Shown in pieces: positions 1 to 64,000 of a stretch of DNA of 64,000 nucleotides (the stretch's first letter is position 1; each line of letters starts with the position of its first letter). Made by a program: the position numbers and the translations under genes. The notes beneath the pieces were generated by a model. The model was not told the origin of the DNA, ran no database searches, and was given only the letters and a program-made list of their open reading frames with translations. The stretch is from an uncultured Methanosarcinales archaeon (GTDB taxonomy: Archaea; Nanobdellota; Nanobdellia; Woesearchaeales; JAGVZT01): positions 71,058 to 135,057 of the forward strand of contig CAYHAM010000002.1 of the NCBI GenBank assembly GCA_964354685.1, in the 5' to 3' direction.

Positions 1-1803
1 CTGTTTTTCTGAGTAAAGTTACTGAAATCTTCAAATGTTTCCTTAACTTTTTCTGGGATTTTAACATTTATATTAACAATTCTTGAATCATCCTTAATAA
101 CACTTCTCCCAAAAAGCTTTGCATCAACCCCAATCTCAGTTAAATAATCTAATGTCAGCAAAGTCGCCCTTTCAGCTCCTCCTACATAGTCACTCCTCAA
201 AACGCTTAATGGATAATTCAGCAAAGCTACTTTTAATTCTCTGTAAGGGGTCCATTCTTTGAATTCTTCATCAGAGTACTTGTTAGGATCAAAGGTTCTG
301 TTTTTTATGTCCTTGATTAGTTCTTCTGGCAGTCCTTTTATCTCAAAATTAAACTTTTTATTTTTGGATATGGTTTCGTTTAAACATTTACCAACTTCCC
401 TTAAACTTGGTGAATACTTATTATCCAAAAAAGTGTACTGTATATTCCTTATCCCAGGATAAAGCAAGAATTTAGTTATTTTATTAAGAAAAACCACGTT
501 TTGCTTAACAATCAAGACATTTGCTTTTATATTAACATTATATTTAAATAAATTTTTTATTCCCTTAACTGTCTGCTTAAAACTTCCTTCTCTCCTTGTC
601 AAGAAATCATGCAATAATTGATTATGTGACCATATCTTAACAATAAAAGATTTAACCCCTGCCTTAATTACTTTTTTTGTAAAATCTTTGTAACAAAATA
701 TTTTAGCATTTGTTTCTAAAGTAACATTTATTCCTAATATATTGGCATAATCTAATAATTCAAAGAAGTCTTCTCTTATTGCTGGCTCTCCTCCTGCAAA
801 AATTACTTTGTCAATAAATTTTTGTTTGCAATCTTCTAGTTCTTTCTTGATTTCTTCTGTAGTCTTTTCTTTTAAAATATCTTCATAAACTTCATAAAAA
901 GGATTGTCGTTTGAAAGAGTTCCTAAAAGTATCTGTTTACATGGTTTAAATATGTTCGGCATCCCCCAGTACTCTCTCCAACAATATTCTTTGATATTTT
1001 CAGAAGAGTGCTTTTTAGCTAATCTTTTTATATTCTCTAAGGTTTTTTCAAACTTATCTTTCTGAGGATCAAACATAGGACAAGGATGAGATTCCTTTCT
1101 ATCTAGGGAATAACCCAAAGCATTCCTATTCAACTTGAAACCTAACTTCTTTTTAAATAATCTATAACCTAAATCAATATCCTCATACCCCCACCCAATA
1201 AAGTTTTCATCAAACTTCTCTAAATCCTTTTTCAAAATAGAAACATTATTGGTGTAGAAAACTTCCCATGGGTTTCTGTACTTATGTAAATTATCATTAC
1301 ACTTATGATAAATCTTATCTCTGTACTCTGGTATTATTTCTAATTGTGTAATCTGATTTGGGTTATTATCAATAATCTTTTTAACTTCTTCATAATCATA
1401 GTTCTTATTCTGCAAAGTTCCAGTAATATGCCCACTCACATAACCAATACAAACAGCTTTCTTACTCCTTTTATGGACTTCTACATGCTCATTTATGAAA
1501 TCAGGAACAACAATAACATCACTATCTAGGAATATTATTAATTCTCCTTTAGCATGTTTTACCCCCAAATTCCTTGCCTGTCCTGCCCTAAACCCTTTCC
1601 TCTCCTGCCAATAATACCTCAACTCATAAGGCACTTCCTTAGTCATCTTCTTAACCATCTTATCAGTGCCATCATCTCCACCATCATCCACCACAATAAC
1701 CTCATACTTCTTGGGATCATAGCTCTGATATGCCAAGGATTTGAGAACTAACTCTAAGACCTCCTTTCTGTTATAGGTTGGTATAATAACGCTTACCCTC
1801 ATC
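1..1803 (-). CDS. Family-2 glycosyltransferase (N-terminal GT2 domain) fused to a C-terminal radical-SAM-like TIM-barrel region; 3' end of the gene runs off the window start
   Basis: Reverse-strand translation from ATG at 1803-1801 reads MRVSVIIPTYNRKEVLELVLKSLAYQSYDPKKYEVIVVDDGGDDGTDKMV... with a DxD motif (FLDSDV); continuous reading frame to position 1 by my reading; downstream part reads ...KVIFAGGEPAIREDFFELLDYANILGINVTLETNAK...GSFKQTVKGIKNL, typical of a rSAM core, but no canonical CxxxCxxC was seen (only C-x12-C). Open-ended, so absent from the ORF track. Confidence 0.6.
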
Positions 1804-2020
1804 TATCCCCTCAAGTATTAGAATGGCTTCAAATATATTTAAGATTTGTGTTTGGTTGTTGTGTTAGACTAATGCCATCTGCAAGTTTTTCAGCTTTTAT
1901 GAAAGTTTCCACAGGACATTGGACATATGCACATAAAATATATAAAAAGATTTTTGTAATAAAATCAGTACTAATGGGCATGCAATAAGCCAGCACTTCA
2001 ATTAATGAATGATATTATAT

Positions 2021-2100
2021 TACTACAAAAGTAGTACAAAAAACACTACAAAAATAGTAAAATTTATAAATAAATTAGTATTTTACACTACAAAAATGGT
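2021..2100 (+). promoter_or_regulatory. Three tandem operator-like palindromic repeats (ACTACAAAARTRGTA) upstream of the HEPN/NTase pair
   Basis: tactacaaaagtagtac / cactacaaaaatagtaaaa / cactacaaaaatggtaaaa seen directly; the first is a perfect inverted repeat tactac-aaaa-gtagta. Confidence 0.4.
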
Positions 2101-2614
2101 AAAATCACTCCAAGGCTATAGGGAACAAGGCACAGTAAGAGATCTAACCCCACAAGAAAAGGGTTATTACCAAACCTTTCTTGAAACAACTTATAAGGAT
2201 AATCTAAAAGCTTCAGATTTTCTCCTTGTGAAGTTTCCTAGATGGAGTATCATTTCTGGTTACTATACAATGCACGATATTTCCAAGCTTTATCTTGCAA
2301 AACAGTTTAACCTAAAGTTTTCTCAGCCAGAGGTACATGGAGCTGTGATTCAAGCCTTGAGAGAACTGGTAAAAAGAAAAGATATCTTAGAGTTAATAGA
2401 AGAGGCTAATGAAGAGTATGAAAATATAATCTCCTTGCATTTAAGTTTGAAACAAGGCAAAGAAGAGCGAGAGAAAACCCAATATTACACATCAGAAACA
2501 ATCAAAGCAGAGGTAAACCTACAAAAGGGCTCTTACTTCCTAGAAAGGCTGGTGAAACCCTACATCAAACTAGTAGAAAAACTAATGAAGCCTGAAAAAC
2601 AAAGTGGTTTTTGA
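2096..2614 (+). CDS. HEPN-like small protein, probable partner of the downstream nucleotidyltransferase. Start moved to the in-frame ATG at 2096 because the track start 2009 lies inside the operator repeats
   Basis: All-helical small protein (MVKSLQGYREQGTVRDL...RELVKRKDILELIEEANEEYENII) whose end overlaps the NTase gene by 11 nt; two-gene HEPN/MNT-type architecture; HEPN assignment inferred, not motif-proven. Confidence 0.4.
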   Translation: MVKSLQGYREQGTVRDLTPQEKGYYQTFLETTYKDNLKASDFLLVKFPRWSIISGYYTMHDISKLYLAKQFNLKFSQPEVHGAVIQALRELVKRKDILELIEEANEEYENIISLHLSLKQGKEEREKTQYYTSETIKAEVNLQKGSYFLERLVKPYIKLVEKLMKPEKQSGF

Positions 2615-3170
2615 GATGATAGCAAACGTATTAAACAACAAGAGTGTCTGGAAACTTTTGTTTCTTATCTCGTACTCACCTGGCTCTGGTTATACAAGGG
2701 GAGAATTACTAAAGTTAACAAAATGGAACAATCTTTCACTTGACAGGGTGCTAAAAAAATTGTTGTTTTACAATATAATCCAAAAAGAGGGGAGAATTAT
2801 AAAATTGAACTTTGAGGACATTAAAACAAAAGTTATAGTAAATCTAATAGAACAAGAAAAAAAAAGATTAAACTATCCCTCATACGAACTATATTTAATT
2901 ATCACTGAATTTTTGCGGTTAGTGGAAAATAAACCAATATTTGCGATTTATCTTTTTGGGAGCTGGGCAAAAAAAACAGCTTCAAAAAGTTCTGATATTG
3001 ATTTGGCAATCTTTTCTAAAGATGAGCTCAATTTAATAAAGGTTCAGGACAAAATAGAGCAGAGATTTGAAGTGAAGTTACAATTGCATTATTTCGAGGA
3101 AGATACACTCAAAAATAAAAGAGATCCTTTGATAAAAAACATTCTAAAAGATGGAATAAAAATAAAATAA
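2604..3170 (+). CDS. Minimal nucleotidyltransferase (MNT/Pol-beta superfamily) with N-terminal wHTH-like region
   Basis: LFGSWAKKTASKSSDIDLAIF is the GS-x9-13-DxD NTase motif; overlaps the upstream ORF. Confidence 0.7.
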   Translation: MVFEMIANVLNNKSVWKLLFLISYSPGSGYTRGELLKLTKWNNLSLDRVLKKLLFYNIIQKEGRIIKLNFEDIKTKVIVNLIEQEKKRLNYPSYELYLIITEFLRLVENKPIFAIYLFGSWAKKTASKSSDIDLAIFSKDELNLIKVQDKIEQRFEVKLQLHYFEEDTLKNKRDPLIKNILKDGIKIK

Positions 3171-3178
3171 GAGAAAGC

Positions 3179-3268
3179 TCAAGAACAGCTCTGATCACTC
3201 AAAGATTTCAGAACTAGTTCCAAAATCTCTTTTCTATTGTAAGTATGTATAATAACACTTACTCTCAT
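3179..3268 (-). pseudogene. Truncated duplicate of the 5' end (29 codons then stop) and promoter-proximal sequence of the GT2 gene at 1..1803
   Basis: Reverse translation MRVSVIIHTYNRKEILELVLKSLSDQSCS* parallels MRVSVIIPTYNRKEVLELVLKSLAYQSY of the GT2 gene; ~90 nt of DNA (gtataataacacttactctcatctatcccc...) aligns with 1760-1850 at ~75% identity. Confidence 0.6.
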
Positions 3269-3375
3269 CTATCCCCCCAGATATTACAATAATACCAATC
3301 CTTATATATTTTTATGTTTTATAACCTCTCCAAAATAGCAAAAATTATATATCCTCATATATATTATTTGAGTAT

Positions 3376-5406
3376 ATGAAGATACTCTTCTATGCCATAA
3401 ACGGGGTGGGTTTAGGCCATGTGAACAGAACCCTAGCAATAGCCAAAGAGATAAGAAAACTAAGCCCAAAAGCCCATATAATGTTTGTCACCAATTCTCA
3501 ATTTCCTGATTTAATTGAAAAAGCTAACTTCCCTTACATAAAGCTGCCAATCTTTGAAGGAGACCCTCTTACAAAGGATATGACAAGATACATACCTTAT
3601 TTAGTAAATGAAAAGCTGATAGAAGCAACCTTGTATGACTATGAGCCAGATGCTGTTGTTTATGACACCCATTTTCCATTTGGAACTGTTAAAAAAGCAA
3701 GTGAATTCAATGTTAAAAACATACTAATACTTAGAAAGCTGAAAAACAAGGTTCTTGATGATTACATAAAACAGTTTAAGCATTTTGATCTAATAGTCTT
3801 GGCCCACTCTGAACAAGAGTTTTTAGATATGAAAGTTTCAAAACAATTAATACAAAAGATAAAGAATAAAGGCATTGTGTTTGTTGGTCCAATCATAAGA
3901 AAACCAGAAAATATAGAACCAAATTACAACTTAAACAAATTTAACATCCTTGTAACAGCTGGTGGAGGAGGTTGGAATGATTCCAAGAAGTTTGTTGAAA
4001 TTTGTCTAAAAGTTTGCAAAAAAATTGTTAATAAAAACAAAAACATCAATTGCTACATCATAACAGGCCCTTTATACAGATGGAATATTAATCATATCAA
4101 AAATAACAACATTATAATCAAAAGCTTTGAACCCAAACTGATAGATCTAATGCAAAAATGTGATTTGGTTGTTTCTCAAGCAGGGTATAATGTATGCAAT
4201 GAAATCATGCTAACAAAAACACCAGCAATAATTATCTCAAGAAAAGACCCACTTGAAGACCAAAGAGAAAGGGCAAAATGGCTTTCAGAAAAAGGTGTTG
4301 CAATAACAATCAACACCTTAAATGAAAAAACATTAACAGAAGCTATTGAAAAGTTTTACCAAAATAAAGTTCTACAAACAAAGATGAAGAGAGCATTTTC
4401 TAATATTAAACTTGATATAGGTAATGAAAGATTATCAAAGATGATAATAAATTTGATACCAAAAAGAATAGAAAAACAGGTGAAGCTTTCAAGAAAAAAA
4501 CATAAACTCCTGGATTCAAAATATAGGCAAACCCAACAAATAGAAAAAAACCAAACAAATCTGTTGGAAGAAAAAGGCATACAGGAACAATGGGATACTC
4601 TACTAAAAAAAGAAACAAACCTTAGACAAAAACAAGGCGATATCTATTCCAAATTAGAACCATTATATAAAAAAATAAGAGAGTTAAAAAAACAAACACC
4701 ACAACAAGAATACATTAAACAACTCAATCCATTAGAAAAACAAAAACAACAACTCTTAAAACAAAACAAAAAACTAGAAGAACAAACTAAAAAACTAAAA
4801 GAACAAAACAAAACACTAAAAAACAAAGAGCCCTTTAAAACACTACTAGAACTACAAAAAGAACTCGATCAAAAATATGAAGAACTCTTTGAGCCATACA
4901 ACATCCAGATTGGAGAAGTAATACAGAAACAAGAGCTTGTTCTTGAGGGAAAATACACTGAAAAGACTTGGAATGCACTTGAAAAACAAAAACAAAGTTT
5001 GGAATCAGAAAAACACCAATTCTGGCAAAAAGAGTTAAAACCAATAGAAGACAAAGTTAACCTATCCAAAGCCAAAGTTAAAACATACACTAAAGAACAT
5101 GGCATCTTAGATATTAAAGAGATTGACAAAGATATTGAATCTCTATGGCAAGAAATCAACAAAAACAACAAAGAGCTACAACTTATAGACAACGACATAG
5201 AAAATCTCAACAAAGAAACTAATAAAATCCAAAAATTAGTTGACAAAAAATACAACAAACAACTCCTTCCTCTAGATTACAAGCTAGACAAAATACTCAA
5301 CGAAAAACAAGACTTCCTAAAAAAGCACAAACTATTTAAAGATTTCAAAAGACTGGACAAGGAAAGGGAAAGATTAAATAAAGAGATTTCAGAGCTGCAG
5401 GATTAA
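3376..5406 (+). CDS. UDP-glycosyltransferase (GT1/GT28 MurG/MGT-like N-terminal domain) fused to a ~300-aa K/E/Q-rich coiled-coil tail
   Basis: MKILFYAINGVGLGHVNRTLAIAKEI... (G-rich loop + GHVN), LVTAGGGGW, SQAGYNVCNEI; C-terminal half is low-complexity coiled coil (QKQQLLKQNKKLEEQTKKLKEQNK...). Stop at 5406, next ATG at 5408. Confidence 0.7.
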   Translation: MKILFYAINGVGLGHVNRTLAIAKEIRKLSPKAHIMFVTNSQFPDLIEKANFPYIKLPIFEGDPLTKDMTRYIPYLVNEKLIEATLYDYEPDAVVYDTHFPFGTVKKASEFNVKNILILRKLKNKVLDDYIKQFKHFDLIVLAHSEQEFLDMKVSKQLIQKIKNKGIVFVGPIIRKPENIEPNYNLNKFNILVTAGGGGWNDSKKFVEICLKVCKKIVNKNKNINCYIITGPLYRWNINHIKNNNIIIKSFEPKLIDLMQKCDLVVSQAGYNVCNEIMLTKTPAIIISRKDPLEDQRERAKWLSEKGVAITINTLNEKTLTEAIEKFYQNKVLQTKMKRAFSNIKLDIGNERLSKMIINLIPKRIEKQVKLSRKKHKLLDSKYRQTQQIEKNQTNLLEEKGIQEQWDTLLKKETNLRQKQGDIYSKLEPLYKKIRELKKQTPQQEYIKQLNPLEKQKQQLLKQNKKLEEQTKKLKEQNKTLKNKEPFKTLLELQKELDQKYEELFEPYNIQIGEVIQKQELVLEGKYTEKTWNALEKQKQSLESEKHQFWQKELKPIEDKVNLSKAKVKTYTKEHGILDIKEIDKDIESLWQEINKNNKELQLIDNDIENLNKETNKIQKLVDKKYNKQLLPLDYKLDKILNEKQDFLKKHKLFKDFKRLDKERERLNKEISELQD

Positions 5407-5407
5407 T

Positions 5408-6841
5408 ATGCGGAGGATAAAAGGGGTGGATAAAAACACCATTATAAAGTATTCTTTATTAGTACTAACCTTATTTTTAATACCTTTATTATCACTCTTT
5501 TTTATAGAGGGCACAACCCTTGCTTCAAAACTTGATTTCCTCTTTCAAATCCAAAAACCATTTTTAGTGTTGGGAGTTATGTTTGTGATATTGTTTTATC
5601 TAACAAAAGATAAAAAGATCATAAAAAAACCTAAGCTAAATTATTACTTTTTGATATCATCAATAATCCTTTTTCTCATATTGTCTGCACTTCAAATACC
5701 TTTTTTTGATGCCTTGCAATCTGGTTTAATACAAGTAACAGATCACGGGATAAAATATGACAAGGTTGGTTTTCTTGGTAATACTTTTTACAAAGGAGAA
5801 ACAACGCTAAATCAAAACATAAGTTTGATGAAAAGGATTTACTTAAACGAAATACCAGAAAGCCCTAAACTAAAATGGTATGGTTCATGGTTAGATGGCG
5901 ACAATGATGGTGTTTTTGGACGGGATTTTAAGATTTTTTTAAACATTAACAATCATGGGTATGATATAACTCAACAATTTTCTTCCCTTGACCAAGGAAG
6001 TACAGGATTGATGGAAACAACCATTGATCCACAAGACCTAAAAATAGGTGAGAACACATTGAGTTTTTGGATTCAATCCAACAAAAGCTTTGAAGCCATA
6101 ACATTGATAAAACATATTTACTATCATGAAAACTCTTTCATAACCTATGATAATGGAAAAACATGGCTGCAAGATGATGGAATGTTGCTAGCATTCCTTG
6201 AAAAAGATATCAAAATACATCCAATAAAGAGAATAATCTTCTCCTACAAACCTTTGTTTGTTCTAATATCCTCTATATTGTTATTCATAGGCTTTTTTGG
6301 TTTAAACTATTCAAAAGACTTGTTCAAAAAAGCAGATCTTGAGATATATGCTTCTGCTTTTGCAAGCATAGGTTTTTTCTATGGCACAGCTTTCATTAAA
6401 CAAAACTGGCGACCAATAGCAAACATTGTTGTAAGCCTAGTGTATGCACTTAGCTCTATATTTTTTAAAAATGTAATTGTTGATATAACCAATCCACACT
6501 GTCCATTCCTTGTTGTTAAAGATTTTTCATCAAGAATCTGTGAATCATCTTCTGGAGTTGAGTCAATAGGATATTTTACCTTGTTATTTTTCCTAATATT
6601 AATAACAAACTGGAAATCAATTGACAAGAAAAAAACATTGATCTTTTACTTCATTGGACTAGTAGGTAGTGTTATTGTAAACACCTTAAGGATATTCTCA
6701 ATAATAATGGTAGGAATCTACATAGATCCTGAGTTTGCCCAAGGAATATTCCATACAAATGTTGGTTGGATACTGTTTTTAATATACGCTGCTGCTTATT
6801 GGTTTTTATTATTACCTTACATTAAGAAAAAGAAAAAATGA
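5408..6841 (+). CDS. Archaeosortase/exosortase-family transpeptidase with a ~190-aa extracytoplasmic insertion after TM3
   Basis: Polytopic membrane protein; conserved exosortase motifs seen: Cys in C-x-SS-G-x-ES (RICESSSGVESIG), Asn/Arg in VNTLRIFS, C-terminal H..GW (FHTNVGWILFL); K-rich C-terminus. Confidence 0.7.
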   Translation: MRRIKGVDKNTIIKYSLLVLTLFLIPLLSLFFIEGTTLASKLDFLFQIQKPFLVLGVMFVILFYLTKDKKIIKKPKLNYYFLISSIILFLILSALQIPFFDALQSGLIQVTDHGIKYDKVGFLGNTFYKGETTLNQNISLMKRIYLNEIPESPKLKWYGSWLDGDNDGVFGRDFKIFLNINNHGYDITQQFSSLDQGSTGLMETTIDPQDLKIGENTLSFWIQSNKSFEAITLIKHIYYHENSFITYDNGKTWLQDDGMLLAFLEKDIKIHPIKRIIFSYKPLFVLISSILLFIGFFGLNYSKDLFKKADLEIYASAFASIGFFYGTAFIKQNWRPIANIVVSLVYALSSIFFKNVIVDITNPHCPFLVVKDFSSRICESSSGVESIGYFTLLFFLILITNWKSIDKKKTLIFYFIGLVGSVIVNTLRIFSIIMVGIYIDPEFAQGIFHTNVGWILFLIYAAAYWFLLLPYIKKKKK

Positions 6842-7431
6842 AAGCATACTTAATACCACTTTTAACATATATCCTAACCCCCTTAATATTAAATTTCTTT
6901 ATTAAAAATATTTATATCTCGTATTTTGTTGGTATTATTCTGACAGGAATTCTGCTTTTTTATTTCAGAAAACACTACAAAATAAAATTAAGAATAAAAC
7001 TCTTACCTTTTGTTATTGGAATTATCATTTTCCTTGTTTGGATATTTATCCCAAATATTTATCCTTTTTTCATTAGCACACAATTTGTTCCAACAAACAC
7101 TTCTTTTTTATTATTCAAATTGCTTGCAATGATAAGTGTTGTTCCCTTGACAGAAGAGCTCTTTACTCGTGGTTTCTTGATAAGATACTTTGCTACAAAA
7201 GATTGGAAAAAGGTTCAAATAGGCAAGTTTACCTGGCTTTCCTTTATTATTACAGTTCTGTTCTTTGGCTTTTCTCACAACAGGTGGTTATCAGGACTAA
7301 TTGTAGGAGTATTACTCAATCTTTTGTTATATAAAACAAAGAATTTGGGAGATTGTATTATTGCTCATAGCTTTGCAAACCTGTTGGTAGGAGTCTATGT
7401 TATATACACAAACTCTTGGTTTTTGTGGTGA
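6838..7431 (+). CDS. CPBP-family (CAAX/Abi, PF02517-type) intramembrane metalloprotease
   Basis: Motifs TEELFTRGF (EExxxR), FGFSHN (FxxxH) and IAHSFANL (second His) in a 6-TM protein; start overlaps archaeosortase stop by 4 nt. Confidence 0.8.
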   Translation: MKAYLIPLLTYILTPLILNFFIKNIYISYFVGIILTGILLFYFRKHYKIKLRIKLLPFVIGIIIFLVWIFIPNIYPFFISTQFVPTNTSFLLFKLLAMISVVPLTEELFTRGFLIRYFATKDWKKVQIGKFTWLSFIITVLFFGFSHNRWLSGLIVGVLLNLLLYKTKNLGDCIIAHSFANLLVGVYVIYTNSWFLW

Positions 7432-7488
7432 TTTATCACTCTAAAATCCTCAAAAACTAATTTAAACTACTTATATTTAAACAGTAAT

Positions 7489-8406
7489 ATGGGGGTTAGT
7501 ACAGAGCTAAAAGAGTGGGTTAACAAGGGATTAAAAAAAGGCTACTCAAAGGACAAGCTTAGACAGGAGCTTACAAAGGCAGGTTATTCTGATAAGGACA
7601 TAACTTCTGCTTTAAAGGAAACAGGATCTAGCCCAAAGCGTAATCCTCTAGTTATTGGTATTGTTTTGATTGCAGTTATTATTGGATCTATTTACTTGTT
7701 TAATGCATTGCAGACAAAGGTCATTGTTCTTGAGGCTGAAAAGGACTTTAATTTGGGAGAGTGGGTGAGGGTAGAGCCGGAAGGCGACTATGTTGTTATA
7801 AACAACGAGACTGAAATTTGGAGTAGACCTTTCAACCTAAAAAAACTTTCCAATTTTCGCGAAGCACAAAAAATAAATGTCAGGGTTATTGCCAAAGGCG
7901 GTGAGGGGGAGGAGGAAAACCTGATTCTCATTTTAGAGGTTGTTAATCAGAGCCATTATGGAAATTTTGAGAACTCAACAATTTATCCTTCAATAGTCAC
8001 TGTCATTTCAGACGTAAGCGGCAATAAGACAATAGAGACCCGCTTCTCTGGCAAATATTTGAACGGAGTGATGAATGACAAATTGGTTCAGAAAAAAGGC
8101 ACTTTTGATACGTCCAACGCAGTCTTTATGAATAGCAGATTCCAAGATATGGTTATCGAGGGCAACAAAACAATCTTTTATTACAGAAAGGATAAATGGC
8201 CTGTGCTTTCTGTTGTCTTTGGAGAGGACCTCAACAACTGGAAGTTGCTGGAGATATCCTCAACAGAGTGGCAAAGTTTTCTGATTCAGTTTGACATGAA
8301 TAGGTTTTCAGACTTTGAAAATGCGGAATTAATATTCGAGTTAAGCACAGACACTTTAAACCCTATACCTACATACATTGATAAAGTTTATGTCACTTTA
8401 GAATAA
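7489..8406 (+). CDS. N-terminally anchored membrane/surface protein, paralog A (short cytoplasmic N-domain, one TM, ~230-aa external domain)
   Basis: MGVSTELKEWVNKGLKKGYSKDKLRQELTKAGYSDKDITSALKETGSSPKRNPLVIGIVLIAVIIGSIYLF...; first ~80 codons nearly identical at DNA level to 8756.. paralog. Confidence 0.6.
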   Translation: MGVSTELKEWVNKGLKKGYSKDKLRQELTKAGYSDKDITSALKETGSSPKRNPLVIGIVLIAVIIGSIYLFNALQTKVIVLEAEKDFNLGEWVRVEPEGDYVVINNETEIWSRPFNLKKLSNFREAQKINVRVIAKGGEGEEENLILILEVVNQSHYGNFENSTIYPSIVTVISDVSGNKTIETRFSGKYLNGVMNDKLVQKKGTFDTSNAVFMNSRFQDMVIEGNKTIFYYRKDKWPVLSVVFGEDLNNWKLLEISSTEWQSFLIQFDMNRFSDFENAELIFELSTDTLNPIPTYIDKVYVTLE

Positions 8407-8420
8407 ATTTCAAGTAAATA

Positions 8421-8648
8421 CTATCTCAATTTTTTCTTTATTATTATAGACAAACAGATGACGGCTAAAAGTGCTAAGACAGACGTGGCACCAGAAAATT
8501 CTGGTACGCAGTTACAACTCGCGTCGCAAACTTTTGTACCTGGGCAACCGCCGTCACACCCATTGCCTGCAAAACACGCCCCGAAAGCAACCGAAGAACT
8601 AAGTAGGATGAGAACAAACATGGTTAAAACCAAGGCACCTCTTTTCAT
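8421..8648 (-). CDS. Tiny secreted Cys-rich protein with PEF-CTERM-like sorting signal (putative archaeosortase substrate)
   Basis: MKRGALVLTMFVLILLSSSVAFGA (signal peptide) + CFAGNGCDGGCPGTKVCDASCNC (7 Cys in 23 aa) + VPEFSG + ATSVLALLAVICLSIII (TM) + KKKLR. Confidence 0.7.
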   Translation of the reverse strand: MKRGALVLTMFVLILLSSSVAFGACFAGNGCDGGCPGTKVCDASCNCVPEFSGATSVLALLAVICLSIIIKKKLR

Positions 8649-8755
8649 CTTAACAATTCTTTATAGATTTCTAATATATAAAGTTTTTGTTTTTCTGTTT
8701 TATTATTCACAAATAGTCAAAAACTAATTTAAACTACTTATATTTAAGCAGTAAT

Positions 8756-9685
8756 ATGGGGGTTAGCAAAGAGCTAAAAGAGTGGGTTAACAAGGGATTA
8801 AAAAAAGGTTACTCAAAGGACAAGCTTAGGCAGGAGCTTACAAAGGTAGGTTATTCTGATAAGGACATAACTTCTGCTTTAAAGGAAACAGGATCTAGCC
8901 CAAAGCGTAATCCTCTAGTTATTGGTATTGTTTTGATTGCAGTTATTATTGGATCTATTTACTTGTTTAATGCATTGCAGACAAAGGGAATTGTGCTAGA
9001 GGCAGAGAAAGATTTTAAGTCTGGTGACTTTGGTGTGGAGTTCGAGCCCTTTACTGATTACATCAGACTCAGCAGTAATGGCTATATCACAACCGAATCT
9101 CTGAATCTTAAGGAACTTAAAAACTTTGAAAAAGCAGACAAGATCAATGTTGAATTTATTGCCAGAGGAGAAACAGGCAAGGCAGAAAACATAGTCTACA
9201 CATACGAGCTTCTTGATGGTGAGACATTTGACAATTTGGAGGATTCAATGAATTACTCAACCAGGATAACTTTGCTCTGTGATATAACTTGTGACAAGAC
9301 TCTTGAGAAAAGCCTGAGCGGACAATGGCTGAACAGAGTCATGAATGAGAGACTTAACCAGGAAGAAGACACATTTGACCAGGGTGAAATCTTTGTTTCA
9401 CACGCCAAGTTCAAGGACATAACTGTTGAAGGGAACAAAATGGTTATACGATATGAGAGGAGTATCTGGCCTGTTGTTTATGTATCAACCTGGTCCACAG
9501 AATGCTTCTCCTGCAAAAAGCCTGCTGCGGTGGAAATATCTTCACAGGAATGGGAAACCTACACTGTACAGTTTGATTTGGCTGACCCGAAATCAGATTA
9601 TTCCTACCTGGGTATAGAATTGTCAACTGATGAAGAAAACCCAAAGCCGGTCTACATAGACCAAGTAATTGTCAGCTTAAAATAA
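8756..9685 (+). CDS. N-terminally anchored membrane/surface protein, paralog B
   Basis: Same N-terminal 80 aa as paralog A; diverged C-terminal domain with 4 Cys (CDITCDKT...STECFSCKKP). Confidence 0.6.
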   Translation: MGVSKELKEWVNKGLKKGYSKDKLRQELTKVGYSDKDITSALKETGSSPKRNPLVIGIVLIAVIIGSIYLFNALQTKGIVLEAEKDFKSGDFGVEFEPFTDYIRLSSNGYITTESLNLKELKNFEKADKINVEFIARGETGKAENIVYTYELLDGETFDNLEDSMNYSTRITLLCDITCDKTLEKSLSGQWLNRVMNERLNQEEDTFDQGEIFVSHAKFKDITVEGNKMVIRYERSIWPVVYVSTWSTECFSCKKPAAVEISSQEWETYTVQFDLADPKSDYSYLGIELSTDEENPKPVYIDQVIVSLK

Positions 9686-9688
9686 GCC

Positions 9689-9931
9689 TTACCTTAATCT
9701 TTTCTTTATTATCACAGCCAAGACAAAAACACACAGCATGGCTAGGATAGCAGTCACGCTTGAGAATTCAGGAACACACCCACAAGGAGGACCATCACAC
9801 GTCTGAGTGGGAGGAACGCATCCACCGTTACAGCCTCCATATCCGTCATTAACGCACGCACCAAAAACATTTGACGCACTTAACAATAAAACAGTTACAA
9901 GAATTATTAAAACCAAAGCACCTCTTTTCAT
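9689..9931 (-). CDS. Tiny secreted Cys-rich protein with PEF-CTERM-like sorting signal, paralog 2
   Basis: MKRGALVLIILVTVLLLSASNVFGA + CVNDGYGGCNGGCVPPTQTCDGPPCGC + VPEFSS + VTAILAMLCVFVLAVII + KKRLR. Confidence 0.7.
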   Translation of the reverse strand: MKRGALVLIILVTVLLLSASNVFGACVNDGYGGCNGGCVPPTQTCDGPPCGCVPEFSSVTAILAMLCVFVLAVIIKKRLR

Positions 9932-10017
9932 CTTAATGCCTCTTTAAAAGCTTTTATATATAAATCTTTTGAATTTTCAAGCAATATTTAAATATGTAAC
10001 TCCAATATTAAAAAAAT

Positions 10018-12381
10018 ATGAGAGTGGCACTATTTGCCCCAGAATTCCCTCCTAAGATTGGAGGCATGGAGAGATATGCATTTGAGCTAGCAAAAAGTCT
10101 CTCTAAAAACAACAAGGTTGGTGTTATAACAAGAGAAGATCATAAAAATATTGATTACAAAAAGCTTGGTTTAGCAAGTGTTAATGTTAAATGTTTACTA
10201 ACTTTAGATTTTGACCAAGATTTAGAGCTTGTTCTAGATTATTTAAAAAACAACAAAGCAGACATTTTACATATCAACAATGCAGGATTTTCTCCTGCCA
10301 TACCCAAGATAAAATCAAGACTTGATATCCCAGTTGTTGTTACAGTGCATGGAAAGGACTTCCTAAACTCTTTTATCTACACTAAACAAAATAAGAACAT
10401 AAGTAAAGATATACTGAATGCTGACAAAATAATAGCAGTTAGTAACTATGTAAAAAGCAGGATCATTAGACAAGATTTTGAGCCAGACAAGGTTGCTATT
10501 ATCTTACATGGCACAGATATTACCTTATTTAAACCCGAGAAAAAAGACACCAAATTGCTAAAAAAGCTTGGAATATCAGAACAAGACTTTGTTCTTTTAA
10601 CAGTTTCTAGGATTACAAAAAGAAAGGGGATAATACAAGTAATAAAACTCTTGCCAAACCTAATCAAAGAGACACCAAACCTAACATACCTTGTTATTGG
10701 TCCAACAAGAGAAACTGATTATTACAACACAGTAAAATTACTTGTTAAAAAATTAGGGTTAGAGAGGAATGTTATATTTACTGGTTATGTAAAAAATAAG
10801 GAGCTTCCCAAGTATTATAACCTATGTGATATATTTTTAATGCCAACCACAGAACCTTCTGAGGGAGACATAGAAGGCTTCGGGATTGTTTTTTTAGAGG
10901 CAAACTCTTGTGCAAAGCCTGTAATTGGCTCAAAAAATTCAGGTGCTGAAGATGCAATCATCAACGGAAAAACAGGTTTTTTAGTTAATATTAATAATGA
11001 AAAAGAAATAGAAAAAGTAATTATTAGATTATTAAAAAATAAAGAGCTAAGAGAAAAACTAGGAAAAGCAGGAAGAGCAAGGGTTATCAAAGAACTCAAT
11101 TGGAACAATGTGACTAAAAAAGTTTTAAATGTTTATAACAGTGTTATAAAACCCACCATCTACTTCAACAACTACATAATTCACAATGAACACTTTATTG
11201 GTGGTGCAAACCTCTACTACAACGAAGTCTCTCAAATTTTGAATAAACAAGGTTTTAATCACCTTAATTTTCATGATGTTCTAAACAATCCTGACATTAT
11301 TAAAAAGATAAAAAACAAAGACACAGTCATCACAAACTGCGGTCCTTATGCTTACATCTACCATTACTTAAGAAAAAAACACAATCTAAACTTTAGAATT
11401 GTCAGAGATGTTCAGGCAGCACTGTGGTCCGGTTATTTGCTCCAAGAAACTTTATGCTCAAAGATGCAGCAAGATAATGATATTATCTTATTCCCTTCAG
11501 AATACGCAAGACAGCTCTATATCAAGCTATTCCCACACATAAACAAAAACAACTCCTTTGTCTGCTACCCCTGCATGAAATTTTTTCCTAAAATTAAAAG
11601 GGTTAAAAAACCTTCTGATGGCTTGACTATTGGTTATCTTGGAAGAGTAAGTTATGAAAAAAACTTCAAACAATTGTTAGAGGCATTTGTTAATGTTTCT
11701 AAAAAAATAAACACAAAACTCTTAGTCGCAGGAAGAGTGGAAGACACAAGATTTATGCCAAACAATATCAAAAAAATGCTAAATGACAAAGGTATCAAAC
11801 CCAACAACTACACCCATATCAACAATGGGGGATATCTCTCATACAACAAGGTCTGGGAATTGCTACAAAAGATTGATTTACTAATCTTTCCATCAACAGC
11901 AAACGTAGAAACACTCGGACGGGTTATATTAGAAGCTGCTCATCTTAATATCCCAATTATAGCTGCTGAGCATGCTGCTTCTCCCGAACTTTCAGATAAA
12001 AAAAATCTTCTTAAAGTCAATTACTTTAAAAAAGCCAACAGTTTGGTGGGAACCTGTGCTCTTGGAAGTATTGATGTTGATGAGCTATGCAATAAAATAA
12101 CAAATCACAAAAAACTATCAAAAAACACCAATATTAACCAATACAAGGATCATGATAAAAAACTATTAAAGATAATTGATGGAAAACAAAAAACAGAGGC
12201 TTTTAAAAAATTAGATCCAAACATAGCTAACTTCATCACAAAACTCAATGTTGTTGGACTAGATGCAAGTGAAAACCTTATTGAAAAAACCATTCCCATC
12301 ATAAAAAACTTTGATTACAGAAGATTAAGCTATGCCAGAGTTGTGTGCAAAAAGATAAATTTCAAGCCTTATCTCTATTAA
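10018..12381 (+). CDS. Two-domain glycosyltransferase (tandem GT4-like GT-B domains)
   Basis: N-half: GT4 signature EGFGIVFLEANSCAKPVIGSKNSGAEDAIINGKTGFLV; C-half: second GT4-like region ETLGRVILEAAHLNIPIIAAEHAASPEL. Confidence 0.75.
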   Translation: MRVALFAPEFPPKIGGMERYAFELAKSLSKNNKVGVITREDHKNIDYKKLGLASVNVKCLLTLDFDQDLELVLDYLKNNKADILHINNAGFSPAIPKIKSRLDIPVVVTVHGKDFLNSFIYTKQNKNISKDILNADKIIAVSNYVKSRIIRQDFEPDKVAIILHGTDITLFKPEKKDTKLLKKLGISEQDFVLLTVSRITKRKGIIQVIKLLPNLIKETPNLTYLVIGPTRETDYYNTVKLLVKKLGLERNVIFTGYVKNKELPKYYNLCDIFLMPTTEPSEGDIEGFGIVFLEANSCAKPVIGSKNSGAEDAIINGKTGFLVNINNEKEIEKVIIRLLKNKELREKLGKAGRARVIKELNWNNVTKKVLNVYNSVIKPTIYFNNYIIHNEHFIGGANLYYNEVSQILNKQGFNHLNFHDVLNNPDIIKKIKNKDTVITNCGPYAYIYHYLRKKHNLNFRIVRDVQAALWSGYLLQETLCSKMQQDNDIILFPSEYARQLYIKLFPHINKNNSFVCYPCMKFFPKIKRVKKPSDGLTIGYLGRVSYEKNFKQLLEAFVNVSKKINTKLLVAGRVEDTRFMPNNIKKMLNDKGIKPNNYTHINNGGYLSYNKVWELLQKIDLLIFPSTANVETLGRVILEAAHLNIPIIAAEHAASPELSDKKNLLKVNYFKKANSLVGTCALGSIDVDELCNKITNHKKLSKNTNINQYKDHDKKLLKIIDGKQKTEAFKKLDPNIANFITKLNVVGLDASENLIEKTIPIIKNFDYRRLSYARVVCKKINFKPYLY

Positions 12382-12575
12382 TAGGTACCATGAATTGTAA
12401 CAGGTCTACCTTCTTCTGGATCTAGCCAAGCTGTTAAACCCTTTGCACTCTTTGATGCAACAATGCTTGCAACAGCAGCTGTACCAACAATTGCTCCAAC
12501 TGTTAGAACTGATTTTTTAGAGATCCTACCATTCTCTCTTTTCAAGAACAAACCTAGTTTTTCCTTTATACCCAT
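12378..12575 (-). CDS. Small hypothetical membrane protein (one TM helix)
   Basis: 65-aa ORF with hydrophobic VLTVGAIVGTAAVASIVA; overlaps GT4 stop; no homology recognised. Confidence 0.25.
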   Translation of the reverse strand: MGIKEKLGLFLKRENGRISKKSVLTVGAIVGTAAVASIVASKSAKGLTAWLDPEEGRPVTIHGTY

Positions 12576-12635
12576 TTGGTAACCTCTTTTTATACACTAA
12601 AAAACCTTTTATTAATAAAAGTTTCGATTTTTAAC

Positions 12636-12887
12636 TCAATGTTTAAACTCCTTAATAGCACTATTAATGACTCCAAGCATATAATTATGGAAAGCATATC
12701 CCAACTCTTTATTCACAATCCCTTTCTTTGGCTTTAAACTCACAATTACCTTGTCAAAAGGGTCTCCATCCAAAAAAACCCAGTTCTTTTTTGTAAAAAC
12801 CCTGACTGTTTGAAGTATTGCCAAGTAACCATAAAAGTGCGTATCTATAATAATCCTCACTTCACCATCTTTTATCTCAAGGCTCAT
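12636..12887 (-). CDS. Small hypothetical protein, paralogous to N-terminal half of 12877..13272
   Basis: Shared pattern Y-x-L-x2-V-x6-F-x9-GDP-x4-IV-x3-PK with upstream neighbour; same operon as prepilin peptidase. Confidence 0.45.
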   Translation of the reverse strand: MSLEIKDGEVRIIIDTHFYGYLAILQTVRVFTKKNWVFLDGDPFDKVIVSLKPKKGIVNKELGYAFHNYMLGVINSAIKEFKH

Positions 12888-13272
12888 CTGTCTCCTCCCA
12901 TGGCTTGTTTATACCATAAGGATCATCTAAATAGCCCTCTTCTAACTCAGGCTCCTGCTTTTTTAAGGCTCTTGAAACAATCTGCTTTTTGAGTTCTAAA
13001 CCCCCTTCTGATTCCACCTTGTGTGTCAATAAAACTATCAACAAATTGTCAAAGCTCCTCCCCAGCAGCTCAAGATCTAATTGCATTTTTGGCCTGAACT
13101 CGACAATTATCTCTTCTTCAGGGTCACCTCTTATCATGATAAATGACTGCTTCATAAAAGGCTCACAAGCCTTATAAACAACATCAAGAGGATAAACCCT
13201 TGGATTAAGAGAAACGAGAATACTCTCTTGCTGAATCTCTAAATTATTAACTATTGTAACCTTAAAGGTCAT
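12877..13272 (-). CDS. Small hypothetical protein (paralog pair with 12636..12887), acidic C-terminus
   Basis: IMIRGDPEEEIIVEFRPK vs VFLDGDPFDKVIVSLKPK; immediately downstream of the prepilin peptidase gene on the same strand. Confidence 0.45.
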   Translation of the reverse strand: MTFKVTIVNNLEIQQESILVSLNPRVYPLDVVYKACEPFMKQSFIMIRGDPEEEIIVEFRPKMQLDLELLGRSFDNLLIVLLTHKVESEGGLELKKQIVSRALKKQEPELEEGYLDDPYGINKPWEETDEP

Positions 13273-13309
13273 ATAAATCCACTCCCCAGTCGTAAAAGAA
13301 AGTTTTGTT

Positions 13310-14317
13310 TTATATAAATCTTTCTATGAGTGTTCTTAGAAAAACAAAGAGGTTACCTTGGCACACAATGGTTATCAAAACGCCCATAAATATAATCACA
13401 GCAAAAGGCAATGTTTCATGGATAATTACCCTTTTATCCTCTTTTATAATCTTTTTTATTTTATTAGGTGTAAGTGTAACTAGACCTTCCTTTGTCTGCA
13501 TAGCCATTCCAGGCTCAAGGTCTTTCGCATTCACTCTTCTTGTAAGAACCATGTCTCCAAACTCTTTTAAAACAATTATGCCAAGCAATATCACAAATAT
13601 AGCGACAAAATCCTTCCAAAAGCCTATTGTAAAAACATTACTGTAATCAAAAATCAGCCTAAACAATGAAAAGAGTAAACCGATTTTCAACTTGTCCCAA
13701 CCAAACCTTTCGATCACATAAAAAAGCAGAAAAATTGCAATTATACTTATAAAAAAATAGTTTGGAATTTTAATCAATGCAAGCAAGTTTCTAACCAACC
13801 AAGAAAACCCAAAAACCAGGAGAACTAGACCAATTAATGCCTTTGTTTCAAAAGCCTTCCTAAAACAATCTTTCTTCTGCTTTGTATTTGATTTTAACAA
13901 AACATAAAAAGCATAATAAACAAAAACAGGTGTAAATGTATTTATAAGAATAACAAAAGAAGGAAAATAATCAATATTCCCAAATTGATAAATTGACAAT
14001 GGAACAAGAGCTGAGAATGCAATAAACAGCTTTGCATCTGCAGGGCTCCAAAGATTCAACTCAAAAAATAAATATCCAAGCAATATGGCAAACAGAATAT
14101 TTGTAAAAAGAGTTGTATAATAAATAGGGTTTGGCAAAAGCCCAAGATAATTACCCAATAAAAACCTTATCAAGATTATTATCAAAGAAACAACTATTGC
14201 TGAAAAAACCCACTTGTTTCTTATCTTGCTAAACTTTATATCTTCATAAGTTGTTATTGCACCAAGCAATACAACAAAAATTATTGACAAAGCATCTACC
14301 ACCCATAGCATAAGCAA
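13310..14317 (-). CDS. Archaeal type IV prepilin/preflagellin peptidase (A24 family, PibD/FlaK/EppA-like) with extra C-terminal region
   Basis: Polytopic membrane protein with first catalytic Asp region TTYEDIKFSKIRNKW and second Asp motif NLWSPADAKLFIAF (G/A-x-GDxKL-like). Confidence 0.65.
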   Translation of the reverse strand: MLMLWVVDALSIIFVVLLGAITTYEDIKFSKIRNKWVFSAIVVSLIIILIRFLLGNYLGLLPNPIYYTTLFTNILFAILLGYLFFELNLWSPADAKLFIAFSALVPLSIYQFGNIDYFPSFVILINTFTPVFVYYAFYVLLKSNTKQKKDCFRKAFETKALIGLVLLVFGFSWLVRNLLALIKIPNYFFISIIAIFLLFYVIERFGWDKLKIGLLFSLFRLIFDYSNVFTIGFWKDFVAIFVILLGIIVLKEFGDMVLTRRVNAKDLEPGMAMQTKEGLVTLTPNKIKKIIKEDKRVIIHETLPFAVIIFMGVLITIVCQGNLFVFLRTLIERFI

Positions 14318-14382
14318 AAAAAGAAAGTTATAGATTTTTTAAATCTTTGCTTTTGGAGTATTTAACTATTTTATTATTAGAT

Positions 14383-14650
14383 TAAACACTCGCGAGGTTG
14401 CTACAAATTATTAAAATTTTATTACTAAAAATAACCTTCGCGGGGTTGCTTGTTATAACCTCATTATACGCAACCCCGTGGTGATAGGGTTCCTATCCTC
14501 TTCAGGAAGCAAGGAACCTCAGATAAGTACACGCTTGATATGTCAGAATACCAGAGGTATTCTGAGCATGATCAAAAACAATCTTTGTTGTTTTTGACAT
14601 AAGCAAGAGATATATCACTCGTGAATTATTTTAAAATTAAAAAGAAGATT
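14383..14650 (+). repeat. Copy 1 of a conserved structured intergenic element (hairpin gcggggttgc/gcaaccccgt + 50-nt conserved core + ACTCGTGAATT tail)
   Basis: Core gttcctat..ctcttcaggaagcaaggaacctcagataagtacacgcttgatatg is ~90% identical to 23607-23660; 3' end atcactcgtgaattattttaaaatt matches 23727-23750. Confidence 0.6.
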
Positions 14651-14687
14651 GTTATTGAAAATATTAATAAAGTAGAATTATAAAACA

Positions 14688-15119
14688 TCACTTACAATCA
14701 ATATCAATCCTGAAGTCTATGTTTCGTTCGGGGAAATACAGTTCTAAGCTTTTTGACACCACTTGGTTTGGTTGGATGTAACCAAGGCTTACAACATCAT
14801 AACTTATACCATCATTGCCTTTAAATAGTAATACCTCTGCATAACACTCTTTTTCAGTGGAAAATGTATGTTTAATATCAAAATTAATGAGAGTCTTTTC
14901 TCCCTCCTCCAACTCTAAGTTGGTAACAATTATCTTACCTAAGGGTCTGTTTTTGCACAGCAGAAGAATAATTATTATAAATCCGACAACAAAAACAATT
15001 GGAACAAATTTTTTATTAGAACTCTTGCTTTTCTTTACTATTTTTTTCCTAATGGTTTTTTTAATAGGCCTTTTACTTCTAGCTTTGTACCTCTTTTTTG
15101 CCATACTAAATCTACCCAA
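14688..15119 (-). CDS. Membrane protein with extremely basic N-terminal tail, one TM helix and ~90-aa external domain
   Basis: MGRFSMAKKRYKARSKRPIKKTIRKKIVKKSKSSNKK then FVPIVFVVGFIIIILLL. Confidence 0.5.
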   Translation of the reverse strand: MGRFSMAKKRYKARSKRPIKKTIRKKIVKKSKSSNKKFVPIVFVVGFIIIILLLCKNRPLGKIIVTNLELEEGEKTLINFDIKHTFSTEKECYAEVLLFKGNDGISYDVVSLGYIQPNQVVSKSLELYFPERNIDFRIDIDCK

Positions 15120-15211
15120 TATTTAAACTATTTAAAACTTTTTATTTTTGAAAACAAAAACTATATAAATCAAAAGCATATGAAACTTATTTAAATATAA
15201 AAAAGAGGGAT

Positions 15212-17827
15212 TTGATGAAAAATTTTTTTATATTAATGGTTATTTTCCTTGCAATAATTTCAACTGCTTCTTATGCAGCATTCTGGTGTCAATATAGAGT
15301 AAATGATGGAGAATGGGTTACAGGGCATAGTAGTAATACTGAATGTATTTATGAATTATACTGTGCCGAGGGGGATAAATATGACACAAGGATAAGGGAC
15401 ACAGGTACTACTCCTGACACATATCAAAGACTTGGCACACTATGGGGTGTAGCCAGAAGAGTAGGTACTGATGGCACTTGGGGTAATCAGACAGTACCCT
15501 CTTGCTGTAATGATGCAAATGATTGCTTATACGCAAGCAAGTGTTGGGATAATGGTTTAATTGCTGGAAGTATTCCTAACAGACACTACTGTAACAATGG
15601 AATATGGCAAGGAGGTGATGCTGGCTCTACTCGGTGCACAGCTATCAAAGGTTCTGGATATTGGGCTTTAGGAGGAGAGGTTGCTGCTAGCAACTGTTGT
15701 GGAGATGATACTAATGAGTTTCGTATAAGTGGAAGTGGCTACATAAGATGTTGTAATGCTTCCATTGATTGTGTTGATTCTACTGGGACTTGCAGGGATG
15801 GCACAGAGCTGTGTGGAGCTGATGGCAAGGGAGATGGTATTGACAATGATTGCAATGGACAAACAGATGAGATCTGCGAATGCAACCCAAGTGATACAAG
15901 ACAATGCGGCCCAAACACAGAAGATGGTCCATGCGAGTATGGCACACAAACCTGCCAGCCAGATGAGACATGGGGTGATTGCATAGGAGGAGTCTACCCT
16001 ATTAATGAGCTTTGTGTTAATGGAATTGATGATGATTGTGACAACTCCACAGACGAAGTAGAATGCTGTGGAAACGGAGATGATACAGACCCAGGTGAGG
16101 AGTGTGAACCTCCAAGCACATATTTATCATCATGTGACCAATATGGAGCAACATACTTACAAGATTCTTGTGACTATAAATGTGAATTACAGGATGGCAG
16201 CACTTGTGAATCTGGTTATGCTGGCTGCACATCATATTCTGGATGTGATGGAATAGCTCCTGAGACTTGTATAGACACTAAAACCATTTGCACAAGCGAC
16301 TGCCAATATGAAGAAAGGGATAACAACCAAAACTATTGTACTGACTCCACTGGATGTGTTCCTTTCAGTTGGATCCCATCTGGTGAAGATGGTGTTGGTG
16401 AATATGACTTTGTTGGAGATGTTGAATGCTGTGGAGATGACTTTGATGAATTTTCCACATATTACAATATGGGAGCAACTGGTGGTTGTAATGACATCAC
16501 AATTGAAGAATGCATAGGACTGCCAGATAACACAAGTGATATTGCTTGCTGTAATAATCAAACAGACTGTGTTTTCCAAAAAACTTGTTACCCAATTAGT
16601 AGTCTGCTTGATATTGATGGTGATCTTATAAATGGAGAGTTTTGTAGTCAAGTTGATGATACAGAATGGAAAGATTGTGATATAAGCCAAAACGCATGTG
16701 AAAACACTTGTGGTTATACTTATGTAATGGGAGGAGAAAATAACACTTTTGGTGAATATGATGAAGGAAGTTCAACAGAGTGCTGTGGTGATGATGCTGA
16801 TGAAAGTGTTAATTGGAGACAAGTAAGTAGCCAAACAAAATTCTCTGGTTATGAGGAGATCTACTCTAACCCAAGCGATAGAGCATGCTGCCAAAGCCCA
16901 AATAGCTGTGTTTTTAATGGAAAATGCTATATGGATGTAGATGATGTCAAAACCCTTTATGGAGTAACAGATGTATACGACTCTCCTTATAGAAACTTAT
17001 CTTACTTTGATTTAAATAATGATAGTGCGCTAGAAATGTGTGACCCTGGCAATTGGACAGATCCTTATGAATCTGAGGAAGGATGTGAAGATATGGGTGG
17101 TGTATGGATAAAAATTAATGGAGAAGATGTTTGCTATATTTATATCCCACCTGGACCTCCTAGCCCTCCTGAACCACCTGCACCCCAAGAGCCACCTGAT
17201 CCTAATAAACCCCAATACCCTGATCCACCCCCATCAGAGATTGCTGCAACATTCTATGGAAAAGTGGATAATATTGATGGCTTTAACATTAGTGGTGCTC
17301 TAGTTGAGTTTATAGGTACTTCTAAAATAATACCAGGAACAACAATCTGGTATTACACATATACAAATTCATCTGGTAATTACCTAATCTATGTTTTGGG
17401 TAATGCAACCTATGATATACTTGTTTCAAAGCAAGATTACCAATCTTCCTCAAAGATAATCCAATATATAAAAATACAAGATACAAAACAAGTAAACTTC
17501 ACATTAATTAGCTCTTATGAACAATGCACACAAGACTGCACATTCCAAGATGATGAGTATTGTCATGCAAGCTGTGATGGAAGGGTTGGTTGCCAATTTA
17601 ATAGCACTCAAACAAAGAACATCTGTAATGGAAAAGTGAGTGGATGGGTTGTTGACTATAATACAACCCATGAGATTATCTGTTGTGAAAGCTCACCTCA
17701 TGAAAAGAGATATTTACGAGTTGTGAAGATACAAACAGGTATTGATATTAAGAATATTGTGAGAATAATTAGATTGGTTATTCTAAGAGGCAAGCCAGCT
17801 AAGATGATAGTAGATACCTTTGGATAA
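15212..17827 (+). CDS. Large secreted Cys-rich protein with MopE-like putative metal-binding motifs, three CCGDD repeats, Pro-rich linker and C-terminal carboxypeptidase-regulatory-like beta-sandwich
   Basis: Signal peptide MMKNFFILMVIFLAIISTASYAA; GDGIDNDCNGQTDE and GIDDDCDNSTDE; NCCGDDTNEF / ECCGDDFDEF / ECCGDDADES; PPGPPSPPEPPAPQEPPDPNKPQYPDPPP; FYGKVDNIDGFNISGALVEF...NSSGNYLIYV. Confidence 0.7.
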   Translation: MMKNFFILMVIFLAIISTASYAAFWCQYRVNDGEWVTGHSSNTECIYELYCAEGDKYDTRIRDTGTTPDTYQRLGTLWGVARRVGTDGTWGNQTVPSCCNDANDCLYASKCWDNGLIAGSIPNRHYCNNGIWQGGDAGSTRCTAIKGSGYWALGGEVAASNCCGDDTNEFRISGSGYIRCCNASIDCVDSTGTCRDGTELCGADGKGDGIDNDCNGQTDEICECNPSDTRQCGPNTEDGPCEYGTQTCQPDETWGDCIGGVYPINELCVNGIDDDCDNSTDEVECCGNGDDTDPGEECEPPSTYLSSCDQYGATYLQDSCDYKCELQDGSTCESGYAGCTSYSGCDGIAPETCIDTKTICTSDCQYEERDNNQNYCTDSTGCVPFSWIPSGEDGVGEYDFVGDVECCGDDFDEFSTYYNMGATGGCNDITIEECIGLPDNTSDIACCNNQTDCVFQKTCYPISSLLDIDGDLINGEFCSQVDDTEWKDCDISQNACENTCGYTYVMGGENNTFGEYDEGSSTECCGDDADESVNWRQVSSQTKFSGYEEIYSNPSDRACCQSPNSCVFNGKCYMDVDDVKTLYGVTDVYDSPYRNLSYFDLNNDSALEMCDPGNWTDPYESEEGCEDMGGVWIKINGEDVCYIYIPPGPPSPPEPPAPQEPPDPNKPQYPDPPPSEIAATFYGKVDNIDGFNISGALVEFIGTSKIIPGTTIWYYTYTNSSGNYLIYVLGNATYDILVSKQDYQSSSKIIQYIKIQDTKQVNFTLISSYEQCTQDCTFQDDEYCHASCDGRVGCQFNSTQTKNICNGKVSGWVVDYNTTHEIICCESSPHEKRYLRVVKIQTGIDIKNIVRIIRLVILRGKPAKMIVDTFG

Positions 17828-17878
17828 GGACTTTTTCTAAAATATCAATTAACACAAAATTTATAAACCAACATATAT

Positions 17879-18397
17879 ATGAAAAGCATTATGAAAAAGG
17901 GGTACTTCTTTATGCTGGATGCATTTATATCAATGAGTATTATAGTTCTCAGCCTTATATTAATTTTATCATTCCACTCTTCAAAGCCATACCAAATGCA
18001 GGGGATATTCCTAGCACAAGACACCATGGACTTATTGGCCAAAACAAAAATATATGAGCTTGACAATGATTTTGTAATTAATCTCACCCTGGAAGGCAAT
18101 ATAACCAACACTGATTATTCATTGCTTGAACAAACAGCAGAGTTCTTTGTTACTAACCAAACAGAGCTTGCTCAAGATTTTATAATAAATGTCACTCAAA
18201 ATATGGTGTCTGACAAATACGGATTCGAGCTCAGAATTTACAATGACACAAATTTGTTTAATATAACAGTCACCCCTGGAATAAATCTACAAAATGAATC
18301 AAACATACTCTTAATCTCAAAAGAGATTGTTTCTGGTATGTTGGAAGATTACTCAACATGGGGACCAATGACAGCTGAGGTGAGAGTGTGGCAATAA
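17879..18397 (+). CDS. Archaeal type IV pilin-like protein (class III signal peptide)
   Basis: MKSIMKKG|YFFMLDAFISMSIIVLSLILILSF: KKG followed by a hydrophobic helix, typical PibD/EppA cleavage context. Confidence 0.6.
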   Translation: MKSIMKKGYFFMLDAFISMSIIVLSLILILSFHSSKPYQMQGIFLAQDTMDLLAKTKIYELDNDFVINLTLEGNITNTDYSLLEQTAEFFVTNQTELAQDFIINVTQNMVSDKYGFELRIYNDTNLFNITVTPGINLQNESNILLISKEIVSGMLEDYSTWGPMTAEVRVWQ

Positions 18398-19398
18398 AGA
18401 ACAAGAAAGGAATGTTTTTTACACTAATCGCGATCATAATGGTTATTGCAATAATCCTATTCTTCACCCCTAATTATGAGTATCTGCCACAAATGAGTCA
18501 AATCCCAACAAAAAAGGTTAGGGTAACAAAAGCCAACAATCTAATGAGTAACTTTAAAACAACACTAATTGAAAGAGAATTAAAAAGCTCTAGTTATTAT
18601 GCTGTTAAGCAATTGATACAATGCATTAACAATCAAAGCGAGTTCTCAGAGGATTTGCAAGCAGATTTTGCTGAGATCCTTCTAAATGGCACATTTAAAG
18701 GAAATGTTCTAGCAACAGAGTGTGGCAATGACCAGATGACTGGTAGAACACTACCCCCTAAGTTAGAACAACTAAGTAATGTTTCTGAAGAAGAATTTCA
18801 CCTACCAACAAACTTCACTATCCTTAATGTCACAATATACCAATCAAACCTTACAAGCTATGACTCCTTTGCTGTTGACCTAAGCCTTAATATCAAAATG
18901 GATGCAGGAATAGCAGGATGGGACACAAATACCATCATAACAACAATACTTGATGTTGAAGATTTTGATGATCCTTATTATTTGGCAAATGCCAATTTCA
19001 CAAATAAGATAAACTTTTCGAATATCACCAACTGGACAACAAGCCTTGTCTTTGATCACATTGATGCTATGCACTATGTATTTGAAGAGCAGGCCCCAAG
19101 CTTTTTGATGAGGTTTGAGAACAACAGTGCTGCATCTTCTTGCTGCGGAATAGAATCTTTAGTAAATCCAAATGAGTTAAACATAAGTGATGAGCCATGG
19201 AGCTATGTTGATTATTGCTTTTATGGTCATGGGTGCAATGATTCAAGATCAGGAAACAAAAGTTTGTGGAACATAACAGGCATAAGCAGTGGAGATGAAA
19301 CAGAGAAGTTTTATATGTTCAAGCTAGAGATATACCACATTGATAAATACGACCTTGCTGCTGATGACAGGGTTGTTTGCGAAGGTTCTTGTCCATGA
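18388..19398 (+). CDS. Archaeal type IV pilin-like protein (class III signal peptide), larger, Cys-containing C-terminal domain
   Basis: MAIKNKKG|MFFTLIAIIMVIAIILFF; overlaps upstream pilin-like gene (operon). Confidence 0.6.
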   Translation: MAIKNKKGMFFTLIAIIMVIAIILFFTPNYEYLPQMSQIPTKKVRVTKANNLMSNFKTTLIERELKSSSYYAVKQLIQCINNQSEFSEDLQADFAEILLNGTFKGNVLATECGNDQMTGRTLPPKLEQLSNVSEEEFHLPTNFTILNVTIYQSNLTSYDSFAVDLSLNIKMDAGIAGWDTNTIITTILDVEDFDDPYYLANANFTNKINFSNITNWTTSLVFDHIDAMHYVFEEQAPSFLMRFENNSAASSCCGIESLVNPNELNISDEPWSYVDYCFYGHGCNDSRSGNKSLWNITGISSGDETEKFYMFKLEIYHIDKYDLAADDRVVCEGSCP

Positions 19399-19877
19399 GC
19401 TACTACGATTCAATCTCAAAAGGCTATGAAGAGCTTTATGGAGAAGAACAACTAAGCAAAGCAAGGATTATTTTGGAGAATATTAAGCCTAATAAAAAAC
19501 AATATTTATTAGATATTGGATGTGGCTCAGGAGCTTTCTTAGAGCTTTGTGAATGTAAAAAAGTAGGAATAGACACAAGCTTAGGATTATTAAAAAAAGC
19601 AAAAAACTTTGTTGTGCAAGGCAAGGCAGAGTCTCTGCCATTCAAAGACAAAAGCTTTGACTATGTTGTTTCTATCACCTCAATCCACAACTTTGATGAC
19701 ATTGACAAAGCTATCAAAGAGATAAAAAGAGTTGCAAAAGGTAAAGTGATAATAAGCCTGCTTAGAAAAACAAATGATTTTGACAAAATCAGTAAAAAGC
19801 TTGAAAAAAATTTTCTTTTAAAAAAAGTAATACTTGAGAAAAAGGATGCTATATTCTTTCTCAACAATAAAATTTAA
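19395..19877 (+). CDS. Class I SAM-dependent methyltransferase (small, Rossmann fold)
   Basis: Motif I LLDIGCGSGAF; start ATG at 19395 overlaps pilin stop (ATGA); track ORF started at 19377. Confidence 0.7.
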   Translation: MSYYDSISKGYEELYGEEQLSKARIILENIKPNKKQYLLDIGCGSGAFLELCECKKVGIDTSLGLLKKAKNFVVQGKAESLPFKDKSFDYVVSITSIHNFDDIDKAIKEIKRVAKGKVIISLLRKTNDFDKISKKLEKNFLLKKVILEKKDAIFFLNNKI

Positions 19878-19900
19878 ATACTAGACTTTATTGTTAATAT

Positions 19901-20737
19901 TTGGGGAATATGAAAGAACAAGATACAAAAGAGGGGATAAATCTAGCCCATGTTGAGAAGGACGTTAAAAGGCAATTACCACTAGAGTTTTTCTTTACAA
20001 TTGCAAAAGTTTTTAATCCAAATTCTTATGAAGAGCTAAGCCATAGAACAATGAAGGATGTTGTTTCTTATTTTATTTCAATACTATTTGTAAGCTATGT
20101 AGCAATGGTTTTAGTCAGCTTACCAGTGCTAGTGTCTCTAGAATCACAACTCAGCACAGAGCTCTCAAAGTTTGATGAGCTCATTGTTGATTTAAAGATA
20201 AGCATGAACCAGCCAATCTACATTAGACAGCTAAATCTGGGCATAGATGCAACTGGAGACAAAGAGTTAACACAAGAAAACATATTAATAACAAAGAACT
20301 ATATACAAACAAAACCTTTGATATGTTTCTTCAAGCCATTTTGTTGGCTCAAAAATGGTAATGTAAGCAAGATTAGTTTGGACGAATACAAAGACCTTGT
20401 TGTGAAAAAGCAAGAGTTTGTTGAGTGGCTATACCTTCTAGCATTGTTCCTGTTGCCATGGCTCCTTATCAACCTATACTTTCTGCTACTATTAAAATTT
20501 TTGTTAGTAGCACTAATGTTTACAGTAATTGGCGCAATTCTCGTAAGAATAGTAAATCGTAGAGTCAGGGTTAATAGGATCTTCAAAATAGGTATTTACT
20601 CTTTAACACCAATGATAATATTAGACACATTAAACATACCTGTTGGTTTAAACCTGATTTACATCCCTTTTGTAATATCCTTTTTCTATTTTATTGTTGG
20701 CGTGGTATTAGCAAGTGAAAGAGGATACAAAAGATGA
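19901..20737 (+). CDS. Hypothetical integral membrane protein
   Basis: Several TM segments (ISILFVSYVAMVLVSLPVLVSL; WLYLLALFLLPWLLINLYFLLLLKFLLVALMFTVIGAILV); no recognised motifs. Confidence 0.5.
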   Translation: MGNMKEQDTKEGINLAHVEKDVKRQLPLEFFFTIAKVFNPNSYEELSHRTMKDVVSYFISILFVSYVAMVLVSLPVLVSLESQLSTELSKFDELIVDLKISMNQPIYIRQLNLGIDATGDKELTQENILITKNYIQTKPLICFFKPFCWLKNGNVSKISLDEYKDLVVKKQEFVEWLYLLALFLLPWLLINLYFLLLLKFLLVALMFTVIGAILVRIVNRRVRVNRIFKIGIYSLTPMIILDTLNIPVGLNLIYIPFVISFFYFIVGVVLASERGYKR

Positions 20738-21228
20738 CTATTATTACAAATCCAAGACAAACAGTTCTTGTAACATGCAGAAGTCAAGTTAAGGTTTTAA
20801 ACAAGGAGATAGTAAAAGACAACATAATAACACTAGATTGGCACATGCCAACAAGCTTTAAACCTGAGATATATGCAATCTCTGTTGGCAAAACAAGATT
20901 TTCTATGGAACTAATAAGAAAGTCAAAGGTATTTGTTGTTAATTTTATGCCATACTCATTCAAAGATGCTGTTCTAAGGTGCGGCAGAGTCTCAGGAAAG
21001 CATGTTGACAAGTTTGAGGATACAGGGCTAACAAAAGTAGAAACAGAAAAACTGGATTGCCCAAGGATCAAGGAAGCAGTTGCCTGGCTTGAATGTGAGG
21101 TTATAGGCGAGCTGGAAACAGGTGACCACATCATCTTCATAGGTAAAGTTGTCAACTCTGAGCTCATGAAAAAAGAGAAGAGAGTATTCCATCTTGATGG
21201 AGATAACTTTACCACAACTCTAGATTAA
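20734..21228 (+). CDS. Flavin reductase-like (FMN-binding split-barrel) domain protein
   Basis: LVTCRS..NIITLDWHMP..EIYAISVGKTRFSMELIRKSKVFVVNF..RCGRVSGKHVDKFEDTGL..AVAWLECEVIGELETGDHIIFIGKVVN pattern of PF01613-type proteins. Confidence 0.65.
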   Translation: MTIITNPRQTVLVTCRSQVKVLNKEIVKDNIITLDWHMPTSFKPEIYAISVGKTRFSMELIRKSKVFVVNFMPYSFKDAVLRCGRVSGKHVDKFEDTGLTKVETEKLDCPRIKEAVAWLECEVIGELETGDHIIFIGKVVNSELMKKEKRVFHLDGDNFTTTLD

Positions 21229-21242
21229 AAAGAGGTGATAAG

Positions 21243-21449
21243 GTGGCAAGAAAAGAGAATAAGGTGATGAACGAGATTACCCTTCTAATAGTAATAACCA
21301 TTGTACTCTTTGTTTTTGAGGGCATGCACTGGATATCAAAAGGGAGTGCTCTCAGCCCAACAAATGCTTACATTGCATTTGGCGCTTTAGCGCAGATAAT
21401 GACACTGGTATTTGTGATGTATATAGCGTTTATGATGGCTAAGAAGTAG
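21243..21449 (+). CDS. Small hypothetical membrane protein (2 TM)
   Basis: 68-aa ORF with two hydrophobic helices. Confidence 0.35.
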   Translation: MARKENKVMNEITLLIVITIVLFVFEGMHWISKGSALSPTNAYIAFGALAQIMTLVFVMYIAFMMAKK

Positions 21450-21563
21450 ATTTGATTTTGTTGTTTCAAATTCTTTGTTGAGAATCTTGGTTACTGCTAA
21501 GTAGCAAAAAGAGAAAACTTTATATATGCTTAACAACTATATCAGATATACAAGCTACTACGG

Positions 21564-22151
21564 GTGGTTCTATTGGGAATCTCAATAGGTGGAATAGTAC
21601 AGCAATTATGGGAAGAAGGTAGAGTAGAGCCAGGTCAAGTCATATTAGGCACCAGAAGAAAAACAAGAGAACTTCATACTGTCTGTTGGAATCATGAAAA
21701 GGGCTGGATAATAGTTCAGTACAATCCAGAAGAACAAATTGGTGTAGATTTTGCATTATATCCAGAATTGCGTCATGCAGAGGCATTCAGTAGAGCCCAT
21801 GAATATTTAAAACCAGGATATTTAAGAGACGTATTCAAAGGTGCAGTTGCAGGTATTGGTGTATTAACATATAGTGAACTATGGGTTGTTGATCACATGC
21901 AATGTCTCTACAGACAAGAGGAAACTCCTGGACTATCTCGAGCTTTAGTTTCAAAATACGGAGGAGCTCGATATCATTTGTTAGAATATTTGTTGGGATT
22001 ATCTGAACAAGAAAAGATTACAGAGTTGCAGTATCTTTGTGATACAAAACAAAAGGGAGGGAGAAAAAATCCCCAGATATTCCAAGAAGTCTGCCTAAAA
22101 CATGGATATATCATTCCAAAGACTGACGGATATTTAATTGCAAAAAGGTAG
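21564..22151 (+). CDS. Hypothetical protein (GTG start), GC-richer than surroundings
   Basis: 195-aa ORF, no recognised motifs; composition looks shifted. Confidence 0.4.
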   Translation: MVLLGISIGGIVQQLWEEGRVEPGQVILGTRRKTRELHTVCWNHEKGWIIVQYNPEEQIGVDFALYPELRHAEAFSRAHEYLKPGYLRDVFKGAVAGIGVLTYSELWVVDHMQCLYRQEETPGLSRALVSKYGGARYHLLEYLLGLSEQEKITELQYLCDTKQKGGRKNPQIFQEVCLKHGYIIPKTDGYLIAKR

Positions 22152-22914
22152 AAAATTAAAAAGTTTAATTACAAAAACTTTAAAAACACTCTCAATATTA
22201 ATACTTTCTATGCCCAAGAAATCCAGGGAAAAGTTCAAAGTCTATAAAAATGTCTTTGACGAGTTCGCCCTAAGAACACTGTTTGAACTAGAATCAAAGG
22301 GCCATTTCCTAGAAGAAGGCTTGGTTCCAATAAGCATAGGTAAAGAATCTAATGTTTTCTGGGGGCAAGGCAAAGCAGGAGAAGTTATTGTTAAAATCTA
22401 CAGGCTAGAGAGTTGTGATTTCAACAGGATGTATGACTATATTAAGTTTGATCCAAGATTCCTAAAGCTCAAAAAACATCGCAGAAAGATTATTCTAGCA
22501 TGGGCTCAAAGAGAGTATAGAAACCTGTTAAAAGCCAGAGAAGCAAATGTGAATGCACCTCTACCTCATGCTATATTAAACAATGTTTTGGTTATGGAAC
22601 TTATTGGAAAGCATGCACCTGCTGCAAAAATCAAAGATGTTTTGCCAAAAAACCCTAAGATGTTCTTTGATGAGATTGTTAAAAACATAGAAAAATTCTA
22701 CAAAGCAGGCTATGTACACGGAGACCTATCCAAATTTAATATTCTAAATGATGATGAAAGACCAGTTCTAATTGACTTCTCCCAAGCAACTCCTCTAAAA
22801 AACCCAAATGCAACTGATTATCTGAAAAGAGACATTAAAAATGTTGCTGACTTTTTTAGAAAGCTTGGTGTTAAGATAGATGATGAAAAAATATTCAAAA
22901 AAATCATATCATGA
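22138..22914 (+). CDS. rio1: RIO-type serine/threonine protein kinase (Rio1-like); true start probably ATG near 22213 (MPKKSREKF...)
   Basis: ISIGKESNVFWG (ATP loop), YVHGDLSKFNIL (catalytic loop), LIDFSQA (metal-binding). Confidence 0.8.
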   Translation: MQKGRKLKSLITKTLKTLSILILSMPKKSREKFKVYKNVFDEFALRTLFELESKGHFLEEGLVPISIGKESNVFWGQGKAGEVIVKIYRLESCDFNRMYDYIKFDPRFLKLKKHRRKIILAWAQREYRNLLKAREANVNAPLPHAILNNVLVMELIGKHAPAAKIKDVLPKNPKMFFDEIVKNIEKFYKAGYVHGDLSKFNILNDDERPVLIDFSQATPLKNPNATDYLKRDIKNVADFFRKLGVKIDDEKIFKKIIS

Positions 22915-23511
22915 GCTTTTTGTTTTATACCTGCCTCTCATCTCCACTTTCTCAAACCTTTCCAGAATCTGCTCAGCATGCTTTACCTTCTTCTTATATG
23001 CTCCAATTACTTCCTTAAAGGCTTGCTCAAAAATAGAATAATGCTTTGACTCCAAAGCCTGCTTTAACAAATGCAAATCAACTGCCTTGTCTTCTATCTT
23101 GCTTGATTCAAAGCTCAACCCAAAATCAATAAAATAAATCTGCTCTTTTAACACCATGTTAGAGGTTGTCAAATCAGAATGAATAACATCATTGTTATGC
23201 AAAATAGCAACCTTCTCCCCAATCTCCTTGCAATATTTTTTATAATTCTTATTGTTCAAAACATCCCTTAACCTAGGCCCATCAATAAGCTCCATCTCAA
23301 CAATCATCTTCCTGTCATCAGAACTCAAAAGCTTTGGAGTAAAACCGAGCTTAGCCAATTTATCAAGCAACTTTGACTCTCGCCTTGTCCTAAACCTTCT
23401 CAGCTTCTCATCTATTTGTTCTATTCTATAGCCCTTCTTGATTCTATCTTTGATTACTTTACTCTTATCCAGGTATATTATAGCCTCTGCTCCGTCTCCA
23501 ATTTGTTTCAT
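22909..23511 (-). CDS. bud32: KEOPS complex kinase Bud32 (Kae1-associated kinase)
   Basis: GAEAIIY, VIHSDLTTSNMVL, IDFGLS; ~200 aa as in archaeal Bud32. Confidence 0.8.
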   Translation of the reverse strand: MKQIGDGAEAIIYLDKSKVIKDRIKKGYRIEQIDEKLRRFRTRRESKLLDKLAKLGFTPKLLSSDDRKMIVEMELIDGPRLRDVLNNKNYKKYCKEIGEKVAILHNNDVIHSDLTTSNMVLKEQIYFIDFGLSFESSKIEDKAVDLHLLKQALESKHYSIFEQAFKEVIGAYKKKVKHAEQILERFEKVEMRGRYKTKSS

Positions 23512-23562
23512 AGAGATGTTTAATTGGTTGCTCTTTATAAATATTATTTATATTATTATAAC

Positions 23563-23750
23563 TAGCGAGTTGCCAGTGCTTAACCGCAAGAAAGGCAACT
23601 CGTTGTGTTTTTGTTCCTATATTCTCAAGGAAACAAGGAACCTCAGATAATTACACGCTTGATAGAGGCATGTGGAAAATCACTCGCTAAAGAATTTTAA
23701 TTTTAAATAATTATTATGCAACTCGTGAATTGTTTCAAATTTTTTAAAAA
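23563..23750 (+). repeat. Copy 2 of the conserved structured intergenic element (hairpin cgagttgcc/ggcaactcg + conserved core + ACTCGTGAATT tail)
   Basis: ttcctatattctcaaggaaacaaggaacctcagataattacacgcttgataga and gcaactcgtgaattgtttcaaat match copy 1. Confidence 0.6.
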
Positions 23751-23802
23751 ACATAGTATTTAGAATAAACTATTTAAACAAAACCAAATTAACACAGCAC
23801 AT

Positions 23803-23875
23803 AGCCCCGTGGTCTAGTGGTCAAGGATAACCGGCTCTGGACCGGTTGGCGGCAGTTCGAATCTGCCCGGGGCTA
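23803..23875 (+). tRNA. tRNA-Gln (anticodon CUG)
   Basis: Acceptor AGCCCCG/CGGGGCU, D-arm GUCU..GGAU, anticodon stem ACCGG/CCGGU with loop CUCUGGA, T-arm GGCAG-UUCGAAU-CUGCC, discriminator A; no encoded CCA. Confidence 0.8.
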
Positions 23876-23886
23876 TCTTTTAATGT

Positions 23887-24375
23887 TTATACGATAATTT
23901 GCTCTGAATTTTCTCTTTCATAAGCAAGCATTCCATCAATGTAATCATCGATCCCCTCTATTTTTCCCTCCTCTATTTTTCGTATACTTTCCCCAGGATT
24001 CCTAAGAATATCACGAATAAGTTTATATAGATCATCCTCTATAACTGGTTCACTCTTCTCAGATCTTTCTGCTACATAACTATTAATAATACCAAGAACA
24101 AAAGATCTAACCTCTCTTTCTAGAGCCGACTCTTGTTCCTGACCATTTGAACGACCTGCTTTCTTTATTTCTATTCCTCTTTCTCTGTAATAACCATCCA
24201 TCATTCTATTCCAATACCTTATAACATTAGTTGGTTCATTAAACACAGGTTTAGGCTCCTCTGGTTCACCAAGAGAGTTCCAAGTATCTTTAATAGCAAA
24301 CCAAAAATCATCTGCCCAGGCACCCACATCTTCTAACCGTTTATATGCTCTTCTTAGATAATTAACCATAATCAA
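23887..24375 (-). CDS. Hypothetical protein
   Basis: 162-aa ORF, acidic, no recognised motifs. Confidence 0.4.
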   Translation of the reverse strand: MIMVNYLRRAYKRLEDVGAWADDFWFAIKDTWNSLGEPEEPKPVFNEPTNVIRYWNRMMDGYYRERGIEIKKAGRSNGQEQESALEREVRSFVLGIINSYVAERSEKSEPVIEDDLYKLIRDILRNPGESIRKIEEGKIEGIDDYIDGMLAYERENSEQIIV

Positions 24376-24476
24376 AGGGAAAAAACCACCTTATATAAAA
24401 CTTTCTATCCTTCGATACTCTTCAGTAACTACAAACAACAAGATTTAAATAACTATTCCCAGCCCCAAAGTTTGCA

Positions 24477-24938
24477 ATGGAAAAAGCAACACAACCAAAT
24501 TTTGTCCCAATCTGTGCAGTTGTTTATGTAGAAGACAAAGGTTTAGAAGTTGTTCCTGCTGGTGATGTTATTTGTGATCTTGATTCTCTGCTAAAAGCTT
24601 ATAGTTTACCCTATGATGATACAGGAGGAGCAATGTATCCTACAATGGGTAAAGGCCTAAAAGCGCCTGCAAAACTATCAATATTTGGTTTAACAGAAAC
24701 AAGCCTTACACAAGATACCCAAAAAGTTGTTAGAGGTAGACACTCTGGTAGACCTCATATTTTTGTATTTAGTGAGAGGTTTAAGACAATTGATGAATTA
24801 ATGCAAAGTATAAGTGGATTCTTAGAAAACCAAAGTGAATTAGAACAAAAAGCCTGGATGGGTAACTGGGAGCCATTGAAAATTGCACTTATGGCAAAAT
24901 ATAATGTAAGAGATGGAATTGACCAAGGAATTTATTAA
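24477..24938 (+). CDS. Hypothetical protein
   Basis: 153-aa ORF, no recognised motifs. Confidence 0.4.
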   Translation: MEKATQPNFVPICAVVYVEDKGLEVVPAGDVICDLDSLLKAYSLPYDDTGGAMYPTMGKGLKAPAKLSIFGLTETSLTQDTQKVVRGRHSGRPHIFVFSERFKTIDELMQSISGFLENQSELEQKAWMGNWEPLKIALMAKYNVRDGIDQGIY

Positions 24939-24953
24939 TATAAACCACAAAAA

Positions 24954-26336
24954 CTATATTTTCTTCCACCTAACCCCTTGCGGAGTATCCTCAAGAATTA
25001 TTCCACTATTCTTCAAATCTTTTCTTATCTTGTCTGCTAATTCAAAGTTTTTATCTTTTCTTGCTTGCTCTCTTTTTTCTACCAATAGCTTTATCTCTTT
25101 ATCAAGCTCTTCTTCCTCAAACTTCATAACACCCAAAACACTATCCAGGCCCATCATTGTTTCTAAAACTTTTTGAGCATCTGCTTTGCTTATCTGATTT
25201 TTAACAATAAGCTTGTTTATTTGCCTCATAAATTCAAAGATATTGCCTAAAGCATCAGATAAATTAAAATCGTCATCCACAGCCTTTTCAAACTTTGTTT
25301 TAACATCTTTGATCAGCTTTTGAACATCCTTGTTCTGCTTTCCATCCTTTACCTCTCTTAGTTTTATAATAAAATCATTAAATCTTTCAACAGAGTTTTT
25401 TGCACCATCTAATGCCTTTTCAGTGAAGTTTATTGGAGCCATGTAATGAGATGATATAAAGAAATACCTCAATGCCATTGCATCCCATTTTTTGAGAGCA
25501 TCCTTTATTGTTATGAAATTGCCAAGAGATTTTGACATTTTTTCTCCTTTTACTTTGAGGAATCCGTTATGCATCCAATACCTTACCAAAGGCTTTTTGC
25601 CAGACACTGCCTCAATCTGAGCTATCTCTGATTCATGATGTGGGAATATAAGATCAATTCCGCCGCCGTGTATATCATATTGCGGTCCAAAAACTGTTTC
25701 TGTTATTGCAGTATCCTCAATATGCCAACCAGGCCTGCCTTTACCCCATGGGCTTTGCCAATAAGGCTCTCCAGGCTTTTGCTTCTTCCACAAAGAGAAA
25801 TCACCAGGGTTGCGCTTCTGTGGATTTGGCTCAACTCTACGAACCTTTAATTCGTCAAGATTCTGATGAGATAACTTCCCATACTCTTTAAACTTTGAAA
25901 TATCATAATAAATTCCATCATCAATCTCATAAGCATACCCTCTCTCAAACAGTCTTTTGATCTGACTAATTATCTGTGGAATAAAATCTGTTGCATTTGC
26001 ATATTGATTAATAGATTTAACATTCAATGCTTCCATATCCTCATAGTAAGACTTTGTGAACTCCTCAGCCACTTTTTTTGGATCTTGTTTTGTCTCATTT
26101 GCCCTATTTATAATTTTATCATCTATATCTGTTATGTTTTGTAAGTAGAAAAGCTTATACCCTTTGTATCCTAGATAGCGTGCAATCATATCAAACTGTA
26201 CATAACTCTTTGCATGACCAATATGACTGTGGTCATATACTGTTGGACCACAAACAAACATCTCAACCTTATCTTTATGTCTAGGTTTGAATACCTCTTT
26301 TTTCCTCGACATTGTGTTATAAATCCTTAATGTCAT
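24954..26336 (-). CDS. cysS: Cysteinyl-tRNA synthetase
   Basis: CGPTVYDHSHIGHA (HIGH) and KMSKSLGN motifs; 460 aa. Confidence 0.95.
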   Translation of the reverse strand: MTLRIYNTMSRKKEVFKPRHKDKVEMFVCGPTVYDHSHIGHAKSYVQFDMIARYLGYKGYKLFYLQNITDIDDKIINRANETKQDPKKVAEEFTKSYYEDMEALNVKSINQYANATDFIPQIISQIKRLFERGYAYEIDDGIYYDISKFKEYGKLSHQNLDELKVRRVEPNPQKRNPGDFSLWKKQKPGEPYWQSPWGKGRPGWHIEDTAITETVFGPQYDIHGGGIDLIFPHHESEIAQIEAVSGKKPLVRYWMHNGFLKVKGEKMSKSLGNFITIKDALKKWDAMALRYFFISSHYMAPINFTEKALDGAKNSVERFNDFIIKLREVKDGKQNKDVQKLIKDVKTKFEKAVDDDFNLSDALGNIFEFMRQINKLIVKNQISKADAQKVLETMMGLDSVLGVMKFEEEELDKEIKLLVEKREQARKDKNFELADKIRKDLKNSGIILEDTPQGVRWKKI

Positions 26337-26911
26337 TTTTGCAAAATACCTTTAACTACACTCTTGTGCTTTTTATTGAACTCCTTTGCTAAGATATCCA
26401 TATAAATATCATTCATAAACTTCCCTGCAATAAGCCTTGCTTCTCTCCTCATCCCAATTTTCCTAAAACCAACCTTTTCATAAACCCTTTGTGCCCTTTT
26501 GTTCTCCTCATAAACCCAAAGCACTATACTGTTCAAACTTAACACATTAAAACCATAATCTAACATCAAGGTTACTGCCTCTGTTCCATAACCCTTGTTC
26601 CAATATCTCTTATCCATTATTGCTATTCCAAACTCTGCTGTTCTATTTATATGATTGATATTATGCAACCCAGTGTTCCCTATCAGCTTCTCTGTTTTCA
26701 GCTCAATAATAGAGAAAACCAAATCATCCTTTTTCTTCCTATGCTCCTCATACCACTCTACCTCATCCTCATATCTTATGTTTCTTGTAAATAAGACTAA
26801 GAACTGAGTTACCTCTAAATCATTAACCCATTTGTAAAAGTTTTTTATATCTCTCTTTTCCAATACAGCTAATCCAACCCTTCTTCCCTTGAGTTTAAAC
26901 ACACGTGTCAT
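26333..26911 (-). CDS. GNAT-family N-acetyltransferase (RimJ/RimL-like); start taken at MTRVFKLKG (26911) rather than track start 26986
   Basis: GNTGLHNINHINRTAEFGIAIMDKRYWNKGYGTEAV..VYEKVGF acetyl-CoA binding pattern. Confidence 0.7.
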   Translation of the reverse strand: MTRVFKLKGRRVGLAVLEKRDIKNFYKWVNDLEVTQFLVLFTRNIRYEDEVEWYEEHRKKKDDLVFSIIELKTEKLIGNTGLHNINHINRTAEFGIAIMDKRYWNKGYGTEAVTLMLDYGFNVLSLNSIVLWVYEENKRAQRVYEKVGFRKIGMRREARLIAGKFMNDIYMDILAKEFNKKHKSVVKGILQK

Positions 26912-26916
26912 TTTAC

Positions 26917-27837
26917 TCAGCCATACAAACCAATACTTAAATATCTTTCGCCTCTGTCTGGCAACACAGTAACAACATTCTTGCATTTCTTTGCAATCTT
27001 TAAAGCTGCCAAAACATTTGCACCAGAGCTTATCCCAGCCATTAAACCATATTGCTTTGCAAGCTTCTTGCTCATCTCAATTGCATCATCACTCTTGATT
27101 GCAATCACCTCATCAATCAGATGCATATTCTCTTTAACCAGCTTTGGAACAAAACCCTCACCAATACCCTGTATCTTGTGCAAGCCAGGCTTACCACCTG
27201 TTAAAACAGCTGACTCTGCTGGCTCAACACCAACAATTTTAATATTTGGGTTTTTTGCTTTTAATGCCTGAGCAACCCCAATCAAAGTTCCACCAGTTCC
27301 TATGCCTGCAACAAAAGCATCTATTTTACCATCTGTTTGCTCAATAATCTCTTTGCCTAAACCTTCTCTATGAGCAGCAGCATTATCAGGATTCTCAAAC
27401 TGCCTTGGCAGCCAGGCATCTGGGTTTTTTCTAACAATATCTTCATATTTTTTAATAGCTCCCTTAATATCATCTTCAGCAGGTGTTAGCACAATCTCTG
27501 CTCCCAATGCCTTCATCATGCCAACTCTTTCCATGCTCATTGACTCTGCCATTATTGCAACAAACTTATAGCCTCTAACAGCAGCAACCATTGCAAAGCC
27601 TATTCCTGTGTTTCCACTTGTAACCTCAATTATCTTTGAACCTGGCTTAAGCTCGCCTCTTTCCTCTGCCTTTTTCACCATATACCAAGCCATCCTATCC
27701 TTTATGCTCCCTGTTGGATTCAAGCTCTCAAGCTTTGCATAAATATTGCCAATCTTAACCAAAGGTGTTTTCCCTATTGTATCTAGTACACCCTCTTTTC
27801 CATCACCTCTTCCCTTGTTTTTATAGCTCTTTATCAT
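26917..27837 (-). CDS. cysK: Cysteine synthase / O-acetylserine sulfhydrylase (PLP-dependent, CysK/CysM family)
   Basis: LESLNPTGSIKDRMAWYMV (PLP lysine), TSGNTGIGFAMVAA, GAEIVLTP. Confidence 0.85.
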   Translation of the reverse strand: MIKSYKNKGRGDGKEGVLDTIGKTPLVKIGNIYAKLESLNPTGSIKDRMAWYMVKKAEERGELKPGSKIIEVTSGNTGIGFAMVAAVRGYKFVAIMAESMSMERVGMMKALGAEIVLTPAEDDIKGAIKKYEDIVRKNPDAWLPRQFENPDNAAAHREGLGKEIIEQTDGKIDAFVAGIGTGGTLIGVAQALKAKNPNIKIVGVEPAESAVLTGGKPGLHKIQGIGEGFVPKLVKENMHLIDEVIAIKSDDAIEMSKKLAKQYGLMAGISSGANVLAALKIAKKCKNVVTVLPDRGERYLSIGLYG

Positions 27838-28028
27838 CTTTAATAACCTCCTTATAGCGATTAGAATATTGCTTTAACAAACCATTAAAGCTATGGAGAA
27901 TTTAGACAATGAAGCTGTGACTAACAACAGTCACACTTGCAACAACAACAGCATTCGCATTTTTGTTTCTTTGTCGCCTTCTTCATTTTAAAGTAGGGAA
28001 TATAAACCTATATTTAAAGATTCTGTTT

Positions 28029-28286
28029 TTATATATGATTATATTTAAAAACCTCTTTAGCAGAAAACATCTTCTTGCACTTGTGGCACTGGAAGATCAT
28101 CTCTCCAGTTGGCATGGGAAAGTCTGAGTGAGATATTATATGGTAATTACACTTAGGGCAATTCAAGAACTCCTCCTTTATTGAGAAAAACTTAGAGCAC
28201 TCCCTGCAATACTTTAGCTCCTCGTTTATATTCATTATCTTATGGCTAGGAGCATCACAAAAAGGGCAAAACTCGATGTCAACCAT
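28029..28286 (-). CDS. Small zinc-ribbon protein (multiple CxxC pairs)
   Basis: CPFC..CREC..CPKC..CHKC in 85 aa. Confidence 0.5.
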   Translation of the reverse strand: MVDIEFCPFCDAPSHKIMNINEELKYCRECSKFFSIKEEFLNCPKCNYHIISHSDFPMPTGEMIFQCHKCKKMFSAKEVFKYNHI

Positions 28287-28368
28287 ATTCAGAGAATTTT
28301 TAAGAGGTGTTTATAAAGATTTTGTAAAAAATTTTATTTTATTACAATTCTAGAACAGAGGTAAATAT

Positions 28369-29328
28369 TCATCCTTCAAGAAGTCTCTGACTCAAACTAC
28401 CATCAGGTAAATTTTGTATGCGTAGAGTACATCTGTAAGTACGGTTTTCTAATACACCATGTTTTTTATCTAGATGCCAATCGCTGACACCCCTGCTAGT
28501 TGGAGAGTATCCCAATTGTTCATTGCCTTCAAGATATCTTGTATCCAGGAGAATTGCTAGAACTGCATTTCTCAAAGGTTGTGTTCGATAACCTATTTTA
28601 TTAAGAACTAAATTGATCTGGAGTCTAGTGAGTGGTGGTAATTTTTCATAATCTATTGCTTTAGCATCAGATCCTCTTATTTCACTATAAAATTTATTTA
28701 GTCCCTCATATAACCCCAAAATATCAATAGGCCCACAATCCATCTCTCCATAATTAGTCAAATATCCATTAACCACTGTGCCTTTTGGAGGTTCTCTTGC
28801 AACTTCTGGCCTTGGTGTTAAAATAACATTCTCAACATAGAGAATATGGTTTTCTGGTCTAGCTATCCTACTCCCCTTTGGACATGACTTAACCAAGTCA
28901 ACTAAGCTCCTTGCTTCTTTTTTTGAAACAATAACACCATCTCCATTTACAATAACCCCCTCTCCTTTTGATTTCCCAAAACTCAAATAATCAGGCATTC
29001 CATCACCATATTTATCAGCATACCATAATGTTATCTCAACCTCACGGTTAAACTCAGGAAATCCTCCTCTGTAATTCCGAGATAATCGCATAAGGTGTAG
29101 CATCTCCATACCAAATTCTTTTTTCCAGTCTGTAAATGTTATTAACACTTCTCCTGCAGATTGACGGCCTCTTAGTGTTCGTAATAATTCGCCAGATTCA
29201 TCTCTTACTCTTTCAAATATATCAAGAATTCCTCTACGATTAACTGGATTGATATAACCAAATGGAACAAACCATTGTGCATCGGTGTTTACAATTTCAA
29301 TCCCAACCCTTTGACAAATTCCGCCCAT
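28369..29328 (-). CDS. Hypothetical protein (first gene of a GC-richer five-gene block)
   Basis: 319-aa ORF, GC-richer codon usage than flanks, no recognised motifs. Confidence 0.45.
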   Translation of the reverse strand: MGGICQRVGIEIVNTDAQWFVPFGYINPVNRRGILDIFERVRDESGELLRTLRGRQSAGEVLITFTDWKKEFGMEMLHLMRLSRNYRGGFPEFNREVEITLWYADKYGDGMPDYLSFGKSKGEGVIVNGDGVIVSKKEARSLVDLVKSCPKGSRIARPENHILYVENVILTPRPEVAREPPKGTVVNGYLTNYGEMDCGPIDILGLYEGLNKFYSEIRGSDAKAIDYEKLPPLTRLQINLVLNKIGYRTQPLRNAVLAILLDTRYLEGNEQLGYSPTSRGVSDWHLDKKHGVLENRTYRCTLRIQNLPDGSLSQRLLEG

Positions 29329-29465
29329 TTTAGATTTATAGTGAAATTTTATTTTCCTCCTGTCATATTAAACATCCCACTAATTAATAATCAATCAGAA
29401 CCATTTTTATAATTCAAAATCCTTATTTATATATAAATCTTTTGGTTATTTACCACCAAACAGTA

Positions 29466-29789
29466 CTAATTATCGCCCCAATCTACAAACTCTGCTTCAC
29501 TTACATCCATCTGACAAGTAGTGCGCCATGGGATCCTCTCAGAATAATCCACACAACCTCTAGCATACAAATCTCCGATAACCTCCTGCTCTTTTCCCAC
29601 TGGAACAATCAACTTGTATATGTTATCAAGACTAGCTTCTCTCCGTAGTTCCTCATCAACACCAGTAAACAACTCGAATCCTTGATACTCACTAACTATC
29701 CCTTTCACAACCTCCTCATCAGCCTCTGGTTTAAATCTCACAATTATTTTACCAGGCACATAATCATCAAGTTTTTCTTCCAACACCAT
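29466..29789 (-). CDS. Small protein with subtilisin-propeptide (inhibitor I9)-like pattern, paralog 1
   Basis: PGKIIVRFKPEADEEVVKGIVSEYQGFEL..ELRREASLDNIYKLIVPVGKEQEVIGDLYARGCVDYSE; tandem paralog of next gene. Confidence 0.35.
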   Translation of the reverse strand: MVLEEKLDDYVPGKIIVRFKPEADEEVVKGIVSEYQGFELFTGVDEELRREASLDNIYKLIVPVGKEQEVIGDLYARGCVDYSERIPWRTTCQMDVSEAEFVDWGDN

Positions 29790-29812
29790 TTTGATTACCT
29801 CTATAATCTTGA

Positions 29813-30169
29813 CTAATAAATCATGTTTCTCCTTTCTTTCATTGCCTCAATAAATTTTTGTGGAAGTGTCTCATGCGAATGTATCATATAAGCAGTATGC
29901 CATACAATCATCTTAGTATAATCTATACACTCACGATGCTTGGCATACAAATCCCTGATGGTTTCCTGCTCCTTACCAACAGGCACTGCTAACACATAGG
30001 TTTTATCAAGACCTGTTTTTTTACGCAATTCCTCATCAGCTCCCTTAACCATTAGTTCCGCTTGATACTCACCAATTGCTTCTATTATCTCCTCCTCTGT
30101 TGCTTCTGGCCTAAAAATCAAAATTATTTTACCAGGAGTGTAACAGTTGACTAATTTATCCAACTCCAT
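29813..30169 (-). CDS. Small protein with subtilisin-propeptide (inhibitor I9)-like pattern, paralog 2
   Basis: PGKIILIFRPEATEEEIIEAIGEYQAELMVKGADEELRKKTGLDKTYVLAVPVGKEQETIRDLYAKHRECIDYTK. Confidence 0.35.
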   Translation of the reverse strand: MELDKLVNCYTPGKIILIFRPEATEEEIIEAIGEYQAELMVKGADEELRKKTGLDKTYVLAVPVGKEQETIRDLYAKHRECIDYTKMIVWHTAYMIHSHETLPQKFIEAMKERRNMIY

Positions 30170-30214
30170 TTTTATACCTCCATAAAAAATTAAAAAAAGA
30201 GGACAAAATGTCCC

Positions 30215-31411
30215 CTATTTCTTGGCTTTGCCCTCTCCAACTGGCTTCAGCTTTGCAAACACATCAGAACCCTCTGAATCCTTAAGATTCTGGTCGTGCA
30301 ACTCAAACCATGGCAGACCATACTGCTGGTACTTCTCATACGTCACTGGTGTTGGTGGTGCTTCATACCCTGTAACCTGTTTGAAGTCCTCACTGCTCAC
30401 CAAATAGATAACATCAACCGCTGTAGGCTTCTCTTGCCACACATCAAATCCATAAGGATCTGGGTAGATCTTCTGCATGATCTCCCCTCCTCTGCCAAAC
30501 CCCATACTCTGCACGCTTGCAACATTAACACTCTTGACTGCTCCTCTGGTTGTACCTAATGTGTCACCTAATGTAGATGCTGATTCCATTGCATACATCA
30601 TTGAGTGTTTTCCAGTATTGTAAACTTCATAGATTGTGGGTTCGTAGATAGTGGGTTGGGGGTGGAGCCATTGATCATTTATTTTTATCCCTGGCTTGCT
30701 TCCTGGTATATAGACCCCTGGCTCAAATAATAATCCAGAATTTAACCAAGAACCACCAACAATATACTCATGAGGTCTTGTTGCATGCACCAATTTCTCG
30801 CCCTCTTTTGGATCAAACACAATTAGCTGAATCCCTCCAACTGTCTCCTCACCAGTTATCTGGCCCTCAACTGTTTCACCTGAACCCATCTCAGCAGCAA
30901 CAAACTGGTAAATCTTGCCATCAGTGTCTTTCCATCCATCAAGCCAAGGCTGTGGTGGAACAACAAGATAATTCTGGTTTCCTTCCAGTTTAATCACTAA
31001 TCCATCTTCTCCTTTCTTCTTTCTCCTCTTCTTTTCTGCAAACTTGTTCTTGCTTGGGTCAAATGGAACCCCAGAAACAGCATTAATATTACCTGCTCCA
31101 ACAATCAATGCTTTGGGATTATCCATATAGCCTCGAGCAAAATTCATCCACATTGCCTCCTGCCTGTACATTGGCATAAAAAAACCATCTTCTCTCCATT
31201 CCTCTGGAGTTCCGGACTTGAAATCGCTCACCTTATACACAGGGAATGAGCCAAGCCCAGCAGGCAGGCTATTTATTTGGCTCTCAGGCACTCTACAGGT
31301 TCGCTGGAAATTCAAGCGCAAACCCCCAACAACAATATACTCGTGTTTCAACTTCTCAACCAAGTTGTTTCCATCTGGTATTCTAACCATTTTATTTACC
31401 TCCTGATTCAT
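30215..31411 (-). CDS. Hypothetical protein, 398 aa
   Basis: GC-richer ORF with internal KKRRKKKGEDG stretch; no recognised motifs. Confidence 0.45.
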   Translation of the reverse strand: MNQEVNKMVRIPDGNNLVEKLKHEYIVVGGLRLNFQRTCRVPESQINSLPAGLGSFPVYKVSDFKSGTPEEWREDGFFMPMYRQEAMWMNFARGYMDNPKALIVGAGNINAVSGVPFDPSKNKFAEKKRRKKKGEDGLVIKLEGNQNYLVVPPQPWLDGWKDTDGKIYQFVAAEMGSGETVEGQITGEETVGGIQLIVFDPKEGEKLVHATRPHEYIVGGSWLNSGLLFEPGVYIPGSKPGIKINDQWLHPQPTIYEPTIYEVYNTGKHSMMYAMESASTLGDTLGTTRGAVKSVNVASVQSMGFGRGGEIMQKIYPDPYGFDVWQEKPTAVDVIYLVSSEDFKQVTGYEAPPTPVTYEKYQQYGLPWFELHDQNLKDSEGSDVFAKLKPVGEGKAKK

Positions 31412-31859
31412 CTTTTATACTATCAAAATTTATACTATCAAAAGGCGAAACCATTACTATTATATTATAAGAAGTCGCATACTCTGCAACCAATGCCCAA
31501 TAACACTTGTCATTATTTTTAACCTCTACAATCTCTCCAGGCAACGTAATAGAATACTTTATTCCTTTTTGCTTGTGTTCATCAACTGTATAGCCCTCGT
31601 CTTTGTAGAATTCTCTCACCAAATCTGATATTGCTGATACTGAGCCTCTAAAAAAAGATGTGTTGATCAAATCAATGCTTCCTGTGTTTGGCTCCTCATA
31701 CTTTTTCACTATCCAATCTACTCCTTCACCATCATGGTCATGATTAAGTCCTAAATGAGAGCAAAGCTTGTCCTTTAGCCTTTCCAAAACAGAATTTGGA
31801 AAATACCCTCTGCAAAACTCATCCACTGATGTAAAAACCCTTCCTTTTGTTTCTTCCAT
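31392..31859 (-). CDS. Hypothetical protein, 155 aa
   Basis: Overlaps upstream gene by 20 nt (operon); no recognised motifs. Confidence 0.4.
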   Translation of the reverse strand: MEETKGRVFTSVDEFCRGYFPNSVLERLKDKLCSHLGLNHDHDGEGVDWIVKKYEEPNTGSIDLINTSFFRGSVSAISDLVREFYKDEGYTVDEHKQKGIKYSITLPGEIVEVKNNDKCYWALVAEYATSYNIIVMVSPFDSINFDSIKDESGGK

Positions 31860-32016
31860 TTTTTCTCTCTAAATCCTCTTGTCTTTTGAATAAGGGATAT
31901 TGTGGAGAAATATGTATTTAACCAGTGTAATAACCACATCAATACACAATTGTGTACTTTTTAAAAAAATAGTTATTTTAAAAAAATTTAAATACTTGAA
32001 ATGCTTCTCTATTTCC

Positions 32017-32922
32017 ATGAAACGAAAAATCGTGCAACACGGGAGCTGCTCCTTGACAGTAACCCTCCCTATAAAATGGGCAACCAAATTCAACCTACAA
32101 AAAGGGGATTTGCTAAATGTTGAGGAATCAGGGCCCTCGCTGATAGTATCAACACAGCAGGAGACAGCCGCACCAAAAAAGGTGCTCTCAGTGCCAGAAA
32201 CAGGAATATTCACAAAAAACAACCTGAGCCACCTTTACCAATTAGGCTATGATGAGATTGAGATAAGGTTTGACAACAACCAAACCATCGAACAGATTAA
32301 CCAGAGGTTGCCAAGCTGCATTGGCTTTGAGATAATTGACCAAAAGCAAAACAAGGTCCTTATCAAGAGCATTGCAACAACAATAGAGTCAGAATTTGAC
32401 ACCTTGCTCAGAAAATCATTTCTCATAACAAATGAAATGGCAAAGAGTATTCTAGAAATCCTTGAGAAAGGAGAGTATCATAGGTTAAATGAATTAAGAA
32501 ACATGGAGTCTTTGAACAACAAATTCACTGATATCTGCATTCGCATTCTCAACAAAAGAGGCTACAAAAACCAAAAGAGAACAATGCAGATGTATGAGAT
32601 GGTCAAAAACATTGAGAGAATAGCAGACGAATTCAAATACATCTGTAACTTGTTTGCAGGCTATGACAAAAAGATTGAAAAAGAGGTAATTGCATCTTTC
32701 AAAGAGGCTGTTGACTACTACTTAACCTTCTATAGCATGTTCTACAAATTTGATCCAAAGCTCAAAGAGAAGATATTTCTTGATAGGAAAAAATTAATTG
32801 ATAAATACTTATCACAAATAGAAAAATCAAAAGGGAAAACATCAATATTCCTCCATAACATGATCAACATTGTTCAGAAAACCTATGAAGGAGCAGGCGG
32901 ATATTTTGCTTTAGTATTATGA
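32017..32922 (+). CDS. Archaeal phosphate-uptake-regulator-like protein: N-terminal AbrB/SpoVT swapped-hairpin domain + PhoU-like helical domain
   Basis: MKRKIVQHGSCSLTVTLPIKWATKFNLQKGDLLNVEESGPSLIVS (AbrB-type) followed by helical repeats; start at ATG 32017 rather than track start 31900. Confidence 0.7.
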   Translation: MKRKIVQHGSCSLTVTLPIKWATKFNLQKGDLLNVEESGPSLIVSTQQETAAPKKVLSVPETGIFTKNNLSHLYQLGYDEIEIRFDNNQTIEQINQRLPSCIGFEIIDQKQNKVLIKSIATTIESEFDTLLRKSFLITNEMAKSILEILEKGEYHRLNELRNMESLNNKFTDICIRILNKRGYKNQKRTMQMYEMVKNIERIADEFKYICNLFAGYDKKIEKEVIASFKEAVDYYLTFYSMFYKFDPKLKEKIFLDRKKLIDKYLSQIEKSKGKTSIFLHNMINIVQKTYEGAGGYFALVL

Positions 32923-34425
32923 ATTGAATATTGGTAACAAATAAGACTGGTTTTCAAGCAATACTCTCAATTCATCTTTAATTGTATTTGTTTGCTCTCT
33001 ATAACCATAATACTCTAGTTGCTTCAAATCACTCCATAACAATTTACAATGAATTAGTGCTTTTTCTCTAATATCATCAGGATCATCCCTCACTGGATCA
33101 TACATCTCATAGATATTCCACAACACAGACTGTATCAAAGCATCCCTCTCTTGGCTAACAACCTTAAACTCTAACCCATGTCTTTTACCATTTGACTCAA
33201 ACTGCTGTTTATAGGCTTGAGCCAATCCTTCAAAACCATAATCATATTTACCACATACACTTGAAGCCTTTCTAAAGTGATGTAGCCAAAAATCTGTTGG
33301 GTCGCCGAAATGCCTATCAAGCATGAGAGACCCCCAATCAATAACCCCAAACTCTTTTATGCTGGGTATTCTCTTATAAGTGATTGGATCCATCTTTGTT
33401 AGCAAAGTAACCAAATTACCTGTGTGGATATCACCATGCGAAACAACACTCATACCACTCTGCTCATTGTAAAGCTCCTCGCAAACCTTGATAAGACCAT
33501 CTGCACACCCCCCCTCAATTCCCAATGCTGCTAATAGCCTCTCTTTTATTTCTCTTCTTGGGCTTGCATTCTCGATCTCAATCCCATATTTTTCAAATTC
33601 ACCATTGTTTCTGGCACAGGTTAATTTCACGTGGCAATCTGCCAGCAACCTTGCCACAGCAAGCGCAGTCTCATACACCATATCTGGTCTCTCAACCATA
33701 TTTGCAATTAGATTATCGTAAGGATCACCAGCGTGTGCCACAATCCCACCTAAAATAGCAACATCATAAGGGTACTCCTTCATTGAATTCTTTGGATCAA
33801 ACCCAATAGGCCTTCCTGTTGGAATCCCTTGCTCATAAGCTATATGGTAAATAGCAAGCTCTTTTGCAGTCTCATCAGGGTCAGCCTTAAACACCCAGAC
33901 TCTAGAAAGTCCACCATCAACCAAATAAGAAACATCCTTTACCTCCCACTTTCTTGTTGTTTGCAAACCTCTAACTCTTGTAACAACAACATCAACATCA
34001 ATACCCTGGCTCTTGTAATCCAGGGATATGAGCTGCTCCAATATCTTAATCTCATTTGGCTTGGTTTTCTCAACCTCATCCTCAAAAGTGTGTGGAATTT
34101 TAAGATATGTCATATCATCCATCACATGGTCGTGTAACGTTTCCTCTGATGCTCTATTCATAGAGGTTACAAACGCTTGTACATCTCTTAAACCTTCAGC
34201 TTGATAAACCTCTTCTTCATCCACGGTCCAATCTTTGGCTGTTCCCATAGTTGTAGCCAGATCCTCTGCGCTTGTTTTTCTACTTCGATCTCGATCTAAT
34301 AGATAAACTGTCTTAACTGATCTTAAAGCAGCCTTAACTGCTGGGTCACCCCCAAACCAATAGGTTCCAACTTGGATTTTTTCAAACTCCAACCTTCCTA
34401 GTAAATCTTCCATTTTCATAAACAC
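32917..34425 (-). CDS. Protein-kinase-like (aminoglycoside/choline-kinase APH fold) phosphotransferase with N-terminal extension
   Basis: VVSHGDIHTGNLV (HxD..N catalytic loop) and VIDWGS (DFG-equivalent). Confidence 0.55.
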   Translation of the reverse strand: MFMKMEDLLGRLEFEKIQVGTYWFGGDPAVKAALRSVKTVYLLDRDRSRKTSAEDLATTMGTAKDWTVDEEEVYQAEGLRDVQAFVTSMNRASEETLHDHVMDDMTYLKIPHTFEDEVEKTKPNEIKILEQLISLDYKSQGIDVDVVVTRVRGLQTTRKWEVKDVSYLVDGGLSRVWVFKADPDETAKELAIYHIAYEQGIPTGRPIGFDPKNSMKEYPYDVAILGGIVAHAGDPYDNLIANMVERPDMVYETALAVARLLADCHVKLTCARNNGEFEKYGIEIENASPRREIKERLLAALGIEGGCADGLIKVCEELYNEQSGMSVVSHGDIHTGNLVTLLTKMDPITYKRIPSIKEFGVIDWGSLMLDRHFGDPTDFWLHHFRKASSVCGKYDYGFEGLAQAYKQQFESNGKRHGLEFKVVSQERDALIQSVLWNIYEMYDPVRDDPDDIREKALIHCKLLWSDLKQLEYYGYREQTNTIKDELRVLLENQSYLLPIFNS

Positions 34426-34562
34426 TTATTAAGTTATAGTGTAATAATAAGCTTATGTGTGTATTTTGTGTATTTATTTTATTCCCAAACTTTGGTATTT
34501 AATTATAGTATATCCAATTGTATTTAAATTTTTTGATTTTTGACCACTCTAAAGATGTTACA

Positions 34563-35225
34563 TTATTTACCAATCACCAGCACAAACTCTCCCTTAACCT
34601 TCTTTTTTTCAAAATACCCCAAAACCTCATTCGGCTTGCCTATAACAAACTCCTCAAATATTTTTGTTAGTTCTCGAGCAACAACTATATTATAATCTGG
34701 GATAATCTTAACCATCAACTCTAATGTTTTTATTATCCTGTACGGAGATTCATAAACAACTATTGTCTCCTTCCTATTCTTAATCTCCTCAAAAAACTCT
34801 TTTTTCTTCTTCTCTTTTTTTGACAAAAACCCATAAAAACTAAACTTATCAGTTGGCAAGCCAGAGGAAACCAAAGCTGCTAGAAATGAGCTTGGACCAG
34901 GAACTGGAACAACCGTTATATTTTGTTTTACACACTCTCTAACCAAATAGAACCCAGGATCACTAATCCCAGGAGTGCCAGCATCAGAAACAATTGCTAT
35001 GCTCTGGCCCTGTTTCAATATTTTGATAAACAAAGGTGTTCTCCTCTCCTTTTTGTTATCATCAAAGCTTATTATTTTGTTTCTTATCTTGTAATGACTC
35101 AAAAGTTTTTTTGTCTGCCTTGTATCTTCTGCTGCTATCAAATCAACTTCTCTCAAAACCCTCAAAGCTCTAAAAGTTATGTCTTCTAAATTACCAATCG
35201 GTGTGGCAATAAGGTACAATGGCAT
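34563..35225 (-). CDS. rsmI: Tetrapyrrole-methylase-family 16S rRNA (cytidine-2'-O)-methyltransferase RsmI
   Basis: MPLYLIATPIGNLEDITFRALRVLREVDLIAAEDTR...IVSDAGTPGISDPG; start at ATG 35225 (track extended to 35645 with an unlikely N-terminus). Confidence 0.85.
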   Translation of the reverse strand: MPLYLIATPIGNLEDITFRALRVLREVDLIAAEDTRQTKKLLSHYKIRNKIISFDDNKKERRTPLFIKILKQGQSIAIVSDAGTPGISDPGFYLVRECVKQNITVVPVPGPSSFLAALVSSGLPTDKFSFYGFLSKKEKKKKEFFEEIKNRKETIVVYESPYRIIKTLELMVKIIPDYNIVVARELTKIFEEFVIGKPNEVLGYFEKKKVKGEFVLVIGK

Positions 35226-35262
35226 ATTATTAAAATAAATAAAAACATTTATAAATTGTTCT

Positions 35263-36231
35263 GTGTTACGGCTGTATATAAAGAGGGGTGATCTTTTGGC
35301 AAAAGAAAAAGAGGGTTCAAAAGCAAACTGGATAATAATCATTATTTCTATTCTTGTGTTGATGGTCATAGGCTTTTTTGTTACTATTATTATAGCAATG
35401 TTTATGGATTCGAGTGAAATTGTGCTAGGAAACGTGGCTTTAATACCAATAAAGGGAGTGATTGTAACCTCTGGAACAGACTCTATCTTCTCCAGTGGGA
35501 TAGTATCATCAGAAGAAACAGTTGAACTAATAGAAAAAGCAGATGAAAACCCCTCAATAAAGGCGATACTATTTGAAATAGACTCTCCAGGAGGAGGTGC
35601 GGTTGCCTCAGATGAGATCGGCAATGCGATAAAGGCTGTTAACAAAACAACAGTAGCCTGGATAAGGGATGTTGGAGCAAGCGGTGGCTATTGGGTTGCA
35701 TCTGCTTGCGATAAGATTGTTGCCAACAGAATGTCAATAACAGGCAGCATAGGAGTAACCTCTAGCTATCTTGAATTCTCTGGCTTACTTGATGATTACA
35801 ATGTGACCTATGAGAGATTGGTTTCAGGCGAATACAAAGACATGGGCTCGCCATTCAGAAGCCTAACACAAAATGAGAGGGCAATACTCCAATCAAAAAT
35901 AAACACAATCCATGATATGTTTGTTGAGGAGGTCTCAAAAAACCGCAACTTAGATGAAGAAACAGTAAGAGGCTTATCAACAGGAATGTTTTACCTGGGT
36001 GTAGAAGCAAAAGAGCTCGGTTTAATAGACGAGCTTGGTGGCAAAAAAGAGGCTGAGGAATTAATAAAAAAAGAGGCTGGTTTAGATGAGATCGAGATTG
36101 TTGAGTTCAAGAGAAAACCAACTGTATTAGAAAGCCTAAGCCAGATAATATCAAAATCCTTTTTCAGTATTATGTCCTCAAACTTAAATTTCTTAGAGAG
36201 TAATACCCAACCCAAATTAGAATTGAGATGA
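35263..36231 (+). CDS. sppA: Signal peptide peptidase SppA (S49 family, 36K type)
   Basis: IDSPGGGAVASDEIGNAI, GASGGYWVASACDKIVA, SITGSIGV (catalytic Ser/Lys regions); N-terminal TM. Confidence 0.8.
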   Translation: MLRLYIKRGDLLAKEKEGSKANWIIIIISILVLMVIGFFVTIIIAMFMDSSEIVLGNVALIPIKGVIVTSGTDSIFSSGIVSSEETVELIEKADENPSIKAILFEIDSPGGGAVASDEIGNAIKAVNKTTVAWIRDVGASGGYWVASACDKIVANRMSITGSIGVTSSYLEFSGLLDDYNVTYERLVSGEYKDMGSPFRSLTQNERAILQSKINTIHDMFVEEVSKNRNLDEETVRGLSTGMFYLGVEAKELGLIDELGGKKEAEELIKKEAGLDEIEIVEFKRKPTVLESLSQIISKSFFSIMSSNLNFLESNTQPKLELR

Positions 36232-37313
36232 ACAACAAAAAAGCAGACATAACCAAATATGTTTTCATATCCGTATTCTTAATACTATTAATTTTCTCAT
36301 TGCTTATAATAAAACCATACCTCAATGCAATTTTAGGAGGGATTGTGCTGGCAATAATTTTTTACCCACTCCATAGTTTGATATATCGCAAGACAAAGAA
36401 GAAAAACTTGAGTGCAATGATTATCACAATAATTGCAATTTTAATTGTTTTTCTACCAATACTCTTTGTTTTTCAGCAGGTAACTTACCAGGCAAAGGTT
36501 GCTTATGTTCTAACAAAACAAAAACTTGTTAGCGGTCAACTAATAGCAGACAATCTTTGTGTGGATCAGCAAAACCTAATGTGTAATATCAATGATAAGT
36601 TTAAGAGCATTGTGTTAGAACCTAAATTTGCCTACTATAGAGACAATGCATTGCAAAAAATAGAAGGTTTTCTATGGGAATTAACACCAAACCTTCTCAT
36701 GGCCATACCAAAGATAATCATAAATCTTTTCATCCTTGTTTTTGTGTTGTTTTATGCATTAAGAGATGGTGAGAGCCTATTCAGAAGGATTGGAAGAATG
36801 TTGCCTTTGAAGAGCTCACACAAGGAGAAGATATTTGCAAAGATTAAAGATGTAAACTATGCTATTGTGTATGGTCATGTAATCACAGGTCTTGTTCAAG
36901 GTGCTATTGGAACAATAGGGTTTTATATTTTTGGCGTAACCTCACCTCTTATCCTAGGCATTGTAATGACCATCGCAGCCTTAATACCTTTTGTTGGAGC
37001 ATCCATAGTGTGGTTTCCAATTGCCTTGCTAAAAATATTTGATGGCCTAGCTGTGGGTGACCAAACTATCTTCTGGAAAGGATTAGGCCTTATGCTCTAT
37101 GGTATATTTATTGTGAGCACAATCGATAATATTATAAAGCCAAAAATAACTGCAGACAAAGCAAAGGTCAGTCCAGTGATAATCCTGCTGGGCCTGATTG
37201 GTGGAGTAACCCTTTTTGGAATTGTTGGCATCATTGTTGGCCCACTTGTATTAGCACTGACAAAAACCTTCATAGAAATATACGAGAAGGAAAGACATGA
37301 AATTACAGGTTAA
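36228..37313 (+). CDS. AI-2E family (UPF0118/PerM-like) transporter
   Basis: 8-TM protein with VYGHVITGLVQGAIGTIGFYIFGV and IAALIPFVGASIVWFP signature region. Confidence 0.75.
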   Translation: MNNKKADITKYVFISVFLILLIFSLLIIKPYLNAILGGIVLAIIFYPLHSLIYRKTKKKNLSAMIITIIAILIVFLPILFVFQQVTYQAKVAYVLTKQKLVSGQLIADNLCVDQQNLMCNINDKFKSIVLEPKFAYYRDNALQKIEGFLWELTPNLLMAIPKIIINLFILVFVLFYALRDGESLFRRIGRMLPLKSSHKEKIFAKIKDVNYAIVYGHVITGLVQGAIGTIGFYIFGVTSPLILGIVMTIAALIPFVGASIVWFPIALLKIFDGLAVGDQTIFWKGLGLMLYGIFIVSTIDNIIKPKITADKAKVSPVIILLGLIGGVTLFGIVGIIVGPLVLALTKTFIEIYEKERHEITG

Positions 37314-38793
37314 GGATGTGGACATCGCAACTGGTGGCCCTTTAATTGTTATTCTTAATGAGATTGATGCCCATAAGCTTGATCTCCACTATGAAGACAG
37401 AATCAAAATAAAAAAGAATAGAAAAGAAATCATCGCAATCATTGACCTTGCTGAGGCTGGTAGCAGAACTGTTCCAAAAGGGAAGATAGGGTTTATGGAA
37501 GAGGCATTGAAAAAGCTTGGTGTAAAGCACAATGACTATGTGGTAATAGACTATGAGCAAAAACCTATTTCTATACAATACATAAAACAAAAGCTCGAGG
37601 GAAAAGAGCTAAACAAACAAGAGATGAGAACCATTGTTAGTGATATTGTTAATAATCGTTTGAGTGAGGTGGAGATGACATACTTTGTTTCAGCATGCTA
37701 CTCAAATAAACTGAGTAAAAAAGAGACTATATACTTAACAAAGGCAATGGTTGAAACAGGAGATGTTTTGAAATTAAAAGACAAGATCATTGTTGACAAG
37801 CACTGTGTTGGTGGTGTGCCTGGCAACAGGACAACAATGGTTATTGTCCCAATTATAGCAGCTGCTGGTCTGAAGATGCCAAAAACATCATCAAGATCAA
37901 TAACAAGCCCTGCTGGAACAGCTGACACAATGGAAGTCCTGGCAGATGTATCCATACCTGTTGAGAAGATGAAGAAGATTGTTGATAAAACAAATGCATG
38001 CATTGCATGGGGCGGTGCTTTTAACCTAGCAGCAGCTGATGACAAACTGATTTACTTGAGACATCCACTGAGCTTAGATCCAGAAGGAATGGTGCTTGCT
38101 AGTGTATTAGCAAAAAAACACTCTGTTGGCTCAACCCATGTTTTGATAGACATTCCAATTGGCCGCGGAGCTAAGATAAGCAAGGAAAAAGAGGCAATCA
38201 GATACAAAAGAGAGTTTGAAAAGATCGGAAAAGAGCTTGGAATGAAAGTAAAGGTTATGATAACAGATGGTTCCCAACCAATTGGAAATGGTATAGGTCC
38301 TTCATTAGAAGCAAGGGATGTTCTCTGGGTTTTGATGAATCACAAAAAAGCACCATCTGATTTAAGGGACAAATCATTGCAAATGGCTGGCACAATCTTT
38401 GAGATGGTTGGTAAGGCCCCTAAAGCAAGCGGCAAGAGGCTTGCAGGCTATACCTTGAAATCAGGAAGAGCTTACACAAAAATGAAGGAGATTATCAAAG
38501 CACAAGGTGGCAATGTATTTGAACCATCAAAGATAAAGCTTGGAAAGTACACACTTAATATAAAGGCAAAAAGAAATGGCAGAGTAAAGCACATAGATAA
38601 CAAGACAATTGCAAGAATTGCTCGCATAGCAGGTGCTCCACGCGACCAAGGAGCTGGGTTATATCTGTACAGACATAATGGAGATTATGTTAAAAAAGGA
38701 GATAAGCTATATACAATCTATTCTGACAGCACACAAAGACTAAGGTTTGCAAAAAAGATTGCTGAAAAAGATTCTGGATTCTTGGTTAATTAA
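37297..38793 (+). CDS. AMP phosphorylase (archaeal thymidine-phosphorylase-family enzyme with N-terminal extension)
   Basis: MKLQVKDVDIATGGPLIVILNEIDAHKLDLHYEDRIKI N-domain, then HCVGGVPGNRTTMVIVPIIAAAGLKMPKTSSRSITSPAGTADTME phosphorylase core; ~500 aa. Confidence 0.8.
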   Translation: MKLQVKDVDIATGGPLIVILNEIDAHKLDLHYEDRIKIKKNRKEIIAIIDLAEAGSRTVPKGKIGFMEEALKKLGVKHNDYVVIDYEQKPISIQYIKQKLEGKELNKQEMRTIVSDIVNNRLSEVEMTYFVSACYSNKLSKKETIYLTKAMVETGDVLKLKDKIIVDKHCVGGVPGNRTTMVIVPIIAAAGLKMPKTSSRSITSPAGTADTMEVLADVSIPVEKMKKIVDKTNACIAWGGAFNLAAADDKLIYLRHPLSLDPEGMVLASVLAKKHSVGSTHVLIDIPIGRGAKISKEKEAIRYKREFEKIGKELGMKVKVMITDGSQPIGNGIGPSLEARDVLWVLMNHKKAPSDLRDKSLQMAGTIFEMVGKAPKASGKRLAGYTLKSGRAYTKMKEIIKAQGGNVFEPSKIKLGKYTLNIKAKRNGRVKHIDNKTIARIARIAGAPRDQGAGLYLYRHNGDYVKKGDKLYTIYSDSTQRLRFAKKIAEKDSGFLVN

Positions 38794-38805
38794 TAAAGAG
38801 TATAT

Positions 38806-38880
38806 TAATATACAAATATCTATATTAAAATATGATTATTGTCTTAAAAGTTGTTAAAAATATATTAATATACAAAAAAA
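38806..38880 (+). promoter_or_regulatory. Direct repeat TATATTAATATACAAA (x2) in the tuf promoter region
   Basis: atattaatatacaaatatc ... atattaatatacaaaaaaat ~58 nt apart, 120 nt upstream of the aEF-1alpha start; SD aaggagg before the ATG. Confidence 0.35.
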
Positions 38881-39001
38881 TATATTAGTTTACTATTAAG
38901 TACATATAAACCAATCCGAAATATTTATAAATGATACTATAATCCTCTTGCCTATAAAAATATATAGTTTATACTAAAATACCTTAAGGAGGGGTGTTAA
39001 A

Positions 39002-40291
39002 ATGGCTGAAAAAAAGGAACATATGAACCTCGTGTTTATTGGACACGTTGATCACGGTAAGTCAACCAGTCTAGGTAGACTTATGTTTGACTCAAAGAAT
39101 ATTGATGAGCAAGCAATGAGAAAGTTAACCGAGCTAGCTAAAAATCTTGGAAAGCCAGGGTTTGAGTTTGCATATGTAATGGACAATTTGAAAGAAGAGC
39201 GTGAGAGAGGACTAACAATTGACCTAGCTCACAGGAGATTTGAAACTCCAAAATATTACTTCACAATTATAGACGCACCAGGACACAGAGATTTTGTCAA
39301 GAACATGATCACAGGAGCATCTCAAGCAGATGCTGCTGTTCTAGTTGTTTCTGCTAACCCAGGAGATGGTGTCCAGCAGCAAACAAAAGAGCACGTATTC
39401 TTGGCTCGAACTCTAGGAGTGTCACAACTAATTGTTGAAGTCAACAAGATGGACATGGCAAAGTATGACCAAAAGAGATATGAAGAGGTAAAGAAACAGG
39501 TTAGTGATTTGTTGAAAACAGTCGGCTATGATCCAAACAAAGTGCTATTCATTCCAACATCTGGATTAAAAGGAGACAATATTTTCAATAAGAGCACAAA
39601 CATGGATTGGTACAAAGGACCAACATTGTATGGAGCTTTGGATACATTCACACTACCAGAAAAACCAACACAGCTTCCTTTAAGGCTGCCAATACAAGAC
39701 CTCTACAACATAAAGGGTATTGGTGTTGTTGGTGTTGGTAGAGTTGAAACAGGAATGATGAAGGTTAATGATAAGGTAATTGCAGTACCAGGCAGAGAAG
39801 GCAAAGGTGTACACGGTGAGGTTAAGAGTATTGAAATGCACCACGAAGCAATGCAAAAAGCAATGCCTGGTGACAATGTTGGTTTTAACATCAGAGGCTT
39901 TGGTAAAAAGGATATTACAAGAGGAGATGTTATAGGCCATGAGGACAATGTGCCATCAATAGCAATAGAGTTTACTGCCCAGATTGTTGTTTTAAACCAT
40001 CCAACTGTTGTCACTGTTGGCTACACACCAGTGTTCCACATACACACTGCACAGGTGGCTTGTCAGATAACCTCAATTGAGAAGAAGATTGATGCAAGGA
40101 CTGGTGCAACTATCCAAGAAAAACCAGACTTCATCAAAAATGGAGATGCTGCCATTATCAAAGTAAAACCAGTTCAACCAGTGGTTATAGAAAAGCAAAA
40201 AGACATACCTCAGTTGGCAAGGTTTGCCATTAGGGATTCTGGGCAAACTGTTGCTGCAGGAATCTGCATTGACTTGATTAAGAAGAACTAA
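39002..40291 (+). CDS. tuf: Translation elongation factor aEF-1alpha
   Basis: [22 protein letters not shown]-motifs; 429 aa archaeal length. Confidence 0.95.
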
Positions 40292-40295
40292 AGAG

Positions 40296-40380
40296 AGGTG
40301 CTTTTTGGTTTGTCAAAAACCAAAGGTTTTTGAGCATGCTCAGAAACTTTTGAAAAGTTTTTGACATTTTATCTTTTTTT
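40296..40380 (+). terminator. Nested palindromes between tuf and rps10 (gtcaaaaac...gtttttgac enclosing the perfect 12-bp palindrome tgagcatgctca)
   Basis: Seen directly; followed by T-run (ttatcttttttt). Confidence 0.4.
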
Positions 40381-40423
40381 CACATGCATGGTGAACTTGG
40401 TTTATCATGTGGTAATGGAATAG

Positions 40424-40744
40424 GTGAGTAATATGCAACGCGCAAGAATAAAGCTAGCAAGCACAGACATTGACAAAATAAATCAGACTTGTGAGAGAAT
40501 CAAAGAGATAGCAGAAAAAACAGGAGTAGAGATGCGCGGTCCAATACCATTACCAACTAAGAAGTTGAAGGTCACAACTCGAAAAAGCCCATGTGGAGAG
40601 GGCAAGGCTTCTTTTGACAGATTTGAGATGAGAATACATAAAAGACTAATAGACTTAGGAATAGATGAAAGGGCTTTACGCTTAGTTATGAGGGTTCCTA
40701 TACCTGAAGGATTGAACATTGAGATAGAGATGGTTGAGAAATAG
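40424..40744 (+). CDS. rps10: Ribosomal protein uS10
   Basis: [53 protein letters not shown]...RLIDLG; canonical tuf-rps10 order. Confidence 0.9.
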
Positions 40745-40802
40745 CAAAAGATTTTTATTCTGATACTATTCTTTAATAGGAATAATTAAATTAATATGCT
40801 AA

Positions 40803-41171
40803 ATGGAGGTGGATTATATGACATGTTCGAAGTCTCTTGATCAAGTAGTAGACGAAAACAATATGCCTGGTAATTTTAGGGTTACACTTAGAGAAGGTTA
40901 TGAGCTTCCTCCAGAATGGGTAGAAAAATACAATGCTCAAAGATATTACGATGATGAGGAAATTGCTCTTTTACAAAAGTGTGCAGAGGATACAACAGAT
41001 CCTAAATCCAAGGAAATACTTAGTCTAGCAAATGACAGGATGTATCTTTTAAGAGGTATTCCTCCTTATTTGGCAAAGAAGGTCATGGACGAGTTGCGTA
41101 AGCATGAAGCTGTTGAAATGGTTGTGAGAATAGATCCTAGATACGCTCTCTCTGGTTCACCACAACACTGA
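40803..41171 (+). CDS. Hypothetical protein
   Basis: 122-aa ORF with SD-like ggaggtgga upstream; no recognised motifs. Confidence 0.45.
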   Translation: MEVDYMTCSKSLDQVVDENNMPGNFRVTLREGYELPPEWVEKYNAQRYYDDEEIALLQKCAEDTTDPKSKEILSLANDRMYLLRGIPPYLAKKVMDELRKHEAVEMVVRIDPRYALSGSPQH

Positions 41172-41257
41172 TAATCACTTCAATTACTTACTTTGTTTTT
41201 GATTTGATAGTTCTATTAATTGTTTTATTATAAATATTTAACAAACAAGATAAAAAA

Positions 41258-41746
41258 TTATCTTTTTATAGCATCTTCATACATTTTACTACACTCTTCA
41301 TCTTTAAAGAGGGTAGCAACAAGATCTGAGCCAGTTGGCATAAATTCCATAAAAGGTTCTTCAACACTTCCTTCTCTAAGATATATTCTACCATCACGCA
41401 TGAAAACAGCCCTAGTAGTATCCAAAACAACATTAGTAAAAGAAGGTTCAAGTCTTCTTTGATCACCTTTACGTTCAATTAAAAGGAGGCCTGGACAATA
41501 ACCTAATGAACCTATTTCTGATTCCAAATCATCCATTCCCTGACCTTCAACTCTCTTAAATACTCTAGATGTTTTATAATCAACCAGACCATATAACAAA
41601 AATCTCTCCTTCCCCTCATAATCCAGAACTGTTACTTCTTCAGGAATATCCAGCTTTGCTAATTTACATGCTAAGTCACAATCCCGATTCCCCCCAAAGA
41701 TAACCGCATTAAATCCATTTCCATTATCTTTTAATAAATCAACCAT
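41258..41746 (-). CDS. Hypothetical protein
   Basis: 162-aa ORF; no recognised motifs. Confidence 0.45.
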   Translation of the reverse strand: MVDLLKDNGNGFNAVIFGGNRDCDLACKLAKLDIPEEVTVLDYEGKERFLLYGLVDYKTSRVFKRVEGQGMDDLESEIGSLGYCPGLLLIERKGDQRRLEPSFTNVVLDTTRAVFMRDGRIYLREGSVEEPFMEFMPTGSDLVATLFKDEECSKMYEDAIKR

Positions 41747-42101
41747 TTAACAACACCCCCTTAAAAGTATATTTTTAAAGACGTAATTGAATTATATAAA
41801 CTTTTCGAGTATTAACCAAAAACTTTATAAACCATAAAAACATTCTAATTCAAGTGATAAAAATGGCAAATGGTGGTTTAGTTCATCTCGGGAAAAAGTA
41901 ATTCTGTTTTAATTAGATTAACCACTATTGTTGTTTCTTCATTGTTCCATAGGTAGCTCTATGCTACCTTGAATTCTAAAACCAATCATCAACAAACCCT
42001 TTTTTGTGAGATAAGCCTTTATCGGGCTTATTGATTATCGACTGTATTTTTGTAGTCATAAGTACAATTTATCGACGATAAATAGCAAAAGCTATAACCA
42101 T

Positions 42102-42173
42102 GGTTGCAGTGGTGTAATGGCAGCACAAGAGATTGTGGCTCTCTAGGACCGGGTTCAACTCCCGGCTGCAGCC
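42102..42173 (+). tRNA. tRNA-His (anticodon GUG) with genomically encoded G-1 and discriminator C
   Basis: G-1 + acceptor GUUGCAG/CUGCAGC, D-arm GUGU..GCAC, anticodon stem AGAGA/UCUCU loop UUGUGGC, T-arm CCGGG-UUCAACU-CCCGG, discriminator C pairing G-1. Confidence 0.8.
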
Positions 42174-42211
42174 CTCAAGTCATGTGGACTATAAACACGG
42201 AGGAAAAGAAA

Positions 42212-42283
42212 ATGAAATGGAAACAAAAAATAATACAGGAGGCTCAGGCGCTACCAGGCGCTGAGTGTGTTCACACCTATTAG
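42212..42283 (+). CDS. Candidate small peptide ORF (23 aa; 33 aa if started at 42182), one Cys near C-terminus
   Basis: MKWKQKIIQEAQALPGAECVHTY with GGAGG 8 nt upstream of ATG 42212; 3' end overlaps the start of the downstream ORF. Speculative. Confidence 0.2.
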   Translation: MKWKQKIIQEAQALPGAECVHTY

Positions 42284-43292
42284 AAGATCTACCCTAGAGA
42301 GATCTCTTGAATATTTGGTGTGTCCAGCAGATCAAGGAGAACTAGAGTTAGATGTTGCAAACAGAGACTGGATATCTGAAGGTAAATTTCAGTGCACAGA
42401 ATGTGATGCAACATACAACATAAGAAATGGTGTGCCATATTTCTTTGATGACGGCAATGGATATGAATGGGACAAAGACATCTCTGAAGAAAAAATTTTA
42501 GCCAGTATTATAGATTCAATAGGCAAAGATAGTATCACGTGGACACAAATAATTGCATTGAGTAACCTATTTTTAGATAGGTTTAGAGATAGAAAACAAG
42601 CAATTGATGCAATCTTTAAGGTTGTTGAAAGAGTTGTGGCAACCATTGATGCTAACAGTCAACTACAAGCATATCTAACACAAGCAGCAACTGCAGCAAG
42701 ATACAATTTAGAGAACTACAGAGGGACCTTCACTCTCCCAAATGACATCTTGAAGTTTGTAATAGGAAACTATCAGCCAAGTTCAGGAATTGTTGTTGAG
42801 GGGGCATGCGCAACAGGGGAATGTTTGTTACAACTAACTGAAGCCATAGGTTCTGACTTTTACTTGGGTTTAGACATTGCAGGTGCCATGGTAAGAAATG
42901 CCCAGCAACAGGCATTGGAAAACATGCTTTTTGTGCAAGCAGACATTTGTTCTCTACCAATTAGAACAAACTCAGCAGGAATCTATGTTTTAAACAATGT
43001 CTTTGACAGAGTCATGGACCCGCAGAAGGCATGCGAACAAGCTAATAGGATTCTCAACAAAGAGCAGAGTGAACTTGTTTTAAGCAACTGTGATCCATTA
43101 CAGTACGGTTATGTAACTGAAGAGGGTCTAGAAGTTACTTTTGTACCAGAAGAAAAGCAAATCAGTCTTGAGAAAGGTTTTGAGCTAGCAGGATTCAGAG
43201 TGGTTGTGGAACAAAAAGGCATATGGCCAATATATACTGTGGCCTATGATCAAGAATTCTTACCCTACAAAAGCTTGGGTGGGAGGAGGTAA
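42267..43292 (+). CDS. Trm112-like zinc-ribbon domain fused to a class-I methyltransferase-like domain (non-ATG start)
   Basis: LVCPADQGELELD...QCTECDATYNIRNGVPYF (Trm112/DUF343-type ribbon); later GIVVEGACATGECLLQL...LGLDIAGAM...FVQADICSLP resembles degenerate MTase motifs I-III; GC-richer than flanks. Confidence 0.5.
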   Translation: MFTPIRRSTLERSLEYLVCPADQGELELDVANRDWISEGKFQCTECDATYNIRNGVPYFFDDGNGYEWDKDISEEKILASIIDSIGKDSITWTQIIALSNLFLDRFRDRKQAIDAIFKVVERVVATIDANSQLQAYLTQAATAARYNLENYRGTFTLPNDILKFVIGNYQPSSGIVVEGACATGECLLQLTEAIGSDFYLGLDIAGAMVRNAQQQALENMLFVQADICSLPIRTNSAGIYVLNNVFDRVMDPQKACEQANRILNKEQSELVLSNCDPLQYGYVTEEGLEVTFVPEEKQISLEKGFELAGFRVVVEQKGIWPIYTVAYDQEFLPYKSLGGRR

Positions 43293-43297
43293 ACAAA

Positions 43298-44302
43298 ATG
43301 ACCGCAGTACCAATAAACGAACAAGTACCCGTGATAAAGGGTCTAAACTTGTCAAACAAGGAGCTTAGAAAAGCAGAGCTCAATAACAAGATGCTTCTCA
43401 TAGACATAGAAACAAGCAACAAGTGCAACCTAAACTGCCAGTATTGCTTTAGAGACATCTATGGAACAAAAGAGGCTTTAGAAAAAGAGCTAAAGCTTGA
43501 CAAGAGACTAGACTTAATTAAACAAGCAAAAGAGCTAGGATGTGAAACAATAAAGATAACAGGAGCAGGAGAGCCATTTGCAGACAAGGAATTTTGGCCA
43601 ATGATAGAATATGCCAACAAGCTTGGAATGTGGGTTTTGATCTTTACCAATGGCTCCTTGATTGATAAGAATGTGGTAAAGAGACTTGCAAAGATGAATG
43701 TGTCAATCATAGTCAAATGCAACTCTTTTAACGAAGAAAAAGAAGACACAATGGTTGGCAGAAAAGGATATGCAGAAAGGAGAAACAAGGCAATCCAATT
43801 CCTAATAGAAGAAGGATTCAACAAAACAAACCCAACAAGATTAGGAAGAGACTTAGTAATCACAAACATAAACAAGGATGAGCTTTATGACTCTTTGAGA
43901 TGGTGCAGAAAAAACAATGTTTTCCCTTTGTTCAGGCCTTTAATGCCAATTGGAGCAGCAAGGAAGCTAACTGATTGGATGATAAGCAAAGAAGAGACAA
44001 AAGCGATGTATGAGAAAGCAAGAGAAGTTGACAGCAAAGAGTTTGGCATAAACTACAATCTAACCCTGCCTTACATGGGAGGGGTATGGTGTAGGCAACT
44101 CCACTATGCTATCTATGTTAACATACTAGGAGAAGTCTATGCATGCACTGGTTCAAAGAAACTATTCGGCAACTTCAACAAACAAAGTTTAAAAGAGATT
44201 TGGAATAGCGAAGAGGCAAGGATAATAAGGAAAACACCTTATGAAAGCTGTCCACTCAGAGAATCCTATTGGAGAGGAGACAAAGACTATGACTGCATTT
44301 AA
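43298..44302 (+). CDS. Radical SAM enzyme with C-terminal SPASM/twitch-like domain
   Basis: CNLNCQYC (CxxxCxxC), ITGAGEPF, FTNGSL; C-terminal GGVWCRQLHYAIYVNILGEVYACTGSKKLFGN. Confidence 0.7.
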   Translation: MTAVPINEQVPVIKGLNLSNKELRKAELNNKMLLIDIETSNKCNLNCQYCFRDIYGTKEALEKELKLDKRLDLIKQAKELGCETIKITGAGEPFADKEFWPMIEYANKLGMWVLIFTNGSLIDKNVVKRLAKMNVSIIVKCNSFNEEKEDTMVGRKGYAERRNKAIQFLIEEGFNKTNPTRLGRDLVITNINKDELYDSLRWCRKNNVFPLFRPLMPIGAARKLTDWMISKEETKAMYEKAREVDSKEFGINYNLTLPYMGGVWCRQLHYAIYVNILGEVYACTGSKKLFGNFNKQSLKEIWNSEEARIIRKTPYESCPLRESYWRGDKDYDCI

Positions 44303-44347
44303 TTTTTTTTATTTTTTCGATAAGTTTAAATACAAACCAAAATTTGG

Positions 44348-45649
44348 ATGATTAAGATGAAACTCGAAACAGCAAAAGGAGTCCGCGACTTCCCACCAGA
44401 AGAGAAAATCATAAGACAGCAGATTACAGATAGACTTAAAACTATTTTTGAGATATATGGCTATTCTCCATTGGAAACTCCAATTATTGAGAGATACGAG
44501 GTTTTAACTGCAAAGTTTGCAGCAGGAGAAGAATCAGATGCTCTAAAAGAGACATTCAAGTTTGAAGACCAGGGCAAGCGCAAGTTGGGGCTAAGGTTTG
44601 ATCTAACAGTTCCTCTTTCTAGGTTTGTTAGCATGAACCCAAAAATAAAAATGCCATTTAAAAGATATGAAATAGGAAGAACTTATAGAGATGGCCCAAT
44701 AAAACTAGGGCGATATAGAGAATTCTGGCAATGTGATGTTGATGTGGTTGGATGCAAAGACATGCTAGCAGATGCAGAGATAATAAAGCTCAGCTTAGAT
44801 GTTTTCAAAGAGCTTGGCTTTGATGCTTACATTGAACTAAACAATAGAAAACTATTAAATGGAATTTTGGAATATGCAAATGTTCCAAAACAAAAAAAAG
44901 AGCAGGCAATAATAGCAATAGACAAACTAAAAAAGCTTGGCTTAGCAAAGGTAAAAAAAGAATTAAAAGAAAAAGGCATAAGTGATGACTCAATCAAAAA
45001 AGTAGTAGATGTCCTAGAAACCAAAGGCACAAATGAACAGATTCTAAGCAAACTCAAAAAAACAATTGACAACAAAATAGGTTTAGAAGGAATTGAAGAG
45101 CTGGAACAAATCTTTAATTATTTAACACCTATTGAAGCAAAGGATGTAAAACTAAACATCTCTTTAGCACGAGGCCTAGCTTATTACACAGGCCCTGTTT
45201 ATGAGGGCTTTCTAAGAAAATCAAAAATATCAAGCTCAATATGTGGTGGTGGAAGATATGACGACTTGATTGGCTTATACATTGGAGGAAAAGAACAATA
45301 CCCAGCAACAGGAATAAGCTTTGGCCTAGAACCAATCACAGAAGCAATAAAGCTAACAAAAAAGGAAATTGTAAAAACAGTTTCTCAGGTTTACATCATC
45401 CCGATTAAAACAAATAAAGAGGCTTTAGAAATTGCCCAAAAACTAAGAAAAGCAGGAATCAAAACAGACATTGATTTGTTAGGCCGTGGATTAAGCAAAA
45501 ACCTAGACTATGCAAACAAGCTCAATATCCCTTATGTTGTTATAGTAGGCCCAAAAGACCTAGAGAAAAACCAGGCAACAATAAGAAACATGAAAACAGG
45601 CAAAGAAGAAAAGGTTTTGATAAAAGACATTGCTGAATATAAATTCTAA
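44348..45649 (+). CDS. hisS: Histidyl-tRNA synthetase
   Basis: Class II motifs: KGVRDFPPEE, FKRYEIGRTYRDG, GGGRYDDL; C-terminal anticodon-binding domain. Confidence 0.95.
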   Translation: MIKMKLETAKGVRDFPPEEKIIRQQITDRLKTIFEIYGYSPLETPIIERYEVLTAKFAAGEESDALKETFKFEDQGKRKLGLRFDLTVPLSRFVSMNPKIKMPFKRYEIGRTYRDGPIKLGRYREFWQCDVDVVGCKDMLADAEIIKLSLDVFKELGFDAYIELNNRKLLNGILEYANVPKQKKEQAIIAIDKLKKLGLAKVKKELKEKGISDDSIKKVVDVLETKGTNEQILSKLKKTIDNKIGLEGIEELEQIFNYLTPIEAKDVKLNISLARGLAYYTGPVYEGFLRKSKISSSICGGGRYDDLIGLYIGGKEQYPATGISFGLEPITEAIKLTKKEIVKTVSQVYIIPIKTNKEALEIAQKLRKAGIKTDIDLLGRGLSKNLDYANKLNIPYVVIVGPKDLEKNQATIRNMKTGKEEKVLIKDIAEYKF

Positions 45650-45817
45650 TCTCGCTTATTTAGCCTTCTTTTTCAATTTAAAATAGATTTTTAGGCTTAT
45701 TTTAACAGTTTTGACCATTATTTGTTATCCAAAAGTAAAAAGCGAAACATTTATATATGTGGATTAAATCTCTAAAATCAAGGCTATCTTTACAGAAGCG
45801 TAAGTGTTTTTTTATTG

Positions 45818-45958
45818 TCAAGAACCACCAGTCATGGACTAATAGCCTGTTGCTTATCGCAATACTACACAGTGGTTCTTGAGCATGATCGGAATTTTCA
45901 TTATGCACCGACACGAAGTGTAAGCCACCAGTCAGAGGCTGGATGGAAAATTCCGACA
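45818..45958 (+). ncRNA. Candidate two-hairpin small RNA (H/ACA-like architecture; second hairpin followed immediately by ACA)
   Basis: Hairpin 1: tcaagaaccac...(46 nt)...gtggttcttga; linker gcatgatc; hairpin 2: ggaattttca...(50 nt)...ggaaaattcc then gACA; 10-mer ccaccagtca occurs in both hairpins. Confidence 0.35.
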
Positions 45959-45999
45959 TTTTAATGTAAAAGCAAGCGTTTTCTTAAATAAAAGGGTTT

Positions 46000-47274
46000 G
46001 TGATAAATATGGAAAAAGAGTTGTTCAAAAGCTATACTTTACAAGTTTGCTACAGTATTGCTCAACTCCTTGGCTGGAGCTTTGTAATATTTTACCTTGT
46101 TGTAAATGGTTTCACAAAGCTAGAGATTGTTATTTACTTCACCACAGTTTATCTAACAGCATATATAACAACATATTTTATGGAAGGGTTAGAGCTAAGA
46201 AAAGCAATAATCTACTCACTATTTTTAAGAATCATTTCATTCCTTCTCCTAGCAAGATTTTTCTTCAGATCACAATTATATTTGGTAGCAGTGGCATGGG
46301 GAATGTTCATACCCTTATTCTGGATCCCTCAGAGGATAAACTATTATAACCATTCAAAAAAACACAACACAGCAACACTAGCAGGATTATTTAATTCCAT
46401 TGAACCACTGCTGAGCTTGCTGTTACCAGTCCTAGGTGGACTAACCATAAAATATTTTGGTTATAATATATTATTCTTAATAGCAGTAATCATCTTAATA
46501 ATCACTTTAATCCCTGCCTCGCACCAAAAACCAAGAAGTGTTTGCTTTAATTACAAAGATGCTATAAGAAAAACAAAAGGTATTAGGACACTTGTCTTTC
46601 TTGAGGGTTTAGACACAATAACCAGTATTATCCTTATTCCACTGATAAGCATAAGTTTTATCCAGAAAGAAACGAGTTATGGTATCTTCTTATCAATTGT
46701 TAGTTTGTTTGGGGTAATTGCCTCTTTTATAACAGCAAGAAACTCTGACAAAGTAAATGAGAGAGCAGCTTACATCTATCCCACCACTATTCTATTAACC
46801 CTATTTACAATATTCGCAGCCCTATCTAATTCATTGCTTTTGTGGGGTCTATTTATTGGTCTAATGACATTCCTAACACGAATCTTAGCACCATTATATG
46901 AAACAGTTGTTATAGACACCAAACAGAGTTTAATAGATAGTATGCACGCAAGAGAGATATTCCTCAACCTTGGTAGGATCGCTGGTTGTTTCATAGTACT
47001 CACCAGTCTTTTGCTTTTTGATAGCCTAAGGATCCCAATGATAATAATAACAACAATAACTCTAGCTTACCCTATTATGCTAAGCAAGAAACAAATATAC
47101 AAACACAGTGATACAATCTCTGATTATTTTGCAAATAACACAGCAAACATGTCAAGAACATTTGCTGCTCAAAGTTTGCTTTTAGTTCCAAAAACAATTA
47201 TCCCTAAGATAGCACCAAAACACAATGATAAGCTATATTACAATTGGAAATATAAGCACAAGAGCATAAGATAA
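46000..47274 (+). CDS. Polytopic membrane transporter, probably MFS-type
   Basis: ~12 predicted TM helices in two halves; no sharper motif. Confidence 0.5.
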   Translation: MINMEKELFKSYTLQVCYSIAQLLGWSFVIFYLVVNGFTKLEIVIYFTTVYLTAYITTYFMEGLELRKAIIYSLFLRIISFLLLARFFFRSQLYLVAVAWGMFIPLFWIPQRINYYNHSKKHNTATLAGLFNSIEPLLSLLLPVLGGLTIKYFGYNILFLIAVIILIITLIPASHQKPRSVCFNYKDAIRKTKGIRTLVFLEGLDTITSIILIPLISISFIQKETSYGIFLSIVSLFGVIASFITARNSDKVNERAAYIYPTTILLTLFTIFAALSNSLLLWGLFIGLMTFLTRILAPLYETVVIDTKQSLIDSMHAREIFLNLGRIAGCFIVLTSLLLFDSLRIPMIIITTITLAYPIMLSKKQIYKHSDTISDYFANNTANMSRTFAAQSLLLVPKTIIPKIAPKHNDKLYYNWKYKHKSIR

Positions 47275-47276
47275 AG

Positions 47277-47379
47277 GGCGGTAGCCGGGACTTTCAAAGA
47301 CAAGTATTCTTGTGCTTATTTGAACCCGGGCCGGAGGATCCACAGTCCTCAATGCTGCCAGGCTACACTACTACCGCCA
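47277..47379 (+). ncRNA. Candidate 103-nt structured RNA closed by a perfect 7-bp terminal stem GGCGGUA/UACCGCC + unpaired A (tRNA-like closure, no T-loop found)
   Basis: Internal hairpins acaag-uauu-cuugu and gagga-uccacag-uccuc; GC-rich relative to genome; sits between a stop codon and the next promoter. Confidence 0.35.
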
Positions 47380-47436
47380 TAGCAGTATGGGTAACAGAAT
47401 GGTTTATAAATATTTTGAATTTAAAAGAGTTATAAA

Positions 47437-49023
47437 ATGCAGATTGAACCAATAACCAGTGTTTTGATATTGCTTTTAGTAGTATCGATTGTTTCAATAA
47501 TAGTTAGAAGAATAAAACTCCCATACAGTATTGCACTTGTTCTCACGGGGCTTGCTATGAGTTTCCTAGCAGTTTATCATGGAATAAAGCTAACACCAAC
47601 ACTACTATTCACAATATTCCTACCACCTCTCTTGTTTGAGGCTGCAATCAACATGAATGTTGAGCTAATGATTCGCTACAGAAAGTCAATCTCTATCCTC
47701 TCCTTTGCAGGAACCACACTCATCATTCTAATTGTTGGCGGATTGCTCCATCAATTATTGCATATTCCACTTGCCATTGCGCTTTTGTTTGGAGCATTGA
47801 TAAGCCCAACAGATCCAATATCTGTTCTCTCAATATTCAAAGAGTCAAGAATTAACCAAAGGCTAACCACAATTATAAGCTCTGAAGCTTTATTTAATAA
47901 TGGAGTTGGTGTAGTTTTCTTTAAGATTATATTGGCATTAGTTCTTGCTAACACACTTAATGTTGTTAATGGGTTATACATGTTTTTAACCTACACTTTT
48001 GGGGGGGTAATAATTGGGTTATTACTTGGTTATATTCTCTCAAAAATCATGGAAAAAATAGAAGATCACTTGGTTGAGATAGTACTAACAACAATAATTG
48101 CATATGGTAGTTATATTTTGGCAGAGAATCTACAAACATCAGGAGTCATGGCAGTTGTGGCTTCAGGGCTTGTGATAAGCTACTACAGCCCAAAGATATT
48201 CAATCCAACTGAAAAGGTTTCCATTATTGACTTCTGGAGTTATATAGCCTTTATACTCAACTCAATAATATTTTTATTAATAGGCCTTGAGATAAAAATA
48301 ACAACATTAATAAAATATTCAATCCCAATATTGATGGTAATAGCCATTGTCTTACTAAGCAGGGCAATTGTTGTTTATTTACTCTCAATAATTATCAATA
48401 AAGTGGGAAGGCACTTAAGCCTTTCATGGCAAACCATTATAGTCTGGTCAGGGATTTATGGCTCTCTCTCCATGGTACTTGCACTCGCACTACCAGAAAG
48501 CATTGCTGAGAGAGAATTATTATTAGCACTAACATTTGGAGTTGTTTTGTTCTCCATTGTTGTACAAGGGATGACATTAAAACCATTAATCAACTTTTTG
48601 AAACTAGGTAGCAAGCAAAAGCATGAGGAGTATGAGACCTATATTGGCCAGCTATTGGCAAACAAGGCAGCAACTGAAGAGCTTGACAGGCTTTATAAAA
48701 AAGGTTTAATAACAAAGGGGATATACAAAGATGCCAAGGGAGTATATGACAAGATTGATAGAAACACTGAATTCAGGATAAAAGATCTGCTTCAAAAACA
48801 CAAGTATCTTGAAAAAGATCAACTAAGGATTGTTCAGAGTGTTACCCTAGATGCAGGCAAGAACGCAATAAGACAAGCACACATGAATGATCTAATATCA
48901 GAAGATGTTATGAAGAAACTCATTGCCAAAATAGATGAAAAAATAACAGAACTAAGGAAATATGAGAATGGTAACGGAGAAGAAATCAAAGAAGAGATTA
49001 ATAATGAAAAAACTAGTGATTAA
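47437..49023 (+). CDS. Na+/H+ antiporter, CPA1 (NhaP-type) with C-terminal cytoplasmic regulatory domain
   Basis: 13 TM N-terminal region with FLPPLLFEAA and ISPTDPISVL (CPA1 TDP motif); soluble C-terminal ~140 aa. Confidence 0.8.
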   Translation: MQIEPITSVLILLLVVSIVSIIVRRIKLPYSIALVLTGLAMSFLAVYHGIKLTPTLLFTIFLPPLLFEAAINMNVELMIRYRKSISILSFAGTTLIILIVGGLLHQLLHIPLAIALLFGALISPTDPISVLSIFKESRINQRLTTIISSEALFNNGVGVVFFKIILALVLANTLNVVNGLYMFLTYTFGGVIIGLLLGYILSKIMEKIEDHLVEIVLTTIIAYGSYILAENLQTSGVMAVVASGLVISYYSPKIFNPTEKVSIIDFWSYIAFILNSIIFLLIGLEIKITTLIKYSIPILMVIAIVLLSRAIVVYLLSIIINKVGRHLSLSWQTIIVWSGIYGSLSMVLALALPESIAERELLLALTFGVVLFSIVVQGMTLKPLINFLKLGSKQKHEEYETYIGQLLANKAATEELDRLYKKGLITKGIYKDAKGVYDKIDRNTEFRIKDLLQKHKYLEKDQLRIVQSVTLDAGKNAIRQAHMNDLISEDVMKKLIAKIDEKITELRKYENGNGEEIKEEINNEKTSD

Positions 49024-49928
49024 ACCTTTGTCAGAATCCTAGCTTTATCCTTTTCTACAATTAAAGTATGCTCTGCCTGGCTAACAATGCCCTTAGCCTT
49101 ATCTGCCAAAGGTGGAAAGTCTCTAATAACATCATTGTTTAGCAACCTTTTCAAGGCAAAGTTAACCTTTAACGTGGTAAACTTTTTTAGTAACCAGCGC
49201 CTTGCAAAAGGCAAATGCTCATACTCTTCGATAAAAGCTAAAACCTCTCTTGTCACGTTATCTCTAACAGGCTTGTGCTCAATCATTTGAAATAGGGTTG
49301 CATTAGAAGTCTCAACTACAATGCCAGCTCCTGTTGATGCAAAAGGCTCTATTGCTATAATCTGGCCTTCTTCTAACCTGGTTTTGTCATTAGTTGCTGT
49401 GTTAGGGATTGTGGGAGGGCTATGAACATCATACTCATCCAAGCCATGACCACTAAGATTCCTAATTGGTGCAAACCCATACCCTGAAATTGTTTCTTGA
49501 ATTATTTTACCTATCTCACCAAGTGTAACACCAGCCTTAACAATCTTTATTGCATTATTCAAAGCATCTCTTGACGCTTTCACCAATTCAGAATAATTGC
49601 CAGACAAATCAACAGTGCAAGCAGTGTCACCAATAAACCCATCCACATGCACTCCAACATCAAGCTTAACAACCTGGTCCTCAAAAATAATCTTATCATC
49701 AGCATCTGGATAAAAATGGGCGGCAACATGATTCAAAGACATCTGAGTGGGAAAAGCAAGTTTGCCTCCATTTTTAATAATAAACCCCTCAATCTTGTCA
49801 GTAACTTCAAGCAAAGAATTCCCTTTTTTAATCAAACCCTTGCCATAATCAATAGCGCTTGCTGCTATTTGCCCAGCCTTTTCATACTTCTCAAGCTCTT
49901 TTTTCTCCATTTTAGCTCTAGAAAACAC
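49020..49928 (-). CDS. map: Methionine aminopeptidase, type 2 (archaeal)
   Basis: AFPTQMSLNHVAAHFYP, VKLDVGVHVDGFIGD, inserted helical subdomain; ~300 aa. Confidence 0.85.
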   Translation of the reverse strand: MFSRAKMEKKELEKYEKAGQIAASAIDYGKGLIKKGNSLLEVTDKIEGFIIKNGGKLAFPTQMSLNHVAAHFYPDADDKIIFEDQVVKLDVGVHVDGFIGDTACTVDLSGNYSELVKASRDALNNAIKIVKAGVTLGEIGKIIQETISGYGFAPIRNLSGHGLDEYDVHSPPTIPNTATNDKTRLEEGQIIAIEPFASTGAGIVVETSNATLFQMIEHKPVRDNVTREVLAFIEEYEHLPFARRWLLKKFTTLKVNFALKRLLNNDVIRDFPPLADKAKGIVSQAEHTLIVEKDKARILTKV

Positions 49929-49997
49929 AAAATTATATATAGTTATCGAAAATTTTATTAGTTAGAAGCAAATATGTATATGAAAAAGGGGTGAAAC

Positions 49998-50801
49998 ATG
50001 GAGTTTAAGATAGAGAAACACGAACTCAAGAAGAAAAAGGAACAAAAAAAGGATGACCTTGACATTGCATATAAATTTACAAACAAAATCTACACAGAGT
50101 TTGGTGAGTTTGTAAAAGGTGTTGTTTTGTTTGGAAGCTCTGCAAGAAAAGATATAAATCCAGGAGATATTGATATTCTGATAATAGTTGATGATGTTAG
50201 CCTAAATCTAACAGAAGATGTTGCTGAAACCTATAGAATCATTGTTGAAAAATGTATTGCAGACACTTCCTTAAAGCTCCATGTAACAACATTGAAGTTC
50301 AGCTCTTTTTGGGAATACATGCGTGCAGGAGACCCTGTTGGGGTTAATATCTTAAGAGAAGGCATTCCCTTAGTAGATTCAGGCTTTTTCAGGCCAATGC
50401 AGCTTTTGCTTCAACAAGGCAGGATAAGGCCAACACCAGAATCAATATGGACATACTTCTCAAAAGCACCAGTCACCTTGCACAACTCAAAATGGCATTT
50501 ATTGCAGGCAACCCTTGATTTGTACTGGGCTGTAATTGATTCTGCTCATGCAGCCTTAATGAGTCTAGATGAGATCCCACCAAGCCCAGACCATGTTGCT
50601 GACCTAATAGAGCAAAGAATGGTAAAACCAGGGCTAATAGATAAAAAATACGCAACAACAATGAGAAATTTTTATAATATATCAAAGATGATTTTGCATC
50701 GCGAGATAAAAGAGATTGAAGGAGCAGAGTTTGATGGCTATTTTAAAGAAGCCTTTGAGTTTGTGAAAGTGATGAAGGAGTTTATTGAAAAAAAGAAATA
50801 G
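49998..50801 (+). CDS. Nucleotidyltransferase-domain protein (Pol-beta superfamily) with C-terminal helical (HEPN-like) domain
   Basis: LFGSSARKDINPGDIDILIIVDD NTase motif. Confidence 0.65.
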   Translation: MEFKIEKHELKKKKEQKKDDLDIAYKFTNKIYTEFGEFVKGVVLFGSSARKDINPGDIDILIIVDDVSLNLTEDVAETYRIIVEKCIADTSLKLHVTTLKFSSFWEYMRAGDPVGVNILREGIPLVDSGFFRPMQLLLQQGRIRPTPESIWTYFSKAPVTLHNSKWHLLQATLDLYWAVIDSAHAALMSLDEIPPSPDHVADLIEQRMVKPGLIDKKYATTMRNFYNISKMILHREIKEIEGAEFDGYFKEAFEFVKVMKEFIEKKK

Positions 50802-50831
50802 ATTTATACTAATTCTGGTTTTAATGCTTTA

Positions 50832-51392
50832 ATGACCTTTGACAACCAAAAAAAACTAGCTTTGGGCAAAAAAGACAAATCTGACAAAGGCCAAATTGAC
50901 AAAAGAATAAAACCCTTCGTGGATTTGATTAACTCTAAAAGGGATTACTACACAACAAGCTCATGCTCTGGCCGCATAGGAATATTAACAGAAGGCTCCA
51001 AAGGCCAAGCTAAGTGGATATTCAAAAGCCATGAGCCAGTAAAGTTAGAGCAAATAAAAGGGAGTTTAGAAAATCAAAACAACCAAAAGCTCTGGTTCAG
51101 GCAAGAGTCACTTATACTCCATGTATGTTGTAGGGATATTAAATCAGCACAAAAGCTTCTTAAAACAACACAGAAAGCAGGCTTCAAAAGAACAGGGATA
51201 ATAGGCATAGACAAAAGAGTAATAGTTGAAGTAAAAAGCGATGAAACTATTAATACAATCCTCTACAACAACACATCGCTAATGCCACAAGAATACATGA
51301 AAGTTATGATAAAAGAGGCTAACAAAAAACTAAAAAACAATTTTAAGAGAATAAAAAAATTAGAAAAAGAGATTAAAAAAATTACTTTCTAG
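50832..51392 (+). CDS. taw3: tRNA wybutosine-synthesizing protein 3 homolog (Tyw3/Taw3, DUF207)
   Basis: YYTTSSCSGRIGIL contains the family-defining SCSGR motif; ~190 aa. Confidence 0.7.
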   Translation: MTFDNQKKLALGKKDKSDKGQIDKRIKPFVDLINSKRDYYTTSSCSGRIGILTEGSKGQAKWIFKSHEPVKLEQIKGSLENQNNQKLWFRQESLILHVCCRDIKSAQKLLKTTQKAGFKRTGIIGIDKRVIVEVKSDETINTILYNNTSLMPQEYMKVMIKEANKKLKNNFKRIKKLEKEIKKITF

Positions 51393-52992
51393 TCACCAAC
51401 TTCACTATCAAAAACACTATTCCCAAAATCAACAGTACATTAACCAAGACTAATCCAACAAGGTAAACATTATCAAGACTTAGCAAAGGTTTCTCCTCCT
51501 CTTCTACTGGAATAACAACTCCACCTTCTGAAGGAGGCACAACAATAACCTCACCCTCTGCTTCAGCTTCTGCCTCGGCCTCTGCTTCTCCCTCTCCGCT
51601 CACACACTTCTGAACAATTAAGTTCACACTTCCAGTGTTTGAAACATCTTGGTCATCAAAGTTATCCATATCAAAGTAGGTGTTTAACCTTATTGAATAT
51701 GTTCCAGGCGCAACATCACTCATTATATGCAATGGGTACTCTAGGCTTTTACTATCTCCATCATTAAGATCGATATCATAATCCTGGATTGATATGCCCA
51801 ATGTGGTTTGCTTTGCCTCAAACACAATCTTATTAGATTTTTTAGAGCCAGAATTTGTTACCTTAACCCTCAACACAGAATCCCTCTCACAACTAATAGT
51901 AGAAGGCTCCATTGAAAAACTTGAAATCCTTATATCTTCTCTTTCCTTCTCAACATCCAAGAAAACTGTCCATGTAACCTCGTGATTATTATTATTCTCA
52001 TCCTCACCCTTAACCTCTATTATAACATCGTGCTTACCTTCCTCAATCTCTGTTGGAATTGTTCCTAAATCCACTGTTACTATTTCCTCATCATCATAGT
52101 TAATATCAAATGAGTCACTATCCCAAGATTCATCACCATCATCATCCCAATCCTTAACAGTTATTGTTATCTCATCCTGAATATCAACCTCTTCCTCATC
52201 AGTATCCCCAGAGTATAGGTTTTTAACCGTGATCTCAAACTTTAATGACTCATCAGGCTTTGCATTAAAAGTGTCTCTATCATCAAGTCTATCACTATTA
52301 TCCTCTACAAAGACCTCAACCTTGTTAATATCTAACATCGATTTCATATTAACATTTATGCTGAAAACAGCACTAGCTATTGCATTGCTTGAATCCTTAA
52401 CTTCTACAGTACAATGGGTTACTCCATCCCAAGACTCATCAGAACCACGGCTTGCAGTTAAAGTATTACCAGATATACTACACTCTGCCCTTGAAGAATT
52501 TTCACTTGTAGCAGAGGTAGGAGTTGGAATCTCTCCATCAGGATCAGAAGCAGATATTGTAATACTAGCTTCATCCTCATCAGAATTAATTGTTATTGTC
52601 CCTGGAGTTACTGTAGGTGGAGAATTTAGTATAGTTACTGTTGTATTCGTCCATAAGGTATAATTGGCTCCGTCAAAACATCTCACAGACCCTTTCCAAA
52701 CCTCTCCTTTAGCTGTTAAAGTATCATCAACAGTGGTAATTAATGTATTTACACCACTTGAAACAGAATTACTTCCAGATGTTTGTGAAACATCATTTTT
52801 GTAAATTACATATTCTGCTGTTAATGTGCTATTATCAGAGTCTGTACATATAGCATTAAGACTTAAATCTACTGTTGTATTTGCAACAGCTGGTGTTAAA
52901 CTTACACCACTTATTGTTGGTGGAACTGCGTATACAGTCAAAGCCAAAATCAAAAACACTAACACCCCTAACAAGATCTTGTTTATCTTCAT
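51382..52992 (-). CDS. Cell-surface protein: signal peptide, beta-rich repeats, acidic EAEAEAEAEAEGE linker, C-terminal TM anchor + basic tail
   Basis: MKINKILLGVLVFLILALTVYA...; C-terminus PLLSLDNVYLVGLVLVNVLLILGIVFLIVKLVTRK. Confidence 0.65.
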   Translation of the reverse strand: MKINKILLGVLVFLILALTVYAVPPTISGVSLTPAVANTTVDLSLNAICTDSDNSTLTAEYVIYKNDVSQTSGSNSVSSGVNTLITTVDDTLTAKGEVWKGSVRCFDGANYTLWTNTTVTILNSPPTVTPGTITINSDEDEASITISASDPDGEIPTPTSATSENSSRAECSISGNTLTASRGSDESWDGVTHCTVEVKDSSNAIASAVFSINVNMKSMLDINKVEVFVEDNSDRLDDRDTFNAKPDESLKFEITVKNLYSGDTDEEEVDIQDEITITVKDWDDDGDESWDSDSFDINYDDEEIVTVDLGTIPTEIEEGKHDVIIEVKGEDENNNNHEVTWTVFLDVEKEREDIRISSFSMEPSTISCERDSVLRVKVTNSGSKKSNKIVFEAKQTTLGISIQDYDIDLNDGDSKSLEYPLHIMSDVAPGTYSIRLNTYFDMDNFDDQDVSNTGSVNLIVQKCVSGEGEAEAEAEAEAEGEVIVVPPSEGGVVIPVEEEEKPLLSLDNVYLVGLVLVNVLLILGIVFLIVKLVTRK

Positions 52993-53186
52993 TTTTTAAC
53001 CCCCGTATTTATGTTGTACAACATATATGATTGAGTATATATTTTCTATTAATTAGTTACTATACTAAGTTAGTTCTCTAAAGTAGTATATAAATTTTTC
53101 GGTAGTTGCAATATATATTAAGCCAAATATATGAAAAAACCCAACAAAAGATATAAGCAAAGCTCAAAACTAAACAATAGGGGATT

Positions 53187-54194
53187 ATGCCAAAAAAAAA
53201 CTCTTTTAGGATATTTGCAAACCGCTCAGGCATATATATGGGAAACAGGATTTGCAAAGCCCTAGCAAAAAGAAGAGAAAAAACCATACTCGAGCTTCCA
53301 CAAGTTCAAGATTTTGCAGTTGGTGAATCAAAGGTTGTTCTAAAAAACTCTGTCAGAGCAAGCAATATATTCCTTATCCAAAGCCCAATAAACAAATTTA
53401 CAACAAGAAGCATACATGATGAATTGTTTGAAACCCTTATGACTATAGATACAATGAAAGGCTGCGGTGCATCAAAGATTGTTCTAATAATGCCTTGCTT
53501 GCCATACACAAGGCAGGACAAGCGCTTTGGAAGAGAGCCTTGCACAGCATCTATAATTGCCCAATTGCTTAGCAATGCAGGCATTGACCATATAATAACA
53601 GTTGACATCCATGCAGACCAAATATTAGAATACTTCAAAATACTCGGAGTACAAGCAGATGGATTATATGCATCTCCTATATTAATTAGTTACATAAAAA
53701 GAAACTTCAAAAAAGAAAACCTATGGATATTAAGCCCTGATGCAGGTGGCTTGAAAAGGGCAATGTTCTATGCAAACAAGCTCGGAGCAAAGGTAGCAGT
53801 AGCTGCAAAATCAAGATCATATGAAAAGAGCAATTTTATAGATGAAGTCCACATCCTTGGAGATCTGCACGGAGGTGATGTTATAATAGTAGATGACATG
53901 GTGGACACAGGAGGAACTGTTTGCAAGGTTATTGAAAAACTACATAAGCAAGGTGTCAATAGTGTCAGTATTTGCACTGCACACCCATTGCTCAGCCCTC
54001 CAGCAGTACCAAGGCTAGACAAACTACACAGCGAGGGAAAACTAGACAAACTCATTGCAACTGATTCCATCTTTTACCCAATTGCCTTCCACAATTTACA
54101 TCCATGGTTTGTACAACTACCACTAGCACCATTGCTGGCAGATGTGATATTAGCAATACATAAAGGAGAATCAATAAGTAAGTTCTATTTGTAA
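53187..54194 (+). CDS. prs: Ribose-phosphate pyrophosphokinase (PRPP synthetase); alternative in-frame start ATG 53238
   Basis: HADQ, DIHADQILEYF, VIIVDDMVDTGGTVCKV (PRPP-binding loop). Confidence 0.85.
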   Translation: MPKKNSFRIFANRSGIYMGNRICKALAKRREKTILELPQVQDFAVGESKVVLKNSVRASNIFLIQSPINKFTTRSIHDELFETLMTIDTMKGCGASKIVLIMPCLPYTRQDKRFGREPCTASIIAQLLSNAGIDHIITVDIHADQILEYFKILGVQADGLYASPILISYIKRNFKKENLWILSPDAGGLKRAMFYANKLGAKVAVAAKSRSYEKSNFIDEVHILGDLHGGDVIIVDDMVDTGGTVCKVIEKLHKQGVNSVSICTAHPLLSPPAVPRLDKLHSEGKLDKLIATDSIFYPIAFHNLHPWFVQLPLAPLLADVILAIHKGESISKFYL

Positions 54195-54204
54195 TTTAAA
54201 GGTA

Positions 54205-54753
54205 ATGTCTATGGAGCTAAGTATTTTTACAAAACAAAGAGAATTGGTAAGAGCAACAGTTGACTCTTTCGATGATTGGAACAACATAGAGGTTGCCACA
54301 CTTCTTGAACCAAGTAAAGATCTCCTTGAATTGTTTAAAAGAAATGGTCAATCATTTGAGATTGTTGACTATCATGGTATCTCTTGTTGTGTTATGCATC
54401 GAGACCTATATTTTTATCATCCACCATTATCAGCAAAATCATCAGGGTCTAAGGCTATATACTATGCGCGAAGCATGGTTAAGATGGATGGTCTTCTACT
54501 ACAATACCTTCCTCCACAAACAATCACATCAAAACATTATCATACAGCAAAAATCGAAACTTATCACAATCTTGAAGGTCGTTGTTTGATTGAGGTTGAT
54601 GGTGAAGACATCTTGCTTGAACAATCTAGTCACAAAATACCACCAAATGTTGTCCATCAAGTAAGAACAGAAGATGATGCATCCTTAACACTCTTGGAAA
54701 TCATTGGTGATCCAAATGGCCTTAGCATGGATGACCACCATTATGTAGAATAA
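54205..54753 (+). CDS. Cupin-domain protein
   Basis: HYHTAKIETYHNLEGRCLIEVDGE ... HKIPPNVVHQVR (two-motif cupin pattern). Confidence 0.55.
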   Translation: MSMELSIFTKQRELVRATVDSFDDWNNIEVATLLEPSKDLLELFKRNGQSFEIVDYHGISCCVMHRDLYFYHPPLSAKSSGSKAIYYARSMVKMDGLLLQYLPPQTITSKHYHTAKIETYHNLEGRCLIEVDGEDILLEQSSHKIPPNVVHQVRTEDDASLTLLEIIGDPNGLSMDDHHYVE

Positions 54754-55365
54754 TTAATTTTGGTCATTTATCCCAACCAAACTATCAAAACTCTTCAAAA
54801 CAGAAAACTTAATCTCAGGATGTTTTTTCTCCAATTTGTTTAACATTTCTCTTATATCCTTATTGTAAGGCTTTGATTTTTTGTATTTGAATCCCTTTAT
54901 TTTTGCAAAGATCTCTATCTCTTTATCTGACACATTCCTCAAAAGTTTTATTCTCAATGGCTTCTTTGGTTTTTCAAACTCAAGCTTGCCAAACATCTTG
55001 CTCAGAAAATACTCAACCTCATCCTCAAGACTCCATGGCAAAACAATTTTATTAACAGCATCTGTTTTTACAATTGTTTTTAGCTTTTTCTCACTAATGT
55101 TAAATCTATTTTCAACCTCAAAAACAAGAAATGTAACAGGCAAGTGCTTCAAAATACTTCTTAACAAGTATTGGCTAACAAGGCTCTCCTTTGTTTTATC
55201 ATTCAATATCAAGATGTGATCCTTTCTTGAAAAGAGCTTTCTTAGCCTTACCTCCTTTCTAACCCTTTTCTCTATAAGCTTTAGAAAGCAGCCATCACAA
55301 AGCCTGCCTGGGACATGACCCAGTCTGATGCTTGCAGCCTTTTTCTTACATTTAAAACAATTCAT
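54754..55365 (-). CDS. Zn-ribbon protein resembling the N-terminus of Ncs6/TtuA tRNA-thiolation enzymes but with a degenerate PP-loop (Ncs2/Ctu2-like?)
   Basis: MNCFKCKKKAASIRLGHVPGRLCDGCF...VRKEV...HILILNDKTKESLVS where SGGKDS would be expected. Confidence 0.35.
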   Translation of the reverse strand: MNCFKCKKKAASIRLGHVPGRLCDGCFLKLIEKRVRKEVRLRKLFSRKDHILILNDKTKESLVSQYLLRSILKHLPVTFLVFEVENRFNISEKKLKTIVKTDAVNKIVLPWSLEDEVEYFLSKMFGKLEFEKPKKPLRIKLLRNVSDKEIEIFAKIKGFKYKKSKPYNKDIREMLNKLEKKHPEIKFSVLKSFDSLVGINDQN

Positions 55366-55520
55366 GGTTTTTATATATAAAAGCCCACATGTTAAAGGTA
55401 TGTTACCACTCTACAACACTCAAAAACGAAAAGTATTTATATAAGTTATATCTACTAACAAGTAGAAATTAAAAATTTCATTTCAAAGTAACAATGGATT
55501 AAGGGGGTGGTTCGTTTCTC

Positions 55521-55660
55521 AGCCCGTTTATAATCTATCACCTCTTTTTCCTGGGAAAAACTCTTCGGAGTTTTTCCTGGGTTTTAAATCCTGATCACCT
55601 CTTTTTCCCGCGAAGGTTCTCAGCAATGGGAACCTTCAAGGGTTTTAAACAAAATTCTAT
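55521..55660 (+). repeat. Tandem hairpin modules: 2 x [ATCACCTCTTTTTCC + self-complementary 29/33-nt insert + GTTTTAAA]; CRISPR-like in layout but more likely tandem terminator-like/structured RNA units
   Basis: Insert 1 tgggaaaaactc-TTCG-gagtttttcctgg (10-bp stem, UUCG loop); insert 2 aaggttc-tcagcaatgg-gaacctt; flanking 28-mer GTTTTAAATCCTGATCACCTCTTTTTCC present once intact and twice degenerate. Confidence 0.5.
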
Positions 55661-55737
55661 GAATCTCTTTTTTTTGTACAATCTTTAAAAGGATTCAATT
55701 ATGCTAAGTTTTTCAATTATTATAATATATATTCTCA

Positions 55738-55906
55738 AGAAAAAATCCAGCCAACCATGGCTTCGACGGCCAACTTTTCTCCTTTATACAAAACGAGATT
55801 GTCGAAAAGCTTGTCCTATTCCACAAAATTTGCTTCAGGCTTTTATTCTCAGATTAACTAAGCCTTTGCAAATTTTGCTCCATCTCGCCATGGCTGGATT
55901 TTTTAT
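55738..55906 (+). ncRNA. Long hairpin element unit 1 (~169 nt; arms aaaaaatccagccaaccatggc / gccatggctggatttttt)
   Basis: Terminal inverted repeat seen directly; paralogous to the adjacent unit 2; in an 800-bp gene-free region. Confidence 0.4.
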
Positions 55907-55914
55907 TAAATGAG

Positions 55915-56081
55915 GCAACAACAATGGCGGTCGGCGAGCCGGGGGTTGTCCCTTACGGGGCACTTGGAAACACGGAGTGTTTCCGGTGTGCTCAGAAATC
56001 TCCGATTTCTGACATGGCGAGTAGGACAAATCGTAGCGAAGCGAAGATTTGGCCGTCGACCCGCCATTATTGTTGTTGCCG
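55915..56081 (+). ncRNA. Long hairpin element unit 2 (~167 nt, GC-rich; arms ggcaacaacaatggcggtcggcgagcc / ggccgtcgacccgccattattgttgttgcc)
   Basis: ~28-bp imperfect closing stem; internal hairpins ggaaacac-gga-gtgtttcc and cagaaatc-tcc-gatttctg. Confidence 0.4.
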
Positions 56082-56165
56082 AATTAATCTTTAGTTTATA
56101 TTATTTAATCATCAACACAAGAATAAGCTAAATCATCGCGAATATTATTAATAATCAAATAAAAT

Positions 56166-57926
56166 CTAACCAAACAGCTCATTTACCAACTCAATATACA
56201 TTGCCAAGCTCCATGCTTGACTCAAGCAACCCCTGCTCTCTTGCCTAAAGGCTGAGCTCACCTCTGCATGATTAGCAATAGCACCCATCCAAAGAATCTC
56301 TTTTGTTGATGCCTCTAATATTCTATCAATATACTTCTTAAAATAATCTCTGTCTAACCTAAACATACAAATAGCTGCCAAATTGTTAATCCAATACCAA
56401 GAATCACCTCTATGATAACTTATGTTATCCTCGCCAGTGTGCTTTGGCTTAAACAGAGGATTATTCCTATCAATTGTTGTTAATCCACCCCACTCAAGCC
56501 AGAGCTTTTGCAATGCATTATCAAAGCATTTCTTCCACTCATCTTCTGCAAGCAATTCAGGATAAACATAGTATGCAATAAATACATTTGGTCTTATGGT
56601 AAAATCATGCAAACCATCTGCAAGCATATCTCCATTCCAAAAACCAACCTTAACCCTCTCCTTAAGGCTTTTAGCCAAATCAATAAACTGTTCTTGGTTA
56701 GAGAATTGATAAACAAACTTGTACAAAGCAAGCTGCAAAGCCTGTATTTCTATCCTTGCACCATCTCTCCTGTCTTGGCCATTAACCATTGTGTCCATCC
56801 AAGTCTCTTTCTGGTTGTTGTAAACCAAATTATCTCTAATATAGTGTTGTAAAGTCTTATCCAAAATATATTCTAGCTTTGCCTTTAGAAATGTTAGCTC
56901 TACCTTGTCTATCTTTTTTAGATTGTAAAGTTGAGAAAGCCTGTACAAACACCAACCAGTTGTATCAGCAGATTCCAAATTTTCATGGTGTAAATTGGAA
57001 ATACGGTTTGGAAGCCTTCCATTTTGTTGAACATTATTCAGCTCTTTCAAGAGTATCTCCTTTGCCTCATCATAGCGCTTTTGTTTTATCAAAGCACCAA
57101 CTGCTATAGCCTCATCCCTTGTCCAGAACTGGAAAAACCAAGGCAAGCCTGCAAATATCCGATCATTCACAATCAAATTATCCAGGGCTATTAAAGCAGA
57201 GTTATAAGCAAGATTTATTTCGTCATCTTTTGATATCTTCTTTGTTTTGAGCTTTTTTGGTTTATATTTCTTGAATAGCTCCTCTGCTTCTGTTTCAGCC
57301 TCAACAGTGTCTTTTGAAGCTGCTATCACTATTTTTTTTGCGTCAATACTCAAAGCCTGCAAAACATACCTTGCAAAAGGAAAAGAATTACGCTCTTTAT
57401 CAGATAAATAATCTACCTTAATCCAATTATTCAATATGTTATGATTACCATCATGCCTTATAACAATAAAGAATCTAAACTCGTTCACCTCATGGCTTTG
57501 GTCTTCTCTTGAGTCTGTTTTTTTTGTGAATTCTATGATCACCTCATTACCATCAGCAGTTATCTCATAATACCTCCCCCATTCTCTTAAATCATAACTC
57601 TTCCTCACATCAAGGTTTAGACTTATTGGTCGGTTTGGTTGTAGTATTATGCAACTCTTTTTTTCTGGCAAGGTTATTTTTGTTCCATTCAACTCAACAC
57701 AATCAAAATTATTGACAACACTATCAAAACCAAATCCAAAAGAATCAATAATCTTGTACATCTCCAACTCTTTTTTATCAAAAACAAAAAACCCGTCATA
57801 CCTTGAAGGATTAGCAGAAGAAAGCATCAGATAAGAGCCATCACTATTTGTCAATAAAGCTCTAACATCTCCCTGCACCTCTTTTTTCAAGGCTTTTCTA
57901 TCAAGCCTATGCTCCACCCCAACCAT
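56166..57926 (-). CDS. Amylo-alpha-1,6-glucosidase / glycogen debranching enzyme family ((alpha/alpha)6 barrel, GDE_C)
   Basis: GLPWFFQFWTRDEAIAVGAL parallels the GYPWF..WGRDT signature; ~590 aa. Confidence 0.7.
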   Translation of the reverse strand: MVGVEHRLDRKALKKEVQGDVRALLTNSDGSYLMLSSANPSRYDGFFVFDKKELEMYKIIDSFGFGFDSVVNNFDCVELNGTKITLPEKKSCIILQPNRPISLNLDVRKSYDLREWGRYYEITADGNEVIIEFTKKTDSREDQSHEVNEFRFFIVIRHDGNHNILNNWIKVDYLSDKERNSFPFARYVLQALSIDAKKIVIAASKDTVEAETEAEELFKKYKPKKLKTKKISKDDEINLAYNSALIALDNLIVNDRIFAGLPWFFQFWTRDEAIAVGALIKQKRYDEAKEILLKELNNVQQNGRLPNRISNLHHENLESADTTGWCLYRLSQLYNLKKIDKVELTFLKAKLEYILDKTLQHYIRDNLVYNNQKETWMDTMVNGQDRRDGARIEIQALQLALYKFVYQFSNQEQFIDLAKSLKERVKVGFWNGDMLADGLHDFTIRPNVFIAYYVYPELLAEDEWKKCFDNALQKLWLEWGGLTTIDRNNPLFKPKHTGEDNISYHRGDSWYWINNLAAICMFRLDRDYFKKYIDRILEASTKEILWMGAIANHAEVSSAFRQESRGCLSQAWSLAMYIELVNELFG

Positions 57927-58081
57927 TAAAAAGAGAGTAGAAAGAGGAAATATATAAATTTATCTCAACAAATCTGGTTTATTAGTGCAAATCCCATCAA
58001 CCTCTTTTTATTCTCTCTAGAACTAAGAAGAATAAATTCCCACATCCGGTTTTTTCATTCCTCTTCCATTTTTATTCATAT

Positions 58082-59293
58082 TTATTTTTGATATGATTTA
58101 CTAGGGAGATTACTCCCTCCTAAACCAAGAGACCATAAAGGCGAAAGTGTTTGAACATGAGCCTGTGGCTCAAATTGATCTCCTAAGTTATGTTTCAGAT
58201 CTATCCTTCTTCCATTTAGGTAAGATTGGGCTCCTTCATTACCAATACAAGCTCCTAAAACTCTCCTCCTATTACCTTTAGAAACAGAGTAAGCTGACAA
58301 AGTTCTCAAATCTGGGAATCTTATACCATAGCTCCTTGCACCATTAACAAAAAGTTTTGCACCCTCAATTTCTCCATCCAAACCAACAAATGATGCGCCA
58401 TCCTTTCGTGCTATAACAGTTTCTAATTCCATGATATCATCTATAGTAGCATCTATTAGATTTGGTGTTTTACCTTTATAATAATCCTCAACTGGGTTGC
58501 CATCCAATGGTGTTGTTAATATGTCTTTTAATCTCTTATCTCCAACAACAATTAACAACTTACCATCATATTTATTTGCAAACTCCTCTGTACTCTCAAT
58601 AACCTTTGCAGCCAACCCTTCTGGAACAGGACTGTAACGTCCATAATTCAATCCATCAAAGCTGGGTATAACAGGCAACTCTGGCCTGTAGGCAAAAATA
58701 GGCAATTCTGCTCTTTCCACAAATTGTTTTTTATTAAGCTCTTCCCCTTTAACTAAGCCATCAACCGTCTCAATATCTTGTGTGGTTGTGTAAACTCTCC
58801 CATTAACATAGAATGTAAGTCTGTCCTTTTCTTTACTCAAAACCCCAATCATACCATTTGTCAAATGAGACCAGAAAGCAGTTGTGGTGCCTCTTGCATT
58901 GTTGTCTAGGATATATTGTACTCCAGGCAAACCTCTGTGAACACTTTCTATAGCAACACCTTCTTTAATTAAAATTCCATTAGGACTAAATATAAATGCA
59001 CCTTTTTTCTGGCTGATGCTATTAAGGTAATCTCCTACATTATAATCACCATTTCCTCTCAAAGCAGGTAATGATTCAAAATGACTAAAATTCCTCATTC
59101 CTTCAAGATCAGCTTCAAATCCACCCATCTCTTTTCGGTCACACAAACCACCTATTAAGCCAGCATGCTTACCATCTGTGTGATTTTTCTTCATTAGATC
59201 CAACATACTACTATATAGGAAGAAACCTATTTCAGGATCAAACCTTTTACCACCCTTTCTGATCTGATTTTGTTTTCTCATTTTAAAAACCAT
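58082..59293 (-). CDS. Hypothetical protein in the glycogen cluster (possible carbohydrate-active enzyme)
   Basis: 403-aa ORF between debranching enzyme and GalT-like gene; no recognised motifs. Confidence 0.4.
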   Translation of the reverse strand: MVFKMRKQNQIRKGGKRFDPEIGFFLYSSMLDLMKKNHTDGKHAGLIGGLCDRKEMGGFEADLEGMRNFSHFESLPALRGNGDYNVGDYLNSISQKKGAFIFSPNGILIKEGVAIESVHRGLPGVQYILDNNARGTTTAFWSHLTNGMIGVLSKEKDRLTFYVNGRVYTTTQDIETVDGLVKGEELNKKQFVERAELPIFAYRPELPVIPSFDGLNYGRYSPVPEGLAAKVIESTEEFANKYDGKLLIVVGDKRLKDILTTPLDGNPVEDYYKGKTPNLIDATIDDIMELETVIARKDGASFVGLDGEIEGAKLFVNGARSYGIRFPDLRTLSAYSVSKGNRRRVLGACIGNEGAQSYLNGRRIDLKHNLGDQFEPQAHVQTLSPLWSLGLGGSNLPSKSYQK

Positions 59294-59562
59294 ATTTTTT
59301 AAGAGAAAGGAGTTTTAGCCTCCTTTTTTCAAAAGCATAGCTAATTTTGTGTTTTATTTCTAAATTCTAATTATCTATTCTCCTTTTTCTTATAGAGAAA
59401 CTCTTTTTCTTTCTTTTCTTTGGAGGAGAGCATCTCTAATTACTAGTTAAAGAGTATTTTAATTATATAAATCTTTCTATTTTCTATAAAGAATCCATTA
59501 AATAGCCTTCTTTTGCTTAAAATAAGCCTATAATAACCTTTTTGTCAAAGAAAAAGTAGCAC

Positions 59563-59650
59563 CACGAGTTGCCTTTTATGTGATTGAACACTGGCAACTC
59601 GCTAATTATTATTTTAATAATTTTATATATGTTATAGCAACTCGCGAGTA
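59563..59650 (+). repeat. Copy 3 (short form) of the hairpin element family (cgagttgcc-N19-ggcaactcg, then gcaactcgcgag)
   Basis: Same hairpin arms as copy 2 at 23568-23611; lacks the 50-nt core. Confidence 0.5.
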
Positions 59651-59680
59651 TTAATAATTATAAAAACCAAAGAAAAGAAA

Positions 59681-60613
59681 TTATCCTTCTCTATAGAACT
59701 TAGCAGCATCCTCTGGCATTACCTGGTTAACAATAATCCCAGAGCTAAACTCAAAACCACCATATTTGGCCAATCTTGGGAGAATCTCCATATGAAAGTG
59801 CAAATCCTTGCCCTTTGGAGCATAGTGCAAAACAAAGTTGTAAGCAGCATTCAGCTTTGCAAGCTTTGTCAAAATATTTTTAAGCATCCCTGCCAAATCA
59901 GTTAGTTGTTTTTCATCCATATCATTCAAACCCTTTAAATGCTGCTTTGGTAAAATCCATATCTCAAAATTAAACCTGGATGCATAAGGGCAAAAGCTAA
60001 CAAAGCTCTGATTCTCTAAAGCCCTTCTATCTAAATACTTCTCAACATTCAAAACATCACAATACAGGCATCTCTTTTTATCATGACTATTCTCAACCTC
60101 CTCCTGAACAGTAGTTGGCACCATGCTTATTGCTGCTATTTGAGTATGAGAATGAACAAGAGAAGTAGCACCCTCTCTCCCTTGGTTTTTGAAAACAACA
60201 ACATAAACATTCCTCTTTTCAAGATCCTTTATTCTAGCAGCATAAAAACCAAGAATATCTCTTATATCATCCACAGATAAATCATGCAAACTCTTATTAT
60301 GATCAGGAGTTTCAACAACAATCTCATGTTCCCCAAAGGCACTTGAATATGTAAAAAAGCCATTGCTCTTAACCAATGGATCGCCCTCGCGAGCAACAAA
60401 AGAAAACTTGTTTGGAAAACATCTAACATACCAATTGCCATCCCTCTCAAGCCTGCCAATCTCAGGTGGTGTTCTATCTTCCATGCCAGGACAAAACTCA
60501 CAATCTTTAATCTCAGGCACATCTTCTGGTTGCTTAAACTCGTAAGGCCTTTTACCCCTTCTCCTTGATACAATAACCCACCTATTAAGAAAATAGTCCT
60601 TCCTCAGCTCCAT
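59681..60613 (-). CDS. GalT-family (HIT-superfamily) hexose-1-phosphate nucleotidyltransferase / sugar-nucleotide phosphorylase
   Basis: Zn site CEFCPG, first HxHxQ (SLVHSHTQI) and second HxHxE (DLHFHMEILP) half-site motifs. Confidence 0.7.
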   Translation of the reverse strand: MELRKDYFLNRWVIVSRRRGKRPYEFKQPEDVPEIKDCEFCPGMEDRTPPEIGRLERDGNWYVRCFPNKFSFVAREGDPLVKSNGFFTYSSAFGEHEIVVETPDHNKSLHDLSVDDIRDILGFYAARIKDLEKRNVYVVVFKNQGREGATSLVHSHTQIAAISMVPTTVQEEVENSHDKKRCLYCDVLNVEKYLDRRALENQSFVSFCPYASRFNFEIWILPKQHLKGLNDMDEKQLTDLAGMLKNILTKLAKLNAAYNFVLHYAPKGKDLHFHMEILPRLAKYGGFEFSSGIIVNQVMPEDAAKFYREG

Positions 60614-62397
60614 GTTTTCTCAACTGCTAGATTGTGTGCTCTTATATAATTTTCAATCAAAATTTTCCAATCAGCAAGTGCTGCTAACTTTTGTGCCTCA
60701 ATCTTGTTTTCAATCCTCTCTTGCTTTGTTAGTTTTGCATAATCATAAAATATCTGGGCAAGTTGATCAACAACCTCATCATCACTTTTACCCAGTCTAT
60801 CCAGCACAAATATTCCAGGGTATTGAGTAACTCCTGTCTTGCTTCTTATATATCTACCAAAACCTGCTAAGTCTGTTGTAACAGAAACAACACCTAATGC
60901 ACCTGCTTCTAGAGGTGTATAACCCCAAGGCTCATAATAGGATGGAAAAACCCCTAAATGAGAGCCCTGCATACTTTCATAAGGAGTTGTGTCCAAAAGC
61001 CTGTCAGCGCCTGTTAAATAAATTGGATAAAAAACAACCTTCACATTATCCTCTTTTTTATTTGAAAGATTATACTGTTTAAAATATTGCAATATAAGGT
61101 CCTTATCCTCATTATACAAATCATGAGTGCTTAATGGTGGATCACCTGTTTTTTTTAGAAAACTCAATATCTTCTTCTTATTCTCTTGAACAACCTCTGG
61201 CCCAAGCAAGAACTCATCAGACATCTTCTTTTGTCCAATCGAAGCATACAAAATACGCTCTCCAATTTGCTGTATGGAATCACTAACAGAATCCTTCACA
61301 TCTTCAAATAGGGTCTTGCTCTCTAGTAGTTCTGGTTTTATTCCACGAATATTCCCTGGAATCCAGAAAAATGCAATAACTGTTTTATCTGATCTCTCTT
61401 TTTTCAACCTCTCATTCAGCTTTCCAAGTGACTTTATGAATATGTCAATACCCTTGTCACGGAACTCATACCTACCAGCGATGAAATAAATTATGGCCTC
61501 GTCAATATCAAACGTGTAGTATGGAAAGAAATAGTACATCAAGAACTCTCTAATCTTTCCCCTAAATAGCCTATGCTTAATAGAAGCCTCTTCAAATGTT
61601 GGGAATTTATCAATATCAAGACCATTTGGAAGCAACACATCTGGCTTTTTTCCAAGCAACGCCTCTGCCTCTATTCCAGTAATCTCAGAAACTGTTGTGA
61701 AAACATCAGCATTTTTTGCGCATTGAGTTTCCATCTGGTGCTTTGTCTGTATCCCAAACTCATAGGCAACCTTGTCTGGATCAATCTTTCCCAAGAGAGA
61801 ATAAAGGTTACCATTGTTACCTGTAATGGTTCTACCAAGCGTTGTTGCATGTGTTGTAAAAACTGTACCAACCCGAATGTTTTTTGATTTTAAGTATAAC
61901 AACCCTGCTCCACTCAGCCACTCATGGAAGTGTGCAACCATCTTTTTGTCAGAAAGCTTTGACATCTCTTCCAAAAGCTTGCCAACACAATAAGACCAAA
62001 CAACAGGCTCATCAAAATCATGATAAACAGTGCCCAATGAATCAATCTTAAACCTCTCCCAAAACTCCTTTTTTATGAGATTGTTGTTCTTTGCATAGCC
62101 ACTAAAATCTATCAATATTGTCTGCGGCTCTCCAGAAACAAGCCACACCCCATAATGGCAGATTATACCTTGATTTTTTAGATTGTCAAAAACACTTTTT
62201 AAACCAATTGGAGGTATCATCTCCTGGAACTCTCCTGTTGCTTTATCCACAAAGTAAGGCCCAACAGCATAATAGTTTTGCTTGTAATACCCTAATGTGG
62301 GAGCTATTTTTGACCTGACAACAGTGTATATGCCCCCAACCTTGTTGCAAATCTCCCAAGAGACCTCAAACAAGAAATCTGCCTCTTTTTTTATCAT
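60604..62397 (-). CDS. Glycogen synthase, eukaryote-like GT3 type
   Basis: FEVSWEICNKVGGIYTVVRSK N-terminal signature of GT3 glycogen synthases; ~600 aa; overlaps GalT-like gene. Confidence 0.8.
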   Translation of the reverse strand: MIKKEADFLFEVSWEICNKVGGIYTVVRSKIAPTLGYYKQNYYAVGPYFVDKATGEFQEMIPPIGLKSVFDNLKNQGIICHYGVWLVSGEPQTILIDFSGYAKNNNLIKKEFWERFKIDSLGTVYHDFDEPVVWSYCVGKLLEEMSKLSDKKMVAHFHEWLSGAGLLYLKSKNIRVGTVFTTHATTLGRTITGNNGNLYSLLGKIDPDKVAYEFGIQTKHQMETQCAKNADVFTTVSEITGIEAEALLGKKPDVLLPNGLDIDKFPTFEEASIKHRLFRGKIREFLMYYFFPYYTFDIDEAIIYFIAGRYEFRDKGIDIFIKSLGKLNERLKKERSDKTVIAFFWIPGNIRGIKPELLESKTLFEDVKDSVSDSIQQIGERILYASIGQKKMSDEFLLGPEVVQENKKKILSFLKKTGDPPLSTHDLYNEDKDLILQYFKQYNLSNKKEDNVKVVFYPIYLTGADRLLDTTPYESMQGSHLGVFPSYYEPWGYTPLEAGALGVVSVTTDLAGFGRYIRSKTGVTQYPGIFVLDRLGKSDDEVVDQLAQIFYDYAKLTKQERIENKIEAQKLAALADWKILIENYIRAHNLAVEKTWS

Positions 62398-62533
62398 AAA
62401 GTTGTAGCATTTGCTTTTCTTTAAAAACTTTTTATACTACTTAAAAGTTTAGTCATAAAAATTGGTACAACAAGACCAAATCTCCATATATTTACCAAAA
62501 AATATTTAAATAAAGCCTATAAATTCTGGTTTA

Positions 62534-62884
62534 ATGCCAGATGAAGAGATAGTTGCTGAAGATGAAGAGATAGTTGCTGAAGAGACTTTGGAGCTTGGGG
62601 GCAATATTGAGCTTTCTGGTTTCCATACTCTAGATAGAGACACTATGATAGTTCTAAAGAAGATGGTAGGCAACTATGCAAAGAAGTTTTCTGAAACATG
62701 CAAGAAGTTTGAGAAGCTTAGCTTGAAAATGAAGCTTGTGCATGAAAGGGAAAGATCTGAGAAATATGAGCTGAAGGGCATGGTTGTTGATGGAGGCAAG
62801 CAGTACAACTCAGATATAACAGAAAGAAACTTGTTCTTTGGAGTTGACAAGATTTTCAAGAAAATAGAAGCAATGATAAAATAA
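62534..62884 (+). CDS. Ribosome hibernation factor-like protein (HPF/RaiA, S30EA family) with N-terminal acidic repeat
   Basis: EKYELKGMVVDGGKQYNSDITERNLFFGVDKIFKKIEAMI matches the HPF C-terminal beta-alpha pattern; N-terminus EEIVAEDEEIVAEE is encoded by a 21-nt direct repeat. Confidence 0.5.
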   Translation: MPDEEIVAEDEEIVAEETLELGGNIELSGFHTLDRDTMIVLKKMVGNYAKKFSETCKKFEKLSLKMKLVHERERSEKYELKGMVVDGGKQYNSDITERNLFFGVDKIFKKIEAMIK

Positions 62885-62937
62885 GCAAAGATTTTTATAT
62901 ATAAATAAAACAGAACTAGTTAAAAGAGGTGGTTGAT

Positions 62938-64000
<1,063 letters not shown>

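Follow-up and report, generated by a model that had tools for sequence, protein, structure and literature searches.

What is encoded in the 800 bp at 55366–56165, the longest inter-ORF gap in the 64-kb stretch of DNA analysed here (the window)? The initial annotation had singled out this segment as unusually long and gene-free, and the gap lengths bear this out. The gap consists of two unrelated non-coding parts, Part A (55,427–55,646, + strand) and Part B (55,740–56,082). Taken together, we read Part A as a small-RNA gene conserved across Woesearchaeota and Part B as a pair of structured elements, of which u1 lies on the − strand and u2 on the + strand, and we put the probability of this joint reading at roughly 55%. 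A cluster of non-coding RNAs had been among the earlier suggestions, and it gains strength from the strong covariation in Part A and from the compensatory changes and G-U strand asymmetry in the homologues of unit 1.

Known RNA families were sought in Rfam 15, using gathering thresholds for the whole window and permissive thresholds for the region and for each unit; the families tested included 5S rRNA, SRP RNA, RNase P RNA, C/D and H/ACA sRNAs and the Hgc RNAs. No family reached its gathering threshold for either part, and the window yielded two tRNAs only. At the permissive thresholds, neither the region nor either unit had a match above 21 bits, which is far below the gathering scores. The Rfam/Infernal search recommended in the initial annotation thus found no known family for the region. 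A hairpin census of the window revealed no further long-hairpin elements.

Part A had previously been delimited as 55521–55660. Comparison across loci showed that the conserved stretch begins further to the left, at about 55400, and takes in a promoter and a leader. The features of Part A and its neighbour are as follows.

54754–55365, − strand: degenerate NcsA/TtuA-like gene (203 aa), the conserved divergent neighbour of Part A
55402–55411, + strand: upstream box GTTACCACTC (consensus TTACTACTC), present in 8 of 9 aligned loci; putative transcription-factor site
55427–55443, + strand: promoter, BRE-like CGAAAAGTA followed by TATA box TTTATATA, in 8 of 9 aligned loci
55451–55466, + strand: palindrome TCTACT-N4-AGTAGA at the predicted transcription start
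55503–55511, + strand: SD-like GGGGGUGGU in the leader, with AUCACCUC(U) of module 1 or the 16S anti-SD as possible pairing partners
55537–55585, + strand: module 1, consisting of invariant single-stranded AUCACCUCUUUUUCC, a 14-bp hairpin (55550–55581, UUCG loop) and a U4 tract
55594–55646, + strand: module 2, consisting of AUCACCUCUUUUUCC, a hairpin (55607–55642) and a U4 tract
55666–55739, no strand assigned: AT-rich spacer between Part A and Part B

The promoter conforms to CGAAA(G/A)nnTTTAWATA in eight of the nine aligned loci, and L029 carries ACAAAAAGTATTTATATG instead. In archaeal promoters the purine-rich BRE lies on the 5′ side of the TATA box; since the two motifs are arranged in this way here, Part A is oriented on the + strand, and its transcription would start at about 55465. 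The core of the upstream box, CTACTC, recurs in the palindrome that closely follows the TATA box. This palindrome is kept in the aligned loci as CTACTC-N4-GAGTAG with a variable centre, and could be either an operator or a 5′ hairpin. The leader motif GGGGTGGT was present in the window and in L002, L004, L007, L014, L018, L021 and L023 (in those from L007 to L023 it was demanded by the search pattern), altered in L029 and absent from L005. A pairing between GGGGUGGU in the leader and AUCACCUC in the module is unproven: covariation between the two was not found in the aligned loci, and the pairing is missing in L005. No conserved reading frame was found in Part A on either strand when the loci were compared, and a candidate small ORF with an SD on the − strand was rejected, as its start codons and frames varied between loci. 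By sequence, Part A is therefore an independent unit with its own promoter, a terminator-like 3′ end (hairpin and U tract) and no conserved ORF. Homology with the closest relative, L002, stops at about 55665, and the spacer that follows contains a TATA-like ATTATAATATATAT (55717–55732), which is kept upstream of a solo unit 1 in L031.

Each of the two modules is composed of AUCACCUCUUUUUCC, a hairpin and GGGUUUU. The sequence ATCACCTCTTTTTCC occurs exactly twice in the window, at 55537 and 55594 (0.29 occurrences are expected even with two mismatches allowed); a strong hairpin and then GGGTTTTAAA come after each of them. The two units with a self-complementary insert, one of them with a UUCG tetraloop, that had been noticed from the letters alone are thereby confirmed. 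Covariance models were built for the Part A module (R2) and for unit 1 (R1), and module 1 scored 71 bits against R2 (E = 5e-14). Module 1 is identical in L002; in L029 the upper stem differs, and the hairpin still forms. Across 13 host modules, 93% of the cells were paired, compensatory changes were observed in 11 of the 14 pairs, and the score was reached by none of 500 shuffles, while slid controls gave 31–56%. When viral modules were added (17 in total; see below), the paired fraction was 95.8%, with 65 double-change cells, and again 0/500 shuffles reached the score. Many of the U-G pairs in these hairpins are compatible with the + strand only.

The behaviour of the motif preceding the hairpin is quite different. 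It is invariant over 15–17 nt across hosts and viruses, whereas everything else drifts and the adjoining hairpin changes freely, and it is predicted to be unpaired. Its first 8 nt are identical to the anti-Shine-Dalgarno tail found in archaeal 16S rRNA, in a 64-kb window that contains no rRNA. The initial annotation was right in noting that ATCACCTC mimics the 16S 3′ end, and this mimicry is probably the functional core of Part A. Two further identities come into question because of this motif and of GTTTTAAATCCTGATCACCTCTTTTTCC, which is repeat-like in length, namely a decayed CRISPR array and a remnant of an rRNA operon or processing region. Both are barely credible in view of the following data. 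There are two copies of the "repeat" only, the "spacers" are self-complementary hairpins kept by covariation across species, and the module is single in viruses. No CRISPR-DR family matched at threshold, the one match being a chance-level hit of 14 bits inside unit 1, and a check of 16 proteins of the window found no cas domain. The 16S-like ATCACCTC, in turn, lies in a conserved unit with a promoter of its own.

The Part A locus was found in at least nine other Woesearchaeota-type contigs, with one to three modules each. A pattern search of genome contigs gave 22 matches, about 14 of which were chance matches in bacteria. Part A was near-invariant in L002, where the neighbouring protein is 79% identical, and was recognisable in L004, L029, L005, L007, L014, L018, L021 and L023, with the identity of the neighbouring protein falling to 44% in L005. 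Searching the examined contigs with R2 revealed no module outside this locus, so that there is one locus per contig. The NcsA/TtuA-like gene is divergent from Part A wherever the flanks are present (L002, L004, L005, L007, L018, L021, L023 and L029). Its 203-aa product keeps an N-terminal CxxC..CxxC zinc ribbon; it has lost the central part of the enzyme, and another sequence stands in place of the PP-loop SGGKDS. The protein had no Pfam match and fell far below the cut-offs of the NCBIfam NcsA/TtuA models, whereas a profile of its homologues matched PDB entries 6scy, 3vrh and 5mko (U34 tRNA thiolase, TtuA) with an E value of 1e-16.

In addition to these hosts, at least 11 viral contigs in IMG/VR carry the module. 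The version in these tailed viruses is about 60 nt long and comprises one module, and the NcsA-like gene does not accompany it. In four viral contigs the module lies between the terminase (TerL) and portal genes, and at least three of these four have their own well-placed TATA box for it. In three or four viral copies (L096, L101 and L106/L107) the TATA box is located 22–25 nt upstream of UAUCACCUC. The seed of the viral copies is only a few nucleotides away from the predicted 5′ end.

What could such an RNA do? Since the motif is invariant from cells to viruses and the hairpin is free to change, an interaction with something highly conserved is expected, and the identity of the motif with the 16S tail points to translation initiation. 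We infer from the sequences that Part A acts in trans and masks SD regions by means of its 16S-tail-like (anti-SD) seed. The BRE/TATA promoter would direct a transcript of about 120–180 nt, in which a leader with the SD-like GGGGGUGGU is followed by the two tandem modules. This RNA would pair with the SD regions (GGAAAAAGAGGUGAU-like) of SD-led mRNAs and so keep the 30S subunit from reaching them; the hairpin and U tract would stabilise the RNA and might also offer a binding site for Lsm/SmAP; and the tailed viruses of these archaea presumably use the same activity through their one-module version. The SDs in the window are of the GAGGTGA/GGGGTGA type, as exemplified by AAAAAGAGGTGATAAGGTG at 21228, and many leaderless genes occur alongside. 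The motif is complementary to these SDs, with a 14-nt match at 21226–21239 (AAAAAGAGGUGAUA). As a seed it would match every SD, which is a point against the masking proposal.

The 15–17 invariant nucleotides exceed what is needed for pairing with an SD, and a protein or ribosome ligand fits at least as well. The motif might thus be a decoy of the 16S 3′ tail, the modules titrating a factor that recognises ...AUCACCUCC-3′, either one that takes part in 30S maturation or initiation, or the degenerate NcsA/TtuA-like protein encoded alongside, acting as an RNA-binding protein. The persistence of the motif amid drift in hosts and viruses, the variation in tandem module number from one to three, and the conserved synteny with a gene whose product resembles a tRNA-binding enzyme but is catalytically degenerate would all be accommodated by titration. 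We nevertheless consider it unlikely, because the viral copies lack the accompanying NcsA-like gene and the motif departs from the canonical tail after CCUC (UUUUU, not CU). Another reading, in which the modules are cis-acting 3′-end or terminator elements with a conserved upstream box and the host locus gives a short unstable transcript, takes its appeal from the GC-rich hairpin and U tract present in every module and from a terminator scan that flagged module 1. It is also favoured by L097 and L105, because in these viral contigs the module starts at, abuts or overlaps the end of the upstream ORF, and no separate promoter is evident for it. Against it, there is one module locus per contig, and the other gene ends in the 64-kb window (about 55 genes) are without a module. 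Moreover, at the host locus the promoter is strong and conserved and no gene precedes it on the same strand, archaeal termination does not require a hairpin, and to our knowledge the invariant 15-mer has no role in termination. We regard this reading as distinctly improbable, and retain masking of SD regions by a trans-acting Part A RNA as the working proposal.

Part B comprises the following elements.

55740–55903 (outer limits about 55737–55907), − strand favoured: unit 1 (u1), structured element of about 164 nt
55904–55913, no strand assigned: central 10-nt spacer; with the T-run next to it, this gives TTTTTTATTAAAT, which might be a bidirectional TATA box
55914–56082, + strand favoured: unit 2 (u2), structured element of about 169 nt

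The closing stem of u1 is formed by AAAAAUCCAGCCA/UGGCUGGAUUUUU plus UGGC/GCCA; the unit further contains a GAUGG/CCGUC helix, a long hairpin with a variable tip, the conserved single strand GGAAUAGGACA and a second hairpin. In u2, the closing stem GGCAACAACAAUGGCGG/CCGCCAU-UAU-UGUUGUUGCC encloses a multi-helix junction with several internal hairpins and the conserved single strand GAGUAGGACAA. As had been proposed, the units are closed by terminal inverted repeats, of 17 nt at 94% identity in u1 and of 17 and 15 nt at 88–93% in u2. GC-rich interiors had been claimed for both units; this holds for u2 (about 52–56%) and not for u1 (about 40%), compared with 35% for the genome. Both units folded far better than shuffles on both strands (z from −5.5 to −6.6 overall; −5.6 to −6.6 for u1 and about −6.1 for u2). 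For u1, the − strand gave 57 pairs (4 G-U) and −57.9 kcal/mol, and the + strand 53 pairs (2 G-U) and −48.8 kcal/mol. For u2, the corresponding values were 63 pairs (9 G-U) and −81.7 kcal/mol on the + strand and 58 pairs (1 G-U) and −70.2 kcal/mol on the − strand, a strand call that is weakened by the fact that G-rich strands fold better anyway.

The two units had been described as paralogues. They are not direct ones: the similarity is between unit 1(+) and unit 2(−), that is, in inverted orientation, and the homology is weak, with a local alignment z of about 3 and an end-to-end match of R1 (from the u1 trio) to u2 of 11.4 bits (E about 1). Shared segments of u1(−) and u2 are UGGCG.., GARUAGGACAA and UUGGCCGUCGA, and the units may be distant paralogues placed head to head. 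The complementarity noticed earlier between the units is real (55763–55779 with 56043–56059, and 55811–55821 with 56019–56029), and TCGACGGCCAA occurs within the window at these two places only. However, since the units are inversely homologous, this complementarity is a by-product of that relationship and not evidence for the pseudoknot that it had been taken to suggest. On the favoured strands the starts of the closing stems are about 10 nt apart, which is too little for properly placed promoters, so that the RNAs would have to be processed from longer precursors or the stems would act at the DNA level. Motifs resembling 5S rRNA, SRP RNA and RNase P RNA were seen by eye in the units (CCUAUUCC; GAGUAGGACAA; a GGAG loop), with no support from the Rfam models. 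A bulge-helix-bulge processing motif in the closing stems was discarded, as the bulges do not fit, and so was a replication origin with ORB repeats, as no Orc1/Cdc6 gene lies nearby and the GC skew merely follows gene strand.

Five small ORFs (70, 73, 56, 64 and 53 aa) cross Part B, and it is highly improbable that they are real proteins. The 73-aa ORF had a single match, P0134 (E = 3e-13). P0134 is, however, a single 117-aa ORF that reads through u1-like and u2-like sequence, and a frameshift is needed to fit its 3′ part to the window, as would be the case if the DNA, and not a protein, is conserved. Apart from P0134, no homologue was found among 5.8 billion clusters, and none of the five ORFs was present in a collection of 15 billion proteins. 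In L031 and L030, indels of 2 and 3 nt interrupt the u1 ORF, and L031 has no ORF of at least 60 aa across the unit. The view of the initial annotation that these ORFs are artefacts is well borne out.

Full-length u1 homologues were identified in L030 (83% identical) and L031 (93%), in other contexts. They show two compensatory pairs, and one C-G to U-G change keeps the pairing on the − strand only. The comparison comprises three u1 sequences and one u2 homologue deduced from protein: through the protein record P0134, the u1-u2 pair is seen in one further organism, which would thus possess a u2 homologue. A u1 search of 241 million metagenome records returned two true matches, both in one metagenome, in addition to the two units in the 64-kb window. 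Searches of viral contig, phage and plasmid collections gave nothing for Part B, or chance matches that failed the covariance model. The units were not found downstream of Part A in L002, nor downstream of the GDE homologues in L004, L028 and L029; Part B is confined to a narrow lineage and lies at a synteny break.

These data make stable structured RNAs the most likely identity of the Part B units. It is possible, if doubtful, that they are instead non-autonomous mobile or palindromic elements (MITE or ERIC/YPAL/Correia-like) inserted between Part A and the GDE gene, their RNA structure being incidental or affecting no more than how stable read-through transcripts are. The terminal inverted repeats with A/T runs beside them, the three unrelated contexts of unit 1, the absence of the units from this position in the four relatives, with a synteny breakpoint, and the inverted orientation of the two copies are all consistent with insertion. 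The flanks of the three u1 copies contain no direct repeat, although A/T runs could hide short duplications. Internal motifs are common to u1 and u2, whereas their terminal repeats have no relation to each other. Divergence is concentrated in loops, with compensatory changes in the stems and the G-U asymmetry noted above. The scarcity of matches in metagenomes and their absence from viral, phage and plasmid collections also argue against mobility, as does the retention of the u1-u2 pair in a second organism.

Our literature search found no description of regulatory RNAs of DPANN archaea, and we know of no sRNA shared between virus and host in this group. In its widest form, our proposal is that Part A represents an undescribed RNA family of Woesearchaeota and their tailed viruses, a free-standing anti-SD mimic that competes with ribosomes over SD sites, and that Part B represents a second new family, of paired structured RNAs; we put this forward tentatively and think it unlikely to hold in every respect. 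If it is true, such a mimic would alter the balance of translation between mRNAs that are SD-led and mRNAs that are leaderless. In the host it would be expressed from a regulated promoter, the SD-like element of the leader serving as an integral anti-seed; in the viruses, where it is encoded between terminase and portal genes, it would serve for take-over. A simple mode switch would thereby be available to organisms in which both classes of mRNA coexist, and to their viruses. R2 and R1 could be applied to all archaeal genomes and viromes to annotate the families and to link uncultured viruses to Woesearchaeota hosts, and Part B is a second unannotated structured element that marks a synteny breakpoint.

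Among known systems, sRNA41 and sRNA154 of Methanosarcina mazei act in trans: their anti-RBS sequences mask the RBS of a target mRNA and, in polycistronic targets, internal RBSs as well (PMC5867862). Part A likewise exposes an anti-SD sequence in more than one copy. It is dissimilar to both in sequence and structure, and neither is an Rfam match for it; its anti-SD is a 15-nt invariant motif placed before a terminator-like hairpin and repeated as a module, and the module is common to DPANN hosts and tailed viruses. Hfq-type sRNAs such as RybB and OmrA/B combine a 5′ seed, a U-rich site and a Rho-independent terminator, and RsaE/RoxS is C-rich and targets SDs. Part A resembles them in having a single-stranded seed, a U tract, a GC hairpin and a U tail. 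It differs in being archaeal, with a BRE/TATA promoter, in that its chaperone, if any, would be an Lsm/SmAP protein, and in that its seed is the 16S tail itself. In the sponge RNAs CsrB and RsmZ, of which CsrB presents a GGA motif in hairpin loops to its ligand CsrA, a parallel exists to the short invariant motif of Part A, which is repeated in tandem beside hairpins in numbers that vary between species; in Part A, however, the motif precedes the hairpin and is not in the loop.

For Part B, the HgcC/E/F/G class comprises GC-rich structured ncRNAs of AT-rich archaea, and unit 2 is similarly a GC-rich island (52–56%) in a 35% GC genome, but no Rfam family reaches E = 10 on either unit except for chance-level matches. 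ERIC/IRU, YPAL and Correia repeats and archaeal MITEs are imperfect intergenic palindromes of about 125–170 bp that form long RNA hairpins. Like these, the Part B units are imperfect palindromes that occur in either orientation and are variably present between relatives. In contrast to them, the Part B units have no visible target-site duplication and were seen in very low copy number, their terminal repeats differ from one unit to the other, their internal single-stranded motifs are conserved, and their stems have undergone compensatory changes.

The longest gap between open reading frames (ORFs) in the window lies at 55366-56165, and all of the features that the initial annotation described there from sequence were found. 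The gap and its surroundings are arranged as follows.

54754-55365, minus strand: NcsA-like gene (203 aa), bounding the gap
55427-55646, plus strand: Part A, the proposed small-RNA gene
About 55740-55903: unit 1 of Part B (55740-56082), a structured element
About 55914-56082: unit 2 of Part B, a structured element
56166-57926, minus strand: glycogen-debranching (GDE)-type gene (GDE_C), whose 3′ end bounds the gap

The observation is real and merits a second look, and its interesting half is Part A rather than the long hairpins. Judged from its proteins, the window (GC, 35.5%) is placed in a DPANN archaeon. The best named homologues of the GDE-type gene belong to Candidatus Woesearchaeota and Nanoarchaeota, and loci related to Part A, recovered by DNA pattern, also came from Woesearchaeota MAGs. 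Leaderless genes are numerous in the window and have their TATA box about 25-30 nt ahead of the ATG; some of the remaining genes carry GAGGTGA/GGGGTGA Shine-Dalgarno (SD) sequences. The 40-nt stretches at 7449-7488 and 8716-8755 (..tcaaaaactaatttaaactacttatatttaa.cagtaatATG), which precede the adjacent plus-strand genes 7489-8406 and 8756-9685, differ by just two mismatches, which suggests that a gene was recently duplicated in tandem along with its promoter.

In Part A, exact copies of ATCACCTCTTTTTCC were located at 55537 and 55594, each followed by a hairpin and then by GGGTTTTAAA; 0.29 copies would be expected in the window even with two mismatches. Across contigs with homologues of the 203-aa protein, conservation is higher in the region upstream of its gene than in the protein. 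The 55400-55660 region is almost invariant in L002 although the protein is only 79% identical, and homology to the window ends at approximately 55665. The element was also detected in L004 (protein identity, 57%), in L029 and in L005 (protein identity, 44%), and a genome scan with GGGGTGGT-N-ATCACCTCTTTTT, which also returned chance matches in bacteria, added L007, L014, L018, L021 and L023. The aligned loci share the following layout, in order.

TTACTACTC box
BRE/TATA promoter, CGAAAnnTTTAWATA
Palindrome CTACTC-N4-GAGTAG, where transcription is expected to begin
GGGGUGGU
Non-conserved sequence, variable, 20-110 nt
One to three modules, each (U)AUCACCUCUUUUUCC + hairpin + GGGUUU(U)

In most aligned loci, a CTACTC-containing box flanks the BRE/TATA on both sides (window 55402-55411 and 55451-55466) and is a candidate operator common to the RNA gene and the divergent NcsA-like gene. 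L002 has an additional hairpin module between modules 1 and 2: at L002:173-343 (minus strand), a 49-nt insertion relative to window 55585-55594 makes a third, different unit, AAAAATTCCACATGGAATTTTT + CCTCAAATCAAGATTTGGGGTTTT, which lacks the ATCACCTC motif. At L018:7005-7110 (plus strand), unrelated sequence of about 110 nt separates the two modules, instead of 10 nt or so.

Across 13 host modules, the motif is invariant and the adjoining hairpin is variable. Compensatory changes were observed in 11 of the 14 hairpin pairs, and 93% of the cells were paired; the covariation score was matched by none of 500 shuffles, and slid controls dropped to 31-56%. Many of the U-G pairs are compatible with the plus strand only. 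When loci are compared, the short ORFs of the opposite strand change frame or have no start codon, and the element is therefore non-coding. By these comparisons, Part A is a predicted conserved RNA gene, as one of the readings in the initial annotation had it, and represents a putative new small-RNA family with an invariant motif resembling the 16S tail. No Rfam family matched Part A, and a covariance model of its module (R2) found the module solely at the Part A locus of each contig analysed. The proposals of a CRISPR remnant and an rRNA-processing remnant were both rejected, as were known RNA families (5S, SRP and RNase P) for the region.

In scans of IMG/VR, at least 11 contigs carried the module with confirmation by R2 at 25-60 bits. 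With the viral copies included, 95.8% of the cells were still paired, and cells with double changes numbered 65. In L096, L101, L102 and L106/L107, module-bearing tailed-virus contigs with a GC content of 33-39%, the module is flanked by a large-terminase gene on one side and a portal or portal-MuF gene on the other; in L102, the C-terminus of the portal-MuF protein additionally gave Hint/intein matches. In L096, L101 and L106/L107, a TATA box stands 22-25 nt upstream of UAUCACCUC, and the predicted RNA has a length of about 60 nt and carries the invariant motif at the 5′ terminus. The family appears common to Woesearchaeota, where it lies beside the degenerate NcsA-like gene, and to tailed viruses, and the AUCACCUCUUUUUCC-hairpin module could serve as a marker linking Woesearchaeota viruses to their hosts.

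The 203-aa protein had no match in Pfam. A profile of its homologues, of which only 13 were found among 5.8 billion clusters, matched the [4Fe-4S]-dependent tRNA thiolases NcsA/TtuA (PDB 6scy, 3vrh and 5mko; E ~1e-16), the match being confined to the N-terminal zinc ribbon and a segment at the C-terminus. Because the PP-loop motif is substituted (DDKSKE-like), the central part is missing and scores fall far under the NCBIfam cut-offs, the protein is a degenerate, probably non-catalytic relative of a tRNA-binding enzyme. The family (P0001-P0013, approximately 180-208 aa) is without the PP-loop motif and the central part throughout, retains the N-terminal CxxC..CxxC zinc ribbon and the C-terminal segment, and might be a non-catalytic RNA-binding partner comparable to Ncs2/Ctu2. 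Its gene and the RNA gene are divergently oriented in the window, L002, L004, L005, L007, L018, L021, L023 and L029, and from this conserved arrangement we infer co-regulation or partnership of the two. A TATA-like TTTTATATATAAAA (55370-55385) lies just 8-20 nt or so ahead of the NcsA-like ATG; since this spacing is too short for a leaderless start, the real promoter may be a shared one at 55436-55443 or another site.

Units 1 and 2 of Part B are closed by inverted repeats, as reported, and on either strand their fold z-scores lie between -5.5 and -6.6; the GC-rich interior ascribed to both applies to unit 2 and not to unit 1. Their description as paralogues holds as a weak resemblance, in inverted rather than direct orientation. 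TCGACGGCCAA is indeed present in both units, in opposite orientation, and nowhere else in the window; the inverted resemblance of the units accounts for the cross-unit complementarity, with no need of the pseudoknot that had been suggested. A covariance model of unit 1 (R1) matched unit 2 end to end at only 11.4 bits, and homology of the units is plausible but not proven. Folding favors the minus strand for unit 1 (4 G-U pairs) and the plus strand for unit 2 (9 G-U pairs versus 1), in agreement with the orientation of the motifs common to both (UGGCG.., GARUAGGACAA and UUGGCCGUCGA). A metagenome scan with a motif common to the two units yielded two full-length unit 1 homologues, L030 (83% identity) and L031 (93%), in unrelated contexts (between PCMT and PIN-domain genes, and between Fe-S protein and zinc-ribbon/AbrB-like genes, respectively). 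Beside the solo unit 1 are encoded a PIN_9/Fcf1-like nuclease in L030 (653-1042, minus strand) and a zinc-ribbon + AbrB/SpoVT-like (antitoxin-type) protein in L031 (4766-5071, plus strand). Divergence among the homologues is focused in two loop regions, two compensatory pairs occur in the inner hairpin, and one G-to-A change preserves pairing on the minus strand only.

The small ORFs of Part B, already suspected to be artefacts, were absent from the protein collection. Of 1.84 billion representatives, P0134 alone was homologous to the 73-aa ORF. It is a 117-aa ORF that reads through unit 1-like and then unit 2-like sequence, and its match to the 3′ arm in the window requires a frameshift; coding was rejected on these grounds, and P0134 indicates that the head-to-head pair is present in a second organism. 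The GDE and NcsA-like genes converge in L004, L028 and L029, where Part B is missing, and L002, diverging past 55665, lacks it at that position; the window is therefore rearranged, and Part B occupies the junction. The convergent spacer at L004:774-986 has its own inverted repeats (CCTTAAG...CTTAAGG; hairpin GTGAGCGAAT...ATTCGCATTCAC; GCGATTTGC...GCAAATCG), which show no visible relationship to the Part B units. Nothing like Part B was found in viral contigs, GenBank phages or plasmids. The favored strands put the closing-stem 5′ ends of the two units 10 nt apart, so that correctly spaced promoters cannot fit; either longer precursors would be processed to yield the RNAs, or the terminal repeats would function in DNA. 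On balance, structured RNAs are slightly more likely than palindromic MITE/ERIC-like elements; a MITE-like nature was among the readings of the initial annotation.

The motif of Part A contains AUCACCUC, the anti-SD core in the 3′ tail of archaeal 16S rRNA, and its complement is the SD in actual use in the window, e.g. AAAAAGAGGTGATAAGGTG at 21228. A decoy or sponge for a factor that binds the 16S tail would fit almost as well as SD masking, considering that 15-17 nt of the motif are invariant, that module number varies and that an RNA-binding-type protein is encoded adjacently. The module as a cis 3′-end element is kept as a further rival, because in the viral contigs L097 and L105 it directly adjoins an ORF on its upstream side and lacks an obvious promoter. 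For the leader GGGGGUGGU, pairing is possible either with module 1 or with the anti-SD of the ribosome; we treat this pairing as unproven because it shows no covariation and GGGGGUGGU is missing in L005.

From sequence, we infer that the most likely function of Part A would be SD masking through the anti-SD motif, with its U-rich stretch as a candidate Lsm/SmAP site. This choice follows from the anti-SD core, from a layout (seed, U tract, GC hairpin and U tail) like that of classical trans-acting sRNAs, and from Methanosarcina mazei sRNA41 and sRNA154, archaeal precedents of ribosome-binding site (RBS) masking (PMC5867862). As an anti-RBS or decoy sRNA, Part A is of a kind already known; what is new is the family, together with its modular form and its distribution over viruses and hosts.
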